A stretch of DNA of 64,000 bases from a phage: the sequence record PX969468.1; one strand, written 5' to 3'. Shown here piece after piece: positions 1 to 64,000 of this stretch (position 1 is its first letter; each line of letters starts with the position of its first letter). The position numbers and the translations under genes were made by a program. The notes below the pieces were generated by a model that saw only the letters and a list, made by a program, of their open reading frames with translations, was not told where the DNA came from and ran no database searches.

Positions 1-44
1 TGACAGTTTACAACCTGTCTGACGATACAGTTAACTATCTGGAT

Positions 45-797
45 ATGCATCAGGCTGATGCCCTTGCAGTTATGTTTGAAGCTGGCTATGATAATGAGAA
101 CCAGTTGATATTCTCCGGAACTGTGGAGTTTGTTGAAGACAGGTGGGAAGGTCCGACCAGAAAAACTAAGTTCATCTTTGGGGATGGTACTGAGAACATC
201 ATTAAGTGCCAAAGCACAAGATCTTATCAGAAAGGCACACCTCTGAACTCTGTGCTTAATGACCTACTGAAGGATATGAACTTGCCAAAAGGTAGGGTTG
301 TGGGTTTTGGAAACCAGACCCTGCAATACTCTATGGCTTTCTCTGGAAACACTGCAGAGAACCTCCGCAGGTTTGCAAGACTGACCAATTCAACATTTAG
401 CGTTCAGGATGGAGCTTTGTATTGGACCAAGGTTGGAAAAAGGTTCAAAGACTCTGTGTTTGAAATAAGTGCAGAGTCTGGGATGCACGGATCGCCTACC
501 CCTAAAAACCCAGAACCTGCTAAAAAACGAAAAGCTAAAGCTGCTGCCAAAGGTGGTTCGACATCTAAAAAGAAAAAGAAAAACCCGAGAGAGGATGTTG
601 GTCTTACTGTAACCACATGCCTTAACGGAGCTATCCTCCCAGAGTCCACTATTTATCTTAAAAGCAAGCAATATACAGGCTTCTATAAGGTGATCACGGT
701 GCATCATAAGGGCACCATAGAAGGCGGTGATTACACTACAGAGCTTGGCCTTGGGGAAACAGTGGGTGGAGTTGTTGACAAAACTGAGGAGGTATAA
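45..797 (+). CDS. phage structural protein (baseplate region) with Lys-rich linker; frame is open to the window start so the gene may begin upstream
   Basis: 250-aa ORF directly upstream of and abutting the spike-like gene; KKRKAKAAAKGGSTSKKKKK low-complexity linker; no stop codon between position 3 and the ATG at 45. Confidence 0.4.
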   Translation: MHQADALAVMFEAGYDNENQLIFSGTVEFVEDRWEGPTRKTKFIFGDGTENIIKCQSTRSYQKGTPLNSVLNDLLKDMNLPKGRVVGFGNQTLQYSMAFSGNTAENLRRFARLTNSTFSVQDGALYWTKVGKRFKDSVFEISAESGMHGSPTPKNPEPAKKRKAKAAAKGGSTSKKKKKNPREDVGLTVTTCLNGAILPESTIYLKSKQYTGFYKVITVHHKGTIEGGDYTTELGLGETVGGVVDKTEEV

Positions 798-1474
798 TGG
801 CAATAAATAGGAAAGATGCTGCTGTAAGATCCTTTATAGAAAAAATAATGAGGGACTACCACACCAGCATCAGGGCCAGAGTTGTCAGTGTTGACTACAG
901 TATTCCTTCTGCAGCCGTGCAGCCAATAGCTGAAACCACGTTTGATGACGGAGATGTGGAGAGATACCCTCTTATCTATGACGTTCCAATTCAGGTGATG
1001 TCTGCAAACAGCGGAAAGGCAAGGTTAACACTTCCTATTAAGGCTGGAGATGTTGTAGGATTGCAGTTTTCAGAGAGAAATGAAAACAATAACGACGATC
1101 AACAAACTCACGGCCTGTTTCCAGGGTGGGCAATCACCTCTGTTCATTCAGACTCAAACGCCTTACAGATCGATCCTGATAATGTAGAGTTATGGAATGA
1201 TAGGGTTTATTTTAAACTGACACCTTCTGGCGATTTTGAGCTTCAAACACCTGGTGGGACATTACGGTGCGACAGCAGCGGGGAGTTTTCTTTCACTAAC
1301 GGGGCTGCCAATTTGCGAGCTGCTGTGGATGGGAATATCAGAATGAATGGTGCTACAATAGACCCATCTGGTAGAATTATAACTGCTGCTGGCGTGGATT
1401 TGGATTCATTCTATGCAGAATATAAAGGTCATACCCACTCTTGCCCTGATGGCGAGACAAGTGGACCGCACTAA
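797..1474 (+). CDS. baseplate central spike protein (gpV/gp5 OB-fold-like)
   Basis: ATGA overlap with upstream gene; OB-fold-like motif IKAGDVVGLQFSERN; His/Cys-rich C-terminal tip GHTHSCPDGETSGPH resembling metal-binding spike apex. Confidence 0.45.
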   Translation: MAINRKDAAVRSFIEKIMRDYHTSIRARVVSVDYSIPSAAVQPIAETTFDDGDVERYPLIYDVPIQVMSANSGKARLTLPIKAGDVVGLQFSERNENNNDDQQTHGLFPGWAITSVHSDSNALQIDPDNVELWNDRVYFKLTPSGDFELQTPGGTLRCDSSGEFSFTNGAANLRAAVDGNIRMNGATIDPSGRIITAAGVDLDSFYAEYKGHTHSCPDGETSGPH

Positions 1475-1486
1475 TAGAGGGCTTTC

Positions 1487-2203
1487 ATGGCTACGCTTTA
1501 TAGTGATATATTGATGGACCCACAGACAGGCGATTTGGCGATAGACAAAGGTCTTGAGTTGATAGATTCAAACCAGGTAAGTCTGCGCCAGCGCTTGTGG
1601 ATGAGGTTTAATACGTGGAAGGGGAGCTGGTACTTTGACGAACTGTTTGGCTTCCCTTATATGGACTTTCTCAGTAAGAAGGTCATGAAGACTGTTCTTG
1701 ATAACAAGATTATGGAAGTGGCAAGACAAGAGCCGGATGTGCTAAACATCATAAACTTCCAGTCTACCATGGACCGAAGATCGAGAACATACCAAGCGTT
1801 CTTTGAGGTTGTTACCAAAGAGAACGAGATTGTAAGGCTGGCTTTCGTAGGTCTTGATCAGTTCACCTACCCACAACCTGATTCTGGGACAACCTCTCTC
1901 TGTGATGATGAGGGTTGGATTAAGTGGGCTAATAAACTGTACTACCTGATCAACTTCAGATTACCTAGAACCGGAGATGCTACATGGTGGAACCAGTATG
2001 CTGGTCCTGAGATGGAAAACCCGATCCCTGTAGGCTCTCTGTTGACTCAGGATAAAGATCTGCTGATGACTGAGGCAGAACAAACCATTAACCGCAATAC
2101 CTGGACACTTGCTCCAGATGAGCGCGAATACTCTGGTGTTATTGCTACCTCCAATGATGAGGCTATTGCCAACCAGTCTGGTCGTGCTATTGATGTTAAC
2201 TAA
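1487..2203 (+). CDS. putative baseplate wedge protein (gpW/gp25/Mu gp46-like)
   Basis: position after spike gene; N-terminal GDL...KG.WYFDELFGFPY pattern typical of small baseplate wedge proteins; assignment tentative. Confidence 0.3.
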   Translation: MATLYSDILMDPQTGDLAIDKGLELIDSNQVSLRQRLWMRFNTWKGSWYFDELFGFPYMDFLSKKVMKTVLDNKIMEVARQEPDVLNIINFQSTMDRRSRTYQAFFEVVTKENEIVRLAFVGLDQFTYPQPDSGTTSLCDDEGWIKWANKLYYLINFRLPRTGDATWWNQYAGPEMENPIPVGSLLTQDKDLLMTEAEQTINRNTWTLAPDEREYSGVIATSNDEAIANQSGRAIDVN

Positions 2204-2212
2204 GGAGAAATC

Positions 2213-2881
2213 ATGGCTGTAGCTTATCCTACAATACCAATTCCAGATCTTGAAGATGCAGAAACAGTCCTGAGTGATGACTTCTTGGTTGTCAACCAGA
2301 CTGATGGGACAAGAAAGGCTAAGATTGACGATGTTGTCAACGATCTTAGCATTACTAAGATAGTCTATTTCACAGATGGTGGCTATCTTAAGAGCAAGAA
2401 GGACTTTGCTTATGACCCAGAGACTAAGCGCTACTACACGTGGAACGGGGATTATCCTAAAATAATCCTCCCAGACTCCACTGTAGAGGGTGCTGGGGGT
2501 GTGTCTGCAAATGCATGGTCTGTTTTTGGTGAGCTTGCTGCAACTTCTTATGGCAGAATAGTTGATTACGGATCTATCGGCGGTCAGCTTGATATGGATC
2601 TTGAAGTTGCGGATACCTTTAAGGTTCGACTAACTTCAAATACCACAATCTCTTTTGAAAATCAAACAGAAGGTCTTGAAGGTGTGGCGAGAACTATAAC
2701 CGTATGCATTACTCAGACCTCTGGCGGCAACAAAGTCTACTGGCCTGATAATGTTAAATGGGCCTACGGAAGAGATCCTATCCTAACATTTACAGCTGGT
2801 GCAACAGATATTTTCAAGTTGGAAACCTACGACAACGGGTTAACTTGGTACGGGGCACTGATCATCGCAGGAGCTATCTAA
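2213..2881 (+). CDS. fiber-related protein sharing N-terminal anchor domain with the 5516..9316 fiber
   Basis: N-terminal ~110 aa align with N-terminus of 5516..9316 (DDFLVVNQTDGTRKAKIDDVV vs DDYLVVQQPDLTRRVKIGDVV; DFAYDPE vs DFAYFEE). Confidence 0.45.
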   Translation: MAVAYPTIPIPDLEDAETVLSDDFLVVNQTDGTRKAKIDDVVNDLSITKIVYFTDGGYLKSKKDFAYDPETKRYYTWNGDYPKIILPDSTVEGAGGVSANAWSVFGELAATSYGRIVDYGSIGGQLDMDLEVADTFKVRLTSNTTISFENQTEGLEGVARTITVCITQTSGGNKVYWPDNVKWAYGRDPILTFTAGATDIFKLETYDNGLTWYGALIIAGAI

Positions 2882-2882
2882 G

Positions 2883-5480
2883 ATGCGTATTCAACACAAC
2901 ATTGATAACGTATTTCAGATGATTGAGGGGCACAGGAAGTGCCTCGATAACAACACAGGTATTACCAACACCTCTACACAAAATAGGCTAGTAAACCCTG
3001 ATGGTCTTATAGCTGCAGGGTGGGCAGGTAATAAGATAAATAATGATTGGGCAATGCATGAGTCCCAAGCTGTGTTGATTCTGGGATACATTGAAGCATA
3101 CAGGGCATCGAAAAGCGATTTCTATCTGGATAGGGCAAAAGATGCTTGGGAAGCTTACAATAGTCATCTTCTGGGTGCATATGCTGTAGAAAGTAAAATG
3201 CAAAGATTGTCCCACTACCCTCTATCCACAGACGGGGTTCCATCACATGGTGGGTTTAAAGATGTGGTGGTGTCTTTTACCAATGGTAGAGGAAAAATCC
3301 CAACTGGATCTCCGACATGGGGGGAATACCTGGACAAGGCATTCCAAGCGTATAACGGTGTGTTAGGAAGAAACACTGTAGACTCTGATGTTTACGGTGG
3401 CACAGATGCTAACCCAGATTGGACAACATCCGGATTAAGTTGGTGGGTTGAGTGGTACATAGCATGGGATGGTAACCGCTATTGGGCTAACGGTAGCATA
3501 GCCGACAGTGGTCATACGTCTGTAGAGTTCGGCACAATCCAATTACAAGATAAGGGTGTTACAGGCAGCCACAAGGTGACCTATTGTGTAAGATTACCTC
3601 AAGAGCAGGGTGGATCGGTGATACCTGCAGGATCCCCTGTAATTGTAAATCCTATAAACGTGGTTGCAGATAATCAGGCCCCAGAGCTGGACGGGGAAGA
3701 AATGTGGTGTGACGCTTGTTATCAACTCTACACCTTGACAGGTGAGGAAAAGTATTACACCGCGTTTAAACAGTCTTACAACAAGTTGCTTAATTTCAGT
3801 GATATAAACGCCTACGACAAGCTGTTTAGAAAGACCACGTTGATTAAGGCACCGTTCACGGATGGTACTTGTCTTGTTGCAGGAACAGTTCCTGTCATGA
3901 GCAGGGACAGTGACGGGTATATCAATTTTAGAATGAACGCACGCCAGCCTTGCGAAATAATTCAAAAAGGGACTACATACAAAATAGGCAGAGATGCTGA
4001 AATTGTTATGAATTTCGGAGGAGAAGGGGTTCTGTTCCAGCCGCATTTCATCCTTAACGATGGCAACAATAACAAAAAACAGTACAGGATAGGGGTTCCT
4101 TTTGGAGGGGCAGAGGTAACAGAAGTAGTTGCCAAGGTCACTGATTTCGTAGAGGTAGTTGGTAAAGACGGTAATCCGTATCTCTTACCTAAAGAGGAAA
4201 ACATTGCCGTAAGCGGTGGTGCTAGTGTCAGTATGCAGTATGATACCGACATTTACAACCACTCTGACAACTTCACCCGTTGTAATATAGCAAGAGGCAA
4301 AGTAACTTTCAATTTTGGAAGAGAGATTTCTTTAAACTCAGTAACTTATCGATCAGATGATGAGATGGTAAGGGTCAAATTTCTTGACAAAGACAGGTGG
4401 TTATGGTATGCTGATCTATATGCCACTAATGGACAATGGATAACAGAAACTCTTACTCTAGGAGATTTCAAACTAGATCCGACACAACCTCATCACACCG
4501 AAGAAGAGATTAAACCTTTCTTTGCTAATCCTAAGGGGCTCACCTCTGTAGATTTCAGCCTAAGCGACAGACAGATAGGTAATGGCTTGTTTGATCTGTA
4601 TTGCGTCAACACACTGCCGCAATTTTATATTGCAGATAGAGATGCTTATCTAATCTGGTTTAGCGTATGGATGGCAAGCAAGACAGAATCAACCGCTAAG
4701 GTTGGCGATTGCTATGTCAGAAACTACAAGCAAGGTGCATACAGGCACACACCGGGTGTGTTCCCTGCCGGAAAGGTGATAGATAAGGAAAACTATCTCT
4801 TAGAGGAAAGGCCAAATTGGCCCTACCCTGGCATGCAATACCCAGCAGTCTACTGCATGGGTGCAGAAAACATAGATCGCCATAGATTGTCAAATACAAT
4901 AGGCTTTCTGTATGACGCTCAAGTCTGGTATAATAATACATTTAAGACAGAGGGTCCAGTTGCCTCACGTTATGTATGGCAAAGAGGTAATGAAGGGTTG
5001 ACTGGTTGGTGGGAGATGGTAGATAACTCTAAGCTCCAGTCAAGATCTTTTGTTGCTGCGTGCCGCACAATATATGAGCTCAAGAAACATAAAGAACCTG
5101 TTGATGAAAGACTATTCCTGTTCTGCCAGAAATGGGCATGGTTCCTCAACAGATTCCAGTCATCTCATTCAGGAAATCTGCCTACAGACTTTAACACCTC
5201 TGGGGGATATTCTTATCAGGACAGAGGAGACAGGATGTGGGTGGTAGGTGAATGGCTTGCAGGTTGCTGCTGGCTAGGTCTGTGCGGGTATTCAGAGACA
5301 ATACCTCAAATAGATATTGTTGTGGAAGCCTGTGTGAAGCTACTGCAAAAGCACCACTTCATTAATGGGGATAATATTTTAAACGGCTGCTGGGCAGTTT
5401 CTGACCCGGTTGGCTATCACTCTGGCGAAATCCTTCGCGGTCTAGGTCTTTATGCTCAATACCGTGGATTGTACCTTTAA
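2883..5480 (+). CDS. large tail-associated protein, possibly alpha/alpha-toroid glycosidase-like (candidate depolymerase)
   Basis: 865-aa ORF, Trp/Tyr-rich helical segments (ESQAVLILGYIEAYRASKSDFYLDRAKDAWEAY; DPVGYHSGEILRGLGLYAQY) reminiscent of six-hairpin glycosidases; hairpin plus T-run downstream at 5485-5503. Confidence 0.3.
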   Translation: MRIQHNIDNVFQMIEGHRKCLDNNTGITNTSTQNRLVNPDGLIAAGWAGNKINNDWAMHESQAVLILGYIEAYRASKSDFYLDRAKDAWEAYNSHLLGAYAVESKMQRLSHYPLSTDGVPSHGGFKDVVVSFTNGRGKIPTGSPTWGEYLDKAFQAYNGVLGRNTVDSDVYGGTDANPDWTTSGLSWWVEWYIAWDGNRYWANGSIADSGHTSVEFGTIQLQDKGVTGSHKVTYCVRLPQEQGGSVIPAGSPVIVNPINVVADNQAPELDGEEMWCDACYQLYTLTGEEKYYTAFKQSYNKLLNFSDINAYDKLFRKTTLIKAPFTDGTCLVAGTVPVMSRDSDGYINFRMNARQPCEIIQKGTTYKIGRDAEIVMNFGGEGVLFQPHFILNDGNNNKKQYRIGVPFGGAEVTEVVAKVTDFVEVVGKDGNPYLLPKEENIAVSGGASVSMQYDTDIYNHSDNFTRCNIARGKVTFNFGREISLNSVTYRSDDEMVRVKFLDKDRWLWYADLYATNGQWITETLTLGDFKLDPTQPHHTEEEIKPFFANPKGLTSVDFSLSDRQIGNGLFDLYCVNTLPQFYIADRDAYLIWFSVWMASKTESTAKVGDCYVRNYKQGAYRHTPGVFPAGKVIDKENYLLEERPNWPYPGMQYPAVYCMGAENIDRHRLSNTIGFLYDAQVWYNNTFKTEGPVASRYVWQRGNEGLTGWWEMVDNSKLQSRSFVAACRTIYELKKHKEPVDERLFLFCQKWAWFLNRFQSSHSGNLPTDFNTSGGYSYQDRGDRMWVVGEWLAGCCWLGLCGYSETIPQIDIVVEACVKLLQKHHFINGDNILNGCWAVSDPVGYHSGEILRGLGLYAQYRGLYL

Positions 5481-5515
5481 CATAGGGGGCTGTTTGCCCC
5501 CTTTCAGGAGAAAGA

Positions 5516-8500
5516 ATGGCTGATATTAAAGTTGTCAGAATTGAATCTCTTCCTGCCACTACCGCAGTGACAGAGGATGATTACCTGGTTGTTCAACAAC
5601 CAGACCTGACTCGTCGTGTAAAAATTGGCGATGTTGTCCATGTTGATGGGACTGTTTCTCATGTAATCTCCTTTAAGGAAGGTGGTAAGTTAAACGGCCC
5701 AATGGATTTTGCCTACTTCGAAGAGGAAGACCTCTACCTGCGTTGGAAAGGCGAATTTCCACACACTGTTCCTGCACTGTCTTCACCGTACTCCGATGGT
5801 GGGATTACTGACGCTGCATGGATGGTATATACAGATCCGTCCTTAAGGGAGGAGCTGGAATCTACCATTGGCGCATCTATGATCATGACAGCCGAAGGGC
5901 AGTCTGTCCAGGATGTAATGGATGTTACTGTTCAGACAGCTAACGATGCTAAAGCCCTTGCACAGCGTGTAGATTTTGGTACAGTGCACACTGTAGGCGA
6001 TGTTATTCACCTTGATAACTTTGTTGGCCCTGCAGTTATTGAAGAGGGAAGAACTACCAACTACCCTTCTGTAGCAGCTGGTGAAAAATTTCTGAATGGT
6101 GTGGTATCTCGTCGTGATACTACAACTGTTGATGGTATTTTCCGTGGCGCTACTTCAGGAGCCATGTATACCATTGCAGTAACCAACGGTGTGGCAACAA
6201 CAAAAAGAATAGCACTTCGTGATGAATTTAAACGCCTAGAGGCAAATACCCCAACAAGAACAGTTATCCGTGCTGGAGATGACTTAAACACGGCAGGGTA
6301 CTTGCAGCTTGACGCAACAGGCCGTTGGGGCATGTGGAACCAACAAACAGCCTCGTGGCAACCTCTTGCTATAGAGCAAGGCGGTACAGGTGCCAGGGAT
6401 GCCGCAGGTGCACGCATTAACTTGGGGGCTTTCTATAAGCAACGTGCAGCCCTTGAGCCAAATTTCAATATCAATAACTTGACTGGTAATCAGGATGGTG
6501 TATACTACCAACCGATGACTGCTTATGCAACCGAGGCAAATGGTTACCCTGCAGGTTCTGGTGCTGGTCACTTGATTGTTTGGCAGAACAATGCTAACGG
6601 CGGTACAGGTTGTCGTCAGGAATACTATCCATTCTCTAACGTAGATGTTTGGTATTTGAGAACCTATCAGGCCAACACAAACCAGTGGACTGCATGGCAG
6701 CCGATGGTCAGACCTCGTAACGATGATACCTTTAGATCGCACATCGGTCTTGGGCCTAGAAATACCCCTACCTTCGGGCACCTTTACCTGTCTCAAAGTT
6801 CTGCTGATGTTAAGTCGGCATCAGGTATTGTTAACGGGGACAAATACAGTGCTGACGGTGTCCTTGAGCACGGGTATAGGATCTACTCTGAAGTAAGAAA
6901 CGACAATAAGGCTTGGTTGACAATCCACCTACACAAAGGTGCAAAAGGATCTGAAACTCATAGATATTTGGGTTTCCGCGAAGACGGTGTATTAGACTGC
7001 CCTAAATACATGCAGGTTGGGGATCTTACTGGTCAGCTGACAAACTGGGGACTTGGAGAGTGGATCCGTAGTTCAGGGGCAGAAAGAGGCTTCTGGGGGT
7101 CTAAGAAAGCCGCCAAGATGGTTGTCTGGGATGGTGGGATGGACGAATCCGGTAACGGCACTCTGGAATGGGGTGTTTATAACAACCGGAAGGCCAAGTG
7201 GGAACCTTTACCTCAAGCCGCAGGCGGCACTGGGGCTACAACTTTAGCAGATGCTCAGAATCTGTTCAAAGTTCCTATAGCAGCAGGTGTAAAAGACTTC
7301 TTGACACTGCCAAGAACCGCAGGGATGGAAGATGGGAAATACTACCCAATTATCGTTAGAACAGATCCGTATTACGCCCCTTCGACAGGTACAGATATTA
7401 CCATAGTCACCAGGTCTTCATCTGGAAATGACCCTATGAACTGTGCCACCCTGCAGTGTCACTATAGAACTGGTGGCTGGACGGACAGGGGAGACTCTTT
7501 CTACGGGGTAGTAAATTTCTACCAGAATGAAAAAGCACTTCTTGGGATGGTTGCTCCAACAAGGGGTAAACAAGAGTATGTTGCTTTCTATGTAGAGGCT
7601 CGTGCTTTCCCTGTCAGCATATACGCAAGTAGAAATGTTGTCGAAGTGTTTACCAGAGAGCAAGATTACCAGGTCGGGGCTGTAACAGACAATCAGGATG
7701 GGGTTAAGTTCGTTGCACCTCTTCAGTCAGCAGATTTGAATCTTGCTATTCTTGGAGATAACAACACCAATACCAGACCTATTGTTGACTTCAAAGGTAC
7801 TTCAGGGTTCTACACTGGTGGCGGCACACAGTGGCACTATATAGGCACTGCTGAGCGCTATGCTGTGATGAGCAAAATGAATATGCCAAAAGTCGAGCTA
7901 TGGGCAGACGGCCTTGACTATTTGTGCTACGGCAGTCCTAGAAAGGCGTTATTCTCTAATGCAGGATTCCAGTGTGCATCCGATGGGACAGAGGATCTGA
8001 CTAACGGTACGTTTACCTCTAAATGCGGTAATGGTGCTGGTCTCAAAGGTCAGGCAGAGTTCAGATCTACTCCAGAGGCTGGTCAAGTTATTGTTCGTGA
8101 TGTTGTAGGTTCTGCTCACAGATTCTACAACTTCAACAAAGATGGCACTTTCTCAGCTCCTGGTGGTTTTGTATGCCACACAGGTGCAGACTGGAACAAC
8201 CAGTTCGGGAATAACAACCCTTCTAAAATAATGGCTGGTAACGTCAACGGACCTGAAGGTTCCATGGTTGTAGCAGGGTTGTCGGTTGGTTTTTCTGGAA
8301 ACTACGCTTTCCAGATGGCAGGTCGTTTAGACCAGCTGTACACTCGTTCCATAGAGCAGGGAAACCACAGAGCGTGGAACAAAGTTATTCAGCACCGTGG
8401 TCAAGGGTTGGGAACTAATGACCTTAACGACTACAAAGGAGATAGAGAGGGTTTTTATCATCAGGAGGCCAATGCTCAAGCCGCACTTGATAGAAACTAC

Positions 8501-9316
8501 CCATGCTCTCAGGCAGGTACTCTCCTTGTCTATAGAAACTATGTCAACGTTCCAGAGAGTTGCGTACAGGAATATACAACATATCTTGGAGAAAAATTCC
8601 TGCGTTATGGAACAACGATAGGTGGTGTTTTCACATGGGGCCATTGGCAGCAGCTTGGCGGTAAGGGTATCACTTTAAAAACTCAAGGGTCCAATCTTGA
8701 ACCTGAGTTCACAATACACACAGGTGGTGGTACTGATGTTACCAACACTTCGAACATGCCTTCTAATACAGGCAGGTTGTACTATTGGGGTGATGGCGCT
8801 GATAGGAAGAATGTGTTTGAGTTTCAGATAAGTGATAACTCAACAGCCGCCAGCTGGGTATTCCACTGCGGAGCTAAGGCAGATGAGGCTAAATCAAGAT
8901 ATTTTGCTGTCAACGGCACGGTAGAATGTACCACTGTTAGCCAAAGTTCCGATAGAGACCTGAAGGATAATATAGAGGTCATACCTAACGCTCTGGAAGC
9001 AATTAGAAAGATGAAAGGCTATACCTACACCTTGAAAGAGAATGGTATGCCTTATGCAGGCGTGATTGCTCAAGAGGTTATGGAAGCATTGCCAGAGGCA
9101 GTAGGATCTTTCGTGAAAAGGAAGGAAATAGAAGGTCCTACTCAAGACGGTATTCCTCTGATGACCGAGGAAAGGTTCTATAACGTTGACTACGCAGCTG
9201 TAACAGGCTTGCTTGTCCAGGTTTGCAGGGAACAGGACGATAAAATAACCGCCCTTGAGGAGCAGGTTAAAAAATTGACAGAGGTTGTTACTGGATTGCA
9301 AGAGAAACTGAAGTAA
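5516..9316 (+). CDS. tail fiber/tailspike with C-terminal S74 intramolecular-chaperone autoproteolytic domain
   Basis: 1266 aa; C-terminal SDRDLKDNIEVIPNALEAIRKMKGYTYTLKENG...GVIAQEV hallmark of peptidase S74 chaperone domain followed by coiled coil; strong RBS; terminator downstream. Confidence 0.75.
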   Translation: MADIKVVRIESLPATTAVTEDDYLVVQQPDLTRRVKIGDVVHVDGTVSHVISFKEGGKLNGPMDFAYFEEEDLYLRWKGEFPHTVPALSSPYSDGGITDAAWMVYTDPSLREELESTIGASMIMTAEGQSVQDVMDVTVQTANDAKALAQRVDFGTVHTVGDVIHLDNFVGPAVIEEGRTTNYPSVAAGEKFLNGVVSRRDTTTVDGIFRGATSGAMYTIAVTNGVATTKRIALRDEFKRLEANTPTRTVIRAGDDLNTAGYLQLDATGRWGMWNQQTASWQPLAIEQGGTGARDAAGARINLGAFYKQRAALEPNFNINNLTGNQDGVYYQPMTAYATEANGYPAGSGAGHLIVWQNNANGGTGCRQEYYPFSNVDVWYLRTYQANTNQWTAWQPMVRPRNDDTFRSHIGLGPRNTPTFGHLYLSQSSADVKSASGIVNGDKYSADGVLEHGYRIYSEVRNDNKAWLTIHLHKGAKGSETHRYLGFREDGVLDCPKYMQVGDLTGQLTNWGLGEWIRSSGAERGFWGSKKAAKMVVWDGGMDESGNGTLEWGVYNNRKAKWEPLPQAAGGTGATTLADAQNLFKVPIAAGVKDFLTLPRTAGMEDGKYYPIIVRTDPYYAPSTGTDITIVTRSSSGNDPMNCATLQCHYRTGGWTDRGDSFYGVVNFYQNEKALLGMVAPTRGKQEYVAFYVEARAFPVSIYASRNVVEVFTREQDYQVGAVTDNQDGVKFVAPLQSADLNLAILGDNNTNTRPIVDFKGTSGFYTGGGTQWHYIGTAERYAVMSKMNMPKVELWADGLDYLCYGSPRKALFSNAGFQCASDGTEDLTNGTFTSKCGNGAGLKGQAEFRSTPEAGQVIVRDVVGSAHRFYNFNKDGTFSAPGGFVCHTGADWNNQFGNNNPSKIMAGNVNGPEGSMVVAGLSVGFSGNYAFQMAGRLDQLYTRSIEQGNHRAWNKVIQHRGQGLGTNDLNDYKGDREGFYHQEANAQAALDRNYPCSQAGTLLVYRNYVNVPESCVQEYTTYLGEKFLRYGTTIGGVFTWGHWQQLGGKGITLKTQGSNLEPEFTIHTGGGTDVTNTSNMPSNTGRLYYWGDGADRKNVFEFQISDNSTAASWVFHCGAKADEAKSRYFAVNGTVECTTVSQSSDRDLKDNIEVIPNALEAIRKMKGYTYTLKENGMPYAGVIAQEVMEALPEAVGSFVKRKEIEGPTQDGIPLMTEERFYNVDYAAVTGLLVQVCREQDDKITALEEQVKKLTEVVTGLQEKLK

Positions 9317-9323
9317 CTGTTCT

Positions 9324-9349
9324 GCCCTCGCTTCGGCGGGGGCTTTTTG
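9324..9349 (+). terminator. rho-independent terminator (UUCG tetraloop hairpin plus T-run)
   Basis: gccctcgc-ttcg-gcgggggc followed by tttttg directly after stop codon at 9314-9316. Confidence 0.7.
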
Positions 9350-9355
9350 TTTGTA

Positions 9356-9384
9356 TTGCGTATTAACTCAAAATCTGGTAAAAT
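9356..9384 (+). promoter_or_regulatory. sigma70-like promoter with extended -10 (TTGCGT-N17-TAAAAT, TG at -15/-14)
   Basis: motif caaaatYTGGTAAAATA shared with 14866-14894 and 21197-21225. Confidence 0.45.
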
Positions 9385-9415
9385 AGCTATCATGATTGTT
9401 TAACCTGGAGGCACA

Positions 9416-10006
9416 ATGTTTTTATGGGAAAGGCCTAGATACCTTCCAGATATTAGATTGGAGCTGCTGGCAGATATTGTTACGTTTAAAAGTCCGTTTA
9501 CAGGTAAAACGCAAAAAGTGACCTATGCCACACCTAACTGGAAAGGCACTTTGACGGTTTCCAATATCAGCGAGTCACAGCTGCTAGAGCTTAAGAGCTT
9601 TGTTGATCAGGTGTATAAAGATGGGAACATTTTTCTTATTAAAACGTACGGTCACTCAGTAACAGCTAATGAGCCAATCGCCCTTGGGCCTACTGGTAAC
9701 GACGATTTTTTGAAGACGGTCGGATGGGAGCCAAACAGAGACATAGCCAGAGCTGGGGATAAAATATCTGTCAATGATGAATTGAAAGTGGTAACAGCTC
9801 CAGTGCGCAGCGATGGTGTTGGGTCTGCTGTCATAAGCATATCCCCAAGACTTAGAAAACCTATTGCCGCAGGGGACACTATGAAGATAATAACTCAATC
9901 CCCAAAGGGTAGGTTTCATATCAGAGATATTTATAAAATTAAGCAAAAAGTCGATGCTATGCAAAAAGGTGATAATATAGTTATCAACTTCTTTGAGGAT
10001 TTCTAA
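9416..10006 (+). CDS. hypothetical tail/baseplate protein
   Basis: 196-aa ORF with RBS (ggagg) in structural operon; weak resemblance of KGTLTVSNISES to lambda gpL-type motif, not relied upon. Confidence 0.35.
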   Translation: MFLWERPRYLPDIRLELLADIVTFKSPFTGKTQKVTYATPNWKGTLTVSNISESQLLELKSFVDQVYKDGNIFLIKTYGHSVTANEPIALGPTGNDDFLKTVGWEPNRDIARAGDKISVNDELKVVTAPVRSDGVGSAVISISPRLRKPIAAGDTMKIITQSPKGRFHIRDIYKIKQKVDAMQKGDNIVINFFEDF

Positions 10007-10007
10007 G

Positions 10008-10559
10008 ATGATTAGAGCGCCATTAGATAATTTATTTCTTGAAAAGCTGGAGCTTGATAGTGTTGAGATCTTAATTGCTGCAAAGCTAGAGCTACCAACA
10101 GGTACTGTCAGGGTGTGCTCAGGAACTGGTGTTGTGGTGATTGAGGGGCAACATTTTATAGGGATAGGTGGATCAGCAACATTGACCGCTGTGTCTGAGA
10201 AAGATGCCACCAACTTCGGGTCTGTGGTAGCAACATTGAACGGGTTTGATCCAAAGTATGTAGGTGATCTGCTGAAGACGGAGTATTCGGGTTGTCGTGC
10301 CACGTTGTATATCACAGCTATGGAGAATGGTTTACCTGTTACAACCAATGGCTTGTTTGACGGCCTTATAACAGACATGGCTATTCAGACAGGGGAGAAT
10401 AGTGCTTTGTCCATATCCATATCTTCCATCTTCAACAGCTGGTTAAGAGGTTTTCCTTATCGGTACACAGAGGAGAGCCATAGCTCAAGAAACGATAATG
10501 ACAGATTTTTTAAATATGTGGATCAGGTGGCAAGCCGCCCGATCATTTGGGAGGTTTAA
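10008..10559 (+). CDS. hypothetical tail/baseplate protein
   Basis: ORF track starts at TTG 9993; ATG at 10008 with GAGGA RBS chosen; in structural operon. Confidence 0.35.
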   Translation: MIRAPLDNLFLEKLELDSVEILIAAKLELPTGTVRVCSGTGVVVIEGQHFIGIGGSATLTAVSEKDATNFGSVVATLNGFDPKYVGDLLKTEYSGCRATLYITAMENGLPVTTNGLFDGLITDMAIQTGENSALSISISSIFNSWLRGFPYRYTEESHSSRNDNDRFFKYVDQVASRPIIWEV

Positions 10560-10984
10560 TGAGCACACACCCTCGTTTAGTGGACTGGCAAGAAAGATTG
10601 TGGAAAGTGTTTGACGAAGAAGCCACCGTCCCGTTTGAATGGGGATTCCACGATTGCTGCACTTTTGCGGCTAAGTGTGTTGATGCCCAATACGGAACAG
10701 ATTTTCTTTCTAACTTTGAAGGAACGTATAAAACAGAGTTGGAAAGCAAGAGATGGTGCATGCTTCGTTTCAAAACCACACATCTGCCTACTATTTTTGA
10801 TCTCTTTTTGACTCGATTGGATACTCCTAAACAGGTTCAGCGTGGTGATATTGTTATTTTCGAAGGTCTGAACGGGCTCACCGCTGGTGTGTTCTGGAAC
10901 AACCAGATTTGGGCGAAAGGTGATAAAGGGATCTTTATGTTCGACATGAAAGATTCTATCGTTGTTGATGTCTGGAGGTATTAA
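10559..10984 (+). CDS. hypothetical tail-associated protein (possible papain-like Cys motif FEWGFHDCC)
   Basis: TAATG-coupled start at 10559; ORF track start 10547 is TTG; motif FHDCCTF and GDIVIF weakly NlpC/P60-like. Confidence 0.3.
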   Translation: MSTHPRLVDWQERLWKVFDEEATVPFEWGFHDCCTFAAKCVDAQYGTDFLSNFEGTYKTELESKRWCMLRFKTTHLPTIFDLFLTRLDTPKQVQRGDIVIFEGLNGLTAGVFWNNQIWAKGDKGIFMFDMKDSIVVDVWRY

Positions 10985-13900
10985 TGCCAATTGCAATGAT
11001 TGATAACATCGTTGCTTCTGCAAGATCTTCGAGCTATGACTGGAACGCATCCAAGGCAGCTCTGGCTGACAGCCTGAACACTGTTACCACCAGAACCCTT
11101 GATAAGATTTTCGAAGGCAACAAATCTTACAGAAGTCAACAAGATAGACAAAAACTTCTCAGATCTTCTGCTGCACCTTGCTCTGTAGTATATGGGAAGA
11201 CACGTACATCTGGATTGCTTGCGTTTTTAGAGCAGGACAGGGACAGAACCCTTCATTGTGCTATTGTTCTTGCCAATCATCCCTTGGAAGGTATAGAAGA
11301 TATACTTATCGACGGTAATCCTATTTCCTCGTATGGGGATTTGGTATCGTGGGAGTTGCATAACGACAGGAAAACCTCTGATCCTTTCATGGGCACACAC
11401 TGCCCTTCGTGGTCACCAGACATGATAGGTAGAGGGATCAGTTGGCTACGTGCCAGCTTTAAGTTTGACCCTAACAAGTTTCCTTTTGGGTTGCCAAACG
11501 TTACACTTGTCAAGGTTGGTAAAAAATGTTATGATCCTCGTATCAGTAAAGAGGTGTATACCAACAACGCTGCCTTGGTGATTCTGGACTATCTAAGAAC
11601 GTACCTTAAATGTCCTGACGAAACCATCAACTGGGAGTCCTTCAAGGAAGCTGCCAACATATGCGACGAGGCTGTAAAAAACGCGGACGGAACCAGTGAG
11701 CGCCGTTACACCATTAATGGTGAGTTCGACATGGACGAAGCACCAGCAAGTATTATGGCAGAAATGCTGAAGGCTTGTGGTGCAGATCTTAGCTATGTAG
11801 CTGGCAAATACGGTCTGCTGGTAGGTGCATACTATGGCCCGGCAACAATGACACTGAGTGAGGACTGTGTTTGCGGTGAGGTTAAGATCTATCCTGAAGC
11901 CTCCTTCGACAAAAGATCAAACACAATAACTGGGAGATTCACCAGTCCAACCAAAGGGTATTCTGAAACAGACTTCCCATCGGTGTTCGTACCTGAATGG
12001 GTAGAGAAGGACGGAGAAAGAAAGATAATTGATATAGATTATCGTTTTGTTACCAGTCCTTATCAGGCTCAGCGTGTTTCCGCAATATTCTTAAGACGTG
12101 CCAGAGCTGGCAGGATTATTGAAGTAACCTGCAATATGCGGGGTTTTAAATTTAAGCCTGGGCGTTACGTTACGATGGACCTCCCAAGTATTGGTATAGT
12201 GGGCCAAGAAATGAGGGTTCTTGAATGGGAGTTCACCAAAAAGGGCGGTGTCAAGGTAAAACTCCGTCAAGATGCTAAAGAGTGGAATGATGCCACAGGG
12301 CAACTTCCGGATTCTGGAGATGTGGATATTCCGATATCCCCGTCCGGTGTAGCTCAACCGCAAAACTTCAGATACTCTGTTCTTCAAGCTGGGGAAGTAA
12401 CTCATGGTGTTTTGGCTTGGGACAACGTTGGAACTTATGCTCAAAATATTGTGCAGGTAAGAAAGAACGGAGAGATTATTTGGACAGCGCAAACAGTCGA
12501 GCAGTTTGTCCGCGTAGAAGGATTGACCAAAGGGTCATATACAGCAACCGTGGTTGCAACATCTTATAAGGGTGGTGTATCTCCAGAAGCCTACTGCGAG
12601 TTCAACATTCAAGCACCTGAAGCTCCTGTTTCTGTAGAAGTTAAGCAGGGATACTTTGCTATCACCTTGATTCCGCACAGCAGGGACTTAGCAAGTGTAA
12701 GCACCCAGTATGATTTTTGGACATCTGGTATGACAAGGTTGCCTGACACAAGTGATGCAACCGTTACTTCAAAAGCCACCCGTATGGGTGTTGGTTCAAC
12801 TTGGACATCTGAAGGTCTGCAGAACGATAAGATTTATTATTGGTATATTCGAACCACAAACGCTTTTGGTAGTTCTCAGTTTGTAGAATGCGCTGCACGC
12901 TGCTACACCTCTATTGAAGATTTGATGCCTCAGATAGATGCTGAATTTAAAAAGACAGAAACTTATAAAGAGTTGATGAGCACTTTAGATTCCTCTATCG
13001 AGGAGGTTGAAAATCGTGTCATAGAGCTTAACAAGTACATGGACGGAAGGGTAGATGAGGCATTCCAACAACTTGGAGATAGGATAGGTGCGGTAGTTAC
13101 AGAGACAACTCAGAAGTTTGAGGATGTCAATGGAAATATCACAGCTCTGGATAGGAAACTTGTTGCTGCACAGAACAAGTTCACCAACGATCTGAACACT
13201 GAAAGTGGAAGACTGGCATCCCTGATCGAGACAACCAATAAAGCAACCACTGATCTTCTGAACAAAAAGACAGAGGCTTTAGACGAGAAATTGGTTGCAG
13301 CCAAAGGGGAGTTGGTAGAACAAATAAGTGGTGTGGAGAGCGGATACCTTGCCGGAGATAAAACTCTAGATGGCAAGATCAATACCCAGAGAACGGAACT
13401 TGATGCAAGCATCTTAAGCACCAACCAGGCGACAGTGGATCTTCTCAACAGGACATCTGAAACTCTGGATCAAAAGATCAGTCAGACAAACGCGACGGTA
13501 TCTAAGAACTATACCACCCTTGATGGTAAGATAACTACCGCAAAAACTGATCTCAATACCTTGATTGCCAATACCAACAAGGCCACCACAGATTTGTTGA
13601 ATCAGAAAACCTCTGCACTGTCGGAGCAGATAACTTCTGCACGTGGGGAAATTTCTACCAACAAACAGGCGATTAAGGATTTAGATGGGAAGCTGACCTC
13701 CACAAAAACAGCACTGGACGCTACAATCTCCGATACCAACAAAGCAACCGTGGATCTTATTAACGGCACAGCGTCAGCTATTCGTCAAGAACTTGCTGTT
13801 GCTAAGCAGGAGATCATTGATGATGTCGGTGATGTGTCAGAGCTTAGAGCTGCAGTAGCTACAACATCTAAGGCTGTGACAGACTTAGAGGGCAAAGTAA

Positions 13901-14823
13901 ATGCTCAATGGGGCACAAAAATACAGGTAGACTCCGCAGGGAATAAGTATGTGGCAGGTATCCAGTTAGGCATGGAAGGCTCTGGAGGCCAAGTTCAGTC
14001 ATATTTCATGGTTAGCGCAAACAACTTTGCGGTATACAACCCAGGCAATGGAACAGCAACCCTTGCTTTCGCAATCAAGAACAACCAAGCGTTCTTGAAA
14101 GACGCTTTTATAGAGAACGGCACGATCTCTTCTGCCAAGATCGCGCAAGAAATTTCGTCAAACAACTACGATGGCAATGGGTACCACAAATACGGTTGGT
14201 ATATTAACAAGAACGGGCACGCCCAGTTTATGGATGTGTGGGTGAAAGGTAACATCAACGCTAGTGCAGGTAACTTCACAGGGGCAGTTAACGCTACCAG
14301 TGGCACCTTCCGTGGAGATGTTTATGCCAACAATGGTAGCTTTAGAGGAACCATAGATGCAACAGGAGGTACATTCCGTGGACGTGTAGAAGCTTCCGTT
14401 ATCCGTGCTAACCAGTTCGAAGGTGCGATTGTTGCACACAGGACTTACGGAGATTGTGCTCCAGTATACAACTCCCAGCAAAGGGTTTGCCGTTGGAGGT
14501 GGAGATATGTAGATAACGTTTCAGGTCAGGGTAAGAACGTAACATTCTTCTTTAAACTGAATGGTACTCTTGCCAGCTCCCAGCTTAACGTTTGGATAGC
14601 CGGACATCAAATCCTTGCAGGCAAGAAGTACGGAAACGACAACAACGGCATGTGTGCGGTAGGGATAACAGGTCTTGGTGAACAAACTATAGACATTATC
14701 GTCGAGATTTACACACCATGGTCAACGTCAAGTGTGACAGGGGTTACAATATCTTGTCCAACCGTAATAGTTAGTCGTTCAAACTCTAGCCTCCAGGGAC
14801 CTTGGAACGAGTCTCATGACTAA
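10984..14823 (+). CDS. long tail fiber-like protein with internal coiled-coil repeat array and GxFxG-repeat tip
   Basis: 1279 aa; about five ~40-aa repeats (LDGKITT.KT.L...I..TNKATTDLLN.KT.AL) then repeated G(N/T/S)F(T/R)G motifs; TAATG coupling to upstream gene; terminator downstream. Confidence 0.5.
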   Translation: MPIAMIDNIVASARSSSYDWNASKAALADSLNTVTTRTLDKIFEGNKSYRSQQDRQKLLRSSAAPCSVVYGKTRTSGLLAFLEQDRDRTLHCAIVLANHPLEGIEDILIDGNPISSYGDLVSWELHNDRKTSDPFMGTHCPSWSPDMIGRGISWLRASFKFDPNKFPFGLPNVTLVKVGKKCYDPRISKEVYTNNAALVILDYLRTYLKCPDETINWESFKEAANICDEAVKNADGTSERRYTINGEFDMDEAPASIMAEMLKACGADLSYVAGKYGLLVGAYYGPATMTLSEDCVCGEVKIYPEASFDKRSNTITGRFTSPTKGYSETDFPSVFVPEWVEKDGERKIIDIDYRFVTSPYQAQRVSAIFLRRARAGRIIEVTCNMRGFKFKPGRYVTMDLPSIGIVGQEMRVLEWEFTKKGGVKVKLRQDAKEWNDATGQLPDSGDVDIPISPSGVAQPQNFRYSVLQAGEVTHGVLAWDNVGTYAQNIVQVRKNGEIIWTAQTVEQFVRVEGLTKGSYTATVVATSYKGGVSPEAYCEFNIQAPEAPVSVEVKQGYFAITLIPHSRDLASVSTQYDFWTSGMTRLPDTSDATVTSKATRMGVGSTWTSEGLQNDKIYYWYIRTTNAFGSSQFVECAARCYTSIEDLMPQIDAEFKKTETYKELMSTLDSSIEEVENRVIELNKYMDGRVDEAFQQLGDRIGAVVTETTQKFEDVNGNITALDRKLVAAQNKFTNDLNTESGRLASLIETTNKATTDLLNKKTEALDEKLVAAKGELVEQISGVESGYLAGDKTLDGKINTQRTELDASILSTNQATVDLLNRTSETLDQKISQTNATVSKNYTTLDGKITTAKTDLNTLIANTNKATTDLLNQKTSALSEQITSARGEISTNKQAIKDLDGKLTSTKTALDATISDTNKATVDLINGTASAIRQELAVAKQEIIDDVGDVSELRAAVATTSKAVTDLEGKVNAQWGTKIQVDSAGNKYVAGIQLGMEGSGGQVQSYFMVSANNFAVYNPGNGTATLAFAIKNNQAFLKDAFIENGTISSAKIAQEISSNNYDGNGYHKYGWYINKNGHAQFMDVWVKGNINASAGNFTGAVNATSGTFRGDVYANNGSFRGTIDATGGTFRGRVEASVIRANQFEGAIVAHRTYGDCAPVYNSQQRVCRWRWRYVDNVSGQGKNVTFFFKLNGTLASSQLNVWIAGHQILAGKKYGNDNNGMCAVGITGLGEQTIDIIVEIYTPWSTSSVTGVTISCPTVIVSRSNSSLQGPWNESHD
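13080..13810 (+). repeat. in-frame tandem repeat array (coiled-coil repeats) inside fiber gene; boundaries approximate
   Basis: repeated peptide NKATTDLLN/NKATVDLLN/NQATVDLLN at regular ~40-aa spacing. Confidence 0.5.
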
Positions 14824-14829
14824 CAGTAA

Positions 14830-14858
14830 AGCCCCGCTTCGGCGGGGTTTATTTTTAT
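14830..14858 (+). terminator. rho-independent terminator (UUCG tetraloop)
   Basis: agccccgc-ttcg-gcggggtt then tttatttttat after stop at 14821-14823. Confidence 0.7.
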
Positions 14859-14865
14859 GCTCGGA

Positions 14866-14894
14866 TTGACTATTGTTACAAAATTTGGTAAAAT
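14866..14894 (+). promoter_or_regulatory. sigma70-like promoter TTGACT-N17-TAAAAT with TG extension
   Basis: ttgact at 14866-14871, taaaat at 14889-14894, preceded by tg. Confidence 0.5.
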
Positions 14895-14927
14895 ACCTTG
14901 TAGAGATTTTCATACCGGAGGAGTGAC

Positions 14928-16418
14928 GTGGCTAAGTATGGATTGACAGAGGCTGGTTTCGTTATACCAACCCTAAATGACCTAATCGTTGAAACTAAGC
15001 AAAGCCTGATCCGTGCTTTTGGCGAAAACTTCAACGTACAGAGTAACTCCGTTGCAGATAAGCTGACCACTATCTTCAACGAGCGAGAGTATCAACTTAT
15101 TCTTATGGCAGCATCTGTATACGCATCGCAGACGCTGTATGGGGCAGAAGGTATTTACCTGGATGAGCTTCTTGGAAGACAGGGTATTTACCGAAGAGGC
15201 CGTTCTAAATCATCAGGTACCTGCCAGTTGACAATCAACACAACTGTGCCGTACAATATGATTTATGATTCCAAAACTTATACGCTGGACAGTGGCAACT
15301 TTGTTCTTAGCAACGATGTGCAGGTGGCGGGAAATCTTATTGCTCACAGAATAAACGCTCCAGACCTAAGAATTGGGAAATACAACTTTCAAATTACCAA
15401 CCAGACAGACGGAAGTATCAAAACAAAAAGTTTGGTTTTAACAGATAAGGCTCTGGACTCTTCTGATTTGCCAAGCTTTTACGGCGAGATTAAGCAATTC
15501 ATTGTCGATAATACAACCCTGCTGAATGATGATTTAATTCAGATAGATATGTTGACAGGGACGTTGTGGATAGGGTACAATTCGAATCTTGATCAGGTTG
15601 GACTTAATAGCAGGGTAGATTTCAGAGTATCCCCGATTGTAGGGGAAAGAACTATCACCCTAGATGTTATCGCTAACGAGGCTGGTGAGCTGTCAAGAGA
15701 GGCAGAAACCGTGACAACAATGTCACCTACTCCCAGCGGATTTATCAAGCTTACCAACCGAGAAAGATTCAATGAGGGTAGGGATGTTGAGAAAGACTCT
15801 GAGTATCGCTTAAGAGCTTCCAGCACTAAACAGCTGACATCTAAAGCTACCCGTCCTGCAATCCTTAGCGCTGTAAGCGAGGTGAAAGGTGTTGAAAAAG
15901 TAAGAGTGTTCTCTAACAACACCGATAAAACGGATGTGAAAGGTATACCACCTTATAAGTTTCAAGTGGTGGTGTTTGGTGGTGCAACAGAGGATATCTG
16001 TCAGGCGCTGTATCAAACCATAGCTTGCACAAACAGAACTTATGGGAATATCTTCTACGATATTACCACATCAGACGGTCAGACTGAAAGGATTTATTAC
16101 TCCAAGGCAAATACCTACCGCCTAGATGTAAGAATTACCTACTCAGGTGCTGCGCTTTCCACAACCGAAAAAGATGCCATTGTAGAGGCTCTTTTGCAGG
16201 TTGTTAACGGACTGGATGTTGCAGATACGTTGTACAATATCCAATTGGTTGGTGCTGCATCGGCTGCTGTGTCAATAGGCAGATTTAACAGACTTGTAAT
16301 TCAAGTCAAACCTGTGGGGGCCTCTGATGAAGCTTACACTACAAACGATATTGTTGCAAACATGACTGAGGTGTTTGACCTAGACGAAAGTAATATAACT
16401 TTCCAACAAACTATTTAA
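14928..16418 (+). CDS. baseplate J-like protein (P2 gpJ / T4 gp6 family)
   Basis: GTG start with GGAGG RBS; N-terminal pattern (FG...SNSVADKL...ASVYASQTLYGAEGIYLDELLGRQGIYRR) typical of Baseplate_J family. Confidence 0.55.
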   Translation: MAKYGLTEAGFVIPTLNDLIVETKQSLIRAFGENFNVQSNSVADKLTTIFNEREYQLILMAASVYASQTLYGAEGIYLDELLGRQGIYRRGRSKSSGTCQLTINTTVPYNMIYDSKTYTLDSGNFVLSNDVQVAGNLIAHRINAPDLRIGKYNFQITNQTDGSIKTKSLVLTDKALDSSDLPSFYGEIKQFIVDNTTLLNDDLIQIDMLTGTLWIGYNSNLDQVGLNSRVDFRVSPIVGERTITLDVIANEAGELSREAETVTTMSPTPSGFIKLTNRERFNEGRDVEKDSEYRLRASSTKQLTSKATRPAILSAVSEVKGVEKVRVFSNNTDKTDVKGIPPYKFQVVVFGGATEDICQALYQTIACTNRTYGNIFYDITTSDGQTERIYYSKANTYRLDVRITYSGAALSTTEKDAIVEALLQVVNGLDVADTLYNIQLVGAASAAVSIGRFNRLVIQVKPVGASDEAYTTNDIVANMTEVFDLDESNITFQQTI

Positions 16419-16429
16419 GGCGGTGAGAT

Positions 16430-17116
16430 ATGGCAGAGATTAAGTCGGATGTCAACCACATCCACACTCTGCCAGATTTTGTTCAGGGAGGTCTTGATTA
16501 CCTGCCTGGGGATTTTCTGGCTGAGAAGGTTAATTTAGTCACATTCTTAACCGTGTACCTTAAAAGGTTGGAGAATGTTGATAAAATACTGGTAGGCTTG
16601 GCTGAAGGAAGATTGCTTAACAATGCCAGCGGGAGATACCTTGACGAAGTTGGTAATCAACTTGGTATCCTTAGGAATGGTCTTTCAGACGCGGATTTTC
16701 GTGCTACGCTGATTATTCAGCAGGCAGCATCATCAAGAGGTGGTACTCGCGAAGATGTCATCTCCACCTTACGACAGTTGTTCGGAAGAGATAATTTCGA
16801 TACGTGGAAAGGTGACAATTTCAGGTTTGACATAAACATTAGAAAAACTTGCTTTGACATATTGCAGTCTATCGACCAGATCTTAGATATGCTGCCATTG
16901 CCTTGTCATTTGCGTCTTACGGAATCGCAAGGGCAAGCTTTTGGTTTTGAAGGGGACTCTGCAGCTCTCGGCTTCGGATCAGTGTGGGAAGAAAACCAGT
17001 TCGGGGTTGGTGGGTTGGCTACTTTGTTATATGTTCCTGACGTAAGACCTGATTGGGACACCACAACTATTTATTGTGAAAGTATTACAGTAAACGCAAC
17101 TAGACAGGAGGGTTAA
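16430..17116 (+). CDS. baseplate wedge component (DUF2612/gpI-like)
   Basis: follows baseplate J gene; motif GRYLDEVGNQLGILRNGLSDADFRATL resembling DUF2612 baseplate proteins. Confidence 0.4.
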   Translation: MAEIKSDVNHIHTLPDFVQGGLDYLPGDFLAEKVNLVTFLTVYLKRLENVDKILVGLAEGRLLNNASGRYLDEVGNQLGILRNGLSDADFRATLIIQQAASSRGGTREDVISTLRQLFGRDNFDTWKGDNFRFDINIRKTCFDILQSIDQILDMLPLPCHLRLTESQGQAFGFEGDSAALGFGSVWEENQFGVGGLATLLYVPDVRPDWDTTTIYCESITVNATRQEG

Positions 17117-19188
17117 TGGCAATAGCTGTTTTTAAACCTTACCGTGATTACTCTACAATGGCTGCACGGTTTCATTACCGCACAGTTCAAGATACTGCAG
17201 TTCCAGGTAGGGATTATGATCATGTTGAGGGTGATATAACTATTCCGGTTGGGGCAACCAGTATTGAGATTCCTGTAGAAATTGTTGACAAATTGCCAAA
17301 CAGGTTGCCAAGAAGCTTCTTTATGGAGTTTTCATCAAACTCCCAAGGGGTTATGATTGGAACACAAAGAGCGAAATGTACAATAGTTTCAGATGAGAAT
17401 CTTGACAGAATATCTTGGGATACCGTTGAGGAGAGAATGTTTCACCCAAGATACTGGGTTACAACCACACAGCAGACTGAAAGCACCTGTATTGTTGCGG
17501 ATAATAACTGCTGTATTAACCGTTTAGTGTCAAGAACATATGGAGGCATGGCTGGGTGCATTTGGGAAACAGTTGACAAGTATGACCATTTCGGTATTGG
17601 ATTTGATGATCACTACGAGATGAGAAACACCAAGCTTTGGTTCAGAATGTCAATAACCAATGCCAGCAACTTTTCCACCCCTGAAAAGATGATTATGACT
17701 GTAGACCTTGTTGATGGTACAATCATCTATGTTCCTTTAGCTCAATATGCTGTCAGCATCTCAGAGGATAAGAATGTTGCAGAAATTCATATTGATTTCG
17801 AGGACTGCGTCGGGATGGACCAGAACAACAACATGATGGGTGTTGATCCTCGGCAGGTGAGAAGGATTCTAATACCACTTATGCCTAAAGATTGGGTAGG
17901 TAATAGCACAGACCCGAGAACGGAAAATGTAGAGTGTGAGCTGCGTCTAGATCTGCTTCAGCCGGACACAGGCTGGAAAATGATGCAACTTAACAATATC
18001 CAGGTGAAAGAGCACGACGTCGGGATCTGCACAGCATATGACGATATGTGGAACGTATCCCCTTTAAGGGTGTTGAGCAATATCAAGCGCCTTGGCTATA
18101 CCGGAACCATAAATCATTATGTTGGTATGAGTCATTATTATGACTACACATGGTCAGGAACCCAATGGTCTATAAACAAAACAGGGGCTCTAAACGCTGC
18201 AGCTTATAAATGGCATGATGATTTTATGTACAATGCCAAACGACATGACTTCGACGTTATGCAGTCTGTAAGCTTTGAGCTTTATAGCGATGCCTGCCCG
18301 TTGGAATGGACCCAGAGAGACTGGAACGATAACTATGCTAAAACAGGCTATACGCCTTGTAGTTACCTCCTGTCTCCAACCATTGAAGAGGGTATGAATT
18401 TCCTTACTGCGGTATTTAAGAATTTTGCATCAGCCGCTATGAGAAACAACCTGCCAGTGATTATGCAGATTGGTGAACCGTGGTGGTGGTTCAATACCGA
18501 TACTCGTAAGCCTTGTATTTATGACTACCCTACAAAGCAGGCGTTTTATGATGAGACTGGTGAATATGCACTAGACATTGGGACTATTGACGATCCTAAA
18601 ACTGGCGGTGTTTATGACAAGTATGTAGCATTTTGTCGTGGTAAGCTTGGCGCTCGTATTGCAGCCATTTCAAAGGCAATAAAAGCACACGCTGCATCGG
18701 CTCAGATGACAGCTTTACTGTTTTTCCCCACTATTATGGAAACCGAGCTTACGCAAAAACTGAACCTTGCTGACCAATATAAAAAGGAAGCAGGTGCTCT
18801 TGATTTCTTCTGCACTGAGTGCTACGATTGGGTGATGCAGGGAGGTATTGAAAAGGCAAAAGAGTCTGTAAACATACCTATCGTTAAGTTAGGTTGGAAA
18901 CCGTCTGAAATACAATACCTTGCAGGGTTCGTTCCTAGCAAAGAGCTTGCTCCGGTATATGGCTACGACCCAACCAGGAATTACCAAGAATTTTTATGGA
19001 GATGTATTTGCGGAAACATGGCAACCATAGAGTATAGATACCCTGAGGTAAAACAGTATGTGTGGGCATACCCGCAAGTAATGTCTGACAGCATCACTGT
19101 TACCGCTAGAGATTCTACCGTGCTTCATATGGGGCAGGTTGCTCTGAAAGGGTATGTAGAAGATGTTGTCCCGCCAGACTTCTCATAA
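17116..19188 (+). CDS. structural protein with N-terminal Calx-beta-like domain; possible TIM-barrel glycosidase (candidate depolymerase)
   Basis: Calx-beta-like DTAVPGRDYDHVEGDITIPVGATSIEIPVEIVD; later QIGEPWWWFN and FFCTECYDW resemble glycoside hydrolase acid/nucleophile motifs; tentative. Confidence 0.3.
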   Translation: MAIAVFKPYRDYSTMAARFHYRTVQDTAVPGRDYDHVEGDITIPVGATSIEIPVEIVDKLPNRLPRSFFMEFSSNSQGVMIGTQRAKCTIVSDENLDRISWDTVEERMFHPRYWVTTTQQTESTCIVADNNCCINRLVSRTYGGMAGCIWETVDKYDHFGIGFDDHYEMRNTKLWFRMSITNASNFSTPEKMIMTVDLVDGTIIYVPLAQYAVSISEDKNVAEIHIDFEDCVGMDQNNNMMGVDPRQVRRILIPLMPKDWVGNSTDPRTENVECELRLDLLQPDTGWKMMQLNNIQVKEHDVGICTAYDDMWNVSPLRVLSNIKRLGYTGTINHYVGMSHYYDYTWSGTQWSINKTGALNAAAYKWHDDFMYNAKRHDFDVMQSVSFELYSDACPLEWTQRDWNDNYAKTGYTPCSYLLSPTIEEGMNFLTAVFKNFASAAMRNNLPVIMQIGEPWWWFNTDTRKPCIYDYPTKQAFYDETGEYALDIGTIDDPKTGGVYDKYVAFCRGKLGARIAAISKAIKAHAASAQMTALLFFPTIMETELTQKLNLADQYKKEAGALDFFCTECYDWVMQGGIEKAKESVNIPIVKLGWKPSEIQYLAGFVPSKELAPVYGYDPTRNYQEFLWRCICGNMATIEYRYPEVKQYVWAYPQVMSDSITVTARDSTVLHMGQVALKGYVEDVVPPDFS

Positions 19189-19200
19189 TCAGGAGATAAA

Positions 19201-20241
19201 ATGTCAAAACCTAGTTTTCCATTAGAGATTTGGGCAGAGGAGGATCAGGTTCTGCCTAACACCCACAGACAGAACAGGCTACGCCCGATTGATGATTTGT
19301 GGAGAAAAGGTTGGGATCTTGGTCAAAAGCCCTCATGTGAAGAACTTAACTATATTTTCAATATGCTCGGAACTTGGGCAAAATACATTGCTGACGAGCA
19401 GATCCCCGCTCAAGAAGGCCGTTATCTGGTACGCGATAATAACTTGAGTGATCTTTTGAACATCCCTGTTGCCCGTAGAAACCTTGGGATTATTACTAAG
19501 GAAGAGGCAGACGCCAGGTATGTAAAAGTTACAGGTGATACAATGACAGGCCCATTGGGTTTGCAACGTATCAACTTTAAAGCTGCCGAGACAGACAGGG
19601 CTTGGATAGAGACAACTATTGGCCCAGATAAGACAACTCTCGACTTTGGGTTAAGTGATAATATTGGGTCGTTTGATGATGGTGGTACATCTACAGTAGA
19701 TGCGTTTCGTTGGAGATTTCAGCCAACTCAGCCGGATATCAATCCGGAGTTCACTTTGATGTACCTTAACGCGATCACGGCTAACCGTGCGCTGTTGAAA
19801 GTGGTAGGCAATGTTGAAGTTGTCGATAACATGAGGTGCAATAACCTTACTATTAGCAATACAGCAACATTCACCAACTGTAATGTGGCTAGTCAGTTGA
19901 CGGCTGGGTCAGTGTATGTTAATGGTGGTACAAGTTGTGACAGTATGGTTGTAAGAAGTCAGCACTGTGTTGTCGGTAACAGAAATGTGGTGCGCTCTGT
20001 AAATGGAGTGACGGCTAACGGTAACGGTGATGTAACAATCACTATCCCGCAGACAGGTGTGCAAGACATCAGAATCGGTGCAAGACTTGTTGACGGCGTT
20101 TCCGAATCTCCAATTCGCAACGGCTACGTTGTCACAGGCTGGCATTTCGGTGACAAAAAAGAGATGCGTGGTTCAACCTACTGGGCAGGACCTTTACAAA
20201 AACTTGTAAATGGTCAATGGATCACTGTTAATTATGCATAG
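19201..20241 (+). CDS. tail fiber protein (short fiber, copy 1)
   Basis: classic tail-fiber motif ARRNLGIITKEEADARYVKVTGDTMTGPL; followed by Tfa chaperone gene; paralogue of 21253..22299. Confidence 0.7.
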   Translation: MSKPSFPLEIWAEEDQVLPNTHRQNRLRPIDDLWRKGWDLGQKPSCEELNYIFNMLGTWAKYIADEQIPAQEGRYLVRDNNLSDLLNIPVARRNLGIITKEEADARYVKVTGDTMTGPLGLQRINFKAAETDRAWIETTIGPDKTTLDFGLSDNIGSFDDGGTSTVDAFRWRFQPTQPDINPEFTLMYLNAITANRALLKVVGNVEVVDNMRCNNLTISNTATFTNCNVASQLTAGSVYVNGGTSCDSMVVRSQHCVVGNRNVVRSVNGVTANGNGDVTITIPQTGVQDIRIGARLVDGVSESPIRNGYVVTGWHFGDKKEMRGSTYWAGPLQKLVNGQWITVNYA

Positions 20242-20255
20242 ATCGGAGGACTAGC

Positions 20256-20840
20256 ATGAAAATACTTCAAGAGTTTAAACTTTACCAACCGGGATCTGGC
20301 GAATACCACGCCAACAAGGAAACCAAAGAGCTGACCCCTCAAGAGGTTGAGGATTACACCGCATACACTGGGTATTTTTTACGTAATGATGATGGCGATT
20401 GGTATGTGCAGTCACGAACATTACGACAAGAAAATCCGGGTTGTATCTTCCTACTTGTTGACGAGAAGGGAATTCTTAAGACATCTACAGAAGAGCCTGA
20501 TGCCTTATGGCCTGCTCCAGGTCTTCGTGTGGTTATCGCCAAAAAAGAAGAGGTACCAGAAAACATTATGCTTCACCACGACGCTTTGCGTTTAGTTGGT
20601 GATGAATTTGTCACAGATAATGAATTCTTTGTTCAACAGGCAGAGGGTGTCATAGAGACAGAACTTGCTTGGGCTACTGCTAGAATTGGTGCCTATCAAG
20701 ACATGATTGACCTTGAATATGATCTTACTGATGACCAGAAACGTAACATCAGAGATTTGAAAATGTACAGGGTAAAACTTCTTGAAATAGATACATCTAA
20801 AGCCCCTGACATTTTCTTCCCGGAGCGACCTACCCTCTAA
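20256..20840 (+). CDS. tail fiber assembly chaperone (Tfa family)
   Basis: C-terminal YRVKLLEIDTSKAPDIFFPERP matches conserved Tfa/Caudo_TAP C-terminus; immediately downstream of fiber gene. Confidence 0.7.
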   Translation: MKILQEFKLYQPGSGEYHANKETKELTPQEVEDYTAYTGYFLRNDDGDWYVQSRTLRQENPGCIFLLVDEKGILKTSTEEPDALWPAPGLRVVIAKKEEVPENIMLHHDALRLVGDEFVTDNEFFVQQAEGVIETELAWATARIGAYQDMIDLEYDLTDDQKRNIRDLKMYRVKLLEIDTSKAPDIFFPERPTL

Positions 20841-20851
20841 GAGGAGGTGTT

Positions 20852-21166
20852 GTGGAGTTGGATTTGGCGGCATTGTACGGTATCTGCATGGGTACCGTTG
20901 TCCCGATCTGTGTATGGGCTTTCAACCAGTGGCACACCAAATGGAAAGGCATTTCCAAGAGGTTGGATGAACTGGAGAAAGACCTCATCTTAGTGAAAAA
21001 CAGTATGGTTACAAAAGATAAACTTGATTCCGTTATCGAGACCCGGTTAAGCAAGCTAGAGGCCGATATTAACGACCTTAAGCAGGATGTCAGGACAGAT
21101 GTCTCCGGCATCCGAGCTGATGTACAAAAGATTTTGCACATGCTTGTAGAGCATAGTAAAAGGTAA
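20852..21166 (+). CDS. small membrane-anchored coiled-coil protein
   Basis: GTG start after AGGAGG; N-terminal hydrophobic helix (LYGICMGTVVPICVWAF) then coiled coil. Confidence 0.3.
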   Translation: MELDLAALYGICMGTVVPICVWAFNQWHTKWKGISKRLDELEKDLILVKNSMVTKDKLDSVIETRLSKLEADINDLKQDVRTDVSGIRADVQKILHMLVEHSKR

Positions 21167-21196
21167 ACAAAGGTCAGGACGGAAAGGACTCCGTTC

Positions 21197-21225
21197 TTGC
21201 ATTTTGTTTCCTAAAGTGTTAAAAT
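21197..21225 (+). promoter_or_regulatory. sigma70-like promoter TTGCAT-N17-TAAAAT with TG extension, upstream of second fiber paralogue
   Basis: ttgcat 21197-21202, taaaat 21220-21225; preceded by weak hairpin plus T-run at about 21177-21196. Confidence 0.45.
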
Positions 21226-21252
21226 AGTCCTAAGGAATTTTCTCAGGAGAAC

Positions 21253-22299
21253 GTGATGACTAAACCAGTTATCCCTCTTGATATTTGGGCCAATCAGGAT
21301 GTTGTGCTTGAAAATACGGGAGAATTGAATAAGTCTCAACCAAAAAAAGAAGAGAGATTGAAAGGTTGGGATATGACACAAAGAGTGGCATGTGAAGTTG
21401 TTAACTTTGAACTTCACATGCTTTCTGCGTGGTTAAAGCATTTAACAGAAGATGTTGTCCCAGGATGGGATAATAGATTCTTAAGGGTCACTAATAATCT
21501 AGCAGACGTTCCAGACAAAGCTGCTGCACGTCAAGTTCTCAATGTATACTCGCCTGAAGAAATGGACGATCTGTATGTTGACAAGTCTGGAGACATAATG
21601 ACTCAGACTCAAACTTTAGGCCTTCAAAGAATCGAGTTTGCATCTGCGTCAACAGACAATGCGGCAATATATACCACCATAACCTCAGACAAGACGATGA
21701 TGGATTTCTGGATTATGGACAACATCGGTGGTGCTGACGGCACAGATCTTGATGATCCTTCTCACCAAATAGACGGGTTCCGTTGGAGATTTCAGCCTTC
21801 TGGTGGGCAGCCTGTGTTTTCGGCTATGAAGCTCAATGCTATAACTGCCAACCGTGCAAGACTGGCTATTCAAGGAAATCTTGAATGCAACGATGCAAAA
21901 AGTTCCTCTGCAAATGCCAATGCAGTTACTATACCAAGAGCCACTGTTAATGGTCAACAATCCTGTGGAAGCGCTCAAATAGGTGGAAGAGTTGATTGTA
22001 ACGATGAAACCGTCAGGGGCCAATATGCAACAGTTGGTGGAAGAAACGTGGTCCGTAGGGTAAATGGTAACAGCGCAGACGGTAGTGGTAACCTTACTAT
22101 TCCTATGCCTAGTAGGGGTGTTGAAGATGTAAGGATAGCAAACCGTTTCAGAACCACCTACAGAGAATCAAGAGTATACCCTGGGCATGTAATGTGCTCC
22201 GGCAATTACGCCTATAAACACCCGTATCAGGGCGACTATTGGACTGGAGCCATTCAAAAATTTGTAAATGGTCAATGGATCACTATATCTTATGCTTAA
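21253..22299 (+). CDS. tail fiber protein (short fiber, copy 2; paralogue of 19201..20241)
   Basis: alignable end to end with 19201..20241 (PLEIWAEEDQVL vs PLDIWANQDVVL; FRWRFQP; LNAITANRA; C-terminal KLVNGQWITVNYA vs KFVNGQWITISYA); central region diverged. Confidence 0.7.
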   Translation: MMTKPVIPLDIWANQDVVLENTGELNKSQPKKEERLKGWDMTQRVACEVVNFELHMLSAWLKHLTEDVVPGWDNRFLRVTNNLADVPDKAAARQVLNVYSPEEMDDLYVDKSGDIMTQTQTLGLQRIEFASASTDNAAIYTTITSDKTMMDFWIMDNIGGADGTDLDDPSHQIDGFRWRFQPSGGQPVFSAMKLNAITANRARLAIQGNLECNDAKSSSANANAVTIPRATVNGQQSCGSAQIGGRVDCNDETVRGQYATVGGRNVVRRVNGNSADGSGNLTIPMPSRGVEDVRIANRFRTTYRESRVYPGHVMCSGNYAYKHPYQGDYWTGAIQKFVNGQWITISYA

Positions 22300-22310
22300 A
22301 AAGAGGGTAA

Positions 22311-22577
22311 ATGAAATTAACTCAGTTTTTATGGGGGTTGGTTGCAGCATCTGATGACCCTACGAAAGTGTCCCAATCTAAGCTATGGTCAAACATAGGC
22401 ATGGCAGTGATGACTGGGGTGTTTATTCATATGGGGTACAATGATACGCTTCCTGAATGGTATGCGTGGATATATGCACCTTCAGTAGCCTGCCCCCAGC
22501 TTATTAGCAAATTCATCTCGCTCCGGTGGGGTTGCCAGCACCCTGACCACGTTAAAAACGAAGAGCAAAAAGCTTAA
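22311..22577 (+). CDS. hypothetical small protein with hydrophobic segment
   Basis: 88-aa ORF with RBS (agagggtaa) between fiber genes. Confidence 0.3.
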   Translation: MKLTQFLWGLVAASDDPTKVSQSKLWSNIGMAVMTGVFIHMGYNDTLPEWYAWIYAPSVACPQLISKFISLRWGCQHPDHVKNEEQKA

Positions 22578-22586
22578 GGAGAAATC

Positions 22587-24332
22587 ATGGCGCAAGACAT
22601 GACAAGCTTCGAGCAGGCGGTAGATCAAGTAATTGTTGATTCTGAACGTTTGCACTTGATTGTCAACGGTAACGCTGTGGATGAAGTTGTCGTAGAGGAT
22701 GGGACCACCATCCCTACGGTACGAAAAGCCATGCTTGACACCCTTTATTTTAAAACGCCACCAATCCCTTGGGCGTATGGTGCATCCACAACAGTTTTTA
22801 ACCAGTTGTATGAGTTTAAAGGGGATACAGGCACTCAGTGGTGGTATGCCCCAGCAGCATCAAAATCTAACCCGGTTAGGATGCCAGCAGATCCTTCACA
22901 ATCTCCGAACTGGAGATTATATACCGATTCTGCAGTAATGGCAAAATACTACGCAAAACTTAACAGTCCAAGGTTCGAAGGTGACCCGAGAGCACCTACA
23001 CCTCCAATGGACGATAAGTCCGAGTCTATAGCAAACACAGAGTTTGTTGTTGACTATGTGGATAGTATATTCAAAGCCATGGAGGGGATGAAAGTAACTG
23101 TAGGGTCTTTGGTAGTAAAAGGTCTTACAGAACTGGCTAACACCATAGTTGGTGGCACCCTTACCATACACGGGCCTGTTAATGGAGCGGATTCTACTGC
23201 ACGCTTCAGGAACCTAATCCTTACTGCAAATACTTCTACACTAACTTTTGCGTGGAGCGATCCTAAGCATGCCGACTGGAGAAGCACAGAGCTGCAACCT
23301 CATGAAGTATCCACCCACAGAGTTATAGCCGACACTATAACCTCTGGGAAACCAGTGGCTAATAACAACGATGTGCATTTTGACGGTCTAGGTAATAACT
23401 TTTTTGACTACGTGTACATTCGTGGTAATGCCATGAAGGCAGCAACCGAACCGACATTGCAGGTCGATGGGACCACTAGGGTTAAGAACCTTGAGGTGAC
23501 AGGTACCGTTACAGGGATAACCTACTCTGTCGATGGCACCATGATCTACCCTAGCTATATTGAAAGCACGGGTGACGCATTAATAAATGGTGATTTGGAG
23601 GTTGGCGGGTCTGTAGTTATTCGAGGTACGGCCTCTATCCAAAACATAGCTCTGAATACTCTCAGAGTCAATGAGCGTGCAACTTTTGAAGGAGAAGGGC
23701 TTACAGCCAACAAAGGTGTAATTACCGAGCTGACAACCACCACTTTAACTGCAACAACTGCAAACTCTGAAAACTGCAACGTTACCAGAAACTTGCAGGT
23801 AAATGGGGATGTTAGTTTAAACGCAGCAGGTACGGGCACCACCTACCTTCACAACCTTGAAATATCCGGCACAGTGACTGGTTGGCTGCCAGACTTCTCT
23901 AATGTCAACTTTGTCTGTAATGGTATTAACTCTAGTGGTAAGATAACCACCTCTCAAGAAATTGAGGCTGGTAAAACCATCACTGCCCCTACTTTCCACG
24001 CAGGGAAGGTAGATTTCGATTTAGAGGAGGTTGACGCGTCCAGTGGGACATGGACACCTAACGGGCAGGCCAGTATGTATGTTGTCCACGCTAAAGGGGA
24101 TTTTACAATAGGCCAATGGCCTGGAACATCGGCTGAAGATAAACCTTACCCGTTTACTGCAATCATCTATGTCATTCAAGATGCCGTAGGCCACAACGTG
24201 ACTTTGCACGATAAATATGCCATACTGTCGGCTACCCCTGTTATTAACAACAAAGCCAACAGCGTCACCTTGCTACAATTGACATATTGTGGTGTTGGTG
24301 ATATCGTAGATGTGGTTATTGCACAACGTTAA
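22587..24332 (+). CDS. tail fiber/tailspike-like protein
   Basis: 581 aa, Thr/Gly/Asn-rich beta-rich repeats (VTGTVTGITYSVDG; LTATTANSENCNVTRNLQVNGDVSLN); RBS; terminator downstream. Confidence 0.4.
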   Translation: MAQDMTSFEQAVDQVIVDSERLHLIVNGNAVDEVVVEDGTTIPTVRKAMLDTLYFKTPPIPWAYGASTTVFNQLYEFKGDTGTQWWYAPAASKSNPVRMPADPSQSPNWRLYTDSAVMAKYYAKLNSPRFEGDPRAPTPPMDDKSESIANTEFVVDYVDSIFKAMEGMKVTVGSLVVKGLTELANTIVGGTLTIHGPVNGADSTARFRNLILTANTSTLTFAWSDPKHADWRSTELQPHEVSTHRVIADTITSGKPVANNNDVHFDGLGNNFFDYVYIRGNAMKAATEPTLQVDGTTRVKNLEVTGTVTGITYSVDGTMIYPSYIESTGDALINGDLEVGGSVVIRGTASIQNIALNTLRVNERATFEGEGLTANKGVITELTTTTLTATTANSENCNVTRNLQVNGDVSLNAAGTGTTYLHNLEISGTVTGWLPDFSNVNFVCNGINSSGKITTSQEIEAGKTITAPTFHAGKVDFDLEEVDASSGTWTPNGQASMYVVHAKGDFTIGQWPGTSAEDKPYPFTAIIYVIQDAVGHNVTLHDKYAILSATPVINNKANSVTLLQLTYCGVGDIVDVVIAQR

Positions 24333-24341
24333 TATATCTGA

Positions 24342-24366
24342 CCGCTCCTGACGGGGCGGTTTTCTT
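24342..24366 (+). terminator. rho-independent terminator
   Basis: ccgctcc-tgac-ggggcgg followed by ttttctt. Confidence 0.6.
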
Positions 24367-24380
24367 ATCTGGAGAACACA

Positions 24381-27300
24381 ATGCTTCCAATCCCTTTGCT
24401 AAAACTTGGTCGTCATTTCCTCGATAAGAGGGGTGGAGTTAAGGAACTTGCTGTTCTGTCATACCCAATAGACAACAGTGACGGTACAAGCACTACAGTG
24501 CCATATGTAAATAGCTTAGCCATACTTTTTGACGACGGTCAACTCAATATTACAGGTTACAACAGGTTCGGGGAGTGCAGGACTGGAGATCTTGACACGA
24601 TAAACTACCCAAATGAGGCTGCCTGGAACGTTGATCATGTGTGGAGAGCAGACCGTGCGTTTGTGATCCGAACTTTTGATAATCAGTTTTTCTACATCGG
24701 CTGCACTGCAGGGCTTATTGGATCTGATGCTGCAGGTGGTAATGATGTTTGTGTAAGGGAGTGGACACCTCTTCCTGAACAGATTGTTAAAGGGTTGCAC
24801 CTTGACACCCACCCGGAGCGCCTTGTTGAGGTGATGGGTGGTATTAACAACACTGTCTGGGTTATTGCAGAGGCAGAAGGCACAGGCATACTGAATCTGT
24901 ATGGGTCTGGTAACAACACCTACGGATCTTTGCATGTAGATAAAAATCAGCATGCAACCCCTGTAAAGATCGGTGAGACATCGGAAAATCCTGAAACAGG
25001 CCCTTGGAAAAACCCAAGCATTAACTGCGAGGTGCATGACAACTCTGTTATTTTCGGTGGTCCTAGAGGTTTCTGGATTGCTGGATACGACTTTCTGAGA
25101 AATAACAGTAGAAACGACCTTGTTTGGCCTCCTGTGCAGATTACTCGTAACGATTTGAGAGGCATTCCTGCAGATGAGGAGTGGAAAGGGTTTATGTGTG
25201 GTCCTAACGGGGCAATAATTGCCACACAGAGGATGCACAAACCTAATGACCAGCAGCTTGTTAACGTATTCTACGGGCAAGACGTCTGGGGAGATGACAC
25301 ATGGCGTTCCTTAAATATCACCTACACCCATGAGGTGATAATGGCTCGTGGATACGGCACAAGTGGCATTTTCTTCAATAATGGCACTAAGCAGTATCGT
25401 GGGTTCTCTCGCAACTTGTGTAATGATATTGGTGCACAATCTGCAAACAATAGCCCTAGGGCCAATTTTATCCACTATCAAGCTCTTGCTACAGCTAAAT
25501 ATGTTGAGCAACGCCTGCCAGTTAGCTGGACAGAGAGTGTTTATTTCCAAGGCATCCACAGAGAAGGTTTCTTAGGGACCTTTACTGTTGTTAATGGTAA
25601 ACTTTGGTGGTCAGGCATCCCGAGGGGAAGTTTTGCAGGATCTAACAACCTGTTTGGCGGCAGACTTAATAGTCAGGGGTTCACAGAGGTTCCTGAGAAT
25701 TGGTATAAAAATGTCCCAGTAGACAGTTGGGGTGTTGATGATATTTTCGATGTTAACGGTGTTAGCAGCGTTAGCAATATCTACATTGGTGACACGGTCA
25801 AGATGAAACTGAAGCCTCAGCCAGAGGGGGCTACGTTCATTATTGACAAAATTGAACTGGTAAATGCTGCAGGCACGGTTGTTACAGATGCAAATTACCA
25901 ATTCTCCACCAACTGGAACCACGGTGGGGCCAACGAAGTTGTTGTTACCCAATATAACAGAAATGTTAACAGACGTGGACTGTACTCTGTAAAAATAACC
26001 TATCATGACAAACATGGCACAGGCAGAACCCACACAACAAGGACTTTGAACTGGAACACTATCGTCCCAGCGTACCCGTCTGATGGTAAATGGCATACTG
26101 TCGGTAGAAACAAACAGTTCCATGTCAACGATACTGTATACTTTGGGTTGAATGCCGCCCAGCCTGCAGTAGAAGGGGATACATCGTATATGGTCAGACT
26201 CCATAGAATGGATGCTGGATCAGTAACTTATGATGTTACTCAAGAGATTTATAATCAGCGACGAAATACCTATGATAACTTGGTGCAGACACAGGCCTTA
26301 TGGGAGTTCAACCCAAACGGCAGAGGTGGTAAAATGTTGCAGGTCAATGAACAAAACTGGACATCGTTGACTGTTCACGAACACCAAAACCCTTGGCCTG
26401 ATCCTGGAAAACCTAACTCTGGTGCTCGTACACTGAAAATTGTCAGCCATGATGTAGGGTATTTCGGAATACGCTGGGAAGCTACAGTAAGATATGCTGA
26501 TGGGACAACAAACAACATAGGGATCACTCTTGGTGGCACTAGTGAGGATAACTCACTGAAAATTGCCTACACCCCTAGAGGCATCTCTATTGACAATATG
26601 GATGTTGTTCGCAACGGTTACGGCGATGTGAATGTCAAAGTTACTCTTGGCGAACATCTTGGTGGGGAAAGGATCATCATGTATGCCTTTGATCATGACC
26701 CTCGCACCAATGGAACCTATGCAGACCAAGCATGGAGTTACCTGATAAGCGCACCTGAGCCAAATACTAAAGAATTCTACTATGGTATGAAGCGAGATGT
26801 GTGCAAGAAAACAGGAACACATGACTGGATTGCTATCTGCGTTAAAGATGAGCGCACAGCTTGGGATGAGCCTGTTAACAGATGGTTCATAGGTATTCCT
26901 ACCAGAAGTGATAAGTATGTCGCAGAGTATATTGTATGCATGGGCGGTACCAACCTGAACATGTGTTGGAACGAAGATGTAAACAAATACTCTGATTATG
27001 ACTATATGAGGGATTACTCTTGCAATCTGTGGTTTAACCAAACTACAGGTTACCCTCCGCGTCAGGCAAGGGTAAATCCTGCAATCTTTACAGATACTCA
27101 GGTTTTCTTGACAAAACAGGCCAACGAGGTTCAGACCTTCAAGAATAAATACGATCCTAACAAGTGGTTCTACAACTGTTACGGCGCATTTTTCTGGGGC
27201 CCTGGTGAGTTACCTGGTGGAGGATCTTGCTTGAATGAGGCAACTTACGCCAGTGACTACATCATGGGGCAGGTCAAGAAGTATAAGATAATTCCCGGTC

Positions 27301-30008
27301 CTGAAACTCTGGGTAATGCCGTTGACCCTTATATCATCATGACTGCACTGAGATCCAACATGGACGGGACATCCATGTCTATGCAAATTCCGGTAACAAA
27401 CGGGTACAAACGTGTTGTGATGATCATTAAGTGCGACTTAATAGGTAAACAAGTTCTTGCAGAAAACGGGACATCCACACATCCTTTTGAGGTTGCTCTG
27501 CACTATCAGTTTGCTGACTCACCTTTTGCAGGCGATAAGAGAATATCTGATACAGATGCACAGCGTTGTAAGAAAGTATTGTTGGGTGCAGGTTGGTGGT
27601 GGTATGAGTTTGATTTAACAGACAAATTCACCGACACGTCTAAAGTTGTAACAGGACTTCGTCTAGACCTTGGTGAGAACATGCACAAAGCTGTTTGTGA
27701 TGGCACCTATGGTGACCCTACAATATACCTAAAATATATTTCTTTTGAGCATCCGGAAGATGTTGTCTACGGTCCAAAACTGAGATTGTTTGGCAGTTGG
27801 ATTGCAAAAGATAGGGTAGGGATGGGTAAGAAGGTGAGAGGGTTCTTGGTTGATGCAGGAACAGAAGACATGCTGGTTAATGCAGTATGGCCTGAATTAC
27901 CCGGGACTCAGTGGAACAACTCAGCCAAATCTATAAACTGGTTTAACATTCATAGAGCCATGTGGACCACCAACTGCTACTTGTGGAGAGAGCTTAACGA
28001 TCAGGCCTTTGGCTTCAGCGATGGTAGAAGGATGGCGATCATTTGCTGGACAACACTGCAAAGATGTTATGACCATGACTACGAGATTGGGGGCAGGGCA
28101 TGGAAAAATATCAGGGACAGAATCATAACCAATTTTGCAGACGACAACGGTGGTGGAGCACATAACTTTGGCACAAGCCGACTCATCCATTTGAACGGAT
28201 CCTCAGCCTACAAGAAAGAAGGTTACTCTGGGTCTATGATCGAGTGGGGTCTGGTGAAAGATGCTCGCGTATTGATGGGCCAGCAACTTGCTGCCGCAAT
28301 AGGTCCCAGCGCAGTGCAGTCGGTTAAACCAGCGTGGTTCGATATTCCAATATGGTCATCTGGAACACCAGGAACTGCTGCAATCAATCCTACTACCGGG
28401 GATCTGGAAATCTCTTGGGAGGACTTGAAGCAGGTTGGGGGCTGGGATAAGACAGGGTACCAGGTGCAATGGTGGAGGTCTGACGGATCGTTAGCTGCTG
28501 ATGAGTTTGTTAAGGACAACTTCTACACCATGCCCTCTGCAAAAGCACAACAACTGTTCGGTCAGTCTACCCCGTCAACGATCACCATGTCCATGTGCTG
28601 TAAAGACAACAGGACTGGAGCTTTGGGCCCAAGGGTTGCTAAAGTTTTCTCAGGTATCAAATGGAATCTTCCTGTTCAAAGTGTTGCATGGAAGCAAATA
28701 GGCGATAACAAGCTGCTAGTTACCCCAGCTTGTCAGTTCAACGCAACTCTTAACGTTGATCCTGCTGTTGCGGCAAACTCAGCTAAAGCTTCTGACTTCT
28801 CTGTGTCTAACACTGCCATGGCAGATGTGAGGAAGATTGACACGCTGAACGCCAGAATTACCTGTAAAAACACTTATGGCACATTTCAGATCATCAACAA
28901 CTTCACAGACGCGGATTCTAAGGTAGTGAGGACAGCAAGCCAGACTCTGAGTTTAGGAACTCTGGCCTATGCGGCCCTGATCACTGAACAGTCAGCAACA
29001 CTCCAAGGGGGTGGTGTAGGCAAGTCCATTACAACACCTGTGTGGAAGCCAAATGAGTGGGTTGTGTTTGATTTGACCGTGGACTTCTCCAGCGATAATA
29101 ACTGGACATGGGTAAGGAATTGCTTGTCACAACTGATGGGTGGTCCAAGCTCCGTTAGTGATAGCCACTACTCCACTGACCCGAGTGTGTTTCAGGTGGG
29201 TAAAACTCACCCGGAGACTGGAGCAACGTTGCCTGACAGGAAGTATGCTTTGGTTTGCATCTCTTACGGGAAGGCAGATGTCACCTTCTCAGGGACACAC
29301 ACTTATAACGGAACCTACAACTTCTCAAGGAAGTATAGTCTCAAAGCAGGGAACATTATAGACGAGGTTGGTGTGCTGTATAATCCTGGCAACGGCATAG
29401 GGATTGTGGGCGGTAAACTGCAGATGCAGGAACCTTCTATTACCCCTTCCAACGTATCCGGGATTAGAAAGACTTGGGAAAGTAGTAATACCAACATTGC
29501 AACAGTGGATGCCACCACAGGGCTGGTAACATTTAAAGCTACTGGGAATGTCACCATAAAGTTTGTAGTTACAGATGATGCAGGCCGCAAAACGTCTTCA
29601 ACATCGTTTACTGTCAGACAGATGGCACCTCAGTGGTTTATTTGGGAAGGAAATCCTCTTGACGGGGCTTACCCTAGACCTGCAGGAACGTCCAATATGA
29701 GGGTCTTTACCGGTCCGGTCATGAACAATCCGACCACAACCACCAACCCTACATTTTTTGGTGCTTACATACCTGAAATTATTGGCCTACCAAGGAACCA
29801 GATACAACTGCTTTTCGGAGCAGGTGTTGATGGTCTAGCCACTTTTGGGTACAGTGACAACATTGATGCAGCCAGAAGCTCGGGTTGGATTGGATTTAAG
29901 TTTCAGTGGAACCCTGGTGGTAGAACATTAGGTGTTGCAAGCATAGGTGTTATGCTACCTGGTGACCAGCAATACCATCTCGAAGCTTATACAAACTTCC
30001 CTAGTTAA
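24381..30008 (+). CDS. giant (1875 aa) virion-associated protein with N-terminal RCC1/beta-propeller-like repeats and C-terminal Big_2 Ig-like domain
   Basis: GSGNNTYGSLHV-type RCC1-like repeats near N-terminus; Big_2-like segment SNVSGIRKTWESSNTNIATVDATTGLVTFKATGNVTIKFVVTDDAGRKTSSTSFTV near C-terminus; last gene of rightward structural block. Confidence 0.5.
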   Translation: MLPIPLLKLGRHFLDKRGGVKELAVLSYPIDNSDGTSTTVPYVNSLAILFDDGQLNITGYNRFGECRTGDLDTINYPNEAAWNVDHVWRADRAFVIRTFDNQFFYIGCTAGLIGSDAAGGNDVCVREWTPLPEQIVKGLHLDTHPERLVEVMGGINNTVWVIAEAEGTGILNLYGSGNNTYGSLHVDKNQHATPVKIGETSENPETGPWKNPSINCEVHDNSVIFGGPRGFWIAGYDFLRNNSRNDLVWPPVQITRNDLRGIPADEEWKGFMCGPNGAIIATQRMHKPNDQQLVNVFYGQDVWGDDTWRSLNITYTHEVIMARGYGTSGIFFNNGTKQYRGFSRNLCNDIGAQSANNSPRANFIHYQALATAKYVEQRLPVSWTESVYFQGIHREGFLGTFTVVNGKLWWSGIPRGSFAGSNNLFGGRLNSQGFTEVPENWYKNVPVDSWGVDDIFDVNGVSSVSNIYIGDTVKMKLKPQPEGATFIIDKIELVNAAGTVVTDANYQFSTNWNHGGANEVVVTQYNRNVNRRGLYSVKITYHDKHGTGRTHTTRTLNWNTIVPAYPSDGKWHTVGRNKQFHVNDTVYFGLNAAQPAVEGDTSYMVRLHRMDAGSVTYDVTQEIYNQRRNTYDNLVQTQALWEFNPNGRGGKMLQVNEQNWTSLTVHEHQNPWPDPGKPNSGARTLKIVSHDVGYFGIRWEATVRYADGTTNNIGITLGGTSEDNSLKIAYTPRGISIDNMDVVRNGYGDVNVKVTLGEHLGGERIIMYAFDHDPRTNGTYADQAWSYLISAPEPNTKEFYYGMKRDVCKKTGTHDWIAICVKDERTAWDEPVNRWFIGIPTRSDKYVAEYIVCMGGTNLNMCWNEDVNKYSDYDYMRDYSCNLWFNQTTGYPPRQARVNPAIFTDTQVFLTKQANEVQTFKNKYDPNKWFYNCYGAFFWGPGELPGGGSCLNEATYASDYIMGQVKKYKIIPGPETLGNAVDPYIIMTALRSNMDGTSMSMQIPVTNGYKRVVMIIKCDLIGKQVLAENGTSTHPFEVALHYQFADSPFAGDKRISDTDAQRCKKVLLGAGWWWYEFDLTDKFTDTSKVVTGLRLDLGENMHKAVCDGTYGDPTIYLKYISFEHPEDVVYGPKLRLFGSWIAKDRVGMGKKVRGFLVDAGTEDMLVNAVWPELPGTQWNNSAKSINWFNIHRAMWTTNCYLWRELNDQAFGFSDGRRMAIICWTTLQRCYDHDYEIGGRAWKNIRDRIITNFADDNGGGAHNFGTSRLIHLNGSSAYKKEGYSGSMIEWGLVKDARVLMGQQLAAAIGPSAVQSVKPAWFDIPIWSSGTPGTAAINPTTGDLEISWEDLKQVGGWDKTGYQVQWWRSDGSLAADEFVKDNFYTMPSAKAQQLFGQSTPSTITMSMCCKDNRTGALGPRVAKVFSGIKWNLPVQSVAWKQIGDNKLLVTPACQFNATLNVDPAVAANSAKASDFSVSNTAMADVRKIDTLNARITCKNTYGTFQIINNFTDADSKVVRTASQTLSLGTLAYAALITEQSATLQGGGVGKSITTPVWKPNEWVVFDLTVDFSSDNNWTWVRNCLSQLMGGPSSVSDSHYSTDPSVFQVGKTHPETGATLPDRKYALVCISYGKADVTFSGTHTYNGTYNFSRKYSLKAGNIIDEVGVLYNPGNGIGIVGGKLQMQEPSITPSNVSGIRKTWESSNTNIATVDATTGLVTFKATGNVTIKFVVTDDAGRKTSSTSFTVRQMAPQWFIWEGNPLDGAYPRPAGTSNMRVFTGPVMNNPTTTTNPTFFGAYIPEIIGLPRNQIQLLFGAGVDGLATFGYSDNIDAARSSGWIGFKFQWNPGGRTLGVASIGVMLPGDQQYHLEAYTNFPS

Positions 30009-30020
30009 CAGGAGGCAAAT

Positions 30021-30050
30021 AAAAAGGGGGCCAGACGGCCCCTTTCTTTT
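30021..30050. terminator. bidirectional rho-independent terminator between convergent gene blocks
   Basis: aaaaaggggcc-agac-ggcccctttcttttt: GC stem flanked by A-run and T-run. Confidence 0.65.
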
Positions 30051-30055
30051 TATAA

Positions 30056-30256
30056 TTAGTAATATTCCCAACACGACCCATCTTCAGACGGCTGGACACG
30101 CTTACCTTCATGATCGACATAGGTGTAACCACAGCCTTCACAGATAACAGGGGCCGCATAACCTTCCTTCCACTGGTCCTCTGTGATCAGTCCTTTCAGA
30201 TCTCCGCAGTCACGACCAAACAACTCTTCAGAACAATCTTTGCAAAAATCAGCCAT
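30056..30256 (-). CDS. small zinc-ribbon protein
   Basis: 66 aa with CKDC...C..C...CEGCG cysteine pairs. Confidence 0.4.
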   Translation of the reverse strand: MADFCKDCSEELFGRDCGDLKGLITEDQWKEGYAAPVICEGCGYTYVDHEGKRVQPSEDGSCWEYY

Positions 30257-30259
30257 TTC

Positions 30260-30667
30260 TCAGTCCTCGCATTTAACAAATTTTTCTACAGATCCACCAA
30301 GCACAGCTTGTTGTTTAATGGCACTTTCTTCATCATAGTGGGTAGATTTATGTTCCGTACCTCCAAACTTACCTGTGTGGAAGGTGTGCACCCAAATCTC
30401 TTTAGGAAGGGATTTATTCTCTTCCTCCACCAACTCCCACATACCCCACAAGTGATCTGTGATATCTCTGATGAAATATCCCTCACCGAGGTTTGTATTC
30501 ACACTATAAGCTGATTCGTGATCTCCGCAAATATAACGGAAGGCAGTGTACTCTTTACCTGGTGTGAAGTGAGTGTCCATTAGTATAGCTGTTAAAGAAT
30601 AAGGGTCTCGAAAGCCTAAGAACTTTAGTTTAACAATTTCGACATTTACATCCGCAAGATTATCCAT
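30260..30667 (-). CDS. hypothetical protein
   Basis: ORF track start 30706 lacks RBS; internal ATG at 30667 is preceded by GAGGAG. Confidence 0.4.
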   Translation of the reverse strand: MDNLADVNVEIVKLKFLGFRDPYSLTAILMDTHFTPGKEYTAFRYICGDHESAYSVNTNLGEGYFIRDITDHLWGMWELVEEENKSLPKEIWVHTFHTGKFGGTEHKSTHYDEESAIKQQAVLGGSVEKFVKCED

Positions 30668-30831
30668 GACGATCTCCTCTGTTCGGTTGGTGAGATAATC
30701 ATACATAGATCTGGTGTTGGTGTCAAGTTTAATTTTAAGCGATTCTGGGGAGGTATTTTGTTCAGGAGGGTAATCACACAGGGTAGGGCAATTTATGAAG
30801 GCACAGGCCTCGTTTGAGGCCTTAAAATAGG

Positions 30832-31212
30832 TTATGACGCTTTGACGTAGCGCTCTGACAAAGCTGGGAAGCCAAAAGCAGTACCTATACTACCGTATGC
30901 TACCCACCAGTGAAGTTCATCGTGACACCATTTTCCGATCAGGAAGGTGCTGGGGTAGCGGGTCAGTATTTTGGCATAAGCTTTAGGGTCTGCATCCTCT
31001 GGGATAATGATACTTGGAACATCTTTGTTATGACCACAGCAGCAGTTTAGAGTTTTCAATCCTGCCGCCCATAGACTCATGATAGGCTTAGCCATGCACT
31101 TATCAAGGCACACACGTTTTTTGCCGTCACGGAGCTTTTTAGGCACATCAACGATAACATTTTGATGCTTGGCACCTTTCACTTTCCAATTATAGGATTT
31201 ACACTTGCACAT
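30832..31212 (-). CDS. hypothetical Cys/His/Trp-rich protein
   Basis: 126-aa ORF (CKCKSYNW...NCCCGHN...WCHDELHWW). Confidence 0.4.
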   Translation of the reverse strand: MCKCKSYNWKVKGAKHQNVIVDVPKKLRDGKKRVCLDKCMAKPIMSLWAAGLKTLNCCCGHNKDVPSIIIPEDADPKAYAKILTRYPSTFLIGKWCHDELHWWVAYGSIGTAFGFPALSERYVKAS

Positions 31213-31409
31213 TTAATCAGTCTCCATCTAGAAAGCAATACTTTACTTAAAATCTTTGTCACCTATTACGATTGCACGAATCCACTCATTGTGATGTTCA
31301 ATGGCGGTAAGATGTAACATAATGCAGTGATTGTCATTACCAAACACGGTGCGGTAAGCTTTAGCAGCACCATGATATAACTTCCACATCAGGTAATGAT
31401 ATCTTCGCC

Positions 31410-31883
31410 TCATGGCTCTTTCTCCGGTTCAGGATCTGGGTAATCTTCAATAATAAAGGGCCATCCGTTCCGCTTAGCCTCAGACTTGTACTCAATCTCC
31501 TTCATTGCAAACTCTAACTGATTTTTAGCCGGAATACATGCCGGAGAATCATCCACCCAGATGTCAGGGTAGATATCGAACTGCGCCAGGTAGGCTGCCT
31601 TCTGCACACCGCCTGTATAGAACACACCTACGTCCAACTCTTTGCGCCAATACTCAATGTCCACGTTGTCTTGAGTGATGAATCGGAAAGTCACAAGGTA
31701 TACTGTCCACCCTTCCTTTTTCAAGTCCCTAATCAGACGGGAGAAGATGAAAGGACTCGCATTAAATGTTCCATCAAAGTCAATGGCAATGATGTGTGTG
31801 CCGTGGCGAGTCTCGTATGGATTGCTTGTGGTAAGATTACTGTAGTTAAAAGGAACTTCTTCCCCGCAGTAGCTGTAGTCCAT
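31410..31883 (-). CDS. HAD-superfamily phosphatase-like protein (candidate nucleotidase)
   Basis: HAD motif I IAIDFDGT, motif II-like LVTF, C-terminal WVDDSP; ATG at 31883 preferred over GTG at 31889. Confidence 0.5.
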   Translation of the reverse strand: MDYSYCGEEVPFNYSNLTTSNPYETRHGTHIIAIDFDGTFNASPFIFSRLIRDLKKEGWTVYLVTFRFITQDNVDIEYWRKELDVGVFYTGGVQKAAYLAQFDIYPDIWVDDSPACIPAKNQLEFAMKEIEYKSEAKRNGWPFIIEDYPDPEPEKEP

Positions 31884-31885
31884 AT

Positions 31886-32161
31886 TCACACCTTCTCGTT
31901 GATAAATTTACGGGCGGTTTGGTGAGTTGTTTCTGCTGTCTTCAGAATGATATTAATTTTATTGTCAAGATCATTCATCTCTGCAGTTAATTCAGGAATC
32001 TCTCCAGCATGCATAGTGAAATCATACATAGACATGCCCAGAATCTCATTGATGCGACGGTTGCATTCTGCAGCACGCTGGTTCATTTTCCAAGCTAATA
32101 CCAAAGCCTCCTGCGTAGCCTCTAGTGCAAAGTCTAATACGTCGGCCTCTTCTTTCGTCAT
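31886..32161 (-). CDS. hypothetical protein
   Basis: 91-aa ORF, helical/charged. Confidence 0.35.
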   Translation of the reverse strand: MTKEEADVLDFALEATQEALVLAWKMNQRAAECNRRINEILGMSMYDFTMHAGEIPELTAEMNDLDNKINIILKTAETTHQTARKFINEKV

Positions 32162-32216
32162 CTCAGTCTCTCCTGTTGTATTGTTGGTAGGTGCATGAAC
32201 ACCTTATATCTCACTT

Positions 32217-32783
32217 TTATTCAAACTGCAATAGCAAGTCCACCACCGCACTAGGCCTGTCAACAAATTCCCCAGGTCCACATGCCCATAGAGGGTATCC
32301 ATCAACATACCGCCATATCCAACCTGCAGTGTGAAGCTCAAGCAGGGCAGTGCCGTCCTTACTGTCAACCACCCTTTCCCACAGTGTTGGGCAGCGAAGC
32401 TTGAGAATCGGATCACCCCCCTTATACCCGTCCATGTAGATGCCCATTGCAAAGTTCAGCATCATCTTTTTGTGCACTGATCTCTTACTGAGAGTGCTCA
32501 TCACTTCCTCTTTGTGAATGTTTGTAAGCTTCTCTTTGGCTACCCGCAGATCGTTGCAACCATTGTTCAGCAGATCTTCCAGACACTTGATCCGAAGGTC
32601 GTGAATGTCTTTGTCGTGTACCGTTGGCACAGGGTCGTAGCGGTATAGCACTGTTGATACAAGGTTGCTCGGGTGTGGGTCTGACAGCAACCCATAACCC
32701 CAATACTCTTCTGTATCTGAAAGGACAATACACCCAATGTCTCTGTCAAGCTTTCCTGTGTTGTAAGCCACATTGACCGCCAT
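32217..32783 (-). CDS. hypothetical protein
   Basis: 188-aa ORF in leftward early block. Confidence 0.4.
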   Translation of the reverse strand: MAVNVAYNTGKLDRDIGCIVLSDTEEYWGYGLLSDPHPSNLVSTVLYRYDPVPTVHDKDIHDLRIKCLEDLLNNGCNDLRVAKEKLTNIHKEEVMSTLSKRSVHKKMMLNFAMGIYMDGYKGGDPILKLRCPTLWERVVDSKDGTALLELHTAGWIWRYVDGYPLWACGPGEFVDRPSAVVDLLLQFE

Positions 32784-32785
32784 GA

Positions 32786-33031
32786 CTATAGCTCCACTAA
32801 CAAAGTGCTTTCAAAGTGCCGTTCATGCAGACCGTTGTAAGGGACCACTTCTACAACGCCATCACGGACATATGGGGCCATCATAGTAGTATAATCTCCA
32901 AACGGGTTGGTATTGTCACTAACCACAACCACCTTCTGCCCTTCCTTGGCAGAGTGCCAGATAGACCTGCACTTCATCAGGTGTTCGAGAGTTCCTGGTA
33001 AAATTTTGTTACGTTCTTTACGGGTCTTCAT
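32786..33031 (-). CDS. hypothetical protein
   Basis: 81-aa ORF tightly packed with neighbours. Confidence 0.35.
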   Translation of the reverse strand: MKTRKERNKILPGTLEHLMKCRSIWHSAKEGQKVVVVSDNTNPFGDYTTMMAPYVRDGVVEVVPYNGLHERHFESTLLVEL

Positions 33032-33477
33032 AACAGGTATAGCTCCTTATGAAAGTAGTCTTTTAATTTCTCACTGAGAAACTTCTTGATACCTTCCTCT
33101 AAAGTGTTTTCGATGTAGTCCAGCTTAACTGCTTCGATGGACATATCATAGATCGCCAGCTCTAAGCTGTCAAGTCCCATCATAGCATGAACCATAAGAT
33201 TTTCATCTTCAGATACATTCAGGGGACTTCCTATAACATCTGTAGGGAGGATAGTTTCCCAATTATTCTGGGGGGTAGTTCTCCCGCCATCCACTTTACG
33301 GCGCAGTTCGAAGGTGTTCTTAGTGTAGAACACTTCATAAGAAACGATACGACTATCGCTCTCATAATAAACGAAGTTCAGGTAGGAGCCTAGCCGCAGT
33401 CGGCAAACTTCTACCCCAAACCATTGTTTCTTATAAGAATTCAGGCTAATGCTGTCGCATTCACGTTTGCTCAACAC
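33028..33477 (-). CDS. hypothetical protein
   Basis: 149-aa ORF, 4-nt overlap with downstream gene. Confidence 0.35.
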   Translation of the reverse strand: MLSKRECDSISLNSYKKQWFGVEVCRLRLGSYLNFVYYESDSRIVSYEVFYTKNTFELRRKVDGGRTTPQNNWETILPTDVIGSPLNVSEDENLMVHAMMGLDSLELAIYDMSIEAVKLDYIENTLEEGIKKFLSEKLKDYFHKELYLL

Positions 33478-33492
33478 GGCTCTCTCCTTTTG

Positions 33493-33726
33493 TTAATCTT
33501 CGTAAATCAGGATTTCTGCTTTAGGTTTTCGTGCTTTCAGGTCCAGCTCTATCCAGTGCACCATAGCTGTTTCAAGAAAAACAGCTTGGATGCATCCGTC
33601 CTCAGCGTGCCCCACCAACATAACAAGATCTTCACCTTCGTCATCTGCATCACGAACATACAGAATCTCTCCAGATTCAAAGTCTTTCACAACCTGATTG
33701 CTGGATAATTTACGAATTTTTGCCAT
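33493..33726 (-). CDS. hypothetical protein
   Basis: 77-aa ORF. Confidence 0.35.
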   Translation of the reverse strand: MAKIRKLSSNQVVKDFESGEILYVRDADDEGEDLVMLVGHAEDGCIQAVFLETAMVHWIELDLKARKPKAEILIYED

Positions 33727-33727
33727 A

Positions 33728-33991
33728 TCAGAAACCCTCTAAAAAGCTCTTGTAGAAAATAATTTCAGTGTCCACACCTGTCACGATCTTATCGTTTCGG
33801 ATCTCATCTGTGAGGTAGGTGTCAAAACGCAGAACCTGTGTGGTGTTGTCACACATCCACTCAGCTGTGACCATTGCGAAAATCTTAGCATCTTCATTAT
33901 CTGGTGTGAATGTTACCACCTCACCGCACTTAAACTTTTCGATAGGTTGAGTGTTGGCTTTCGGTTCTGCGATAGTGATTTTTGTGGTCAT
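33728..33991 (-). CDS. hypothetical protein
   Basis: 87-aa ORF. Confidence 0.35.
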   Translation of the reverse strand: MTTKITIAEPKANTQPIEKFKCGEVVTFTPDNEDAKIFAMVTAEWMCDNTTQVLRFDTYLTDEIRNDKIVTGVDTEIIFYKSFLEGF

Positions 33992-34257
33992 TACTCTTCC
34001 TCCATAGTTTCACCAAATACTTCGATACGAGCATCGAGCTCGGTTGCTTTCAGCTCCCCAACAAAATCTTTTAGTTCTTTCTCGTCCAGATCGTAAGCCC
34101 ACACACAAGAAGAACATGCAGATTTCACAATCAGCAGCGTAGATATACGGCCTGACTCCGTGATCATGCTCACAATGGTTCCTACAGGGAACGTGTTGAT
34201 AGCTTTTTTAACTGGGCGTTCAGCTTTGATTACTACCTCTGTTGCCATAAATAACAT
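33991..34257 (-). CDS. hypothetical protein
   Basis: 88-aa ORF. Confidence 0.35.
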   Translation of the reverse strand: MLFMATEVVIKAERPVKKAINTFPVGTIVSMITESGRISTLLIVKSACSSCVWAYDLDEKELKDFVGELKATELDARIEVFGETMEEE

Positions 34258-34263
34258 CCTCTC

Positions 34264-35757
34264 TTACTTAGCGTACTCGATTAATTCCACAGTTTTCCCA
34301 AAGCTCGGAATATAATTTTTATTATACCCTTCGGTGAGAACCCATAGAGTATCGTACTTTTTCCACTTGTTGTCAACAGCCTTTTGTTCAAAGTTATGCT
34401 CAAAGTATAGGTCGGTCAGGACGATGACATCTTTTGCATTCGGTATGTTAGCATCCAGATACTCGAACACGCAAGCAGCTGTTGTGCCCCATGTTGAGTG
34501 GACCTCATAGTTGATCATCTCGTCTATGTTGCCGCGAGTGTATACTTTAACCTCTCCAACCTCAGTTGACCAACAGAACATTGTAACCTTAAACTCTTTA
34601 TACAGATTGCACAATCCTGTGATTTCATTGAACATTTTCTTTAAAGTTCTTTGAGAGATCGAGCCAGAAACGTCCAAAGCCACCACAATATCTATAGTGT
34701 TTTCCGGATTACGACCAGGAACAATAACGTGTTGGTTCTTGTTTATAGCTCCGACTTTTCGCATTGTGCTGGTCAAAGACCCAGATCGGCGACCAGGTTT
34801 TCTGTAGGTCAGTTCGGCCTTTCTTTTAGACAACATACGCTGCTTGATGATGTCTATATAATTGATTACAGGCTTACCTCTATTCTTGACAAACTCACGA
34901 ACCGCCTCAGGGCAACGACCTCCGGAAGCTTGCATTGCTGCCTCAAGCATGTCACCAGAGTCCTGCATGGCCTGATCTTTATCAGATTGGCTGATTACAG
35001 GTTGTGGCTGATCATACCCCATCGCCTTTCCAAGATCATCACTAGTGCCACCGTTACCACTCATGTGATCGTCGGTTTGTCGTTTATCTCCTTGAGAGTT
35101 CTCGCCTTTACCGTTCTTACTTTTACCGCTATTCTGATCTCTTTGCTTATCAAGAACCGCATAGACGTTCTCAGCAATCCATCCATGGAACCTCATGTCA
35201 CAGTAGCAACTAGCTAAGAAGCCAAAAGACTTACCTTTTACAAACGTAGTGCTTTTCCCCTTCGGGAAGAAAACACAAGGGGGCTTGCTAAAGTCAACCA
35301 CAAGACCTGTGTTGATAACATGATCACAGGCAATATTGAACAGCTCCGGCTCAAAACTTTTGCCACGGACCAGATGATCACAGATAATATGCCCCACCTC
35401 ATGCGATAGAAGAAATGCCACCTCTTTCACAGATTTTGGGGAATAGAAAACCTCAGCCATCTCAAACTGCTTGTCAGTCAAAGATGCTTTAAGAATGGTT
35501 TTGCGCTCATCCGCCAATCCCATAATGAACTCAGGGCTGTAATAAATGCGTTTATGGTCTGTTGCCATGGTGGAGCACCATGTGTGGTTTTCTACGAACT
35601 GCAACCCTGACAACAGTGTGCCATAAAACGGCAGTTTTTCAAGAAGATACATACGTGCTGCCTGCAGCATTCGCAAGGCGTCATCTTTTTGTGCGGCAAT
35701 GATTTCTGAACTTCTGCTATCCATTAAAACTCCAGAAGGGGCCTTGGCCCCTGTCAT
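34264..35757 (-). CDS. VWA-domain protein with N-terminal putative zinc-metallopeptidase domain (DUF2201-like; MoxR-partner type)
   Basis: HExxH motif (LSHEVGHIICDH); VWA MIDAS motif (IVVALDVSGSIS) and later VIVLTD; TAATG coupling to upstream gene. Confidence 0.65.
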   Translation of the reverse strand: MTGAKAPSGVLMDSRSSEIIAAQKDDALRMLQAARMYLLEKLPFYGTLLSGLQFVENHTWCSTMATDHKRIYYSPEFIMGLADERKTILKASLTDKQFEMAEVFYSPKSVKEVAFLLSHEVGHIICDHLVRGKSFEPELFNIACDHVINTGLVVDFSKPPCVFFPKGKSTTFVKGKSFGFLASCYCDMRFHGWIAENVYAVLDKQRDQNSGKSKNGKGENSQGDKRQTDDHMSGNGGTSDDLGKAMGYDQPQPVISQSDKDQAMQDSGDMLEAAMQASGGRCPEAVREFVKNRGKPVINYIDIIKQRMLSKRKAELTYRKPGRRSGSLTSTMRKVGAINKNQHVIVPGRNPENTIDIVVALDVSGSISQRTLKKMFNEITGLCNLYKEFKVTMFCWSTEVGEVKVYTRGNIDEMINYEVHSTWGTTAACVFEYLDANIPNAKDVIVLTDLYFEHNFEQKAVDNKWKKYDTLWVLTEGYNKNYIPSFGKTVELIEYAK

Positions 35758-36809
35758 TATTTAACGTGCTTGAAAATACCAGCCAACTCGGTCATTGTCA
35801 TGCGGGTGGTCTTCATAAGGTCTGTCATAGCCTTCTCCATAATTGGAGATACTACCATAAAGTTACCTTTGGTGAAACCTTTATTCCAATCGGTCACTAA
35901 TAGTGGTTTAAGTCCGGTCCCGAGACGCTCACCAGTTAAAGCACAACATTTTCGAATATACGTGCTCTTAAACTGACTGAATGACAGATCAACTTTCATA
36001 CCTGCATCGTAGAACGTCTGGCAATAGAAAGTGTAAGCTTTGGCAATCTCAACATCGTCAGGCAGTGCAGGAACCTCTTCTGTAAGCTCTTCTTCGGCCT
36101 CTTGAGGCTCTTTTTCCTCTTCGTGATCCTGTTGCATCATTTCTTCAATCTCTTCTGTTACAGGCTCATTTACGATGTCAGAAATGTGCTTGTTGGCTCC
36201 ACGATTAGCCATGAAGTTTTTAAAATCCTGCATTGGTGACATATCTTCCTCCCATTCTTCGTCAAAGAGTGCTAGTTTATCCTCTTCCGTTCCATATTGC
36301 AAGATGAAATCTTCAAAAGTGTAATCACCTTTCAATTTCTCCATACGCTCTTCGCTCAGGTGGAGCATCATCTGCTGGACAATTTTTCGATCAGTTTTGT
36401 CTTTAATCAAGACTGCGGTCTTTTTATCTACCAGACAGTCCTTTAGAGAGTTGCATCTCAATCCCACCACACAACAATTATCAACAGCATAAGGACCTTC
36501 ATCATCTATCCGCTCTAGGGAGGGGTAGAAAGGATTTCCCAGTCCGTTTTCATCTGTGTGCATGTCGAAAGGTATAAGGGTATAGTCGCACACCCCCTCT
36601 CCTAAAAGTTTTTTACCAAATAGGAGGTATTCTTCCCATGACAGGTTGAACTCTATATCTCGTTTCCGTGCATTATTTTGTTTGCGTCTGTATTTTTTGA
36701 GCAAGCGCTCTAACTCTTCTGGTGTATAATATTTTTCAAGATTCATGAGTTGTCTCTCGTGCTCTGTAAGTGAAGAAATCTTATCAATTGTCTCAACAGA
36801 TGTCAACAT
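35757..36809 (-). CDS. acidic hypothetical protein with two copies of an HNH_3-like motif (Arg in place of first His)
   Basis: PSLERIDDEGPYAVDNCCVVGLRCNSLK and PLLVTDWNKGFTKGNFMVV; long Glu-rich linker; first gene of leftward block. Confidence 0.4.
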   Translation of the reverse strand: MLTSVETIDKISSLTEHERQLMNLEKYYTPEELERLLKKYRRKQNNARKRDIEFNLSWEEYLLFGKKLLGEGVCDYTLIPFDMHTDENGLGNPFYPSLERIDDEGPYAVDNCCVVGLRCNSLKDCLVDKKTAVLIKDKTDRKIVQQMMLHLSEERMEKLKGDYTFEDFILQYGTEEDKLALFDEEWEEDMSPMQDFKNFMANRGANKHISDIVNEPVTEEIEEMMQQDHEEEKEPQEAEEELTEEVPALPDDVEIAKAYTFYCQTFYDAGMKVDLSFSQFKSTYIRKCCALTGERLGTGLKPLLVTDWNKGFTKGNFMVVSPIMEKAMTDLMKTTRMTMTELAGIFKHVK

Positions 36810-36819
36810 CAAAAACGTG

Positions 36820-36848
36820 TTGACTTTACTCTAAATCTCCGATATAGT
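36820..36848 (+). promoter_or_regulatory. sigma70-like promoter TTGACT-N17-TATAGT driving rightward early block
   Basis: ttgact 36820-36825, tatagt 36843-36848, in divergent intergenic region. Confidence 0.5.
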
Positions 36849-36888
36849 GCACCCATTCGAAAGAAAACTAACATAGGAGCACTCACTC

Positions 36889-37788
36889 ATGGCAAATCTT
36901 AACAGTTTTAGTACGCGGTGGAAACAGGACATAACAACCAATCTTTCAGCTGGGGACATCCTTTCTGCAATTTACGAGGCTTTAGATGATAAAGCTACTT
37001 CAAAAGCGGTTTGTACCAACCCACTAATTCCTATAGTGATGAAGGTGATTGAGCGTAGATTGGTATCGGGGTCTGATAAGTGGACATATTTAGATAATGA
37101 AGGACACACCTATTCCAACGGGTATGTCGATATAAAAGTAGAATACGCGGTATCATACCGCCGGAGCGGTTCTGTGACTTTCAACTTTTCTGGAGGTTTT
37201 CGATCTCTGGCAACTTCACCTTTTGTTTCCTCAGAAGAGAAGTTTGAACTTCCGTTCCTTTGGATGATGGCTAACGCGACAGGAAAAACCCCCGTGAGCA
37301 TTCGCGTAAAATACAACTACAACGGGTCCAGTAAGATCTATGCCGAGAGTATCTCAGCAAGTTTTTATTTTGTGATGGGGGATGGAATCCTCAAGCACAT
37401 AAAGATGTGCGATATGCATGATGTTATAAATGAAGTGACTGATAAGAATGTTTTAGTGAAGGACCTCAACAATTTCTATACACCTGGGGACTATTACGTC
37501 AACCGCCCACTGTGCATCTTTAATGCCGCACACCCTTTAGGTGAATACCTGATCGTTAATAGTGACATTGCTAACAACATTTTTGAACTGGCAAGAGTAC
37601 AAAATGAGGTATTGACATCCTGCAAAAGTGGTGATAAATTTACTGATGAAGAGATGGGTGTTTTAGAAATGATGGGGTATAAATGCAGTCTTTGGGTAGA
37701 TGAGGTGTTTAATGACTACATCTACGGACAGGATATTTACCCGTTAAAGAAGTATACTGATACAAGTTTAATTTATGCGGGGATTTGA
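36889..37788 (+). CDS. hypothetical protein
   Basis: 299-aa ORF, first gene of rightward block. Confidence 0.45.
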   Translation: MANLNSFSTRWKQDITTNLSAGDILSAIYEALDDKATSKAVCTNPLIPIVMKVIERRLVSGSDKWTYLDNEGHTYSNGYVDIKVEYAVSYRRSGSVTFNFSGGFRSLATSPFVSSEEKFELPFLWMMANATGKTPVSIRVKYNYNGSSKIYAESISASFYFVMGDGILKHIKMCDMHDVINEVTDKNVLVKDLNNFYTPGDYYVNRPLCIFNAAHPLGEYLIVNSDIANNIFELARVQNEVLTSCKSGDKFTDEEMGVLEMMGYKCSLWVDEVFNDYIYGQDIYPLKKYTDTSLIYAGI

Positions 37789-38063
37789 CTATGATGAAGG
37801 CATGTGGTAATGTATATTACGTCGGTGAGCATGTTCAGGCAGACAGTGTGTGGAAATCTATTAAGTCCACCACTGACGATGCCTTTCTGAGTGGACTATG
37901 TTTCCCCAATCCGGGAGACATCCTCCCTCACCCTGGAGATTTTGTTATCAACAAGATGGACGGTTATACCGTGTGCCTGATGGTTGAGAAAATCTTTTTA
38001 GACACTAGGCACAATCACCGTCTTGTGTTAAAATTTCAAGAATGTAAAATGACAATTGCCTAA
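37785..38063 (+). CDS. hypothetical protein
   Basis: 92-aa ORF, ATGA overlap. Confidence 0.35.
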   Translation: MTMMKACGNVYYVGEHVQADSVWKSIKSTTDDAFLSGLCFPNPGDILPHPGDFVINKMDGYTVCLMVEKIFLDTRHNHRLVLKFQECKMTIA

Positions 38064-38076
38064 GGAGGCCTTACCT

Positions 38077-38433
38077 ATGTCTAAAGTTACTTATCGTGCA
38101 GCTATTTACTGCAATGAACACCCAATCAATAATGATGGTCACTGCCTTTTTAAAGAAAATCAGTTGGGCTGTATTGTCCTACCTGATGAAGGGGAAGGTT
38201 ATCTGATTGCATTGACAGGGTTTGAGCCTGAAGCTCTGGAAGCCAATCTGGACTACCTGGTAGAAGAGGGTGCTGCAGACCTGGTTGCTAATGGCCTCTC
38301 CGTAAGCCTTGACGAAGTGGAGCGCTTCATGGGCAATTACCGTGTAGTGCGGGAGTTTACTATCGATGTGGAAACTCCAGAGTGGGGTAGCACTGAAACT
38401 AATGCCGAAGAAAAAGAAGAGGAGGTAGAATAA
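38077..38433 (+). CDS. hypothetical acidic protein
   Basis: ATG at 38077 follows AAGGAGG; ORF track start 38056. Confidence 0.35.
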   Translation: MSKVTYRAAIYCNEHPINNDGHCLFKENQLGCIVLPDEGEGYLIALTGFEPEALEANLDYLVEEGAADLVANGLSVSLDEVERFMGNYRVVREFTIDVETPEWGSTETNAEEKEEEVE

Positions 38434-38690
38434 TGAAAGTACAGATCTTGACTAATGCCGAGAAGATGTTTATTGAAGATACACCTTTTGAAGCTGGTGA
38501 GCTACAGTTTGTTTATTTTGTTGACTTAGATAAGGTGTTTCCTGCACTGAATCTGGGTCTGGATGAAGTTCCTCATAAGGTTTTGTGCCAAGTTGTTCGT
38601 GCCTTAGCGGCAGAGGGGGAGTTCCGCACCCTTCAAGATGTCCAGACCTACGGGTATCTTGAACTACAACGAGAAGAAGAGGTGGACTGA
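38433..38690 (+). CDS. hypothetical acidic protein
   Basis: 85-aa ORF, ATGA overlap. Confidence 0.35.
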   Translation: MKVQILTNAEKMFIEDTPFEAGELQFVYFVDLDKVFPALNLGLDEVPHKVLCQVVRALAAEGEFRTLQDVQTYGYLELQREEEVD

Positions 38691-38692
38691 TA

Positions 38693-39073
38693 ATGGCACG
38701 GTGGAAGACAACAGTTGACCTTCATGATCAGTGGTTAGGACGCATCACTGAAGACGGGAAACTAGTGGAGTGGGACAATAAGCATGTTAGCGAGTTGGCA
38801 AGCATTGTGGCTGGCAAGTTACGCTCCAAGTTCCCTGAACAACTGGATCCTGATAATTCAAAGTTCGATCCTGAGTTGGAGGATGTTGTATACTACTTCG
38901 ATACCGTGGATGACTACGATGCGTGGTTTGCAGCACGAGAGCTTTACCCACAAGGCTCTGCTATGCGCCAGATGGAAGAAGATTATCCTCCGTGCGAGCA
39001 ATTTAATAGCGCAATGACTTGCCTCTACGATTGGGCAGATAAGAACCTTGTCTGGATTCGGACTGCATTCTAG
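38693..39073 (+). CDS. hypothetical protein
   Basis: 126-aa ORF. Confidence 0.4.
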   Translation: MARWKTTVDLHDQWLGRITEDGKLVEWDNKHVSELASIVAGKLRSKFPEQLDPDNSKFDPELEDVVYYFDTVDDYDAWFAARELYPQGSAMRQMEEDYPPCEQFNSAMTCLYDWADKNLVWIRTAF

Positions 39074-39079
39074 CAGGTA

Positions 39080-39382
39080 GTGGCAAGGATGCCACTTAAA
39101 AGAGTAATAAACATGTTATACCAGAAACACGAACTTTGTGCAGAAAAAGAGTTAAATTTTGACAAAGTTATCCACAGATATTGTTATGGAAAAACCGGAA
39201 GACAACTAAGAAGATGCACTCCAGCATTCTTTCACCCCAGCAGGCGGCTAAGTCCTGAAGAGGCGACAGCAGAAAGGGTTGCATACAACTGGGAAGTTGT
39301 GTACGATATTGACAGATCCGATGTGACATCTGTTTTGGAAAACTTTGAAAACACTTACACACAAGTAGAGGATTTTTACTAA
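39080..39382 (+). CDS. hypothetical protein
   Basis: 100-aa ORF. Confidence 0.3.
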   Translation: MARMPLKRVINMLYQKHELCAEKELNFDKVIHRYCYGKTGRQLRRCTPAFFHPSRRLSPEEATAERVAYNWEVVYDIDRSDVTSVLENFENTYTQVEDFY

Positions 39383-40566
39383 TGTCAAGAAACGTATTTG
39401 AAAGTGGTCAAATCACTGTCCGTGAGTTGCCAGCTATCATTCAGTTTGCCCAGCGTCATAACCGATCTGTCCTGATTTTAGGACCAATGGGTGTGGGAAA
39501 GAGTCAGGTGATGAAGCAGATCGCTGATAATATGTTCGGTGAGCGAGATGACAACCTGGTTGACGTGCGGCTGTCAGATAAAGATCCTGCCGACTTATCT
39601 GGGCTACCTATCCCTGTAGAAGCTGATGGAACTACACGTACAGTGTTTGCAATTCCAGAATTTTGGCCTGCAGATCCGAACTGGAGCGGAATTATCTTTC
39701 TGGATGAGCTTACTCATGCAGATAACTATCTGCAAAAGGTTGCAATGCAGATTATGCTCGACCACAAGTGCGGCACCTATGCATTCCCTAAAGGCTCTGT
39801 TTTTGTGGCTGCGGGTAACCGTTCTACAGATGGTGCTGTTCTTTCGGCGCTCGAAGCTCCTCTGGCTAACCGCTTTATCATTGTAGAGGTTACAAGCAAT
39901 GCAGAGGTGTTTATTGAGGACTACGCATTCCTCAACGGGGTTCACTCCTCTGTAATTGGGTATCTGAAAAGAGTTCCATCAGCTATTGATAATTATGAGG
40001 CTATGGCTGAGATTAATTGTCCATCTTTTGCCACACCACGATCTTGGGTTGCTGCATCTGACATCTTGCACGATTTTGACAGCGGTATTATTTCTGACGC
40101 TATGGCCCGTGTTCTTCTGCAAGGTGCTATTGGTCACACTGCAGCGGTAGAGATCTGGACCTACCACACCAAGAAACGCAACTTACCGGAAATCGGTCGG
40201 ATTATGGCAGGGGGTTGCAAAGAATACGTAGGTCCTAAACAGCCAGACATCTTGTGGATTCTTGGATCTGAAGGTTGTATCGCTATTCGTAATATGATGG
40301 AAAATGCAAGTATCTCCGACGAAGATCTTGTTAGCTGTGTGGCAAACTTCCTCGATTTCCTTTGGGAAAACTTCAAGGACGAGAACCGAGATTTTGTATT
40401 CTCAGTCTTTATGGCGATGATGAAACCTAATGCCTTAGGAAATGCCTTGCTTATCGGTAAAGGTCGTGACAAGATTGTTGCTCAGCTGATCAAAGCATAC
40501 CCAAACCTGATGAAGATTGTAAAAGAGTTTGGTGAAGAGTTTAGCGCCATTTTGGCTAAAGCTTAA
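39382..40566 (+). CDS. AAA+ ATPase, MoxR/RavA-like
   Basis: Walker A LILGPMGVGKSQ, Walker B IIFLDELTHA; size and layout of MoxR-class ATPases; VWA partner at 34264..35757. Confidence 0.7.
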   Translation: MSRNVFESGQITVRELPAIIQFAQRHNRSVLILGPMGVGKSQVMKQIADNMFGERDDNLVDVRLSDKDPADLSGLPIPVEADGTTRTVFAIPEFWPADPNWSGIIFLDELTHADNYLQKVAMQIMLDHKCGTYAFPKGSVFVAAGNRSTDGAVLSALEAPLANRFIIVEVTSNAEVFIEDYAFLNGVHSSVIGYLKRVPSAIDNYEAMAEINCPSFATPRSWVAASDILHDFDSGIISDAMARVLLQGAIGHTAAVEIWTYHTKKRNLPEIGRIMAGGCKEYVGPKQPDILWILGSEGCIAIRNMMENASISDEDLVSCVANFLDFLWENFKDENRDFVFSVFMAMMKPNALGNALLIGKGRDKIVAQLIKAYPNLMKIVKEFGEEFSAILAKA

Positions 40567-40575
40567 GGAGGTTGT

Positions 40576-40956
40576 ATGGCTAAAGTAGGTAAGCGGGGAA
40601 ACTACCTGGTGGTATTGACCGAGGAGCCGGAGAAGGAGTACGAATGCAGCTCCACTTGCGTGATCGATATCCGAGAAAAAGATGTAGATGAAATCTGGTT
40701 TAAAATATTGGACGCTTGCGATAGCAGTGATTATTTCTTCATCTATGTCAACGATAAGGCTGGGTTCTTCCATGACGACGGAGAGTTGCCGTATGAAATC
40801 TATGAACTTGTAGAGGCTTGCCATCGTGGAGATGCGGAGTTGTTTGGCCTACGGCTGAAAAGCGGTAAATTCTTCTATCAAGATGAGTGCATGAATCTTC
40901 ATAACTTTGTAGAGGGAACTTGCAACGATGGAGAGATTTTGGCACACTACGATTAA
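40576..40956 (+). CDS. hypothetical protein
   Basis: 126-aa ORF with RBS (aaggagg). Confidence 0.4.
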   Translation: MAKVGKRGNYLVVLTEEPEKEYECSSTCVIDIREKDVDEIWFKILDACDSSDYFFIYVNDKAGFFHDDGELPYEIYELVEACHRGDAELFGLRLKSGKFFYQDECMNLHNFVEGTCNDGEILAHYD

Positions 40957-40968
40957 TTTCTAATACCA

Positions 40969-40994
40969 CCCCGCTTCGGCGGGGATTTTCTATT
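40969..40994 (+). terminator. rho-independent terminator (UUCG tetraloop)
   Basis: ccccgc-ttcg-gcgggg then attttctattt. Confidence 0.65.
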
Positions 40995-41004
40995 TGGAGT
41001 TATT

Positions 41005-41505
41005 GTGAAAATTAAGATCTTTGCTATTATTTTGAGCGCATTTTTATCGCTGCCTGTTGTTGCAGCACCAAAACAAAAAGTATATCATACTTGCAAGCCC
41101 TCAGATACTAAGGAAAACATTTTGGCATGTAATATCTACAGGGAAGCTAGAGGGGATGGCACGATGGGTATGCTGGCATCTGGGTTTGCCACATTAAACA
41201 GGAAATCTCACCCTAAATACCCAGACACTATAAGAAAGATTGTCTACCAACCTAACCAGTTTTCGTGGACAAACCACGGCAAAACTTTTAAGGTGACAGA
41301 AAAAGATTCATGGGATCACGCTAAAAGTCTTGCAAAGATGCTTCTAAAGGTCTATAATAACAACCATGTTGCATACATGGCTATGGACATAACAGGTGGA
41401 GCAACACACTACCATACAACCAAAGTACTACCGAAATGGGCAAAAAAGATGCAGAGGACAGCTCAATTCGGGAGCCATATCTACTACAAGGAGCGCAATA
41501 AATGA
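41005..41505 (+). CDS. secreted cell-wall hydrolase, SleB/Hydrolase_2 family
   Basis: GTG start with RBS; N-terminal Sec-type signal peptide MKIKIFAIILSAFLSLPVVAAP; motifs NIYREARGD...ATLNRKSHPKYPDTIRKIVYQPNQFSW. Confidence 0.7.
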   Translation: MKIKIFAIILSAFLSLPVVAAPKQKVYHTCKPSDTKENILACNIYREARGDGTMGMLASGFATLNRKSHPKYPDTIRKIVYQPNQFSWTNHGKTFKVTEKDSWDHAKSLAKMLLKVYNNNHVAYMAMDITGGATHYHTTKVLPKWAKKMQRTAQFGSHIYYKERNK

Positions 41506-43484
41506 TTGTAAACAGTAATGAAACTAAAGCAGTGCTAACCGGAAATATGGAGGTCACCAGGGGCTCAATTTCTCTTAACAAAGAGACTTTTGGGCTAATC
41601 ATTAAAGGGATTTACGAAGATAAGGTGCTGGCAAGCTGCCGTGAACCAATCTTCAATGCTGTGGACTCTCATGTTGAGTCTGGACGGGGTGATGTGCCGA
41701 TCATTATTCACTCTCCTACAGACCTTGAACCATACTTCTTTGTGCAGGACGTTGGATTGGGCATGTCAGAAGAGATGGTCCGCAACACTTTCATGAACCT
41801 CGGTGAGTCAACCAAGCGCAACAGCAACGCTCTGGTTGGCAATAAAGGTGTTGGTTCAAAGGCTCCGTTCAGCATGGTGGACACTTTCGATGTTATCAGT
41901 GTGCACAATGGTATTGAAAGCACATATCTATTGTTCTTGGATCAGGGTATCCCAAACGTTACCAAGATCCGCGAGCGGAAGACTGAAGAGCACAACGGGG
42001 TAAAAGTTCAGTTCCATGTTAAGAAAGAGCATGTTCTGAAATATCGCACTGCTATTGCGTCATGCCTACGCTATGCAAAGTTTCCGTTTACCGTTACCGA
42101 CCCTATGACCAGTAAGATGCTGGAAGGTGACAAGGTTGAGGCGCAGTATCGCTACGAGAAAGATGGTTGGAAAATGACTATCCTGAAAGGTTATACCAGC
42201 TCTGATGAGAGCCGTGTGGTGATGGGACACCAACCTTACCGCTCTAAGTTTCTGGAAACATTGACAGACTACCCTGCAATCTGTGTAGAGATCCCTATCG
42301 GGGATTGCAATATTAACCCTGGGCGCGAATGGACCATAGAGGGGCACGACGATGGTGGATTCCAGGATCGCCTGGAGGCCTTTGTCAAAGAAGGTATACG
42401 TCTTCGTGGGGCAGAAGTTGTTGCAGAACTGGAGACGGCAAAAACCTCCGCAGAAGCACGTGAAATGATGAAGAATAGTGGGGTGTTCGGACACATCTTC
42501 GGCAAAAACTTTATGTGGAACCGTTGGGAAGAAACAGGACTTGGAGACTTAGGCGATTGTGAAATTTTCGCTGGCGGCTTAAATAAAGGCCGCATAGGCT
42601 ATGCTCGTTATGGAAAGTCAGAGTTCTTACGGGGAGTCTATTTAGTATTTAACGACGGAGACGGCAAATATAACCGAAATAAGTGTAACTACTTAAGCGA
42701 GATCACCGGACGCAACGTTTTCTATTGCCGTAACACGGATCTGGTGGAAGAGTTTAAAGAAGCGGCACACCACCCGTTCTTTGCAGATACAGTCAAATTG
42801 TTATCAGAGCTCCCTCGCCGACCTGTCAAGAAAGGTGAAACAAAAACTCGTTATGAGCCAGGCTATTGGGTTAAAAAACTTGAGAAGGATGGTTACTTCC
42901 GCCGTGAGCGTATTACTAAGGCAGAGTTCCGGAAGATTAAACACTGCATCCCTTATGAGGGTGATATCCAACGTGGAAGTTGTTGGCTGGGGCAGATGAG
43001 TAACATCTACCAGCAAGATTATGACCGTGTACGTGCGGCACTTCAGATTCCTGAAGGTGAAGATCTGTATCTGGTATCTGAATCTCGTCTGCTTTGGACT
43101 GATCCTGATTGCCAGTATGTTACAGAGAAGAATGTGGAGCACCTGTTGAAAGAGGATGCTTGGAAATTCTTACTGACCCGTGCAGCAAATGAGACTTCTT
43201 ATGACAGCCTGTATAGACAATTAGGGAAAATTATTCCCATGCAAGATTTTGGAAATTATCGGCCACATTTCCACAAGTGGGAAGGTAACACCACGTGGAA
43301 GCACAGTGAGCTAAATCATCGTGCCAAAATCTTAATCGCCAACCGAGTTAAATGCGGGAAGGCCTATATTGCAAGATTGGAAAAGAAATACCCACTTTTG
43401 AAGCATGTAGGCTTGAAATATTGGGACACTCCTGCTATGATTGAATACCGTGAACTGATCGATACAAAGAATAACATCAAATAA
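41502..43484 (+). CDS. rIIA: rIIA-like protein (GHKL ATPase N-terminal domain)
   Basis: N-terminus alignable with T4 rIIA as recalled: REPIFNAVDSH, DVGLGMS, GNKGVGSKAPFSMVDTFDVISVHNG; followed by rIIB homologue. Confidence 0.8.
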   Translation: MIVNSNETKAVLTGNMEVTRGSISLNKETFGLIIKGIYEDKVLASCREPIFNAVDSHVESGRGDVPIIIHSPTDLEPYFFVQDVGLGMSEEMVRNTFMNLGESTKRNSNALVGNKGVGSKAPFSMVDTFDVISVHNGIESTYLLFLDQGIPNVTKIRERKTEEHNGVKVQFHVKKEHVLKYRTAIASCLRYAKFPFTVTDPMTSKMLEGDKVEAQYRYEKDGWKMTILKGYTSSDESRVVMGHQPYRSKFLETLTDYPAICVEIPIGDCNINPGREWTIEGHDDGGFQDRLEAFVKEGIRLRGAEVVAELETAKTSAEAREMMKNSGVFGHIFGKNFMWNRWEETGLGDLGDCEIFAGGLNKGRIGYARYGKSEFLRGVYLVFNDGDGKYNRNKCNYLSEITGRNVFYCRNTDLVEEFKEAAHHPFFADTVKLLSELPRRPVKKGETKTRYEPGYWVKKLEKDGYFRRERITKAEFRKIKHCIPYEGDIQRGSCWLGQMSNIYQQDYDRVRAALQIPEGEDLYLVSESRLLWTDPDCQYVTEKNVEHLLKEDAWKFLLTRAANETSYDSLYRQLGKIIPMQDFGNYRPHFHKWEGNTTWKHSELNHRAKILIANRVKCGKAYIARLEKKYPLLKHVGLKYWDTPAMIEYRELIDTKNNIK

Positions 43485-43494
43485 GGAGACCAAG

Positions 43495-44700
43495 ATGATT
43501 TTCATCTACGAACATTTCAAAACTCGTAAAGAAGCACGCGACCGCCGTGCAGAACTTGAGAAGAAAGGTTTCACATGTGCCATTGAGAAAGGTGACACAA
43601 CCTGGACACTGGCAGTGGGTGCCCCAGAATTGTTCGATCCTGACCGTGACAGCGTCTGCTACACCCGTGAGGATTTTGAAACCCGTGAAGAGGCCCGTCT
43701 ATTTCGATATGGGCTGGAAGATAACGGTAAGTACGCCATGATCTTAGACTTAGGCGAAGGTTCCGTTAAACGTTGGGGCGTGATATACCCACTGTGTGTT
43801 GTTCACGGTGTGGGGTTTACTGGGGTAGCAATCAAGTCAGAAGAACCTTTAGTAGAAGTCAAAGATCCGGTGCTGGAAGTGGTGAGCAGTGTGTCTCAGC
43901 AACAGACTCGAAGCATCGAGCCTTTGGTAGTTATTTGCGGGGAACTCCTCCAGATCACCTGCAACGAAGGAATTTTTGAAATTCGCCGCAGCGAAAGTGA
44001 GGAAGTTTACCAGAAAGTCTTCGACCATATCTCTGTTCAGGAATATGATGAGGCAATTGGTGAAATCCTTGTCTGGCTGGAACGCAAGAATGAGTTCACC
44101 ACACTTGCAGACAACCTGATCATGAAAGATGGTAAGCTCTACTACTACGGTGTAGAGATGCGATCCACCATTGCAAAGAAAATTGAGAAAGATTATGCAG
44201 ACGGAACGCTGGATGACCGCTATGTGAAATTCCTCGTTCGCCTGCTACGCAATCCTTCTGCAAAATCTGTAAACATGCTCTACGATTTTATGCAGGCCAA
44301 TGATATTCAGATTGCAGAAGATGGTCGAATCATTTGCTACAAAGGGGTTCAGTTTAACGGCAGCAAGTGGGTGGATTGTCACAGTGGTAAAGTTCCACAA
44401 TACCAGGGTGCTTTTGTATCCATGCCTCGTAACTTTGTAGAGGATGATCCGGAAGCTGCGTGCTCCTATGGCTTACACTGCGCCAGCAAAGAGTATGCAA
44501 AGAGCTACGGCACTGTAATGACTGTTATGGTTGATCCTGCAGATGTGGTTAGTGTGCCATACCAACACAATAGCGCTAAGTGCCGTGCATGCCGCTATGA
44601 GATTGTGGTAGCTCCGGAAGCACGCAAAGATGGAGACCCTATTGAATATGTAGTTGATCGTGACGGTAACACTATCGACATTCTTTACGAGGAGGCGTAA
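43495..44700 (+). CDS. rIIB: rIIB-like protein
   Basis: C-terminal half aligns with T4 rIIB as recalled (LYDFMQANDIQIAEDG; DCHSG; SMPRNFVEDD; GLHCASKEYAKSYG; DVVSVPYQHNSAKCRACRYEIV). Confidence 0.85.
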   Translation: MIFIYEHFKTRKEARDRRAELEKKGFTCAIEKGDTTWTLAVGAPELFDPDRDSVCYTREDFETREEARLFRYGLEDNGKYAMILDLGEGSVKRWGVIYPLCVVHGVGFTGVAIKSEEPLVEVKDPVLEVVSSVSQQQTRSIEPLVVICGELLQITCNEGIFEIRRSESEEVYQKVFDHISVQEYDEAIGEILVWLERKNEFTTLADNLIMKDGKLYYYGVEMRSTIAKKIEKDYADGTLDDRYVKFLVRLLRNPSAKSVNMLYDFMQANDIQIAEDGRIICYKGVQFNGSKWVDCHSGKVPQYQGAFVSMPRNFVEDDPEAACSYGLHCASKEYAKSYGTVMTVMVDPADVVSVPYQHNSAKCRACRYEIVVAPEARKDGDPIEYVVDRDGNTIDILYEEA

Positions 44701-46070
44701 TGGAAAAAGGGCAGTATGATGTAGGCACAGATGCTGCCCTCGTTGCAATCATGAGCGGTGAGAATGTCTTCGTTTCAGGACCCGCAGGTTGTGGGAAGAC
44801 GTACCTCATCAACATGATCCAGTCAATGTATGGAGACTCTTGCATAACGGTTGCCCCGACAGGGGTAGCCGCTTTAAACGTTAATGGAGCAACAGCACAC
44901 CGAACCTTCGATCTTGCAGCAGGTGTGAGCATGGAGTCAGACTGGACCGCAATAAGGGAAAAAACAGCAAAGCCTTTGAAAAGCAAGGCATTTACCATCC
45001 TAATTATCGATGAAATCTCTATGATCCGTGCTGATAAGTTTATAGAGATGGATAGGAAACTCCGCTTCCTTCGAAAAAATGACAAACCTTTCGGGGGCAT
45101 ACAGGTCATATTGTTTGGCGATTTTTACCAGGCACCTCCTGTTGTCTCTTCTATGGAGAAGGAAGCCTACTTCAACTTCTACCATACGGACCTATGTTGC
45201 TATACCGAATCTTGGAAAGAGCTTGACCTCCACAACATAGCCCTAATAGATCAGTTCCGACAGGAGTCTATTCGATTCGCCACAATGCTCAACTGTGTTC
45301 GTGAGGGTCGTCGCATAAAAGAGGTTGTAGCAGAGCTTAATGCTCGCTGTTACAAAGGTGGTGTACCAACAGACGCTCTCACAATTTGCGCCACCAACAA
45401 ACAAGCAGAGGAAGTGAACAGAAGGTTCTATGATGCCATCAACGCCCCAGAGAAGGTATACACTGGTGAAATGAAGGGTAAGTTTCCCTCCACCTTGCCA
45501 GTTGAGCAGGAGATGAAGTTGAAAATTGGCATGAAAGTTATGATAACCGCCAACGATGTTGACCCGACGCACAAAGTACCTTATTATGTTAACGGAACAC
45601 GTGCCACGATTGTTAAATTTAAGAACAAGGCAGTGGTGGTAGAGCTTGAAGATGGAACACAGGTTGACATAGAGCAGAGGTTGTGGGAGAATAACGAGTA
45701 TAAGCCATCTCAAAGATACAACATTGCAGAAAGGAAGATGGAGAAGTTTATAGAGAGGGTAGTGATTGGATCATACAAGCAACTTCCTCTGAAATCTGGG
45801 TATGCCGTAACATCTCATAAAAGTCAAGGACTTACGCTAGATTGTTACAACCTGGACCTTGGAAAGAACGGAGCTTTCTCTCCTGGGATGACGTATGTTG
45901 CTTTGAGTCGAGTTAAGACAATACAAGGAATAAACTTGTTGCGTCCACTAAGAGAAGTTGACATTATTGTTGACCCGCGAGTCGTAGAGTTTTACAATAC
46001 AACATTCCCTGACTTAGACAAAATTGTCAGGAAAGATTTTGAAACCAGAGCAGAAGAGGGGGACGTATGA
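44700..46070 (+). CDS. dda: SF1B DNA helicase, Dda/PIF1/RecD-like
   Basis: Walker A GPAGCGKT; IIDEISMI; ILFGDFYQAPPV; C-terminal VTSHKSQGLTLD and TYVALSRVK. Confidence 0.8.
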   Translation: MEKGQYDVGTDAALVAIMSGENVFVSGPAGCGKTYLINMIQSMYGDSCITVAPTGVAALNVNGATAHRTFDLAAGVSMESDWTAIREKTAKPLKSKAFTILIIDEISMIRADKFIEMDRKLRFLRKNDKPFGGIQVILFGDFYQAPPVVSSMEKEAYFNFYHTDLCCYTESWKELDLHNIALIDQFRQESIRFATMLNCVREGRRIKEVVAELNARCYKGGVPTDALTICATNKQAEEVNRRFYDAINAPEKVYTGEMKGKFPSTLPVEQEMKLKIGMKVMITANDVDPTHKVPYYVNGTRATIVKFKNKAVVVELEDGTQVDIEQRLWENNEYKPSQRYNIAERKMEKFIERVVIGSYKQLPLKSGYAVTSHKSQGLTLDCYNLDLGKNGAFSPGMTYVALSRVKTIQGINLLRPLREVDIIVDPRVVEFYNTTFPDLDKIVRKDFETRAEEGDV

Positions 46071-46408
46071 GTTTGTGGAGAAATATAGTTAACTACGTGT
46101 GTGGCAATCCAACTCCTGAAGAGAAGGATGTTGTGATTCACGATTTTACTAAAAGATCTCGTGAAAAAGACCTACTGCTAACAAAGGTGACTGATAAAGA
46201 TCCTGCAGTAGGGGACTGGGCAGGTTTTGCGTTTACATCGGACAAATACACCTTTAACAAAGGTGACTATCTTGTTGTAGATTTTAACGAAGACATTGAT
46301 GGTGCTGAACCCTACTATCAGACCCTTATTATTGCAGGGTGCGTTGATCTCTCTGCAGGCATGCACAGTTTGATTCTTTTTGAGCTTGACTCTGAAGACC
46401 TTCAGTAG
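46067..46408 (+). CDS. hypothetical protein
   Basis: 113-aa ORF, ATGA overlap. Confidence 0.35.
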   Translation: MSLWRNIVNYVCGNPTPEEKDVVIHDFTKRSREKDLLLTKVTDKDPAVGDWAGFAFTSDKYTFNKGDYLVVDFNEDIDGAEPYYQTLIIAGCVDLSAGMHSLILFELDSEDLQ

Positions 46409-46468
46409 TAAGATGTTAGTCTAAAGGGGAGGCACTCCTCCCCACAAAAACTAAGGAAGCACTAAACG

Positions 46469-46771
46469 ATGAAACGTTATAAACCATACACTTTTGAAAT
46501 CGATTTCGAACTTGACGATATGTTTACTGTGGAAGCTCAAGCAGTTGTCCAGTTGCCAGACTCGGAGTGCCGTGACTCTGATGTTGACTATTACGGATTT
46601 AGACAAATTACCGATGTGCGTGTTTACCACAACGGTGAAGAGGTGGACTTCCACCAACTGCCAAACGATATGCGCTACTCAATTTACAAACGTGCAGCCC
46701 GTGAACTAGAGTCCTATCTGGATGCAGCGACGACAGCAGCTGCATTTGCTGAAGAAGTTGGAGGTTTCTGA
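46469..46771 (+). CDS. hypothetical protein
   Basis: 100-aa ORF. Confidence 0.35.
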   Translation: MKRYKPYTFEIDFELDDMFTVEAQAVVQLPDSECRDSDVDYYGFRQITDVRVYHNGEEVDFHQLPNDMRYSIYKRAARELESYLDAATTAAAFAEEVGGF

Positions 46772-47166
46772 TGATTACAGGTGTGAAGATTATCCAATAC
46801 CACTTAACCAAATTGGAAGATGCTGAAAAAGAGCTTGCAGAAGTTCTGAATAGTGGATATACTTTGCTATCATGCGCCTGCTCAGATACCTACGCTGTGT
46901 GGACACTTACCCGGAAGGAAGAGCCTGCATGGGTCTTGGTGCCAAACCCTAAGATTATTAGTGAGGTGGATGACTACCCTCAGGACGGCCTGCCAGAAGA
47001 CTGGGAAGTATGGGAAGGTGGTGAAAACCCTGCACCAGGTAAGTGGGTAAAATATAAACTACGTAGTGGTGCACAGTACGCTGACTACTCTGATAACCTA
47101 GACTGGAGTCATTCTTCACTAGGATCGTCTGCAAGTTCATATGATATCGTTGCTTTTCAGGAATAA
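46771..47166 (+). CDS. hypothetical protein
   Basis: 131-aa ORF. Confidence 0.35.
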   Translation: MITGVKIIQYHLTKLEDAEKELAEVLNSGYTLLSCACSDTYAVWTLTRKEEPAWVLVPNPKIISEVDDYPQDGLPEDWEVWEGGENPAPGKWVKYKLRSGAQYADYSDNLDWSHSSLGSSASSYDIVAFQE

Positions 47167-47178
47167 GGAGAAGGTAGT

Positions 47179-47661
47179 ATGTCAGATTTTATGTGGAAAG
47201 TAGGTTATGCCTCTCCTGAAATGTGCGAGGCTTGCTTTGTAAAAATAGGCCGCGAGGATATTGACAAAGTGATCTTTAAGTTTCGTGATGTATCTGTGAT
47301 CGGCAACCGAGTGCTTAAGCACTTAAAGAATCTGAAGCTCACCAAAAAGAAGTTCTTCGGACTTTTCGAAGAGAAAGTTGATGCTTGGACCCATTGCATT
47401 CAGGAAGCTAAATCTCACTACAGTGCTATCGTTACCCCAGAACGGGTAGCCAAGATGGAAGGATTCATCAACAGCACAGAGTTTGAGTGCCTAAAGGCTG
47501 CCCTTAATAGTTATCCAAAGTGCCTCAAACACCTTGACAAGTATGTAGAAAAGGATGGGGAAATGTATCTCACCCTGGATGCATACTATGAGATGCAAGA
47601 AATTTTAAATTTAGATTTGACATTGGTATCCACCGAGTATACAATAGGTATCCGGGTTTAA
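47179..47661 (+). CDS. hypothetical protein
   Basis: 160-aa ORF with RBS (aaggagaagg). Confidence 0.4.
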   Translation: MSDFMWKVGYASPEMCEACFVKIGREDIDKVIFKFRDVSVIGNRVLKHLKNLKLTKKKFFGLFEEKVDAWTHCIQEAKSHYSAIVTPERVAKMEGFINSTEFECLKAALNSYPKCLKHLDKYVEKDGEMYLTLDAYYEMQEILNLDLTLVSTEYTIGIRV

Positions 47662-47667
47662 CACTAG

Positions 47668-47695
47668 GCCCTGCCCGAAAGGGTGGGGCTTTTTG
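47668..47695 (+). terminator. rho-independent terminator (GAAA-loop hairpin), duplicated at 58665
   Basis: gccctgccc-gaaa-gggtggggc then tttttg. Confidence 0.6.
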
Positions 47696-47712
47696 CATTA
47701 GGAGACAGCAAA

Positions 47713-48477
47713 TTGAAATTTATCTATAAAGAACACTACCACAAAGGTGTTGTGTGGAGTCTATTTGACGGATCTGGCGGTGCAGTCATTGACTGGGCAA
47801 AAGCTGGATATCTGTGCCTGTGCTTTAACGCAGAAGGTGCTGACCACGGCAGTTATGCAGAGGTGATCACCGATCATCCAAATATTCACTATGTAGATTA
47901 TTGGATTGATCCATGGTTCCCTCAGGAAACTTTCTGCATGTACCCAGCTCCGGACTTTGTTCTTGCATTTCCTCCGTGCACGCATTTAGCGGTATCAGGT
48001 GCTGCACATTTTAAGAAAAAGCTGGCTAAGGATCCTTTGATCCAAATTAATGCTGTAAAGGATGCTCGGGTTGCGGAAGAGCTGGGAGAGATTTACGATT
48101 GCCCGTGGCATGTAGAGAATCCTGTTGGTGTTATGTCCACACTGTGGCGCAAACCTGATTACCGTTTTCATCCTTCTGACTATGGCGGGTATTTACCGGA
48201 GGATGATGTAAACCCCTGGTTTCCTGAATTTATAGCTCCACGTGATGCCTATCCAAAAATAACTTGCGGCTGGATAGGTAATGGATTTATAATCCCGGCC
48301 ACAAAACCTGTCCCGCAAATAGTTGACGCGGTTAGCGGGTATTCCATGCAACACGCCAAGCTGGGTGGAAAGAGTGCAAGAACGAAGATGATCCGAAGCC
48401 TCACACCACGTGGCTGGGCAAAAGCCGTATTCTTAGCAAACGAGCCTGTAGTAAGGAGCAGAATTAATGGGAAGTAA
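47713..48477 (+). CDS. DNA (cytosine-5)-methyltransferase-like protein
   Basis: motif I-like SLFDGSGG, motif IV-like FPPCTHLAVSG, motif VI-like HVENPVG; ORF track start 47683 lies inside the terminator hairpin, so TTG at 47713 after AGGAG is used (uncertain). Confidence 0.4.
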   Translation: MKFIYKEHYHKGVVWSLFDGSGGAVIDWAKAGYLCLCFNAEGADHGSYAEVITDHPNIHYVDYWIDPWFPQETFCMYPAPDFVLAFPPCTHLAVSGAAHFKKKLAKDPLIQINAVKDARVAEELGEIYDCPWHVENPVGVMSTLWRKPDYRFHPSDYGGYLPEDDVNPWFPEFIAPRDAYPKITCGWIGNGFIIPATKPVPQIVDAVSGYSMQHAKLGGKSARTKMIRSLTPRGWAKAVFLANEPVVRSRINGK

Positions 48478-50545
48478 ATTTATGGCATCTGCATACAACC
48501 GTTTCGGTGAGCCAAACCCGAAAGCAACTAAGTATAAAAGTGGGGGAAGTGTGAAACGAGACTATCGTGATGAAAAAGAAGTTGAAACTGTAGAGACTGT
48601 TTTAGAAAATACTAAAATTGTCCCTGTCCCACAACAAAATATCGGTCTGATGGCTGCACAATATTTTGGTGTGCGATCAGCATTGTCCCAAGAAGACGGT
48701 GTGACAGTCACTGCAACATATTTCCCATATTACGACCGCTACGGAAATCTGTCCGGTTTCAAAAAGCGTGACTGGACGATTCCTAAAGAGCAAAGGGGCC
48801 ATTTCTCCGTTGTTGGCATCGTAAAGGCCAACTCCCAGATGTTTGGTCAAAAGCTGTGTGCATCTTCCAACAACCGTAAGCAGATTAACGTTTGTGAGGG
48901 AGAAGGTGATGTTATTGCAGCATGGCAGGCTGCATATCAGATACAAGTAAAAGGGATTCTCACCAACGCTAAAGCCCCGGCAAAGGTGAAGCAGTGGGCT
49001 AAAGAGGTCCAGGACGGGATCGACGCAGTTATCAACGGTGGTGATCTGGCAGGAAAACCCTGCCTGCCTTTTGTTGGAATTAACTGTGGATGTGCAAACG
49101 CAGTAGATACTTTTGCAAACAATGAGAAGTTTATCCGTAGCTATGGAACAGTTGTGCTGGCAATGGATAACGATGCAGCTAACGAGGTAGAGAAGCAAAA
49201 ACACGTCATTAAAGGTGTTGAGGCCACGCACAATATCGCAGCATTTTTGATGGCTGATAACGTTTACCACGTAGAATACCCTGGTGAAGTAAATGACCCT
49301 GACGGTGTAAAAGATATCCGAGACATGCTGAAGGCTAAAAAGCTGGAAGATATTGTCAACATGTTCCGGCACCCTGTTAAATATGTGCCTGATGCTGTGT
49401 CGGATTTAGAAGACTTCTCTATCGAATCTTTGCGGAAAAAGACTTCCAACGGGGTAGATATCAGCGCAGAGTTCCCAAAACTGCAAAAAATGCTAAAAGG
49501 CTTGCACAAAGGGACACTTGTAATGCTTACAGGTCCATCAGGAGGCGGTAAAACAACTGTAGCTAAAAAACTGGAACACTGTATTGCAAGATACCTAATG
49601 GACCCGACATGCCAGAAGGCTGATGACTACGAAGAGGATGATCGTCTATGTATGATCCATCTTGAGGAGGACCCAGAGGAAGCAATTAACTCCTTGTATG
49701 CAAACCAGTTAGGGTTCGATGTTAAAGAGTTTGTTGAAGATCCTAGCCAGTTTTTAACTGATCAAGAACACGCAGAGATTCACCAATCATGGGCAAAAGC
49801 TGGAAAAATCAAAGTGTTCAAACATTTCGGGTCTATTCCGGTGGACGAGTTGATTACCAAGCTTAAGCAAATGGTTTGCCTGTACCATTGTCGTTATATT
49901 GTACTGGATCACCTGTCCATGGTAATTTCAGGGCTTAATGTTAAGGATGAGCGAAAAGAACTGGACATAGCTATGACCCAACTGGCTGCGTTTTGTAAGC
50001 AGTTTAATGTGTTTATCTTGGTGATCGCTCACCTCAAACGTACAGAGATTGTGCCTCCTAAAGACAAGGATGGTAACCCGTTACCTTTCTGGTATCCTGT
50101 GCGAAAAGAGAATTTGCGAGGATCGGCTGGGCTTGAACAGTTGAGTTGGGTAGTTATAGGTGTCGAGGCCGAAGAAATGGTGGATCGTTCTCGTGGACGT
50201 GTCCGTCTGGTAGGTCTTAAAAACCGTCCAGCAAAAACTTTAGGTATTGCTGACACTTTGGTTATGGACCCGCATACAGGTAAGTTCCATGATGCCAGTA
50301 ATTGGTACTGGGACAAAGAAATGCAAATGTTTACAGATGGAGAAGGTGGGGAGGTTGTTTGGAGACCTCAGGCTATGTTTGAGGATCAGGAGCATGCAGT
50401 TGTAGAAACACCTATGGGCAAGGTTGTGGCTGATAAGGTTGTAACTCCTACTGTTAAGCCTGTTGACACGCAGGAAGACCTCCAGTACGATGATCCGTCC
50501 TCTGACCCTGTTCCTGGTTTTGAAGACGATGAAACACCTTTTTAA
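48467..50545 (+). CDS. DNA primase-helicase (T7 gp4-like; Toprim plus DnaB-family helicase)
   Basis: Toprim-like CEGEGDVIAAWQ and VLAMDNDAANE; helicase Walker A LTGPSGGGKTT, Walker B YIVLDHLS, AHLKR. Confidence 0.75.
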   Translation: MGSKFMASAYNRFGEPNPKATKYKSGGSVKRDYRDEKEVETVETVLENTKIVPVPQQNIGLMAAQYFGVRSALSQEDGVTVTATYFPYYDRYGNLSGFKKRDWTIPKEQRGHFSVVGIVKANSQMFGQKLCASSNNRKQINVCEGEGDVIAAWQAAYQIQVKGILTNAKAPAKVKQWAKEVQDGIDAVINGGDLAGKPCLPFVGINCGCANAVDTFANNEKFIRSYGTVVLAMDNDAANEVEKQKHVIKGVEATHNIAAFLMADNVYHVEYPGEVNDPDGVKDIRDMLKAKKLEDIVNMFRHPVKYVPDAVSDLEDFSIESLRKKTSNGVDISAEFPKLQKMLKGLHKGTLVMLTGPSGGGKTTVAKKLEHCIARYLMDPTCQKADDYEEDDRLCMIHLEEDPEEAINSLYANQLGFDVKEFVEDPSQFLTDQEHAEIHQSWAKAGKIKVFKHFGSIPVDELITKLKQMVCLYHCRYIVLDHLSMVISGLNVKDERKELDIAMTQLAAFCKQFNVFILVIAHLKRTEIVPPKDKDGNPLPFWYPVRKENLRGSAGLEQLSWVVIGVEAEEMVDRSRGRVRLVGLKNRPAKTLGIADTLVMDPHTGKFHDASNWYWDKEMQMFTDGEGGEVVWRPQAMFEDQEHAVVETPMGKVVADKVVTPTVKPVDTQEDLQYDDPSSDPVPGFEDDETPF

Positions 50546-50603
50546 TGTTTAACCAAGAGTGGGAGGGGTAGTACAACCGCCTCCCCTTTAAGGAGAACAC
50601 TTT

Positions 50604-53027
50604 ATGAGTATGTATAGCTTCGATTTTGAGGCCTCTGGGCTTTTGGAAGATCCAGACCTTTATTATCACTGCGGCCTGTTTAAAGCGTTGAATAAGAACC
50701 GTTTTATGCTGTTCCTTCCTCTAAATGACCGCACACACTACTCCGAGGAGGATATAGAAAAGGCTAAGAACTTCATTCTGGCAAAGAAAACTCTTTATAA
50801 AGATTTTGAAGTTCGCATAGCAGATTTTTCAGAGTTGGAAGGTTGGCTTACAGGAAATTCTGACTGGTCACCAACAGCTTTGAACTGCCATAACTGCTAC
50901 AGTTATGACTTTATGCTGATGGAAAGATTATCTGGTATTCATTTTGATATGTTCCGTGATCCTAAATGTATGGGGACTATCAACGATCACCAGGTTAACC
51001 TGTTTGATACGTTGGCGATGAGCCGAATCTTGTGGCCTGATCGCCCTTTACCAAAAGGTTGTCCGGACTCTGTATTCAACCCGGTTACTAAGAAAATGCA
51101 GCCTGTTGGTCCTCACGGCCTTATGGCATGGGGCTACGCCCTTGGTAACCAGAAAGTTCAAATTGATGACTGGCGCGATCTTCCGTTATGGAAGTATGTG
51201 GATCGTGTATTTGAGGACGTTATCATCCAGGAGCTGCTCTGGAAAGAGCTGGTAGCGGAATCAAAAGGTGTATTCTACGGCAAATCTGACATGCAGAACT
51301 TTATGTACGATCCTGCCAAAGAGAAGCCGAAAGGGTTCAAGAAGATCACCTGGAAGAACGCATTACGTCGAGGCATGTTGCAGCACTTCCTGATGGAGCT
51401 GCAGGCCCGTCAGGGTGTATACTTCGACATAGATGGAGCTATTGCTTTACGTGACCGTTGCGATGCGTGGATGAAAGAAATCGCTGATCGTGTTGAACCA
51501 CAACTGCCTTTAAAAGAGCTGTCAATGTCTCAGCGGCCCAAGTTCCCTGAAAAGCCGTTTAACCAAGATGGGACAATCTCTAATAATGGTTGGAAATGGT
51601 TAAAAGATAAGCTTGGCTATCCTGTGGACATGAGTGCTTTAGAGTTCAAAGCCCCACCTAAGCGAGCATTTACCTCTACAGGAGATGTCAGTAAGATGGG
51701 GATAAAATGGTGTGAAGAGATGGGCTGCAAAGACCACGATAAGATGGCTGATTTCTTGAGAGGCTATATTAAGGGCACCTCCACACCACAACCTTTACCT
51801 AAAGAGCTAATGGATCAGGCAATAAGTGATCTACAGCAGAAGCGAATGCCGGACTGCAAGATACCTATGAAAATCAGCAATCAGGACGACATTAAGCGAT
51901 ACCTGATCAGTGCTGGTTGGCTTCCGACAATGTGGAGAACTAAGGATGTAACTAAAGACAGCAAGAAGAAAGCTTTACCTGATGCAGATGTTGATGCACG
52001 AGTATATGCATATATGGACGAGCTTTTGGAGTCAGAGTATTGTGACCTAATTATCAACTTCTGGAACAAAACTGATGCTAAGTTCCAGACAACCGTGCAC
52101 AAGTTCCGAAGCTTTCCTAACTCCGAAAGGATTAAAAAGGAAGTATTCGGGAAAATACGTAGAAAAGCTAGGGCACTTATTACTTCTCCGCAACTGAAAG
52201 ATACGTTTGGACACCTGTGTCCGAATCTTGAAAAATTGAACGGAGAGATGGCTAAAGATATCGTCTTATGGTTATCATTGCGAAACCGCAGATCGGTACT
52301 TGATCCAATCAAGGAGGATAAGGTTGACACTGGTCTTCTTAATCACCCACGTTTGAAGATTGACCATAAGCTTCCTGCTAAAAGCTCTGGATTAACAAAC
52401 ACTTCCAGACAGAAACACAGTATTTGTGCAAACATGCCTAAACCCTCTCCTAAAGTGGTTATGGGTAAAGAGATGCGTAGCTTGTGGGGTGTTCCTCCAG
52501 GATACTTTGAGATCGGTATCGACGGGTCCAACTTAGAGCAGCTTATCGGGGCTTGGGGTGCCTTTGAGTTCGACAACGGCCTGTATTACGATGTTGTAAG
52601 TAACGGAGACGCACACCAAAACAATGCTGAGGCATATACAAAAGTAGCAGGCAGAGAGGTGTCCCGTAACGACGGTAAACCTATCACGTATGGGGTTATG
52701 TACGGGGCACAAAAAGATAAAGTTGCAGATATGCTGGACATCTCTCCAGAGTTGGGACAAAGGGTAATCGATGCGCTTTGGGATGCCAACCCTGGTCTTA
52801 AGGGCCGTAAAGAGGATCTGGAGAAATTCTGGGAAGCAACGGGTAAGAAGTTTATCTACTCTTTTGATGGTCATGCCATCTGGACCCGATCTAAACACTC
52901 TTTACTTAATGCATACCAACAGAATGGTGGTGCATCGCTGTGTGACTTAGTTGGGATACTCATGCACCACCAAATGGTGAAGCGTGGGTGGTACGATGAA
53001 GGTGTTCGTCGTATTATTTATTACCAT
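50604..53027 (+). CDS. DNA polymerase, family A (T7 gp5-like), exon 1
   Basis: exo motif FDFEASGL...HCG; FDTLAMSRIL; GPHGLMAWGY; motif B RNDGKPITYGVMYGAQ; exon ends after His codon of motif C (IIYYH), then in-frame stop inside the intron. Confidence 0.85.
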
Positions 53028-53303
53028 AAATAACATTGTGGCTTCATAGAGTAATCTATGTCGAATAACCTCTTTAACTGCGGGAAGCCTAAACCTTATG
53101 GCAAGGTAATCCGCAACGAAGCGCTCAAAAGAGCGAACGCTCAGAGGCCATTCCGAAAGGAAGTAGACCAGCAAGTGCGGTCGAAATGGGAGGATTCCTG
53201 TGGTTGCTTATCATAGGAATATGAGATGGTCCGATCCTACGTGAAAACGTATGGCTATGCACGTAATGGTGCGGGGTAGCTTAACGACCTACCTGAACTA
53301 TTG
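53028..53303 (+). mobile_element. group I self-splicing intron (ORF-less, 276 nt) in the DNA polymerase gene
   Basis: 5' exon ends in U (ccaT) pairing with IGS gtgg at 53038-53041; intron ends with G at 53303; P/Q/R/S-like core elements in order (ctgcgggaag at about 53078; aatccgcaac at about 53108; ctcagaggcca at about 53140; gagatggtccg at about 53222); splicing restores HDE. Confidence 0.75.
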
Positions 53304-53657
53304 GATGAGTACCAACTTCAAGTGCCTGACACACCGAAGTATAAGACTGTGTACACCTTCGACACAATTGAAGAACTGGAAGCATTTAAGGCAGAACAGG
53401 AGGCCAAACTTCATGTGTTCGACGGTCATAAGTACAAAAAGGCACGCAAAGATGAGGACGGAAACGAAGTAGTTGACAGGGACGGAAACACGGTGTACGA
53501 TCCTATCCTGAACGATGACGGAAAGCTTGAACTTATCTGGAGCCCTGTGGGCGAAATGGTGGTGCATTGCTTCTGGCAAGCTTCTAAAATGATGGGCGTT
53601 CCGTTCCAGATCACAGGTGAATACTTGTGTGGTCGTAACTGGGGCGATTGTCACTAA
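53304..53657 (+). CDS. DNA polymerase, family A, exon 2
   Basis: begins DEYQLQV completing motif C as YYH-DE; C-terminus ...GRNWGDCH ends in His as T7 DNAP does; ORF track lists it as 53301..53657. Confidence 0.75.
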   Translation, partial: DEYQLQVPDTPKYKTVYTFDTIEELEAFKAEQEAKLHVFDGHKYKKARKDEDGNEVVDRDGNTVYDPILNDDGKLELIWSPVGEMVVHCFWQASKMMGVPFQITGEYLCGRNWGDCH

Positions 53658-53706
53658 TGTAAACTATCAACACACGGAAGTGTTGTTAGATAGAGAGGAG
53701 ACTTTT

Positions 53707-53991
53707 ATGGTAGTAGAACCGACAAAAACATTTACCTCCATGACTATTCCTGTTATTATGCAGGTAGAGTGCGTTCAGGTGTCTCAAGTGTGGCCAGGTA
53801 CTAAAATTCCAACAGGGCCTGATTTCTTTCAGGTCGGCAAAGTGTATAATGTCTGGAAGGCACCGGATTGTTACCCTTTCATTAAAGATGACCGTGGAAT
53901 GTTATGGTATCTGGGAAATGATTTGACACTGCATCTTGGAAATGCTATTATTGCAGTGTTCCGGCTCAACAAGAAGGAGGCAGATCAATGA
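53707..53991 (+). CDS. small protein, paralogue family A member 1
   Basis: ATG at 53707 after GAGAGGAG; core FFQVGKVYNVW...IKDDRGMLWYL shared with next two genes. Confidence 0.4.
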   Translation: MVVEPTKTFTSMTIPVIMQVECVQVSQVWPGTKIPTGPDFFQVGKVYNVWKAPDCYPFIKDDRGMLWYLGNDLTLHLGNAIIAVFRLNKKEADQ

Positions 53992-54215
53992 CAACTTTGG
54001 TTAAAGCGACGTTTGTAGAAGAAAAGATGACAGACCTGTCATTCTTTGAAGAAGGTAAGGTCTACAAGGTTTACTACGATAAGGATCGCAGGAACAATAT
54101 GATCGAAGACGAGGAAGGTGTTGCCTGGTTTATCTCCCATCTGGCAAATGGTGAGTATCATATCTATGGAACCACCCTACTTGCCAAGTTTGTAGCTGTT
54201 GAAGAGGATCTATGA
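53988..54215 (+). CDS. small protein, paralogue family A member 2
   Basis: FFEEGKVYKVYY...IEDEEGVAWFISH; ATGA coupling. Confidence 0.4.
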   Translation: MTTLVKATFVEEKMTDLSFFEEGKVYKVYYDKDRRNNMIEDEEGVAWFISHLANGEYHIYGTTLLAKFVAVEEDL

Positions 54216-54406
54216 AAGTAAAGTATCTGGCTGAAGGTATGAGTAGGTATTTTACCCTCGGAGAGGAGTATTGGCCCTTTACGGAAAATGGAGATGTATA
54301 CGTGAAGGATGACCAAGGTGTGCCGTGGTTTCTGCACCATAATGGGTTGGGGTATTCCATCTACTGCGGTGCAGTGAACAACACAACCCTTGCAGAGTTT
54401 GTCTAG
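54212..54406 (+). CDS. small protein, paralogue family A member 3
   Basis: YFTLGEEYWPF...VKDDQGVPWFLHH; ATGA coupling. Confidence 0.4.
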   Translation: MKVKYLAEGMSRYFTLGEEYWPFTENGDVYVKDDQGVPWFLHHNGLGYSIYCGAVNNTTLAEFV

Positions 54407-54416
54407 AGGAGGCAGA

Positions 54417-54788
54417 ATGTTAGTAAAAGGTACCCACACAGTCAAGCAACGTATTGAAGTTGAGATCGATGATTGTGAGCTGAAGCATATTTTGCGGTCA
54501 TGCTCCAACGTTTTGCTCCTTAGTATTCTCCAGGAGCGAGCGGAGAACGAGTTCTTAAATGCACTGGCAGGTCGCCCCGGTGACTTCTGTGTGCGTAAGC
54601 GTGGTGACAACAAGTCATGGTTGTGGGAAATCGATGCCGACTGGGATTACCACAAAAATGAGGGTATAGATGAGCCTATTCGTGAATTGACAGACAAAGA
54701 GATTCAGATGTACAATGAAGTTTGTCATTGGGCAACACGCCAACAAATTTACCTCGACCCTGTGTGGCTGATTGAAAATAGCCATTGA
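54417..54788 (+). CDS. hypothetical protein
   Basis: ATG at 54417 after AGAGGAGG; ORF track start 54390. Confidence 0.4.
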   Translation: MLVKGTHTVKQRIEVEIDDCELKHILRSCSNVLLLSILQERAENEFLNALAGRPGDFCVRKRGDNKSWLWEIDADWDYHKNEGIDEPIRELTDKEIQMYNEVCHWATRQQIYLDPVWLIENSH

Positions 54789-54864
54789 CAAGAAGTAAGA
54801 TTAGATATAAGATGCTTCACACAAACAGAGCGTTGATTTTTAAATAACCAAGGAGACTGCCAAG

Positions 54865-55119
54865 ATGAAAATCACTTTGAAGCCAGAAGAAGTTGCAAAT
54901 GACCGAGCTTTTAAGGATTGCACAGTCGGTGCAATTTATGAAGCAGAGTTTTGTGAGAACCCTCTGGTAAAAGCCCTTCTGGAAGAAGGGGCCCCTTTAT
55001 CACAAGAAGAGATTGATGAGCTGGAAAACTCAGCACAGTGCCTTACCTTTAAAGACGATGAAGGAGACTCTGTCTTGTGCACTGTTAACGAAGTAGTTTT
55101 TGTAAAACCTGAACATTAA
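54865..55119 (+). CDS. small acidic protein, paralogue family B member 1
   Basis: KPEEVANDRAFKDCTVGAIY...FKDDEGDSVLCTVNEV, similar to 55183..55443 and 56142..56387. Confidence 0.4.
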   Translation: MKITLKPEEVANDRAFKDCTVGAIYEAEFCENPLVKALLEEGAPLSQEEIDELENSAQCLTFKDDEGDSVLCTVNEVVFVKPEH

Positions 55120-55122
55120 TAC

Positions 55123-55151
55123 TTGACAACAGTGATAGGGCCTAATATAAT
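55123..55151 (+). promoter_or_regulatory. consensus sigma70 promoter TTGACA-N17-TATAAT with -10 inside a palindrome
   Basis: ttgaca 55123-55128, tataat 55146-55151; palindrome atagggcc-taatataa-tggccctat spans the -10. Confidence 0.55.
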
Positions 55152-55182
55152 GGCCCTATCAAAACGAAAGGGGACCACAGCA

Positions 55183-55443
55183 ATGACTAAACAATATCAA
55201 CGAATTAAAGCCAAGGTTAAGCCAGACTATCTGGAGAAGGACTCTGCTTTTCGGGACTGCACAGCGGACAAAGTTTACACAGGGGCCGTCCTGTTGAACG
55301 ATGAACTTGAAGTAGATGTTCTGGGTAAAGAGGCCGTTATCGAGGATGACAACGGTGACTGTGTTTTCTGCACCACACGGGAGCTAGAAGTTTTAGAATA
55401 CTTCGGTGAAATCTTCAACTCCTTAGACGAAGAGGAAGCGTGA
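55183..55443 (+). CDS. small acidic protein, paralogue family B member 2
   Basis: ATG at 55183 after aaagggga; ORF track start 55123 (TTG) would overlap the promoter; KPDYLEKDSAFRDCTADKVY...IEDDNGDCVFCTTREL. Confidence 0.4.
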   Translation: MTKQYQRIKAKVKPDYLEKDSAFRDCTADKVYTGAVLLNDELEVDVLGKEAVIEDDNGDCVFCTTRELEVLEYFGEIFNSLDEEEA

Positions 55444-55832
55444 TGAAAAATATTTGGGATATTGATATCTTTGAAGCCTCTAAGCTTGACGGTGCTGATG
55501 GAGTGATTATGGTGTCTGATGGCAAGGCAACACTAACTTCCGGAGATACCATCTATGCCTTGGACGAGCTGGCGCTTCTGAAATCTACCGGTAACACTTT
55601 AGAGGAGCGTCTTCAAGGCTTCGCCTTCAAAGAAGGCACAAATACCGCCATGATGGGTACCACACGGACAGTCCAGGTTGGTAACGGTGTCTATATGATC
55701 ATTGCTGTGTGTCCTAAATTCAGCAACGTCAACAAAGATGATGCTGACGCTGTCAACGATGTGGTTGTTCTCTTCGTGGGTGACGCTATGGCAGACCTGA
55801 TGAATGCAGGAGAAGCGGCAAATGAAGACTGA
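55440..55832 (+). CDS. hypothetical protein
   Basis: 130-aa ORF, ATGA overlap. Confidence 0.35.
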   Translation: MMKNIWDIDIFEASKLDGADGVIMVSDGKATLTSGDTIYALDELALLKSTGNTLEERLQGFAFKEGTNTAMMGTTRTVQVGNGVYMIIAVCPKFSNVNKDDADAVNDVVVLFVGDAMADLMNAGEAANED

Positions 55833-56124
55833 AAACATTACCCCAGCAGGGTTCTTAAAAGTATACCGTGAACTGCTATATACTACAGAGGACAGTGTTC
55901 TAGAGTATCCAGAATATCTTTTGCTGTATAAGTATCTACAGGAAGCTGGTGAAAATCTGCCAGTTAGTGCAGAAGGTGGTCCGAACTGGATATACAGCGC
56001 ATGGAGAAAGGTTGACATTCTCCCAGATCCAGGTAAAGATATGGTAGTTTGGCAGCTTATCAACAACATCGGGATTCCAATCTTCGATGAAGCTGTTAAA
56101 ATCTATTTTGAACTTGACGATTAA
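55804..56124 (+). CDS. hypothetical protein (start uncertain; ATG at 55822 possible)
   Basis: 106-aa ORF overlapping upstream gene end. Confidence 0.3.
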   Translation: MQEKRQMKTENITPAGFLKVYRELLYTTEDSVLEYPEYLLLYKYLQEAGENLPVSAEGGPNWIYSAWRKVDILPDPGKDMVVWQLINNIGIPIFDEAVKIYFELDD

Positions 56125-56141
56125 TATCAGGAGACCTTAAG

Positions 56142-56387
56142 ATGGCTGAAGCAGTTGCTCGCGCGGGACAGAAAGTACGTTGTGTTGAAGTAGGTTTTGG
56201 TGGTAAAGGGTGTCAAAACTTGACTCAAGGTAAGGAATACGCTGTTATTTCTGGTGGTGGCGACGAAAGTATTGTGTTCGAGGGCCACATCCTGGATGCT
56301 GAAAACTTTGAAATCTTTGACGACGATGGGGATCCGATCACCTGCCTGCTGGACGGGAATTGGGGAACTTTCGAAGTGATTGGCTAA
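56142..56387 (+). CDS. small acidic protein, paralogue family B member 3
   Basis: KVRCVEVGFGG...FEIFDDDGDPITCLLDGNW shares the DD-GD-C core. Confidence 0.35.
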   Translation: MAEAVARAGQKVRCVEVGFGGKGCQNLTQGKEYAVISGGGDESIVFEGHILDAENFEIFDDDGDPITCLLDGNWGTFEVIG

Positions 56388-56397
56388 CAAATACCTA

Positions 56398-56426
56398 TTG
56401 TAATTTACAGAAGGGGATGCTAAAAT
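56398..56426 (+). promoter_or_regulatory. sigma70-like promoter TTGTAA-N17-TAAAAT with TG extension
   Basis: ttgtaa 56398-56403, tgctaaaat 56418-56426. Confidence 0.45.
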
Positions 56427-56470
56427 AGTGTCTCCTTCTATGTTGTTCAAATAAAATCGGAGATTCCATA

Positions 56471-56836
56471 ATGGAACAAATGAACGATCAAGCGTCGGTT
56501 GCGATGAACGAGCAAGAACAACCTCAAGAATTTTTCTTAGGGTTAAGTAAAGATCAAGTGTCTCTTCTGCTAGTGCTTTCTTCTTTCATGGGAAGACTTC
56601 AGGAGCTCACACAACAACCGGAGGCTGAACAATTATTTCAGGCTCTGCGTGAAGAAGAAAAATATCGTCGTTTGGACTATGCCTTAGGTTGGGTAGCTCA
56701 ACAACGAGATATGCTGATGGCCCTCTCTGGGACCACAAGTTTTGCAATGGGCCTGTTGGCTCAAGTTCAGGACAAATTAATTCAAGCAGGGTTTGCACAC
56801 ACGGCAAACACTAACGAAGAACAAGGAGACAAATAA
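56471..56836 (+). CDS. hypothetical protein
   Basis: 121-aa ORF with RBS (ggagattcc). Confidence 0.4.
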   Translation: MEQMNDQASVAMNEQEQPQEFFLGLSKDQVSLLLVLSSFMGRLQELTQQPEAEQLFQALREEEKYRRLDYALGWVAQQRDMLMALSGTTSFAMGLLAQVQDKLIQAGFAHTANTNEEQGDK

Positions 56837-58062
56837 TGAGCGTTATTCAACAATTCGCTAACCCGATGAATCCGCGTGAAACTGTTTTACTGGCTCACGG
56901 CATGATCAAGCGTGTTAGCATCAAGCCTATCAAAGGTGCTGATCCTACAACAGGTATTAAAACCACTGTGTGGCAAGGTAAGAAAATTGAGTCCAGCCAC
57001 ACCATCTCTTTACTGATTTCTGAACTGGATTCCTCTGATAACCTACTTCAAGGTGGTGAAGAAGTTTGGATCAGTATGGGCGATAAGCTGCTTAAACCGG
57101 GTCATCAAGACTCTGTCTCTGTTAAAATTGATGACAAGTGGGAAACCGTAACGCCAGGATGGATCGTAAATATCCCTTTGAAGGCAAACGAGCATAACGG
57201 TAAGACCTACTACAAAGGCTCACTGGCTAAGATGGTTAAGCTGGGTGCAGGAGAGGCTCCAGCAGCGACTCAGCAGCAAAAACCGCAACAAGGTGCACAA
57301 TCACAAGGCCAGAAGCAGAAACATCAGCAGAATGCCAATCAGGACGTTTTACGCATCTATGGTGATGTGACTCAGATTGTTGGCAACGTGGTTACTGTTA
57401 ATGACCACAAGATTGGCGAAGGTGCTATGGTTGTAACTGATGAGCAGCTTAAAGACCTGGTGGTAGGTGGTCGTGTTGCAGCCATTGTTGACAAAGACAC
57501 CGGAAACATTATCAGTGGTTTCAAGGCCTATCCTCCTAAGGCAGAGAACGGCACTCAAGGCTCTGGTGGCAAGCGTAAATCCTCTTACGACCCTATCGGT
57601 GTGGAAACGGGGCATAGCATCAATGCGTTGCAAATCATCCTGGATCGCGGGTTTAAGGTAGACGACCCACTAGGAGTGGCTAAAACACTACACGTAGTCA
57701 CTATTGAGCTTAAGAAAGAGTATGCTCAAGCCACCAACCGAACTGAAGATGAAGTAGGTGCCAGTGTCGGTAATGCGGTGTTGAACGCTTGTCGCCGTAT
57801 TGACAAGAAAACGAAAGTTGATGATTTTGCAGCGGCAATTACTGCAGAAGCAAAAGATGTCTTGACTAATCTGGCTGAGCCGTTGTACGATTGGATCAAG
57901 AACGGTGCTGGGTCAACTGACCATCAAGAACCTCAGGCTGCCAAACAGGAAGCAGCTCCACAGCAAAACACTGTAGACGCTCCTCCTGTAAATGATGAGG
58001 AAGATGACCCAATGGATCAGAATCCAGCACAGTATGAGTTCGATGACTCGATCCCCTTCTGA
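56836..58062 (+). CDS. single-stranded DNA-binding protein-like (SSB-type acidic C-terminal tip)
   Basis: Gln/Gly-rich linker then acidic tail ending DEEDDPMDQNPAQYEFDDSIPF, resembling canonical SSB DDDIPF tip; sits in replication module. Confidence 0.5.
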   Translation: MSVIQQFANPMNPRETVLLAHGMIKRVSIKPIKGADPTTGIKTTVWQGKKIESSHTISLLISELDSSDNLLQGGEEVWISMGDKLLKPGHQDSVSVKIDDKWETVTPGWIVNIPLKANEHNGKTYYKGSLAKMVKLGAGEAPAATQQQKPQQGAQSQGQKQKHQQNANQDVLRIYGDVTQIVGNVVTVNDHKIGEGAMVVTDEQLKDLVVGGRVAAIVDKDTGNIISGFKAYPPKAENGTQGSGGKRKSSYDPIGVETGHSINALQIILDRGFKVDDPLGVAKTLHVVTIELKKEYAQATNRTEDEVGASVGNAVLNACRRIDKKTKVDDFAAAITAEAKDVLTNLAEPLYDWIKNGAGSTDHQEPQAAKQEAAPQQNTVDAPPVNDEEDDPMDQNPAQYEFDDSIPF

Positions 58063-58070
58063 GTCCAGTT

Positions 58071-58649
58071 ATGAAATGCAAACGTTGTGGGGAGGACAAG
58101 GAGGCCTCCGACTTCTATACCAGCAACAAATCAACGTGCAAAGAGTGTTGCAAGAAGGCCAGTAGAGAGTCTGACCAATTTGCTAGAGACTCTTCAGAAA
58201 AAGGTGTAATACGCGTGTTGTACAAGGCTCAAAAGTGCAACAGCAAGCAAAGAGGTCACCCTCCTCCGACTTACACCAAGAAAGAGTTTAAGGATTGGCT
58301 ATACCTAAACGGTTACAAAGAGTTGTATGACCAATGGGTAGCCAGCGGATACGACAAAAGGAAAAAGCCTTCTTGTGACAGGATAGATGATTTCAAAGGA
58401 TACTCTTTTGATAATATCCGTTTAACGACTTGGGGAGAAAATAAAGACAAGCAGACAGAGGATATTCTATTGCATAGAAGCACCAGCGGTAGACGGTGTA
58501 AAAACGTAAGAAGGCTGGACAGGAATGGCAACATTCTCAAAGAGTGGGTATCTCACAACTCTTGTAGGAGAGAAACCGGAATATGTGTTGATTACTACAT
58601 TCATGAAAAAATTCCAGCCCCCGATGGGTACTTCTATGAATACTTTTAA
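58071..58649 (+). CDS. HNH_3-like endonuclease-family protein (zinc ribbon plus HNH-like motif with Arg at first His position)
   Basis: CKRCG...CKECC zinc ribbon; PSCDRIDDFKGYSFDNIRLTTWGENKDK resembles the HNH_3 core. Confidence 0.4.
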   Translation: MKCKRCGEDKEASDFYTSNKSTCKECCKKASRESDQFARDSSEKGVIRVLYKAQKCNSKQRGHPPPTYTKKEFKDWLYLNGYKELYDQWVASGYDKRKKPSCDRIDDFKGYSFDNIRLTTWGENKDKQTEDILLHRSTSGRRCKNVRRLDRNGNILKEWVSHNSCRRETGICVDYYIHEKIPAPDGYFYEYF

Positions 58650-58664
58650 CACCTAGTTAACATA

Positions 58665-58693
58665 GCCCTGCCCGAAAGGGTGGGGCATTTTTG
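58665..58693 (+). terminator. rho-independent terminator, second copy of the 47668 hairpin
   Basis: gccctgccc-gaaa-gggtggggc then atttttg; same flanking context (aacac..tag upstream, aggaga RBS downstream). Confidence 0.6.
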
Positions 58694-58711
58694 TATAAGG
58701 AGATCTGAAAA

Positions 58712-59128
58712 ATGACATTAGAAGATATCATTGTTAAACCTGAGAACTATAACCAATACAATCTATCAACCCAATCTGTGGACCTTGGATGCGCCACTGT
58801 CAGTGCGTGGCTGGTTAACGGAAAAGAGTTGGATAAATGCTTAGAAGCTCACATGACTGTGAACAAGTTCCTTGATGAAAATACTCACTGGCTGGAAGGT
58901 GCAGGTGTATACGCTTCGTGGCTAGAGAGTATGGGATTTGACTACCAATCTGAAGAGGGGTGGTGGAGCTATCTGGCTATCTGTCCAGAGACATTGCAAT
59001 GCTTCATGAAATATTCTGAAGATTTGGAGTACCGGGCGGTGGTTGACAGTGCTATTGCTCGTTATAGCCGTAAACCTTTTTCCCACGACATTAAAACTGT
59101 GGAAGAATTTGTTGAAGTTTTCTGTTGA
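58712..59128 (+). CDS. hypothetical protein
   Basis: 138-aa ORF after RBS (taaggagatc). Confidence 0.4.
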   Translation: MTLEDIIVKPENYNQYNLSTQSVDLGCATVSAWLVNGKELDKCLEAHMTVNKFLDENTHWLEGAGVYASWLESMGFDYQSEEGWWSYLAICPETLQCFMKYSEDLEYRAVVDSAIARYSRKPFSHDIKTVEEFVEVFC

Positions 59129-59224
59129 CACAGGTTGTAAGGTGTGCAATTATAACCTTGTAGAGCTGGAGGATGTGATGAACGAAGAAAACTGGGATGT
59201 GTAACTAACAGGAGGCCACTGCCC

Positions 59225-59422
59225 ATGATTTATCGAATCCGTGTGAGAGAAGATGCACCAGGTTGTTACTTTGACTGGCGTGGGTGGTGGTTTCTCCACC
59301 CAATGGATGGACTCACAGATAGAATGCTGGATGCTGCCCTTTACACAGATACCGACATAGAGTATAATCTTTACTTGAAAGATGGTATCGATAACGGCCT
59401 GTTTGAAGCAATTCCTGCGTAA
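59225..59422 (+). CDS. hypothetical small protein
   Basis: 65-aa ORF with RBS (caggagg). Confidence 0.3.
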   Translation: MIYRIRVREDAPGCYFDWRGWWFLHPMDGLTDRMLDAALYTDTDIEYNLYLKDGIDNGLFEAIPA

Positions 59423-59487
59423 GAGAATGTGATCGCCATGTTTTATGATCTTCCTGTAGCACCACCTATTGATCCTGGAGAACTACG

Positions 59488-59907
59488 ATGATTTATGAAA
59501 TGCCAAAATTGATCCGTGACGATGCCCAAAACCACACCATTATTATGGGTAAACGCATGAATATCCTTTGCCGTAACGATTTCTGTGGTGTAGAATACGT
59601 TGCAGACTACTTCGGTGAGAATGGTAAACACCCTGTTCAGTTCTTCCTTGACCATGAGGATAACATTATCTGGGAGTTTGAAACTGAAGATATCCGCAAC
59701 CTCTTCATCTTCCTCGGTGTCAAGGTTAAGGCCAATTTCGCGGAAGGTGAGTGCGACGATTGTGGATTTTATGAGGTGACAGACTTCTATCTCCCGAGTG
59801 GCAAGAACCTTTACTATGAGAGTCACTTCGGAAACACCAACATGCCTCAAAGCTGGGAAGAATTTTTCAGTATCGTAGAAGAGGAGCTGGCATACCGTGA
59901 TTATTGA
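59488..59907 (+). CDS. hypothetical protein
   Basis: 139-aa ORF. Confidence 0.4.
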   Translation: MIYEMPKLIRDDAQNHTIIMGKRMNILCRNDFCGVEYVADYFGENGKHPVQFFLDHEDNIIWEFETEDIRNLFIFLGVKVKANFAEGECDDCGFYEVTDFYLPSGKNLYYESHFGNTNMPQSWEEFFSIVEEELAYRDY

Positions 59908-60355
59908 TACTGTAAAGGGAGATTTAATCTCCCTTTTTAAGAGCGGTGCTGGTCACCTAATCCACGGTTGTAACTGCTTCCACACAATGGGTAAGGGCAT
60001 AGCAAAACAGATTGCCCGTGAGTTTCCTCAAGCATTGTCAGCCGACAAAGAGACCAGACACGGTTGCCTAAGTAAACTGGGTGCGTTCTCCCGATGGGAG
60101 CACTTATCTCCGAGAGGTATTGTCTACGGAATCAATCTGTATACTCAGTTCTACCCAGGGCCTAATGCTGAATATTTCTCAATCCTGAAAGGCTTTGAGC
60201 TAGTCAATGAGGTATTCGAGGGATCGACTTTACCATTCTACATCCCTAAGATCGGATGCGGTATAGGCGGTTTGAAGTGGGAGCACGTAGAGGACGTTAT
60301 TAACCTCGCCACTTTTGATATAGATATTATCGTGGTGGAGTACAAAGAGTGTTGA
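59897..60355 (+). CDS. macro-domain protein (ADP-ribose-binding/processing fold)
   Basis: GHLIHGCNCFHTMGKGIAKQI matches macro-domain Gly-rich loop 1; LPFYIPKIGCGIGGLKWE matches second loop; GTG start after GAGGAG. Confidence 0.55.
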   Translation: MIIDTVKGDLISLFKSGAGHLIHGCNCFHTMGKGIAKQIAREFPQALSADKETRHGCLSKLGAFSRWEHLSPRGIVYGINLYTQFYPGPNAEYFSILKGFELVNEVFEGSTLPFYIPKIGCGIGGLKWEHVEDVINLATFDIDIIVVEYKEC

Positions 60356-60380
60356 CAGCTGACTTTTGAGATGGTATAGT
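60352..60380 (+). promoter_or_regulatory. sigma70-like promoter TTGACA-N17-TATAGT
   Basis: ttgaca 60352-60357, tatagt 60375-60380. Confidence 0.5.
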
Positions 60381-60411
60381 CACCACAACGATTGAGAGAG
60401 GGAGCACCACT

Positions 60412-60612
60412 ATGGAGACTAAAATCTTAATTCTGGCTGTGATAGATACGACCGAAGGGGCCGTGTTCGAATCTGCAGGAGGGTATTTCTACCTGCCCTA
60501 CGGAAAAATAACTTCCGAACCGAGTAAAGATTCAATCCTTAAAGTGTTCCCTTGTGCTTTCTGGCTGGAGATTCTGGTAGAAGATTGCAGAGGATTGGGG
60601 AGAGAATTATGA
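60412..60612 (+). CDS. hypothetical small protein
   Basis: 66-aa ORF after RBS (agagggag). Confidence 0.3.
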   Translation: METKILILAVIDTTEGAVFESAGGYFYLPYGKITSEPSKDSILKVFPCAFWLEILVEDCRGLGREL

Positions 60613-60803
60613 GAAACAAGAAAGAGCTTTACTCTGGCGAGTGGATCAACGATCAACAGGTCGGAGAGGTAACCTGCTTCCGGTGTTTTACTCGGTACAA
60701 TCTTAAAACTGCACCAAAAAGTGTTCCAAAGACTGACGGTTATTACATAAAAGAACCTCATTGCCCAAAATGTAAATGCCGATTGTACTGGAGCAATCTA
60801 TAA
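60609..60803 (+). CDS. small zinc-ribbon protein
   Basis: ATG at 60609 after ggggagag; CFRCF...CPKCKC; ORF track start 60552. Confidence 0.35.
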   Translation: MRNKKELYSGEWINDQQVGEVTCFRCFTRYNLKTAPKSVPKTDGYYIKEPHCPKCKCRLYWSNL

Positions 60804-60807
60804 GAGG

Positions 60808-60835
60808 TTGACATCTGAAAACTGCAGTGTATAGT
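60808..60835 (+). promoter_or_regulatory. sigma70-like promoter TTGACA-N16-TATAGT
   Basis: ttgaca 60808-60813, tatagt 60830-60835. Confidence 0.5.
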
Positions 60836-60866
60836 ATACACATAAACTAACAGAGAGCGATGTATT

Positions 60867-61058
60867 ATGGTAATTTTTAACCGGGATGGTATCATAGTTA
60901 GACAGCACCCGTTCCTTGAATACTATCAAATTGAGCAATGGTGCTACGGGGATTGCAGTCACTCTTATGGGCAAAGTTGGGGATATCGCACAGTTTTTGA
61001 ATCAACAGACCTTGACAAAGTAAGACAGAAAGTTTTAGAACTTATTAACAACAAGTGA
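60867..61058 (+). CDS. hypothetical small protein
   Basis: 63-aa ORF. Confidence 0.3.
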   Translation: MVIFNRDGIIVRQHPFLEYYQIEQWCYGDCSHSYGQSWGYRTVFESTDLDKVRQKVLELINNK

Positions 61059-61068
61059 GTATCGTGCC

Positions 61069-61401
61069 ATGGTAACATTGGAAAGACGTAAAGCTATCGC
61101 CGCCACACTGGCAGACATCTTTTGGGATTGCAACTTAAAAGATACTCGAAATTGTGGCGCATCTGTAGATGTATTATTCCCACGGCCCACCATTGTTGCA
61201 ATGGGAAACCTGCTCGATGTGGTATATGGAGCATGGGACAAGGAAGGTGGATTCTATATCTGGCAACCTGACTACGGGACTTGGAAAGAGGTTAGTGGTT
61301 CTTCGGACTTCACTCCTGCAGTGGCTAAAATGGATAGCTGGAAAATCTATGTCGGTAACGACATGGAACTGAAAGGCGAAATTGTTTACTGGTTACCTTA
61401 A
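61069..61401 (+). CDS. hypothetical protein
   Basis: 110-aa ORF. Confidence 0.35.
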   Translation: MVTLERRKAIAATLADIFWDCNLKDTRNCGASVDVLFPRPTIVAMGNLLDVVYGAWDKEGGFYIWQPDYGTWKEVSGSSDFTPAVAKMDSWKIYVGNDMELKGEIVYWLP

Positions 61402-61422
61402 GAAAGTCCAGGAGATAAAGTT

Positions 61423-61668
61423 ATGAACAAAGGGTGGACATTTGTAGACGGCGTTAAAAACATGCCTCTAGGAAAGTATATTGTAGCCATGGCAGATGAG
61501 AATGGCAATGTGGATTTCGGAGCTTGCGAGGTTGTTCTTGCAGGATCTGGTAACTATGTGGACAAAACCGGGATAATTAACGGTCAGTTCTACTTTGATC
61601 ACAACCCTGTTGTAGCGTATATGGCTATGCCAGAGTTCAAGTTCCCAAAGGAGGGTGCAGATGTTTAA
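61423..61668 (+). CDS. hypothetical protein
   Basis: 81-aa ORF with RBS (caggagataaag). Confidence 0.35.
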   Translation: MNKGWTFVDGVKNMPLGKYIVAMADENGNVDFGACEVVLAGSGNYVDKTGIINGQFYFDHNPVVAYMAMPEFKFPKEGADV

Positions 61669-61858
61669 GCTTAAATCTGCATGGAACATCGCTGTGGGGG
61701 ACGAGATCCGTATCCCAGGTGGAAAGACCATTATGAAGATATCTCGTATCGAGTACGAAGGTGATCGTGTATTTCATATCTTTGCAGAGGATGGTCGAGA
61801 AATTTATATACAGGCAGGCTCTCACATCTATATTCGTAAGAAAGGGGACGACAAATGA
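61655..61858 (+). CDS. hypothetical protein
   Basis: 67-aa ORF overlapping neighbours by a few nt. Confidence 0.35.
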   Translation: MQMFKLKSAWNIAVGDEIRIPGGKTIMKISRIEYEGDRVFHIFAEDGREIYIQAGSHIYIRKKGDDK

Positions 61859-62181
61859 CAGAGATCATCGTTTCAACTGCAGGGTATGTATTCCTGACAA
61901 TCATTGCGCTGGCTATTCTGGTGGCGGTGTATGGATTTGTTATCCTGCCCATTCTTGAGACATTTAGTTTGTGTCGGTGTTGGAGAAAAGCTTACGGTCC
62001 ACAACCATGGAAGGACTGGCCCCACCTGGTGCGCTTAGCGTTCTCTTATGCTTACGATCACTCCAGCAGTGCATGCATAACCGGATACCACGCCCACAAC
62101 TGGAGCTGGGAAGGGTTGAGGAAATGGAATGTTACAAAGACCATACCTCTGCGCATGTACAAAGGAAAAAGGAGGGATTGA
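61855..62181 (+). CDS. small membrane protein
   Basis: N-terminal hydrophobic segment GYVFLTIIALAILVAVYGFVILPIL. Confidence 0.35.
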   Translation: MTEIIVSTAGYVFLTIIALAILVAVYGFVILPILETFSLCRCWRKAYGPQPWKDWPHLVRLAFSYAYDHSSSACITGYHAHNWSWEGLRKWNVTKTIPLRMYKGKRRD

Positions 62182-62825
62182 TGGGGATACCTGTTAAAGA
62201 CAGAAAAATATGTGGTCGTGGAGTAAACGATTTAAAAGACAAAGTCCCAATGTACCAATCTGTTAATGGTAAGAGAGTACCAGAACCTCACTATGCTACA
62301 TGGAAAGCATTATTCCAGAGGTGCTACGGCGATAACTCAAAGTACCATACAGGTTGTGAAGTTGTAGAAGATTGGTGGTTGTTCTCAGAATTCTGGAAAT
62401 GGATGGATACACAAGAGTGGAAAAGAGACGCTAAGAAGTTCACTCTTGACAAAGACCTGAAAATCCCCGGAAACAGAATATACTCCCCAGAAACATGTAT
62501 GTTTGTTCCACCACAAATAAACACCTTATTTGGCATAAGACAGGCAGCACGAGGGGATTTACCTTTGGGTGTGACACTTAGAAAAGATGTAAACAAGTAT
62601 CTCGTGCATTGTCATCAAGATGGAAAAATTGTTCATGGTGGTCATTTCGATGATCCGCAGATAGCACACAAGGTGTGGCAAGAAATGAAACTTGAGGAGA
62701 TGAAGCTTCAAGCTATTAAAAACAAAGATGAGATTTGGCTGTTCGCCATTAAACGTGCAATAACTATCCTTGAGAATGATTTGAAAAATAATAAGGAGAC
62801 TATAACATTGGTGAAATTTATTTAA
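62181..62825 (+). CDS. AP2-domain protein, homing-endonuclease-like architecture
   Basis: ATG at 62181 after AAAGGAGGGA (ATGA overlap); C-terminal AP2-like segment GVTLRKDVNKYLVHCHQDGKIVHGGHFDDPQIAHKVWQE; upstream part of the 61971 ORF judged non-coding. Confidence 0.45.
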   Translation: MGIPVKDRKICGRGVNDLKDKVPMYQSVNGKRVPEPHYATWKALFQRCYGDNSKYHTGCEVVEDWWLFSEFWKWMDTQEWKRDAKKFTLDKDLKIPGNRIYSPETCMFVPPQINTLFGIRQAARGDLPLGVTLRKDVNKYLVHCHQDGKIVHGGHFDDPQIAHKVWQEMKLEEMKLQAIKNKDEIWLFAIKRAITILENDLKNNKETITLVKFI

Positions 62826-62889
62826 GATATTTATGGTGGTATTTATTTTAAAATTATAAAAATTTTAGGTGATGAGGGAAAATATGTAA

Positions 62890-63340
62890 TGGATTTTCCC
62901 TTATTTATCAGATATTTGCAGATATTTGGAAATCCTTAGAAAATCAGAAAATGGATCGAAAACTAAAATGGATTTTTCAGAGTAGGCGCGACAAGCTGAA
63001 TAACTCATCCTATCGTTTGCACCATATTCCAGGCCACCATTATAGATTTCCCACACATGCTAACCTCCCTCTACTAGAACTTCCTCCACTTACCCTTGAC
63101 CTTCTATGGTAACAATCTAACCACTATCTTGAAGTTGCGGTGCAGCTTTCCAGGTACTCGATCTACTTTTCATTTCAGGGCTTGGATTTTCTGAAAATTT
63201 TTCTCGATAAATTTCTCAGTACTCGATCTGTTTTTCGTTTTCTGAATCGGATTTTCTGGAAATCGTTCCGGATCTAGGCCTGAAATTTTTAGGGACGAAA
63301 TCGATTTTTCGTTTTCAGAAATGGATTTTTAAAATTTCTA
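62890..63340. repeat. AT-rich array of direct repeats and ATTTTC/GAAAAT palindromes (iteron-like)
   Basis: tandem cagatatttg x2 (62908-62927); ~66-bp units at about 63150 and 63216 each containing agtactcgatct...ggattttctgRaaat; palindrome attttc-tg-gaaaat at 63185-63197. Confidence 0.6.
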
Positions 63341-63442
63341 TATGGGAATATTTTAGTGGATACTATTTTATAGGAAATTGTTACGGAGGGTAATTAGCGT
63401 GCTAATTAAATTTATTAAATGCGAGGAGTTCTCATTTAGAAT

Positions 63443-63461
63443 TTTGAATGATAATCATTCT
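63443..63461. promoter_or_regulatory. Fur-box-like palindrome, copy 1 (15/19 to GATAATGATAATCATTATC)
   Basis: ttgAATGATAATCATTcTC. Confidence 0.3.
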
Positions 63462-63578
63462 CGTTTGCAGAATAACGGGCAGGCCCGGTGATTGTCTCCC
63501 GGCCCCTACTGCCCCGGCTTGTTATTATAGTAACACACAGGACAAAGAAAGCAAGAAGTTTTTGCATAAATTTTTAGA

Positions 63579-63597
63579 CGATAATGATAATCGTTCT
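63579..63597. promoter_or_regulatory. Fur-box-like palindrome, copy 2 (17/19 to GATAATGATAATCATTATC)
   Basis: GATAATGATAATCgTTcTC; both copies followed by ...tgcag and a GC-rich segment ccggtgRttgtctccc. Confidence 0.35.
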
Positions 63598-63675
63598 CAT
63601 TTCATGCAGCGCCCATCCCCGGTGGTTGTCTCCCCCGTCACCGGTGCCTGCCGTCCTTTCGATATGTATATTGTG

Positions 63676-63998
63676 CCACCTGGCGGGGCCGCTGTCAACA
63701 CTTTTCAAAAAATTTTTTCTAACCTGATGCGCTAACCGCTGCAACCTGGCGGGGCCAGCCTGGCAGGACCTAACTGACCAGGTAGGGGAGAATGAAGGCT
63801 TGCAAACCTGGTGGGCCTATGCTATAGGATAGGTAACAATTGAAGAGGAGGTACAAAAAATGAAAGGTAATATATGATCCCCCTGGAAAATGTAGCTATT
63901 AATGACACTGAGGCTATCGCCCTGGTTGAAAAGGCTATGGCGGGAGCGTTGGAACATAAAGAAGAGTACGAAAAAATGATGGTTAACCTGGCAGGGGC
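63676..63998. repeat. GC-rich iterons AACCTGG(C/T)(G/A)GGG(C)C, four copies
   Basis: ccacctggcggggcc (about 63676), caacctggcggggcc (about 63741), aaacctggtgggcc (about 63802), aacctggcagggg (about 63984). Confidence 0.5.
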
Positions 63999-64000
63999 GG
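63873..64000 (+). CDS. hypothetical protein, 5' partial (runs off window end), preceded by 5-codon micro-ORF
   Basis: ATG at 63873 opens MIPLENVAINDTEAIALVEKAMAGALEHKEEYEKMMVNLAGA...; GAGGAGG RBS serves an upstream MKGNI micro-ORF (63859-63876) overlapping the start. Confidence 0.3.

Follow-up and report, generated by a model that had tools for sequence, protein, structure and literature searches.

Fur-like boxes in a noncoding gap of an rV5-like lytic phage and similar arrays in other virulent phages

Binding sites for host regulators are already known on phage DNA, at cargo genes of prophages and at nutrient genes of cyanophages. The literature searched holds no description of iron sensing by strictly lytic coliphages, and searches for Fur boxes in lytic phages, for titration of Fur by phages and for Fur together with first-step transfer gave no relevant result. 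In the infected host iron is scarce, and in the gut its level varies. The window, by which we mean the whole 64-kb stretch of DNA analysed here, belongs to a Vequintavirus (an rV5/FFH2-like lytic myophage of E. coli). An initial annotation pointed out two palindromes in it which resemble the box bound by the host regulator Fur, and suggested iron-responsive control of a phage transcript. This raises the question of whether the palindromes are sites for host Fur and, if they are, what they do in a virulent phage.

Fur-like boxes in a gene-free gap

The region around the boxes is 90-98% identical to the Vequintavirus genomes FFH2, PDX and rV5_ev168 and to BASEL phages; the relatives matched are strictly lytic myophages with genomes of about 138 kb. 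The boxes lie in a noncoding gap (Table 1), which interrupts a long rightward cluster of small early genes and also holds two copies of a conserved core and the candidate promoters. The left part of the gap has a G+C content of 34%, against 44.5% for the whole window, and this falls locally to 27%. The map in the rV5 genome paper has a 'non-coding' box drawn without interpretation, and the promoter table of that paper has no entry within the gap (PMC3606486).

Several explanations were rejected. Iron-related neighbour genes are one of these, since the flanking ORFs have no Pfam domain and belong to PHROG families of unannotated function; no recognisable DNA-binding or initiator domain was found in them. 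A conserved leftward gene under control of the boxes is another, the 51-aa minus-strand ORF at 62901-63056 being confined to Vequintavirus and fast-diverging. Capture of a host promoter was rejected because blastn of the gap region against 5,426 E. coli genomes gave no match. A tblastn search of 50,697 phage records with E. coli Fur found no homologue in these phage lineages, for which a phage-encoded Fur was rejected.

Both palindromes are present, the first of them starting at 63444 (63443 had been given). Site 1, ttgAATGATAATCATTcTC (63444-63462), agrees with the 19-bp Fur consensus at 15/19 positions and site 2, GATAATGATAATCgTTcTC (63580-63598), at 17/19. When up to three mismatches to this consensus are allowed, site 2, with two, is the only match in the 64-kb window, and the expectation from shuffled sequences is 0.05. 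So that a remembered consensus was not relied on, a Fur matrix was learned de novo from the intergenic regions of 14 canonical Fur-repressed E. coli K-12 operons (fepA-fes, fepD-entS, fepB-entC, fhuA, cirA, fecA, fecI, ryhB, fhuE, exbB, fiu, fhuF, tonB and sufA). A palindrome-constrained EM search from 150 random seeds gave the 21-bp palindrome AAATGATAATnATTATCATTT. Under their own matrix the 14 training sites score 13.1-23.3 bits (median 19.0). The maximum in 100 simulated first-order Markov sequences of 64 kb is 11.4 +/- 2.3 bits, with a highest value of 18.5. The weight-matrix check that had been proposed for the two sites, called boxes 1 and 2 in the 21-bp frame, comes out clearly in their favour: at 23.1 and 25.1 bits they outscore nearly all the training sites and far exceed the simulated maxima. 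The original observation is real, and is stronger than it was stated to be.

Box 1 has ATAATCATTCTCGTTT in common with the E. coli fhuA Fur site, and the half ATCATTCTC(A/G)TT is common to the phage boxes and the genuine fhuA, ryhB and exbB sites. Weaker matches to the matrix also occur in the window. A third, degenerate box (box 0) precedes box 1 by 29 bp, and box 2 follows box 1 at a distance of 136 bp. A box of 16.0 bits at 12027-12047 is inside a 1279-aa ORF and was set aside, since it is within reach of chance (simulated maximum 18.5). The repeated unit described in the initial annotation is found as direct repeats 134-136 bp apart, which comprise the box (20 nt, 90% identical) and CCCGGTGRTTGTCTCCC (17 nt, 94%).

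Table 1. Positions in the window of the noncoding gap and of the boxes, cores and candidate promoters within it
Feature	Position	Strand	Score or basis
Noncoding gap, ~1 kb	62826-63860		ORF list and FFH2 annotation
Fur-like box 0, degenerate, AAATGCGAGGAGTTCTCATTT	63417-63437		15.6 bits
Weak candidate promoter TTGAAT-N18-CAGAAT, box 1 in spacer	63444-63473	+	8/12, below scanner threshold
Fur-like box 1, GAATGATAATCATTCTCGTTT (site 1 in 21-bp frame)	63446-63466		23.1 bits
Conserved core 1 (GCAGAATAAC..GGGCAGG..CCGGTGATTGTCTCC..)	63467-63522		80-88% identity to noncoding DNA of other genera
Putative second leftward promoter TTGCTT-N19-TATAAT	63554-63524	-	read from sequence
Fur-like box 2, TAATGATAATCGTTCTCATTT (site 2 in 21-bp frame)	63582-63602		25.1 bits
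Core 2 (..CCCCGGTGGTTGTCTCCCCC..), diverged second copy	63603-63662		direct repeat D9, 94% over 17 nt
Strong sigma-70-type promoter TTGACA-N17-TGgCACAAT	63670-63722	-	10/12 match, extended -10
Likely promoter of downstream ORF, TTGCAA (63800-63805)-N17-TATAGG (63823-63828)	63800-63828	+	read from sequence

In core 1 the words GGTG.TT and GCA are invariant across 21 homologues. The GC-rich sequence here had been described as hairpin-prone, which is not borne out. On either strand it folds no more stably than shuffles, with z-scores of +0.09 and -0.81 for core 1 and of -1.30 and -1.87 for core 2, and RNAalifold on the 21 homologues gave no consensus structure (-1.49 kcal/mol, 3 pairs). In Rfam the window region has only a chance match (E = 1.3) and six homologous loci have none. 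Promoter-like sites are present downstream of the boxes, and the stretch from 62700 to 64000 contains 0 terminator-like sites of the intrinsic type. A structured small RNA or hairpin was rejected on these results.

Promoters for sigma-54, sigma-E and FecI in the core were rejected by eye, as the spacing does not fit. The FecI type was looked for because GATTGTC also occurs at the fecA promoter; the elements sought were a GGAAT-like -35 and a -10 TC about 17 nt apart, and the GAAT-to-TC spacing is 21 nt in the phage against 17 nt at fecA. The cores of Seunavirus and Phapecoctavirus share a 12-nt identity, TTGTCTCGCGAT, with the -10/+1 region of ryhB, which is probably due to chance. In one contig (L032) the homology begins exactly at the core and the boxes on its left are replaced, so that the core with its leftward promoter behaves as a module able to exist free of boxes.

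Conservation and wider occurrence of the palindrome

Sensitive blastn searches match about 60 nt, consisting of box 1 and the core, to unannotated DNA of other genera with 80-88% identity. These include Certrevirus (CR3, PcCB7V, KaOmega), Seunavirus (SSE121, LNA4), Mydovirus (Mydo), unclassified Vequintavirinae (ABPH49, W70), Phapecoctavirus (ukendt, phAPEC8) and an Aeromonas phage. In the relatives examined the element is always found in a similar gap, about 1 kb long, inside a cluster of rightward genes. A proximal box of 16.9-27.0 bits is found 41 nt before the invariant word GGTGWTTGTCTC in CR3, SSE121, Mydo, PcCB7V, contig L030, phAPEC8, ukendt, ABPH49, W70 and the Aeromonas phage. Box 1 has the same position as in all these relatives, at -41 from GGTG, and box 2 is at -39 from the second GGTG core. 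Many relatives have additional boxes exactly 29 bp apart at -70, -99 and -128, often with 2-4 boxes; the -70 position is the one occupied by box 0 in the window. Certrevirus has one box at -137, after a small GC-rich insert. An anchor-word scan for wider Vequintavirus loci gave four unrelated chance matches only.

Within the 21-bp box each position carries 1.26 bits of information on average, as compared with 0.41 in the flanks, and the 8-bp spacers between boxes are not conserved. The consensus of the phage boxes is compatible with the Fur consensus at 20/21 positions, with near-ties at position 1 (G 0.51 / A 0.45) and at position 7 (G 0.51 / T 0.48, where the Fur matrix has T 0.59 / G 0.25). 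Position 15 is the sole clear departure: 95% of the phage boxes have C there, and the E. coli values are A 0.59 / C 0.25. Common ancestry might explain this, or a binding protein that differs slightly. Since the box is conserved and compatible with Fur and the spacers are not conserved, selection acts on the palindrome itself.

Similar boxes are found in unrelated phages. As raw counts from collections rich in enterobacterial phages, a scan of IMG/VR with a perfect box matched at least 120 stretches, and blastn with a single box matched 867 phage records at 2026 places. Among the IMG/VR matches listed, 43 of 119 new loci have at least two boxes above 16 bits within 120 bp, the densest array has seven boxes in 190 bp, and one locus is a T5-like phage. 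The contigs with arrays differ in their portal, adaptor and terminase PHROG families, and some are podovirus-like. The single-box matches are mostly to phages of Escherichia, Salmonella, Vibrio and Klebsiella of 105-152 kb and, among those listed, mostly fall where no feature is annotated. Four boxes above 16 bits are present in the jumbo phage RaK2 and five in the T5-like phage KPP2018, and the 1.3-kb leading gap of ICP1 contains two moderate ones.

T5 itself has three boxes at 9551-9710, inside its annotated injection stop signal (iss, 9140-10149), with scores of 20.0, 27.0 (AAATGAGAATCATTATCATTT) and 21.7 bits. Repeated half-boxes are present there as well, and known DnaA boxes are directly beside the array. 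According to a comparative study by Davison, which leaves Fur unmentioned, the shear point of first-step transfer is in the 'DRD' repeats, near position 9618 (10.1101/866236).

The spacing between boxes is 29, 35, 37 or 39-45 bp depending on the lineage, so no single architecture is conserved, and the number of boxes ranges from 1 to 7. Outside the relatives of the window there is no constant relation between arrays and predicted promoters; several arrays lie 100-400 bp away from a promoter or between divergent promoters, as in L121.

Regular palindromic repeats (29 bp, up to 4 copies) beside strong promoters resemble the iterons of lambda-type phages, the T5-like array adjoins a cluster of DnaA boxes, and the nearly fixed C at position 15 is unlike host sites. 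The palindromes might serve a phage-encoded protein as iterons or operators, for instance at an origin of replication, and their likeness to Fur boxes might be a coincidence or mimicry. However, scores of 23-27 bits are very improbable by chance, the flanking genes lack the DNA-binding or initiator domain that such a protein might show, and no DnaA box with up to one mismatch is present in the gap, nor a cluster of them in the homologues. A replication origin was rejected for want of this cluster, GC skew being uninformative. The same palindrome recurs in phages whose portal and terminase families are unrelated, which speaks for a host factor common to them and not for a phage protein specific to one lineage. 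We regard sites for a protein other than Fur as very improbable.

The near-identity of the boxes to validated operators implies that Fur can bind them, and their conservation and independent occurrence in unrelated phages suggest that they are kept for this binding. The matches are far beyond chance and are conserved across genera while the spacers drift, which makes binding by Fur well founded. We therefore consider it quite likely that host Fur binds these sites, and that the sites are kept for that reason. The proposed engagement of host Fur by a virulent phage appears to be unreported and would extend to T5 and many other phages.

The arrays may form a general class of cis-element which recruits host Fur to long noncoding regions of large virulent phages of Gammaproteobacteria, a proposal that in our view falls just short of probable. 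The class may span rV5-, phAPEC8-, T5- and RaK2-like phages and uncultured podovirus-like phages, and possibly ICP1. Recruitment of Fur would couple a DNA transaction to the iron status of the host, the candidates being transcriptional insulation, arrest or timing of DNA entry, counter-silencing and sequestration of Fur. The clusters in many large lytic phages suggest an unrecognised link of infection to host iron status. If Fur occupies the arrays, there is a testable function for the 1-kb 'non-coding' block, which has stood in rV5-like genomes without explanation since 2013, and the classic unsolved injection-stop signal of T5 gains a concrete new candidate factor. Iron availability would then also be a variable for phages used in therapy and biocontrol, many of which are rV5-like or T5-like.

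Sequestration would mean that the boxes act as a sponge: once replicated to hundreds of genome copies they would titrate Fur off host promoters, the effect that multicopy Fur boxes have in the Fur titration assay, and de-repress iron uptake and RyhB, and the iron would feed iron-dependent enzymes of the phage or host. The boxes are stronger than most host sites, their copy number (1-7) and spacing vary between lineages, their spacers are unconserved, and the arrays are often off promoters and are found in many large lytic phages infecting enterobacteria and vibrios, all of which suits such a role. Stojiljkovic and colleagues reportedly found in 1994 that Fur boxes cloned on a multicopy plasmid de-repress fhuF. 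Nevertheless, the distance between the proximal box and the core is exact over large evolutionary distances, which suggests a role in cis, and there are only two strong boxes per genome in this window. T5 degrades host DNA within minutes. It has an array all the same, and de-repression of a destroyed host genome would be pointless there. A sponge is in our judgement unlikely.

Promoters around the boxes and possible roles of Fur

The best promoter in the gap is the minus-strand promoter at 63722-63670. The 22 nt upstream of it are 82% A+T and form an UP-like element, and its predicted start is near 63663, which puts box 2 at about +62 to +82. The putative second leftward promoter has an A/T-rich upstream stretch at 63555-63578 and a predicted start near 63517, relative to which box 1 is at about +52 to +72 and box 2 at about -65 to -85. 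This promoter has a suboptimal spacer and is below the threshold of the promoter scanner; the homologous position holds clearer promoters in relatives. The best promoter has leftward equivalents just right of the core in CR3, SSE121, Mydo and others, and these fit the early-promoter consensus with an UP element that has been reported for Certrevirus (PMC7344957). The single box of SSE121 is upstream of yet another leftward promoter, about 62 bp from its start. As the strong promoters nearby point leftward, the boxes are predicted to sit between tandem leftward promoters. No transcript map for Vequintavirinae was found in the literature searched.

The initial annotation placed the boxes upstream of the partial ORF at 63873 and suggested iron control of a phage transcript; such control of the transcript running into this ORF is not supported. 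The likely promoter of that ORF, which is followed by the Shine-Dalgarno sequence GAGGAGG (promoter and Shine-Dalgarno sequence at 63800-63860), is 200 bp to the right of box 2 and overlaps no Fur box. In relatives a rightward promoter is likewise found at the right end of the gap. The only promoter that overlaps box 1 is a weak and poorly conserved one on the plus strand, the strong ones being 50-80 bp off and on the other strand.

A classical operator would require Fur on box 1, with or without box 2, to repress such an overlapping rightward promoter, so that the downstream core RNA or genes are made only at low iron. The weak candidate places box 1 exactly in its spacer and its TTGAAT is kept in about two thirds of homologues; the second unit offers TTTGCA-N19-GATAAT, with the -10 inside box 2, and three hairpin variants with G-U pairs are workable on the plus strand only. 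Against this, the first promoter agrees with the consensus at just 8/12 positions, under the scanner threshold, and has lost the A at -11 or the T at -7 of its -10 in 7-8 of the 21 homologues. The -10 of the second unit becomes GATAAC in FFH2, L025, L029 and L032, which are four of the five Vequintavirus sequences. In addition, no promoter belongs to the distal boxes (-70 to -137), whose spacers are unconserved, and the downstream ORF has its own candidate promoter further on. We find a classical operator decidedly unlikely. What stands of the iron-responsive phage promoter is the excellent and conserved match to Fur; the weakness of the overlapping promoter and the leftward direction of the best ones speak against the remainder.

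Counter-silencing offers a role for Fur away from a core promoter, in which Fur bound to the array would displace H-NS from the A/T-rich gap and activate early promoters when iron is available. The low G+C content of the left part of the gap is consistent with this, as is the location of boxes upstream of the UP-like elements of leftward promoters (box 2 at about -75, the SSE121 box at about -62) and of the L121 arrays between divergent promoters. Tandem Fur boxes upstream of ftnA are said to reverse silencing by H-NS, a result attributed to Nandal and colleagues in 2010. The region upstream of ftnA, however, scores at most 7.3 bits with the same matrix, and the ftnA array was rejected as a model on account of this poor score. 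Counter-silencing at this locus is very unlikely in our estimation.

We favour an explanation in which the palindromes are selected binding sites for Fe2+-Fur, arranged as a small array in which two boxes are strong and one is weak. The array would be part of a control region, about 40 bp from the conserved core and between tandem leftward promoters of the sigma-70/UP type, and would not serve the next gene as a classical operator covering its promoter. When cells are iron-replete, Fur dimers on the boxes would act in cis as a roadblock or insulator against leftward noncoding transcription, and might possibly also stop rightward read-through from upstream genes. In iron-starved cells apo-Fur would leave, and the transcription pattern of the region would change. 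Taken as a whole, with selected Fur sites in a control region and a cis role on leftward transcription, this explanation is tentative and falls clearly short of probable.

The roadblock or insulator itself is more weakly inferred than the binding, and we consider it doubtful. It is favoured by the strong leftward promoters that adjoin the boxes and by a gap that has no intrinsic terminator. Fur repressors normally overlap the -35 and -10 elements, and roadblocking at +50 to +170 would be unusual for Fur, which counts against it. The lack of a constant relation between arrays and promoters across lineages fits a promoter-independent role better, and keeps models of that kind alive.

Comparison with known systems

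The Fur operators of E. coli at fhuA, ryhB, fecI, exbB, fhuF and other genes have the same 21-bp palindrome, and the phage boxes score equal to them or higher. Host Fur operators overlap the -35 and -10 elements, and clustered sites usually show an offset of 3 or 6 bp (Chen et al. 2007, PMC2189734). In contrast, the phage boxes are discrete, at least 29 bp apart, over no convincing promoter and in a lytic genome. The tandem Fur boxes of ftnA are likewise an array that acts off the core promoter, whereas the phage boxes are near-consensus and separated; with at most 7.3 bits for ftnA, the precedent is a conceptual one.

Fur sites also occur in temperate phages. The stx1 promoter on a temperate phage carries a host Fur site. 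A Fur box has been described at the sitABCD operon of lambdoid coliphages (PMC6969025). These are single classical operators of prophage cargo genes that benefit the host, whereas the phage studied here is virulent and its boxes form an array that lies in noncoding DNA and has no cargo gene linked to it.

Like the gap, repeat region 3/iss of T5 is noncoding, long, conserved and rich in repeats, belongs to a large lytic coliphage and has boxes that match the Fur matrix. T5 differs in having DnaA boxes beside the array, which the rV5-like gap does not have, and in its two-step DNA entry. To our knowledge, two-step entry is not known for rV5-like phages.

Lytic cyanophages use PhoB boxes and NtcA sites to wire phage transcription to a nutrient sensor of the host. 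Those sites differ in the regulator and in the nutrient, and are at promoters of identifiable auxiliary metabolic genes. The iterons of lambda-type origins are likewise several regularly spaced palindromic repeats in a noncoding region; here there is no adjacent initiator gene and there are no DnaA boxes, and the repeated sequence is the site of a host regulator.

Genes and repeats of the noncoding gap

The noncoding gap of the window (62826-63860) is bordered by an ORF with matches to HNH homing endonucleases and contains a small leftward ORF and several families of repeats (see table). Most relatives are without the HNH ORF; their matches start just beyond it, at query base 120-122 (window ~62920), and the ORF resembles a mobile insertion bordering the gap on its left. 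Sixteen records labelled as 'Campylobacter phage' (MG0656xx, host C. jejuni) show 96-98% identity to this E. coli Vequintavirus region; mislabelling or contaminant assembly is the most likely explanation. The 51-aa ORF is the only candidate coding target for the predicted leftward promoters, it is found in Vequintavirus only and diverges fast.

Features of the gap and its flank in the window, with the box pair of Vibrio phage ICP1
Feature	Position	Strand	Description
284-aa ORF	window 61971-62825	+	HNH homing endonuclease families, phrog_953, E = 2.4e-64
51-aa ORF	window 62901-63056	-	good Shine-Dalgarno; annotated as ORF181 in the Vequintavirus relative FFH2; phrog_35702 (function unknown)
Short motif AAATGGATTTTT	window 62966, 63298, 63319
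Three direct repeats, 65-74 nt	window 63144-63330		..ACTCGATCt..TTTTC.TTT....GGATTTTCTG..
GC-rich motif ACCTGGCGGGGCC, six copies	window 63678-63691, 63744-63771, 63806-63819, 63986-63999
Two moderate Fur-matrix boxes	ICP1 record (L165) 727-796		18.1 and 17.3 bits, 49 bp apart

A unit resembling the direct repeats is present in Seunavirus LNA4 (L034, ~1080-1110). The repeats could encode a noncoding RNA in several copies; alternatively, they could serve as a decoy, as pseudo-ToxI does in phiTE, an rV5-like phage. Two predicted promoters, one on each strand (63698-63670, leftward; 63800-63828, rightward), each have a copy of the GC-rich motif as their spacer; phage W70 (L037) also carries a copy.

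Conserved noncoding elements

In Seunavirus and Phapecoctavirus (L005, L002 and L023) the core, the conserved element about 40 bp to the right of the Fur-like box, reads GGTGTTTGTCTCGCGAT/C. The -10/+1 region of E. coli ryhB (L012 4010-4030, minus strand), immediately after the ryhB Fur box, reads TTATTGTCTCGCGATCAGG. The two share a 12-nt identity, which is probably a coincidence.

Besides the core, a further noncoding element, ACTACCGGCGATCCACCTTCC...GTTAGCCCCGCCTTTTCGCCGTGGGGTGGCG, is strongly conserved; it is found at L004 1649-1725 and in the homologues L002, L003, L005 and L033-L037. It is positioned to the right of the core in every genus but Vequintavirus and has no Rfam match. In front of the element the motif CTTTACAnnTCTTTACAAA is repeated; this motif is also found after the Fur array of the jumbo phage RaK2 (L045).

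Fur-like boxes elsewhere in the window and in other phages

The Fur matrix, a 21-bp weight matrix derived from 14 E. coli K-12 Fur-repressed promoters, has a lone match of 16.0 bits at window 12027-12047, within a 1279-aa ORF (10984-14823), which is probably due to chance. Among the IMG/VR matches listed, 43 of 119 viral contigs picked out by one perfect Fur box have clusters of 2-7 high-scoring boxes, and the portal and terminase families vary among the cluster contigs. The cluster loci include L038, L061, L096, L121, L107, L091 and RaK2, among others. Terminase-portal genes lie downstream of the array in L038, L096 and L121, at distances of up to a few kb, the shortest being ~0.6 kb in L096. 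The ICP1 pair sits in a 1.3-kb noncoding stretch that opens the genome record.

In T5 (L158, NC_005859.1) the matrix predicts Fur boxes scoring 20.0, 27.0 and 21.7 bits at 9551-9710, accompanied by repeated half-boxes. This array is enclosed by the annotated injection stop signal (iss, 9140-10149), adjoins the known DnaA boxes and spans the reported shear point of first-step transfer (~9618). Fur goes unmentioned in Davison's analysis of the region (10.1101/866236). In T5, too, there is an HNH gene, inserted between the repeat regions.
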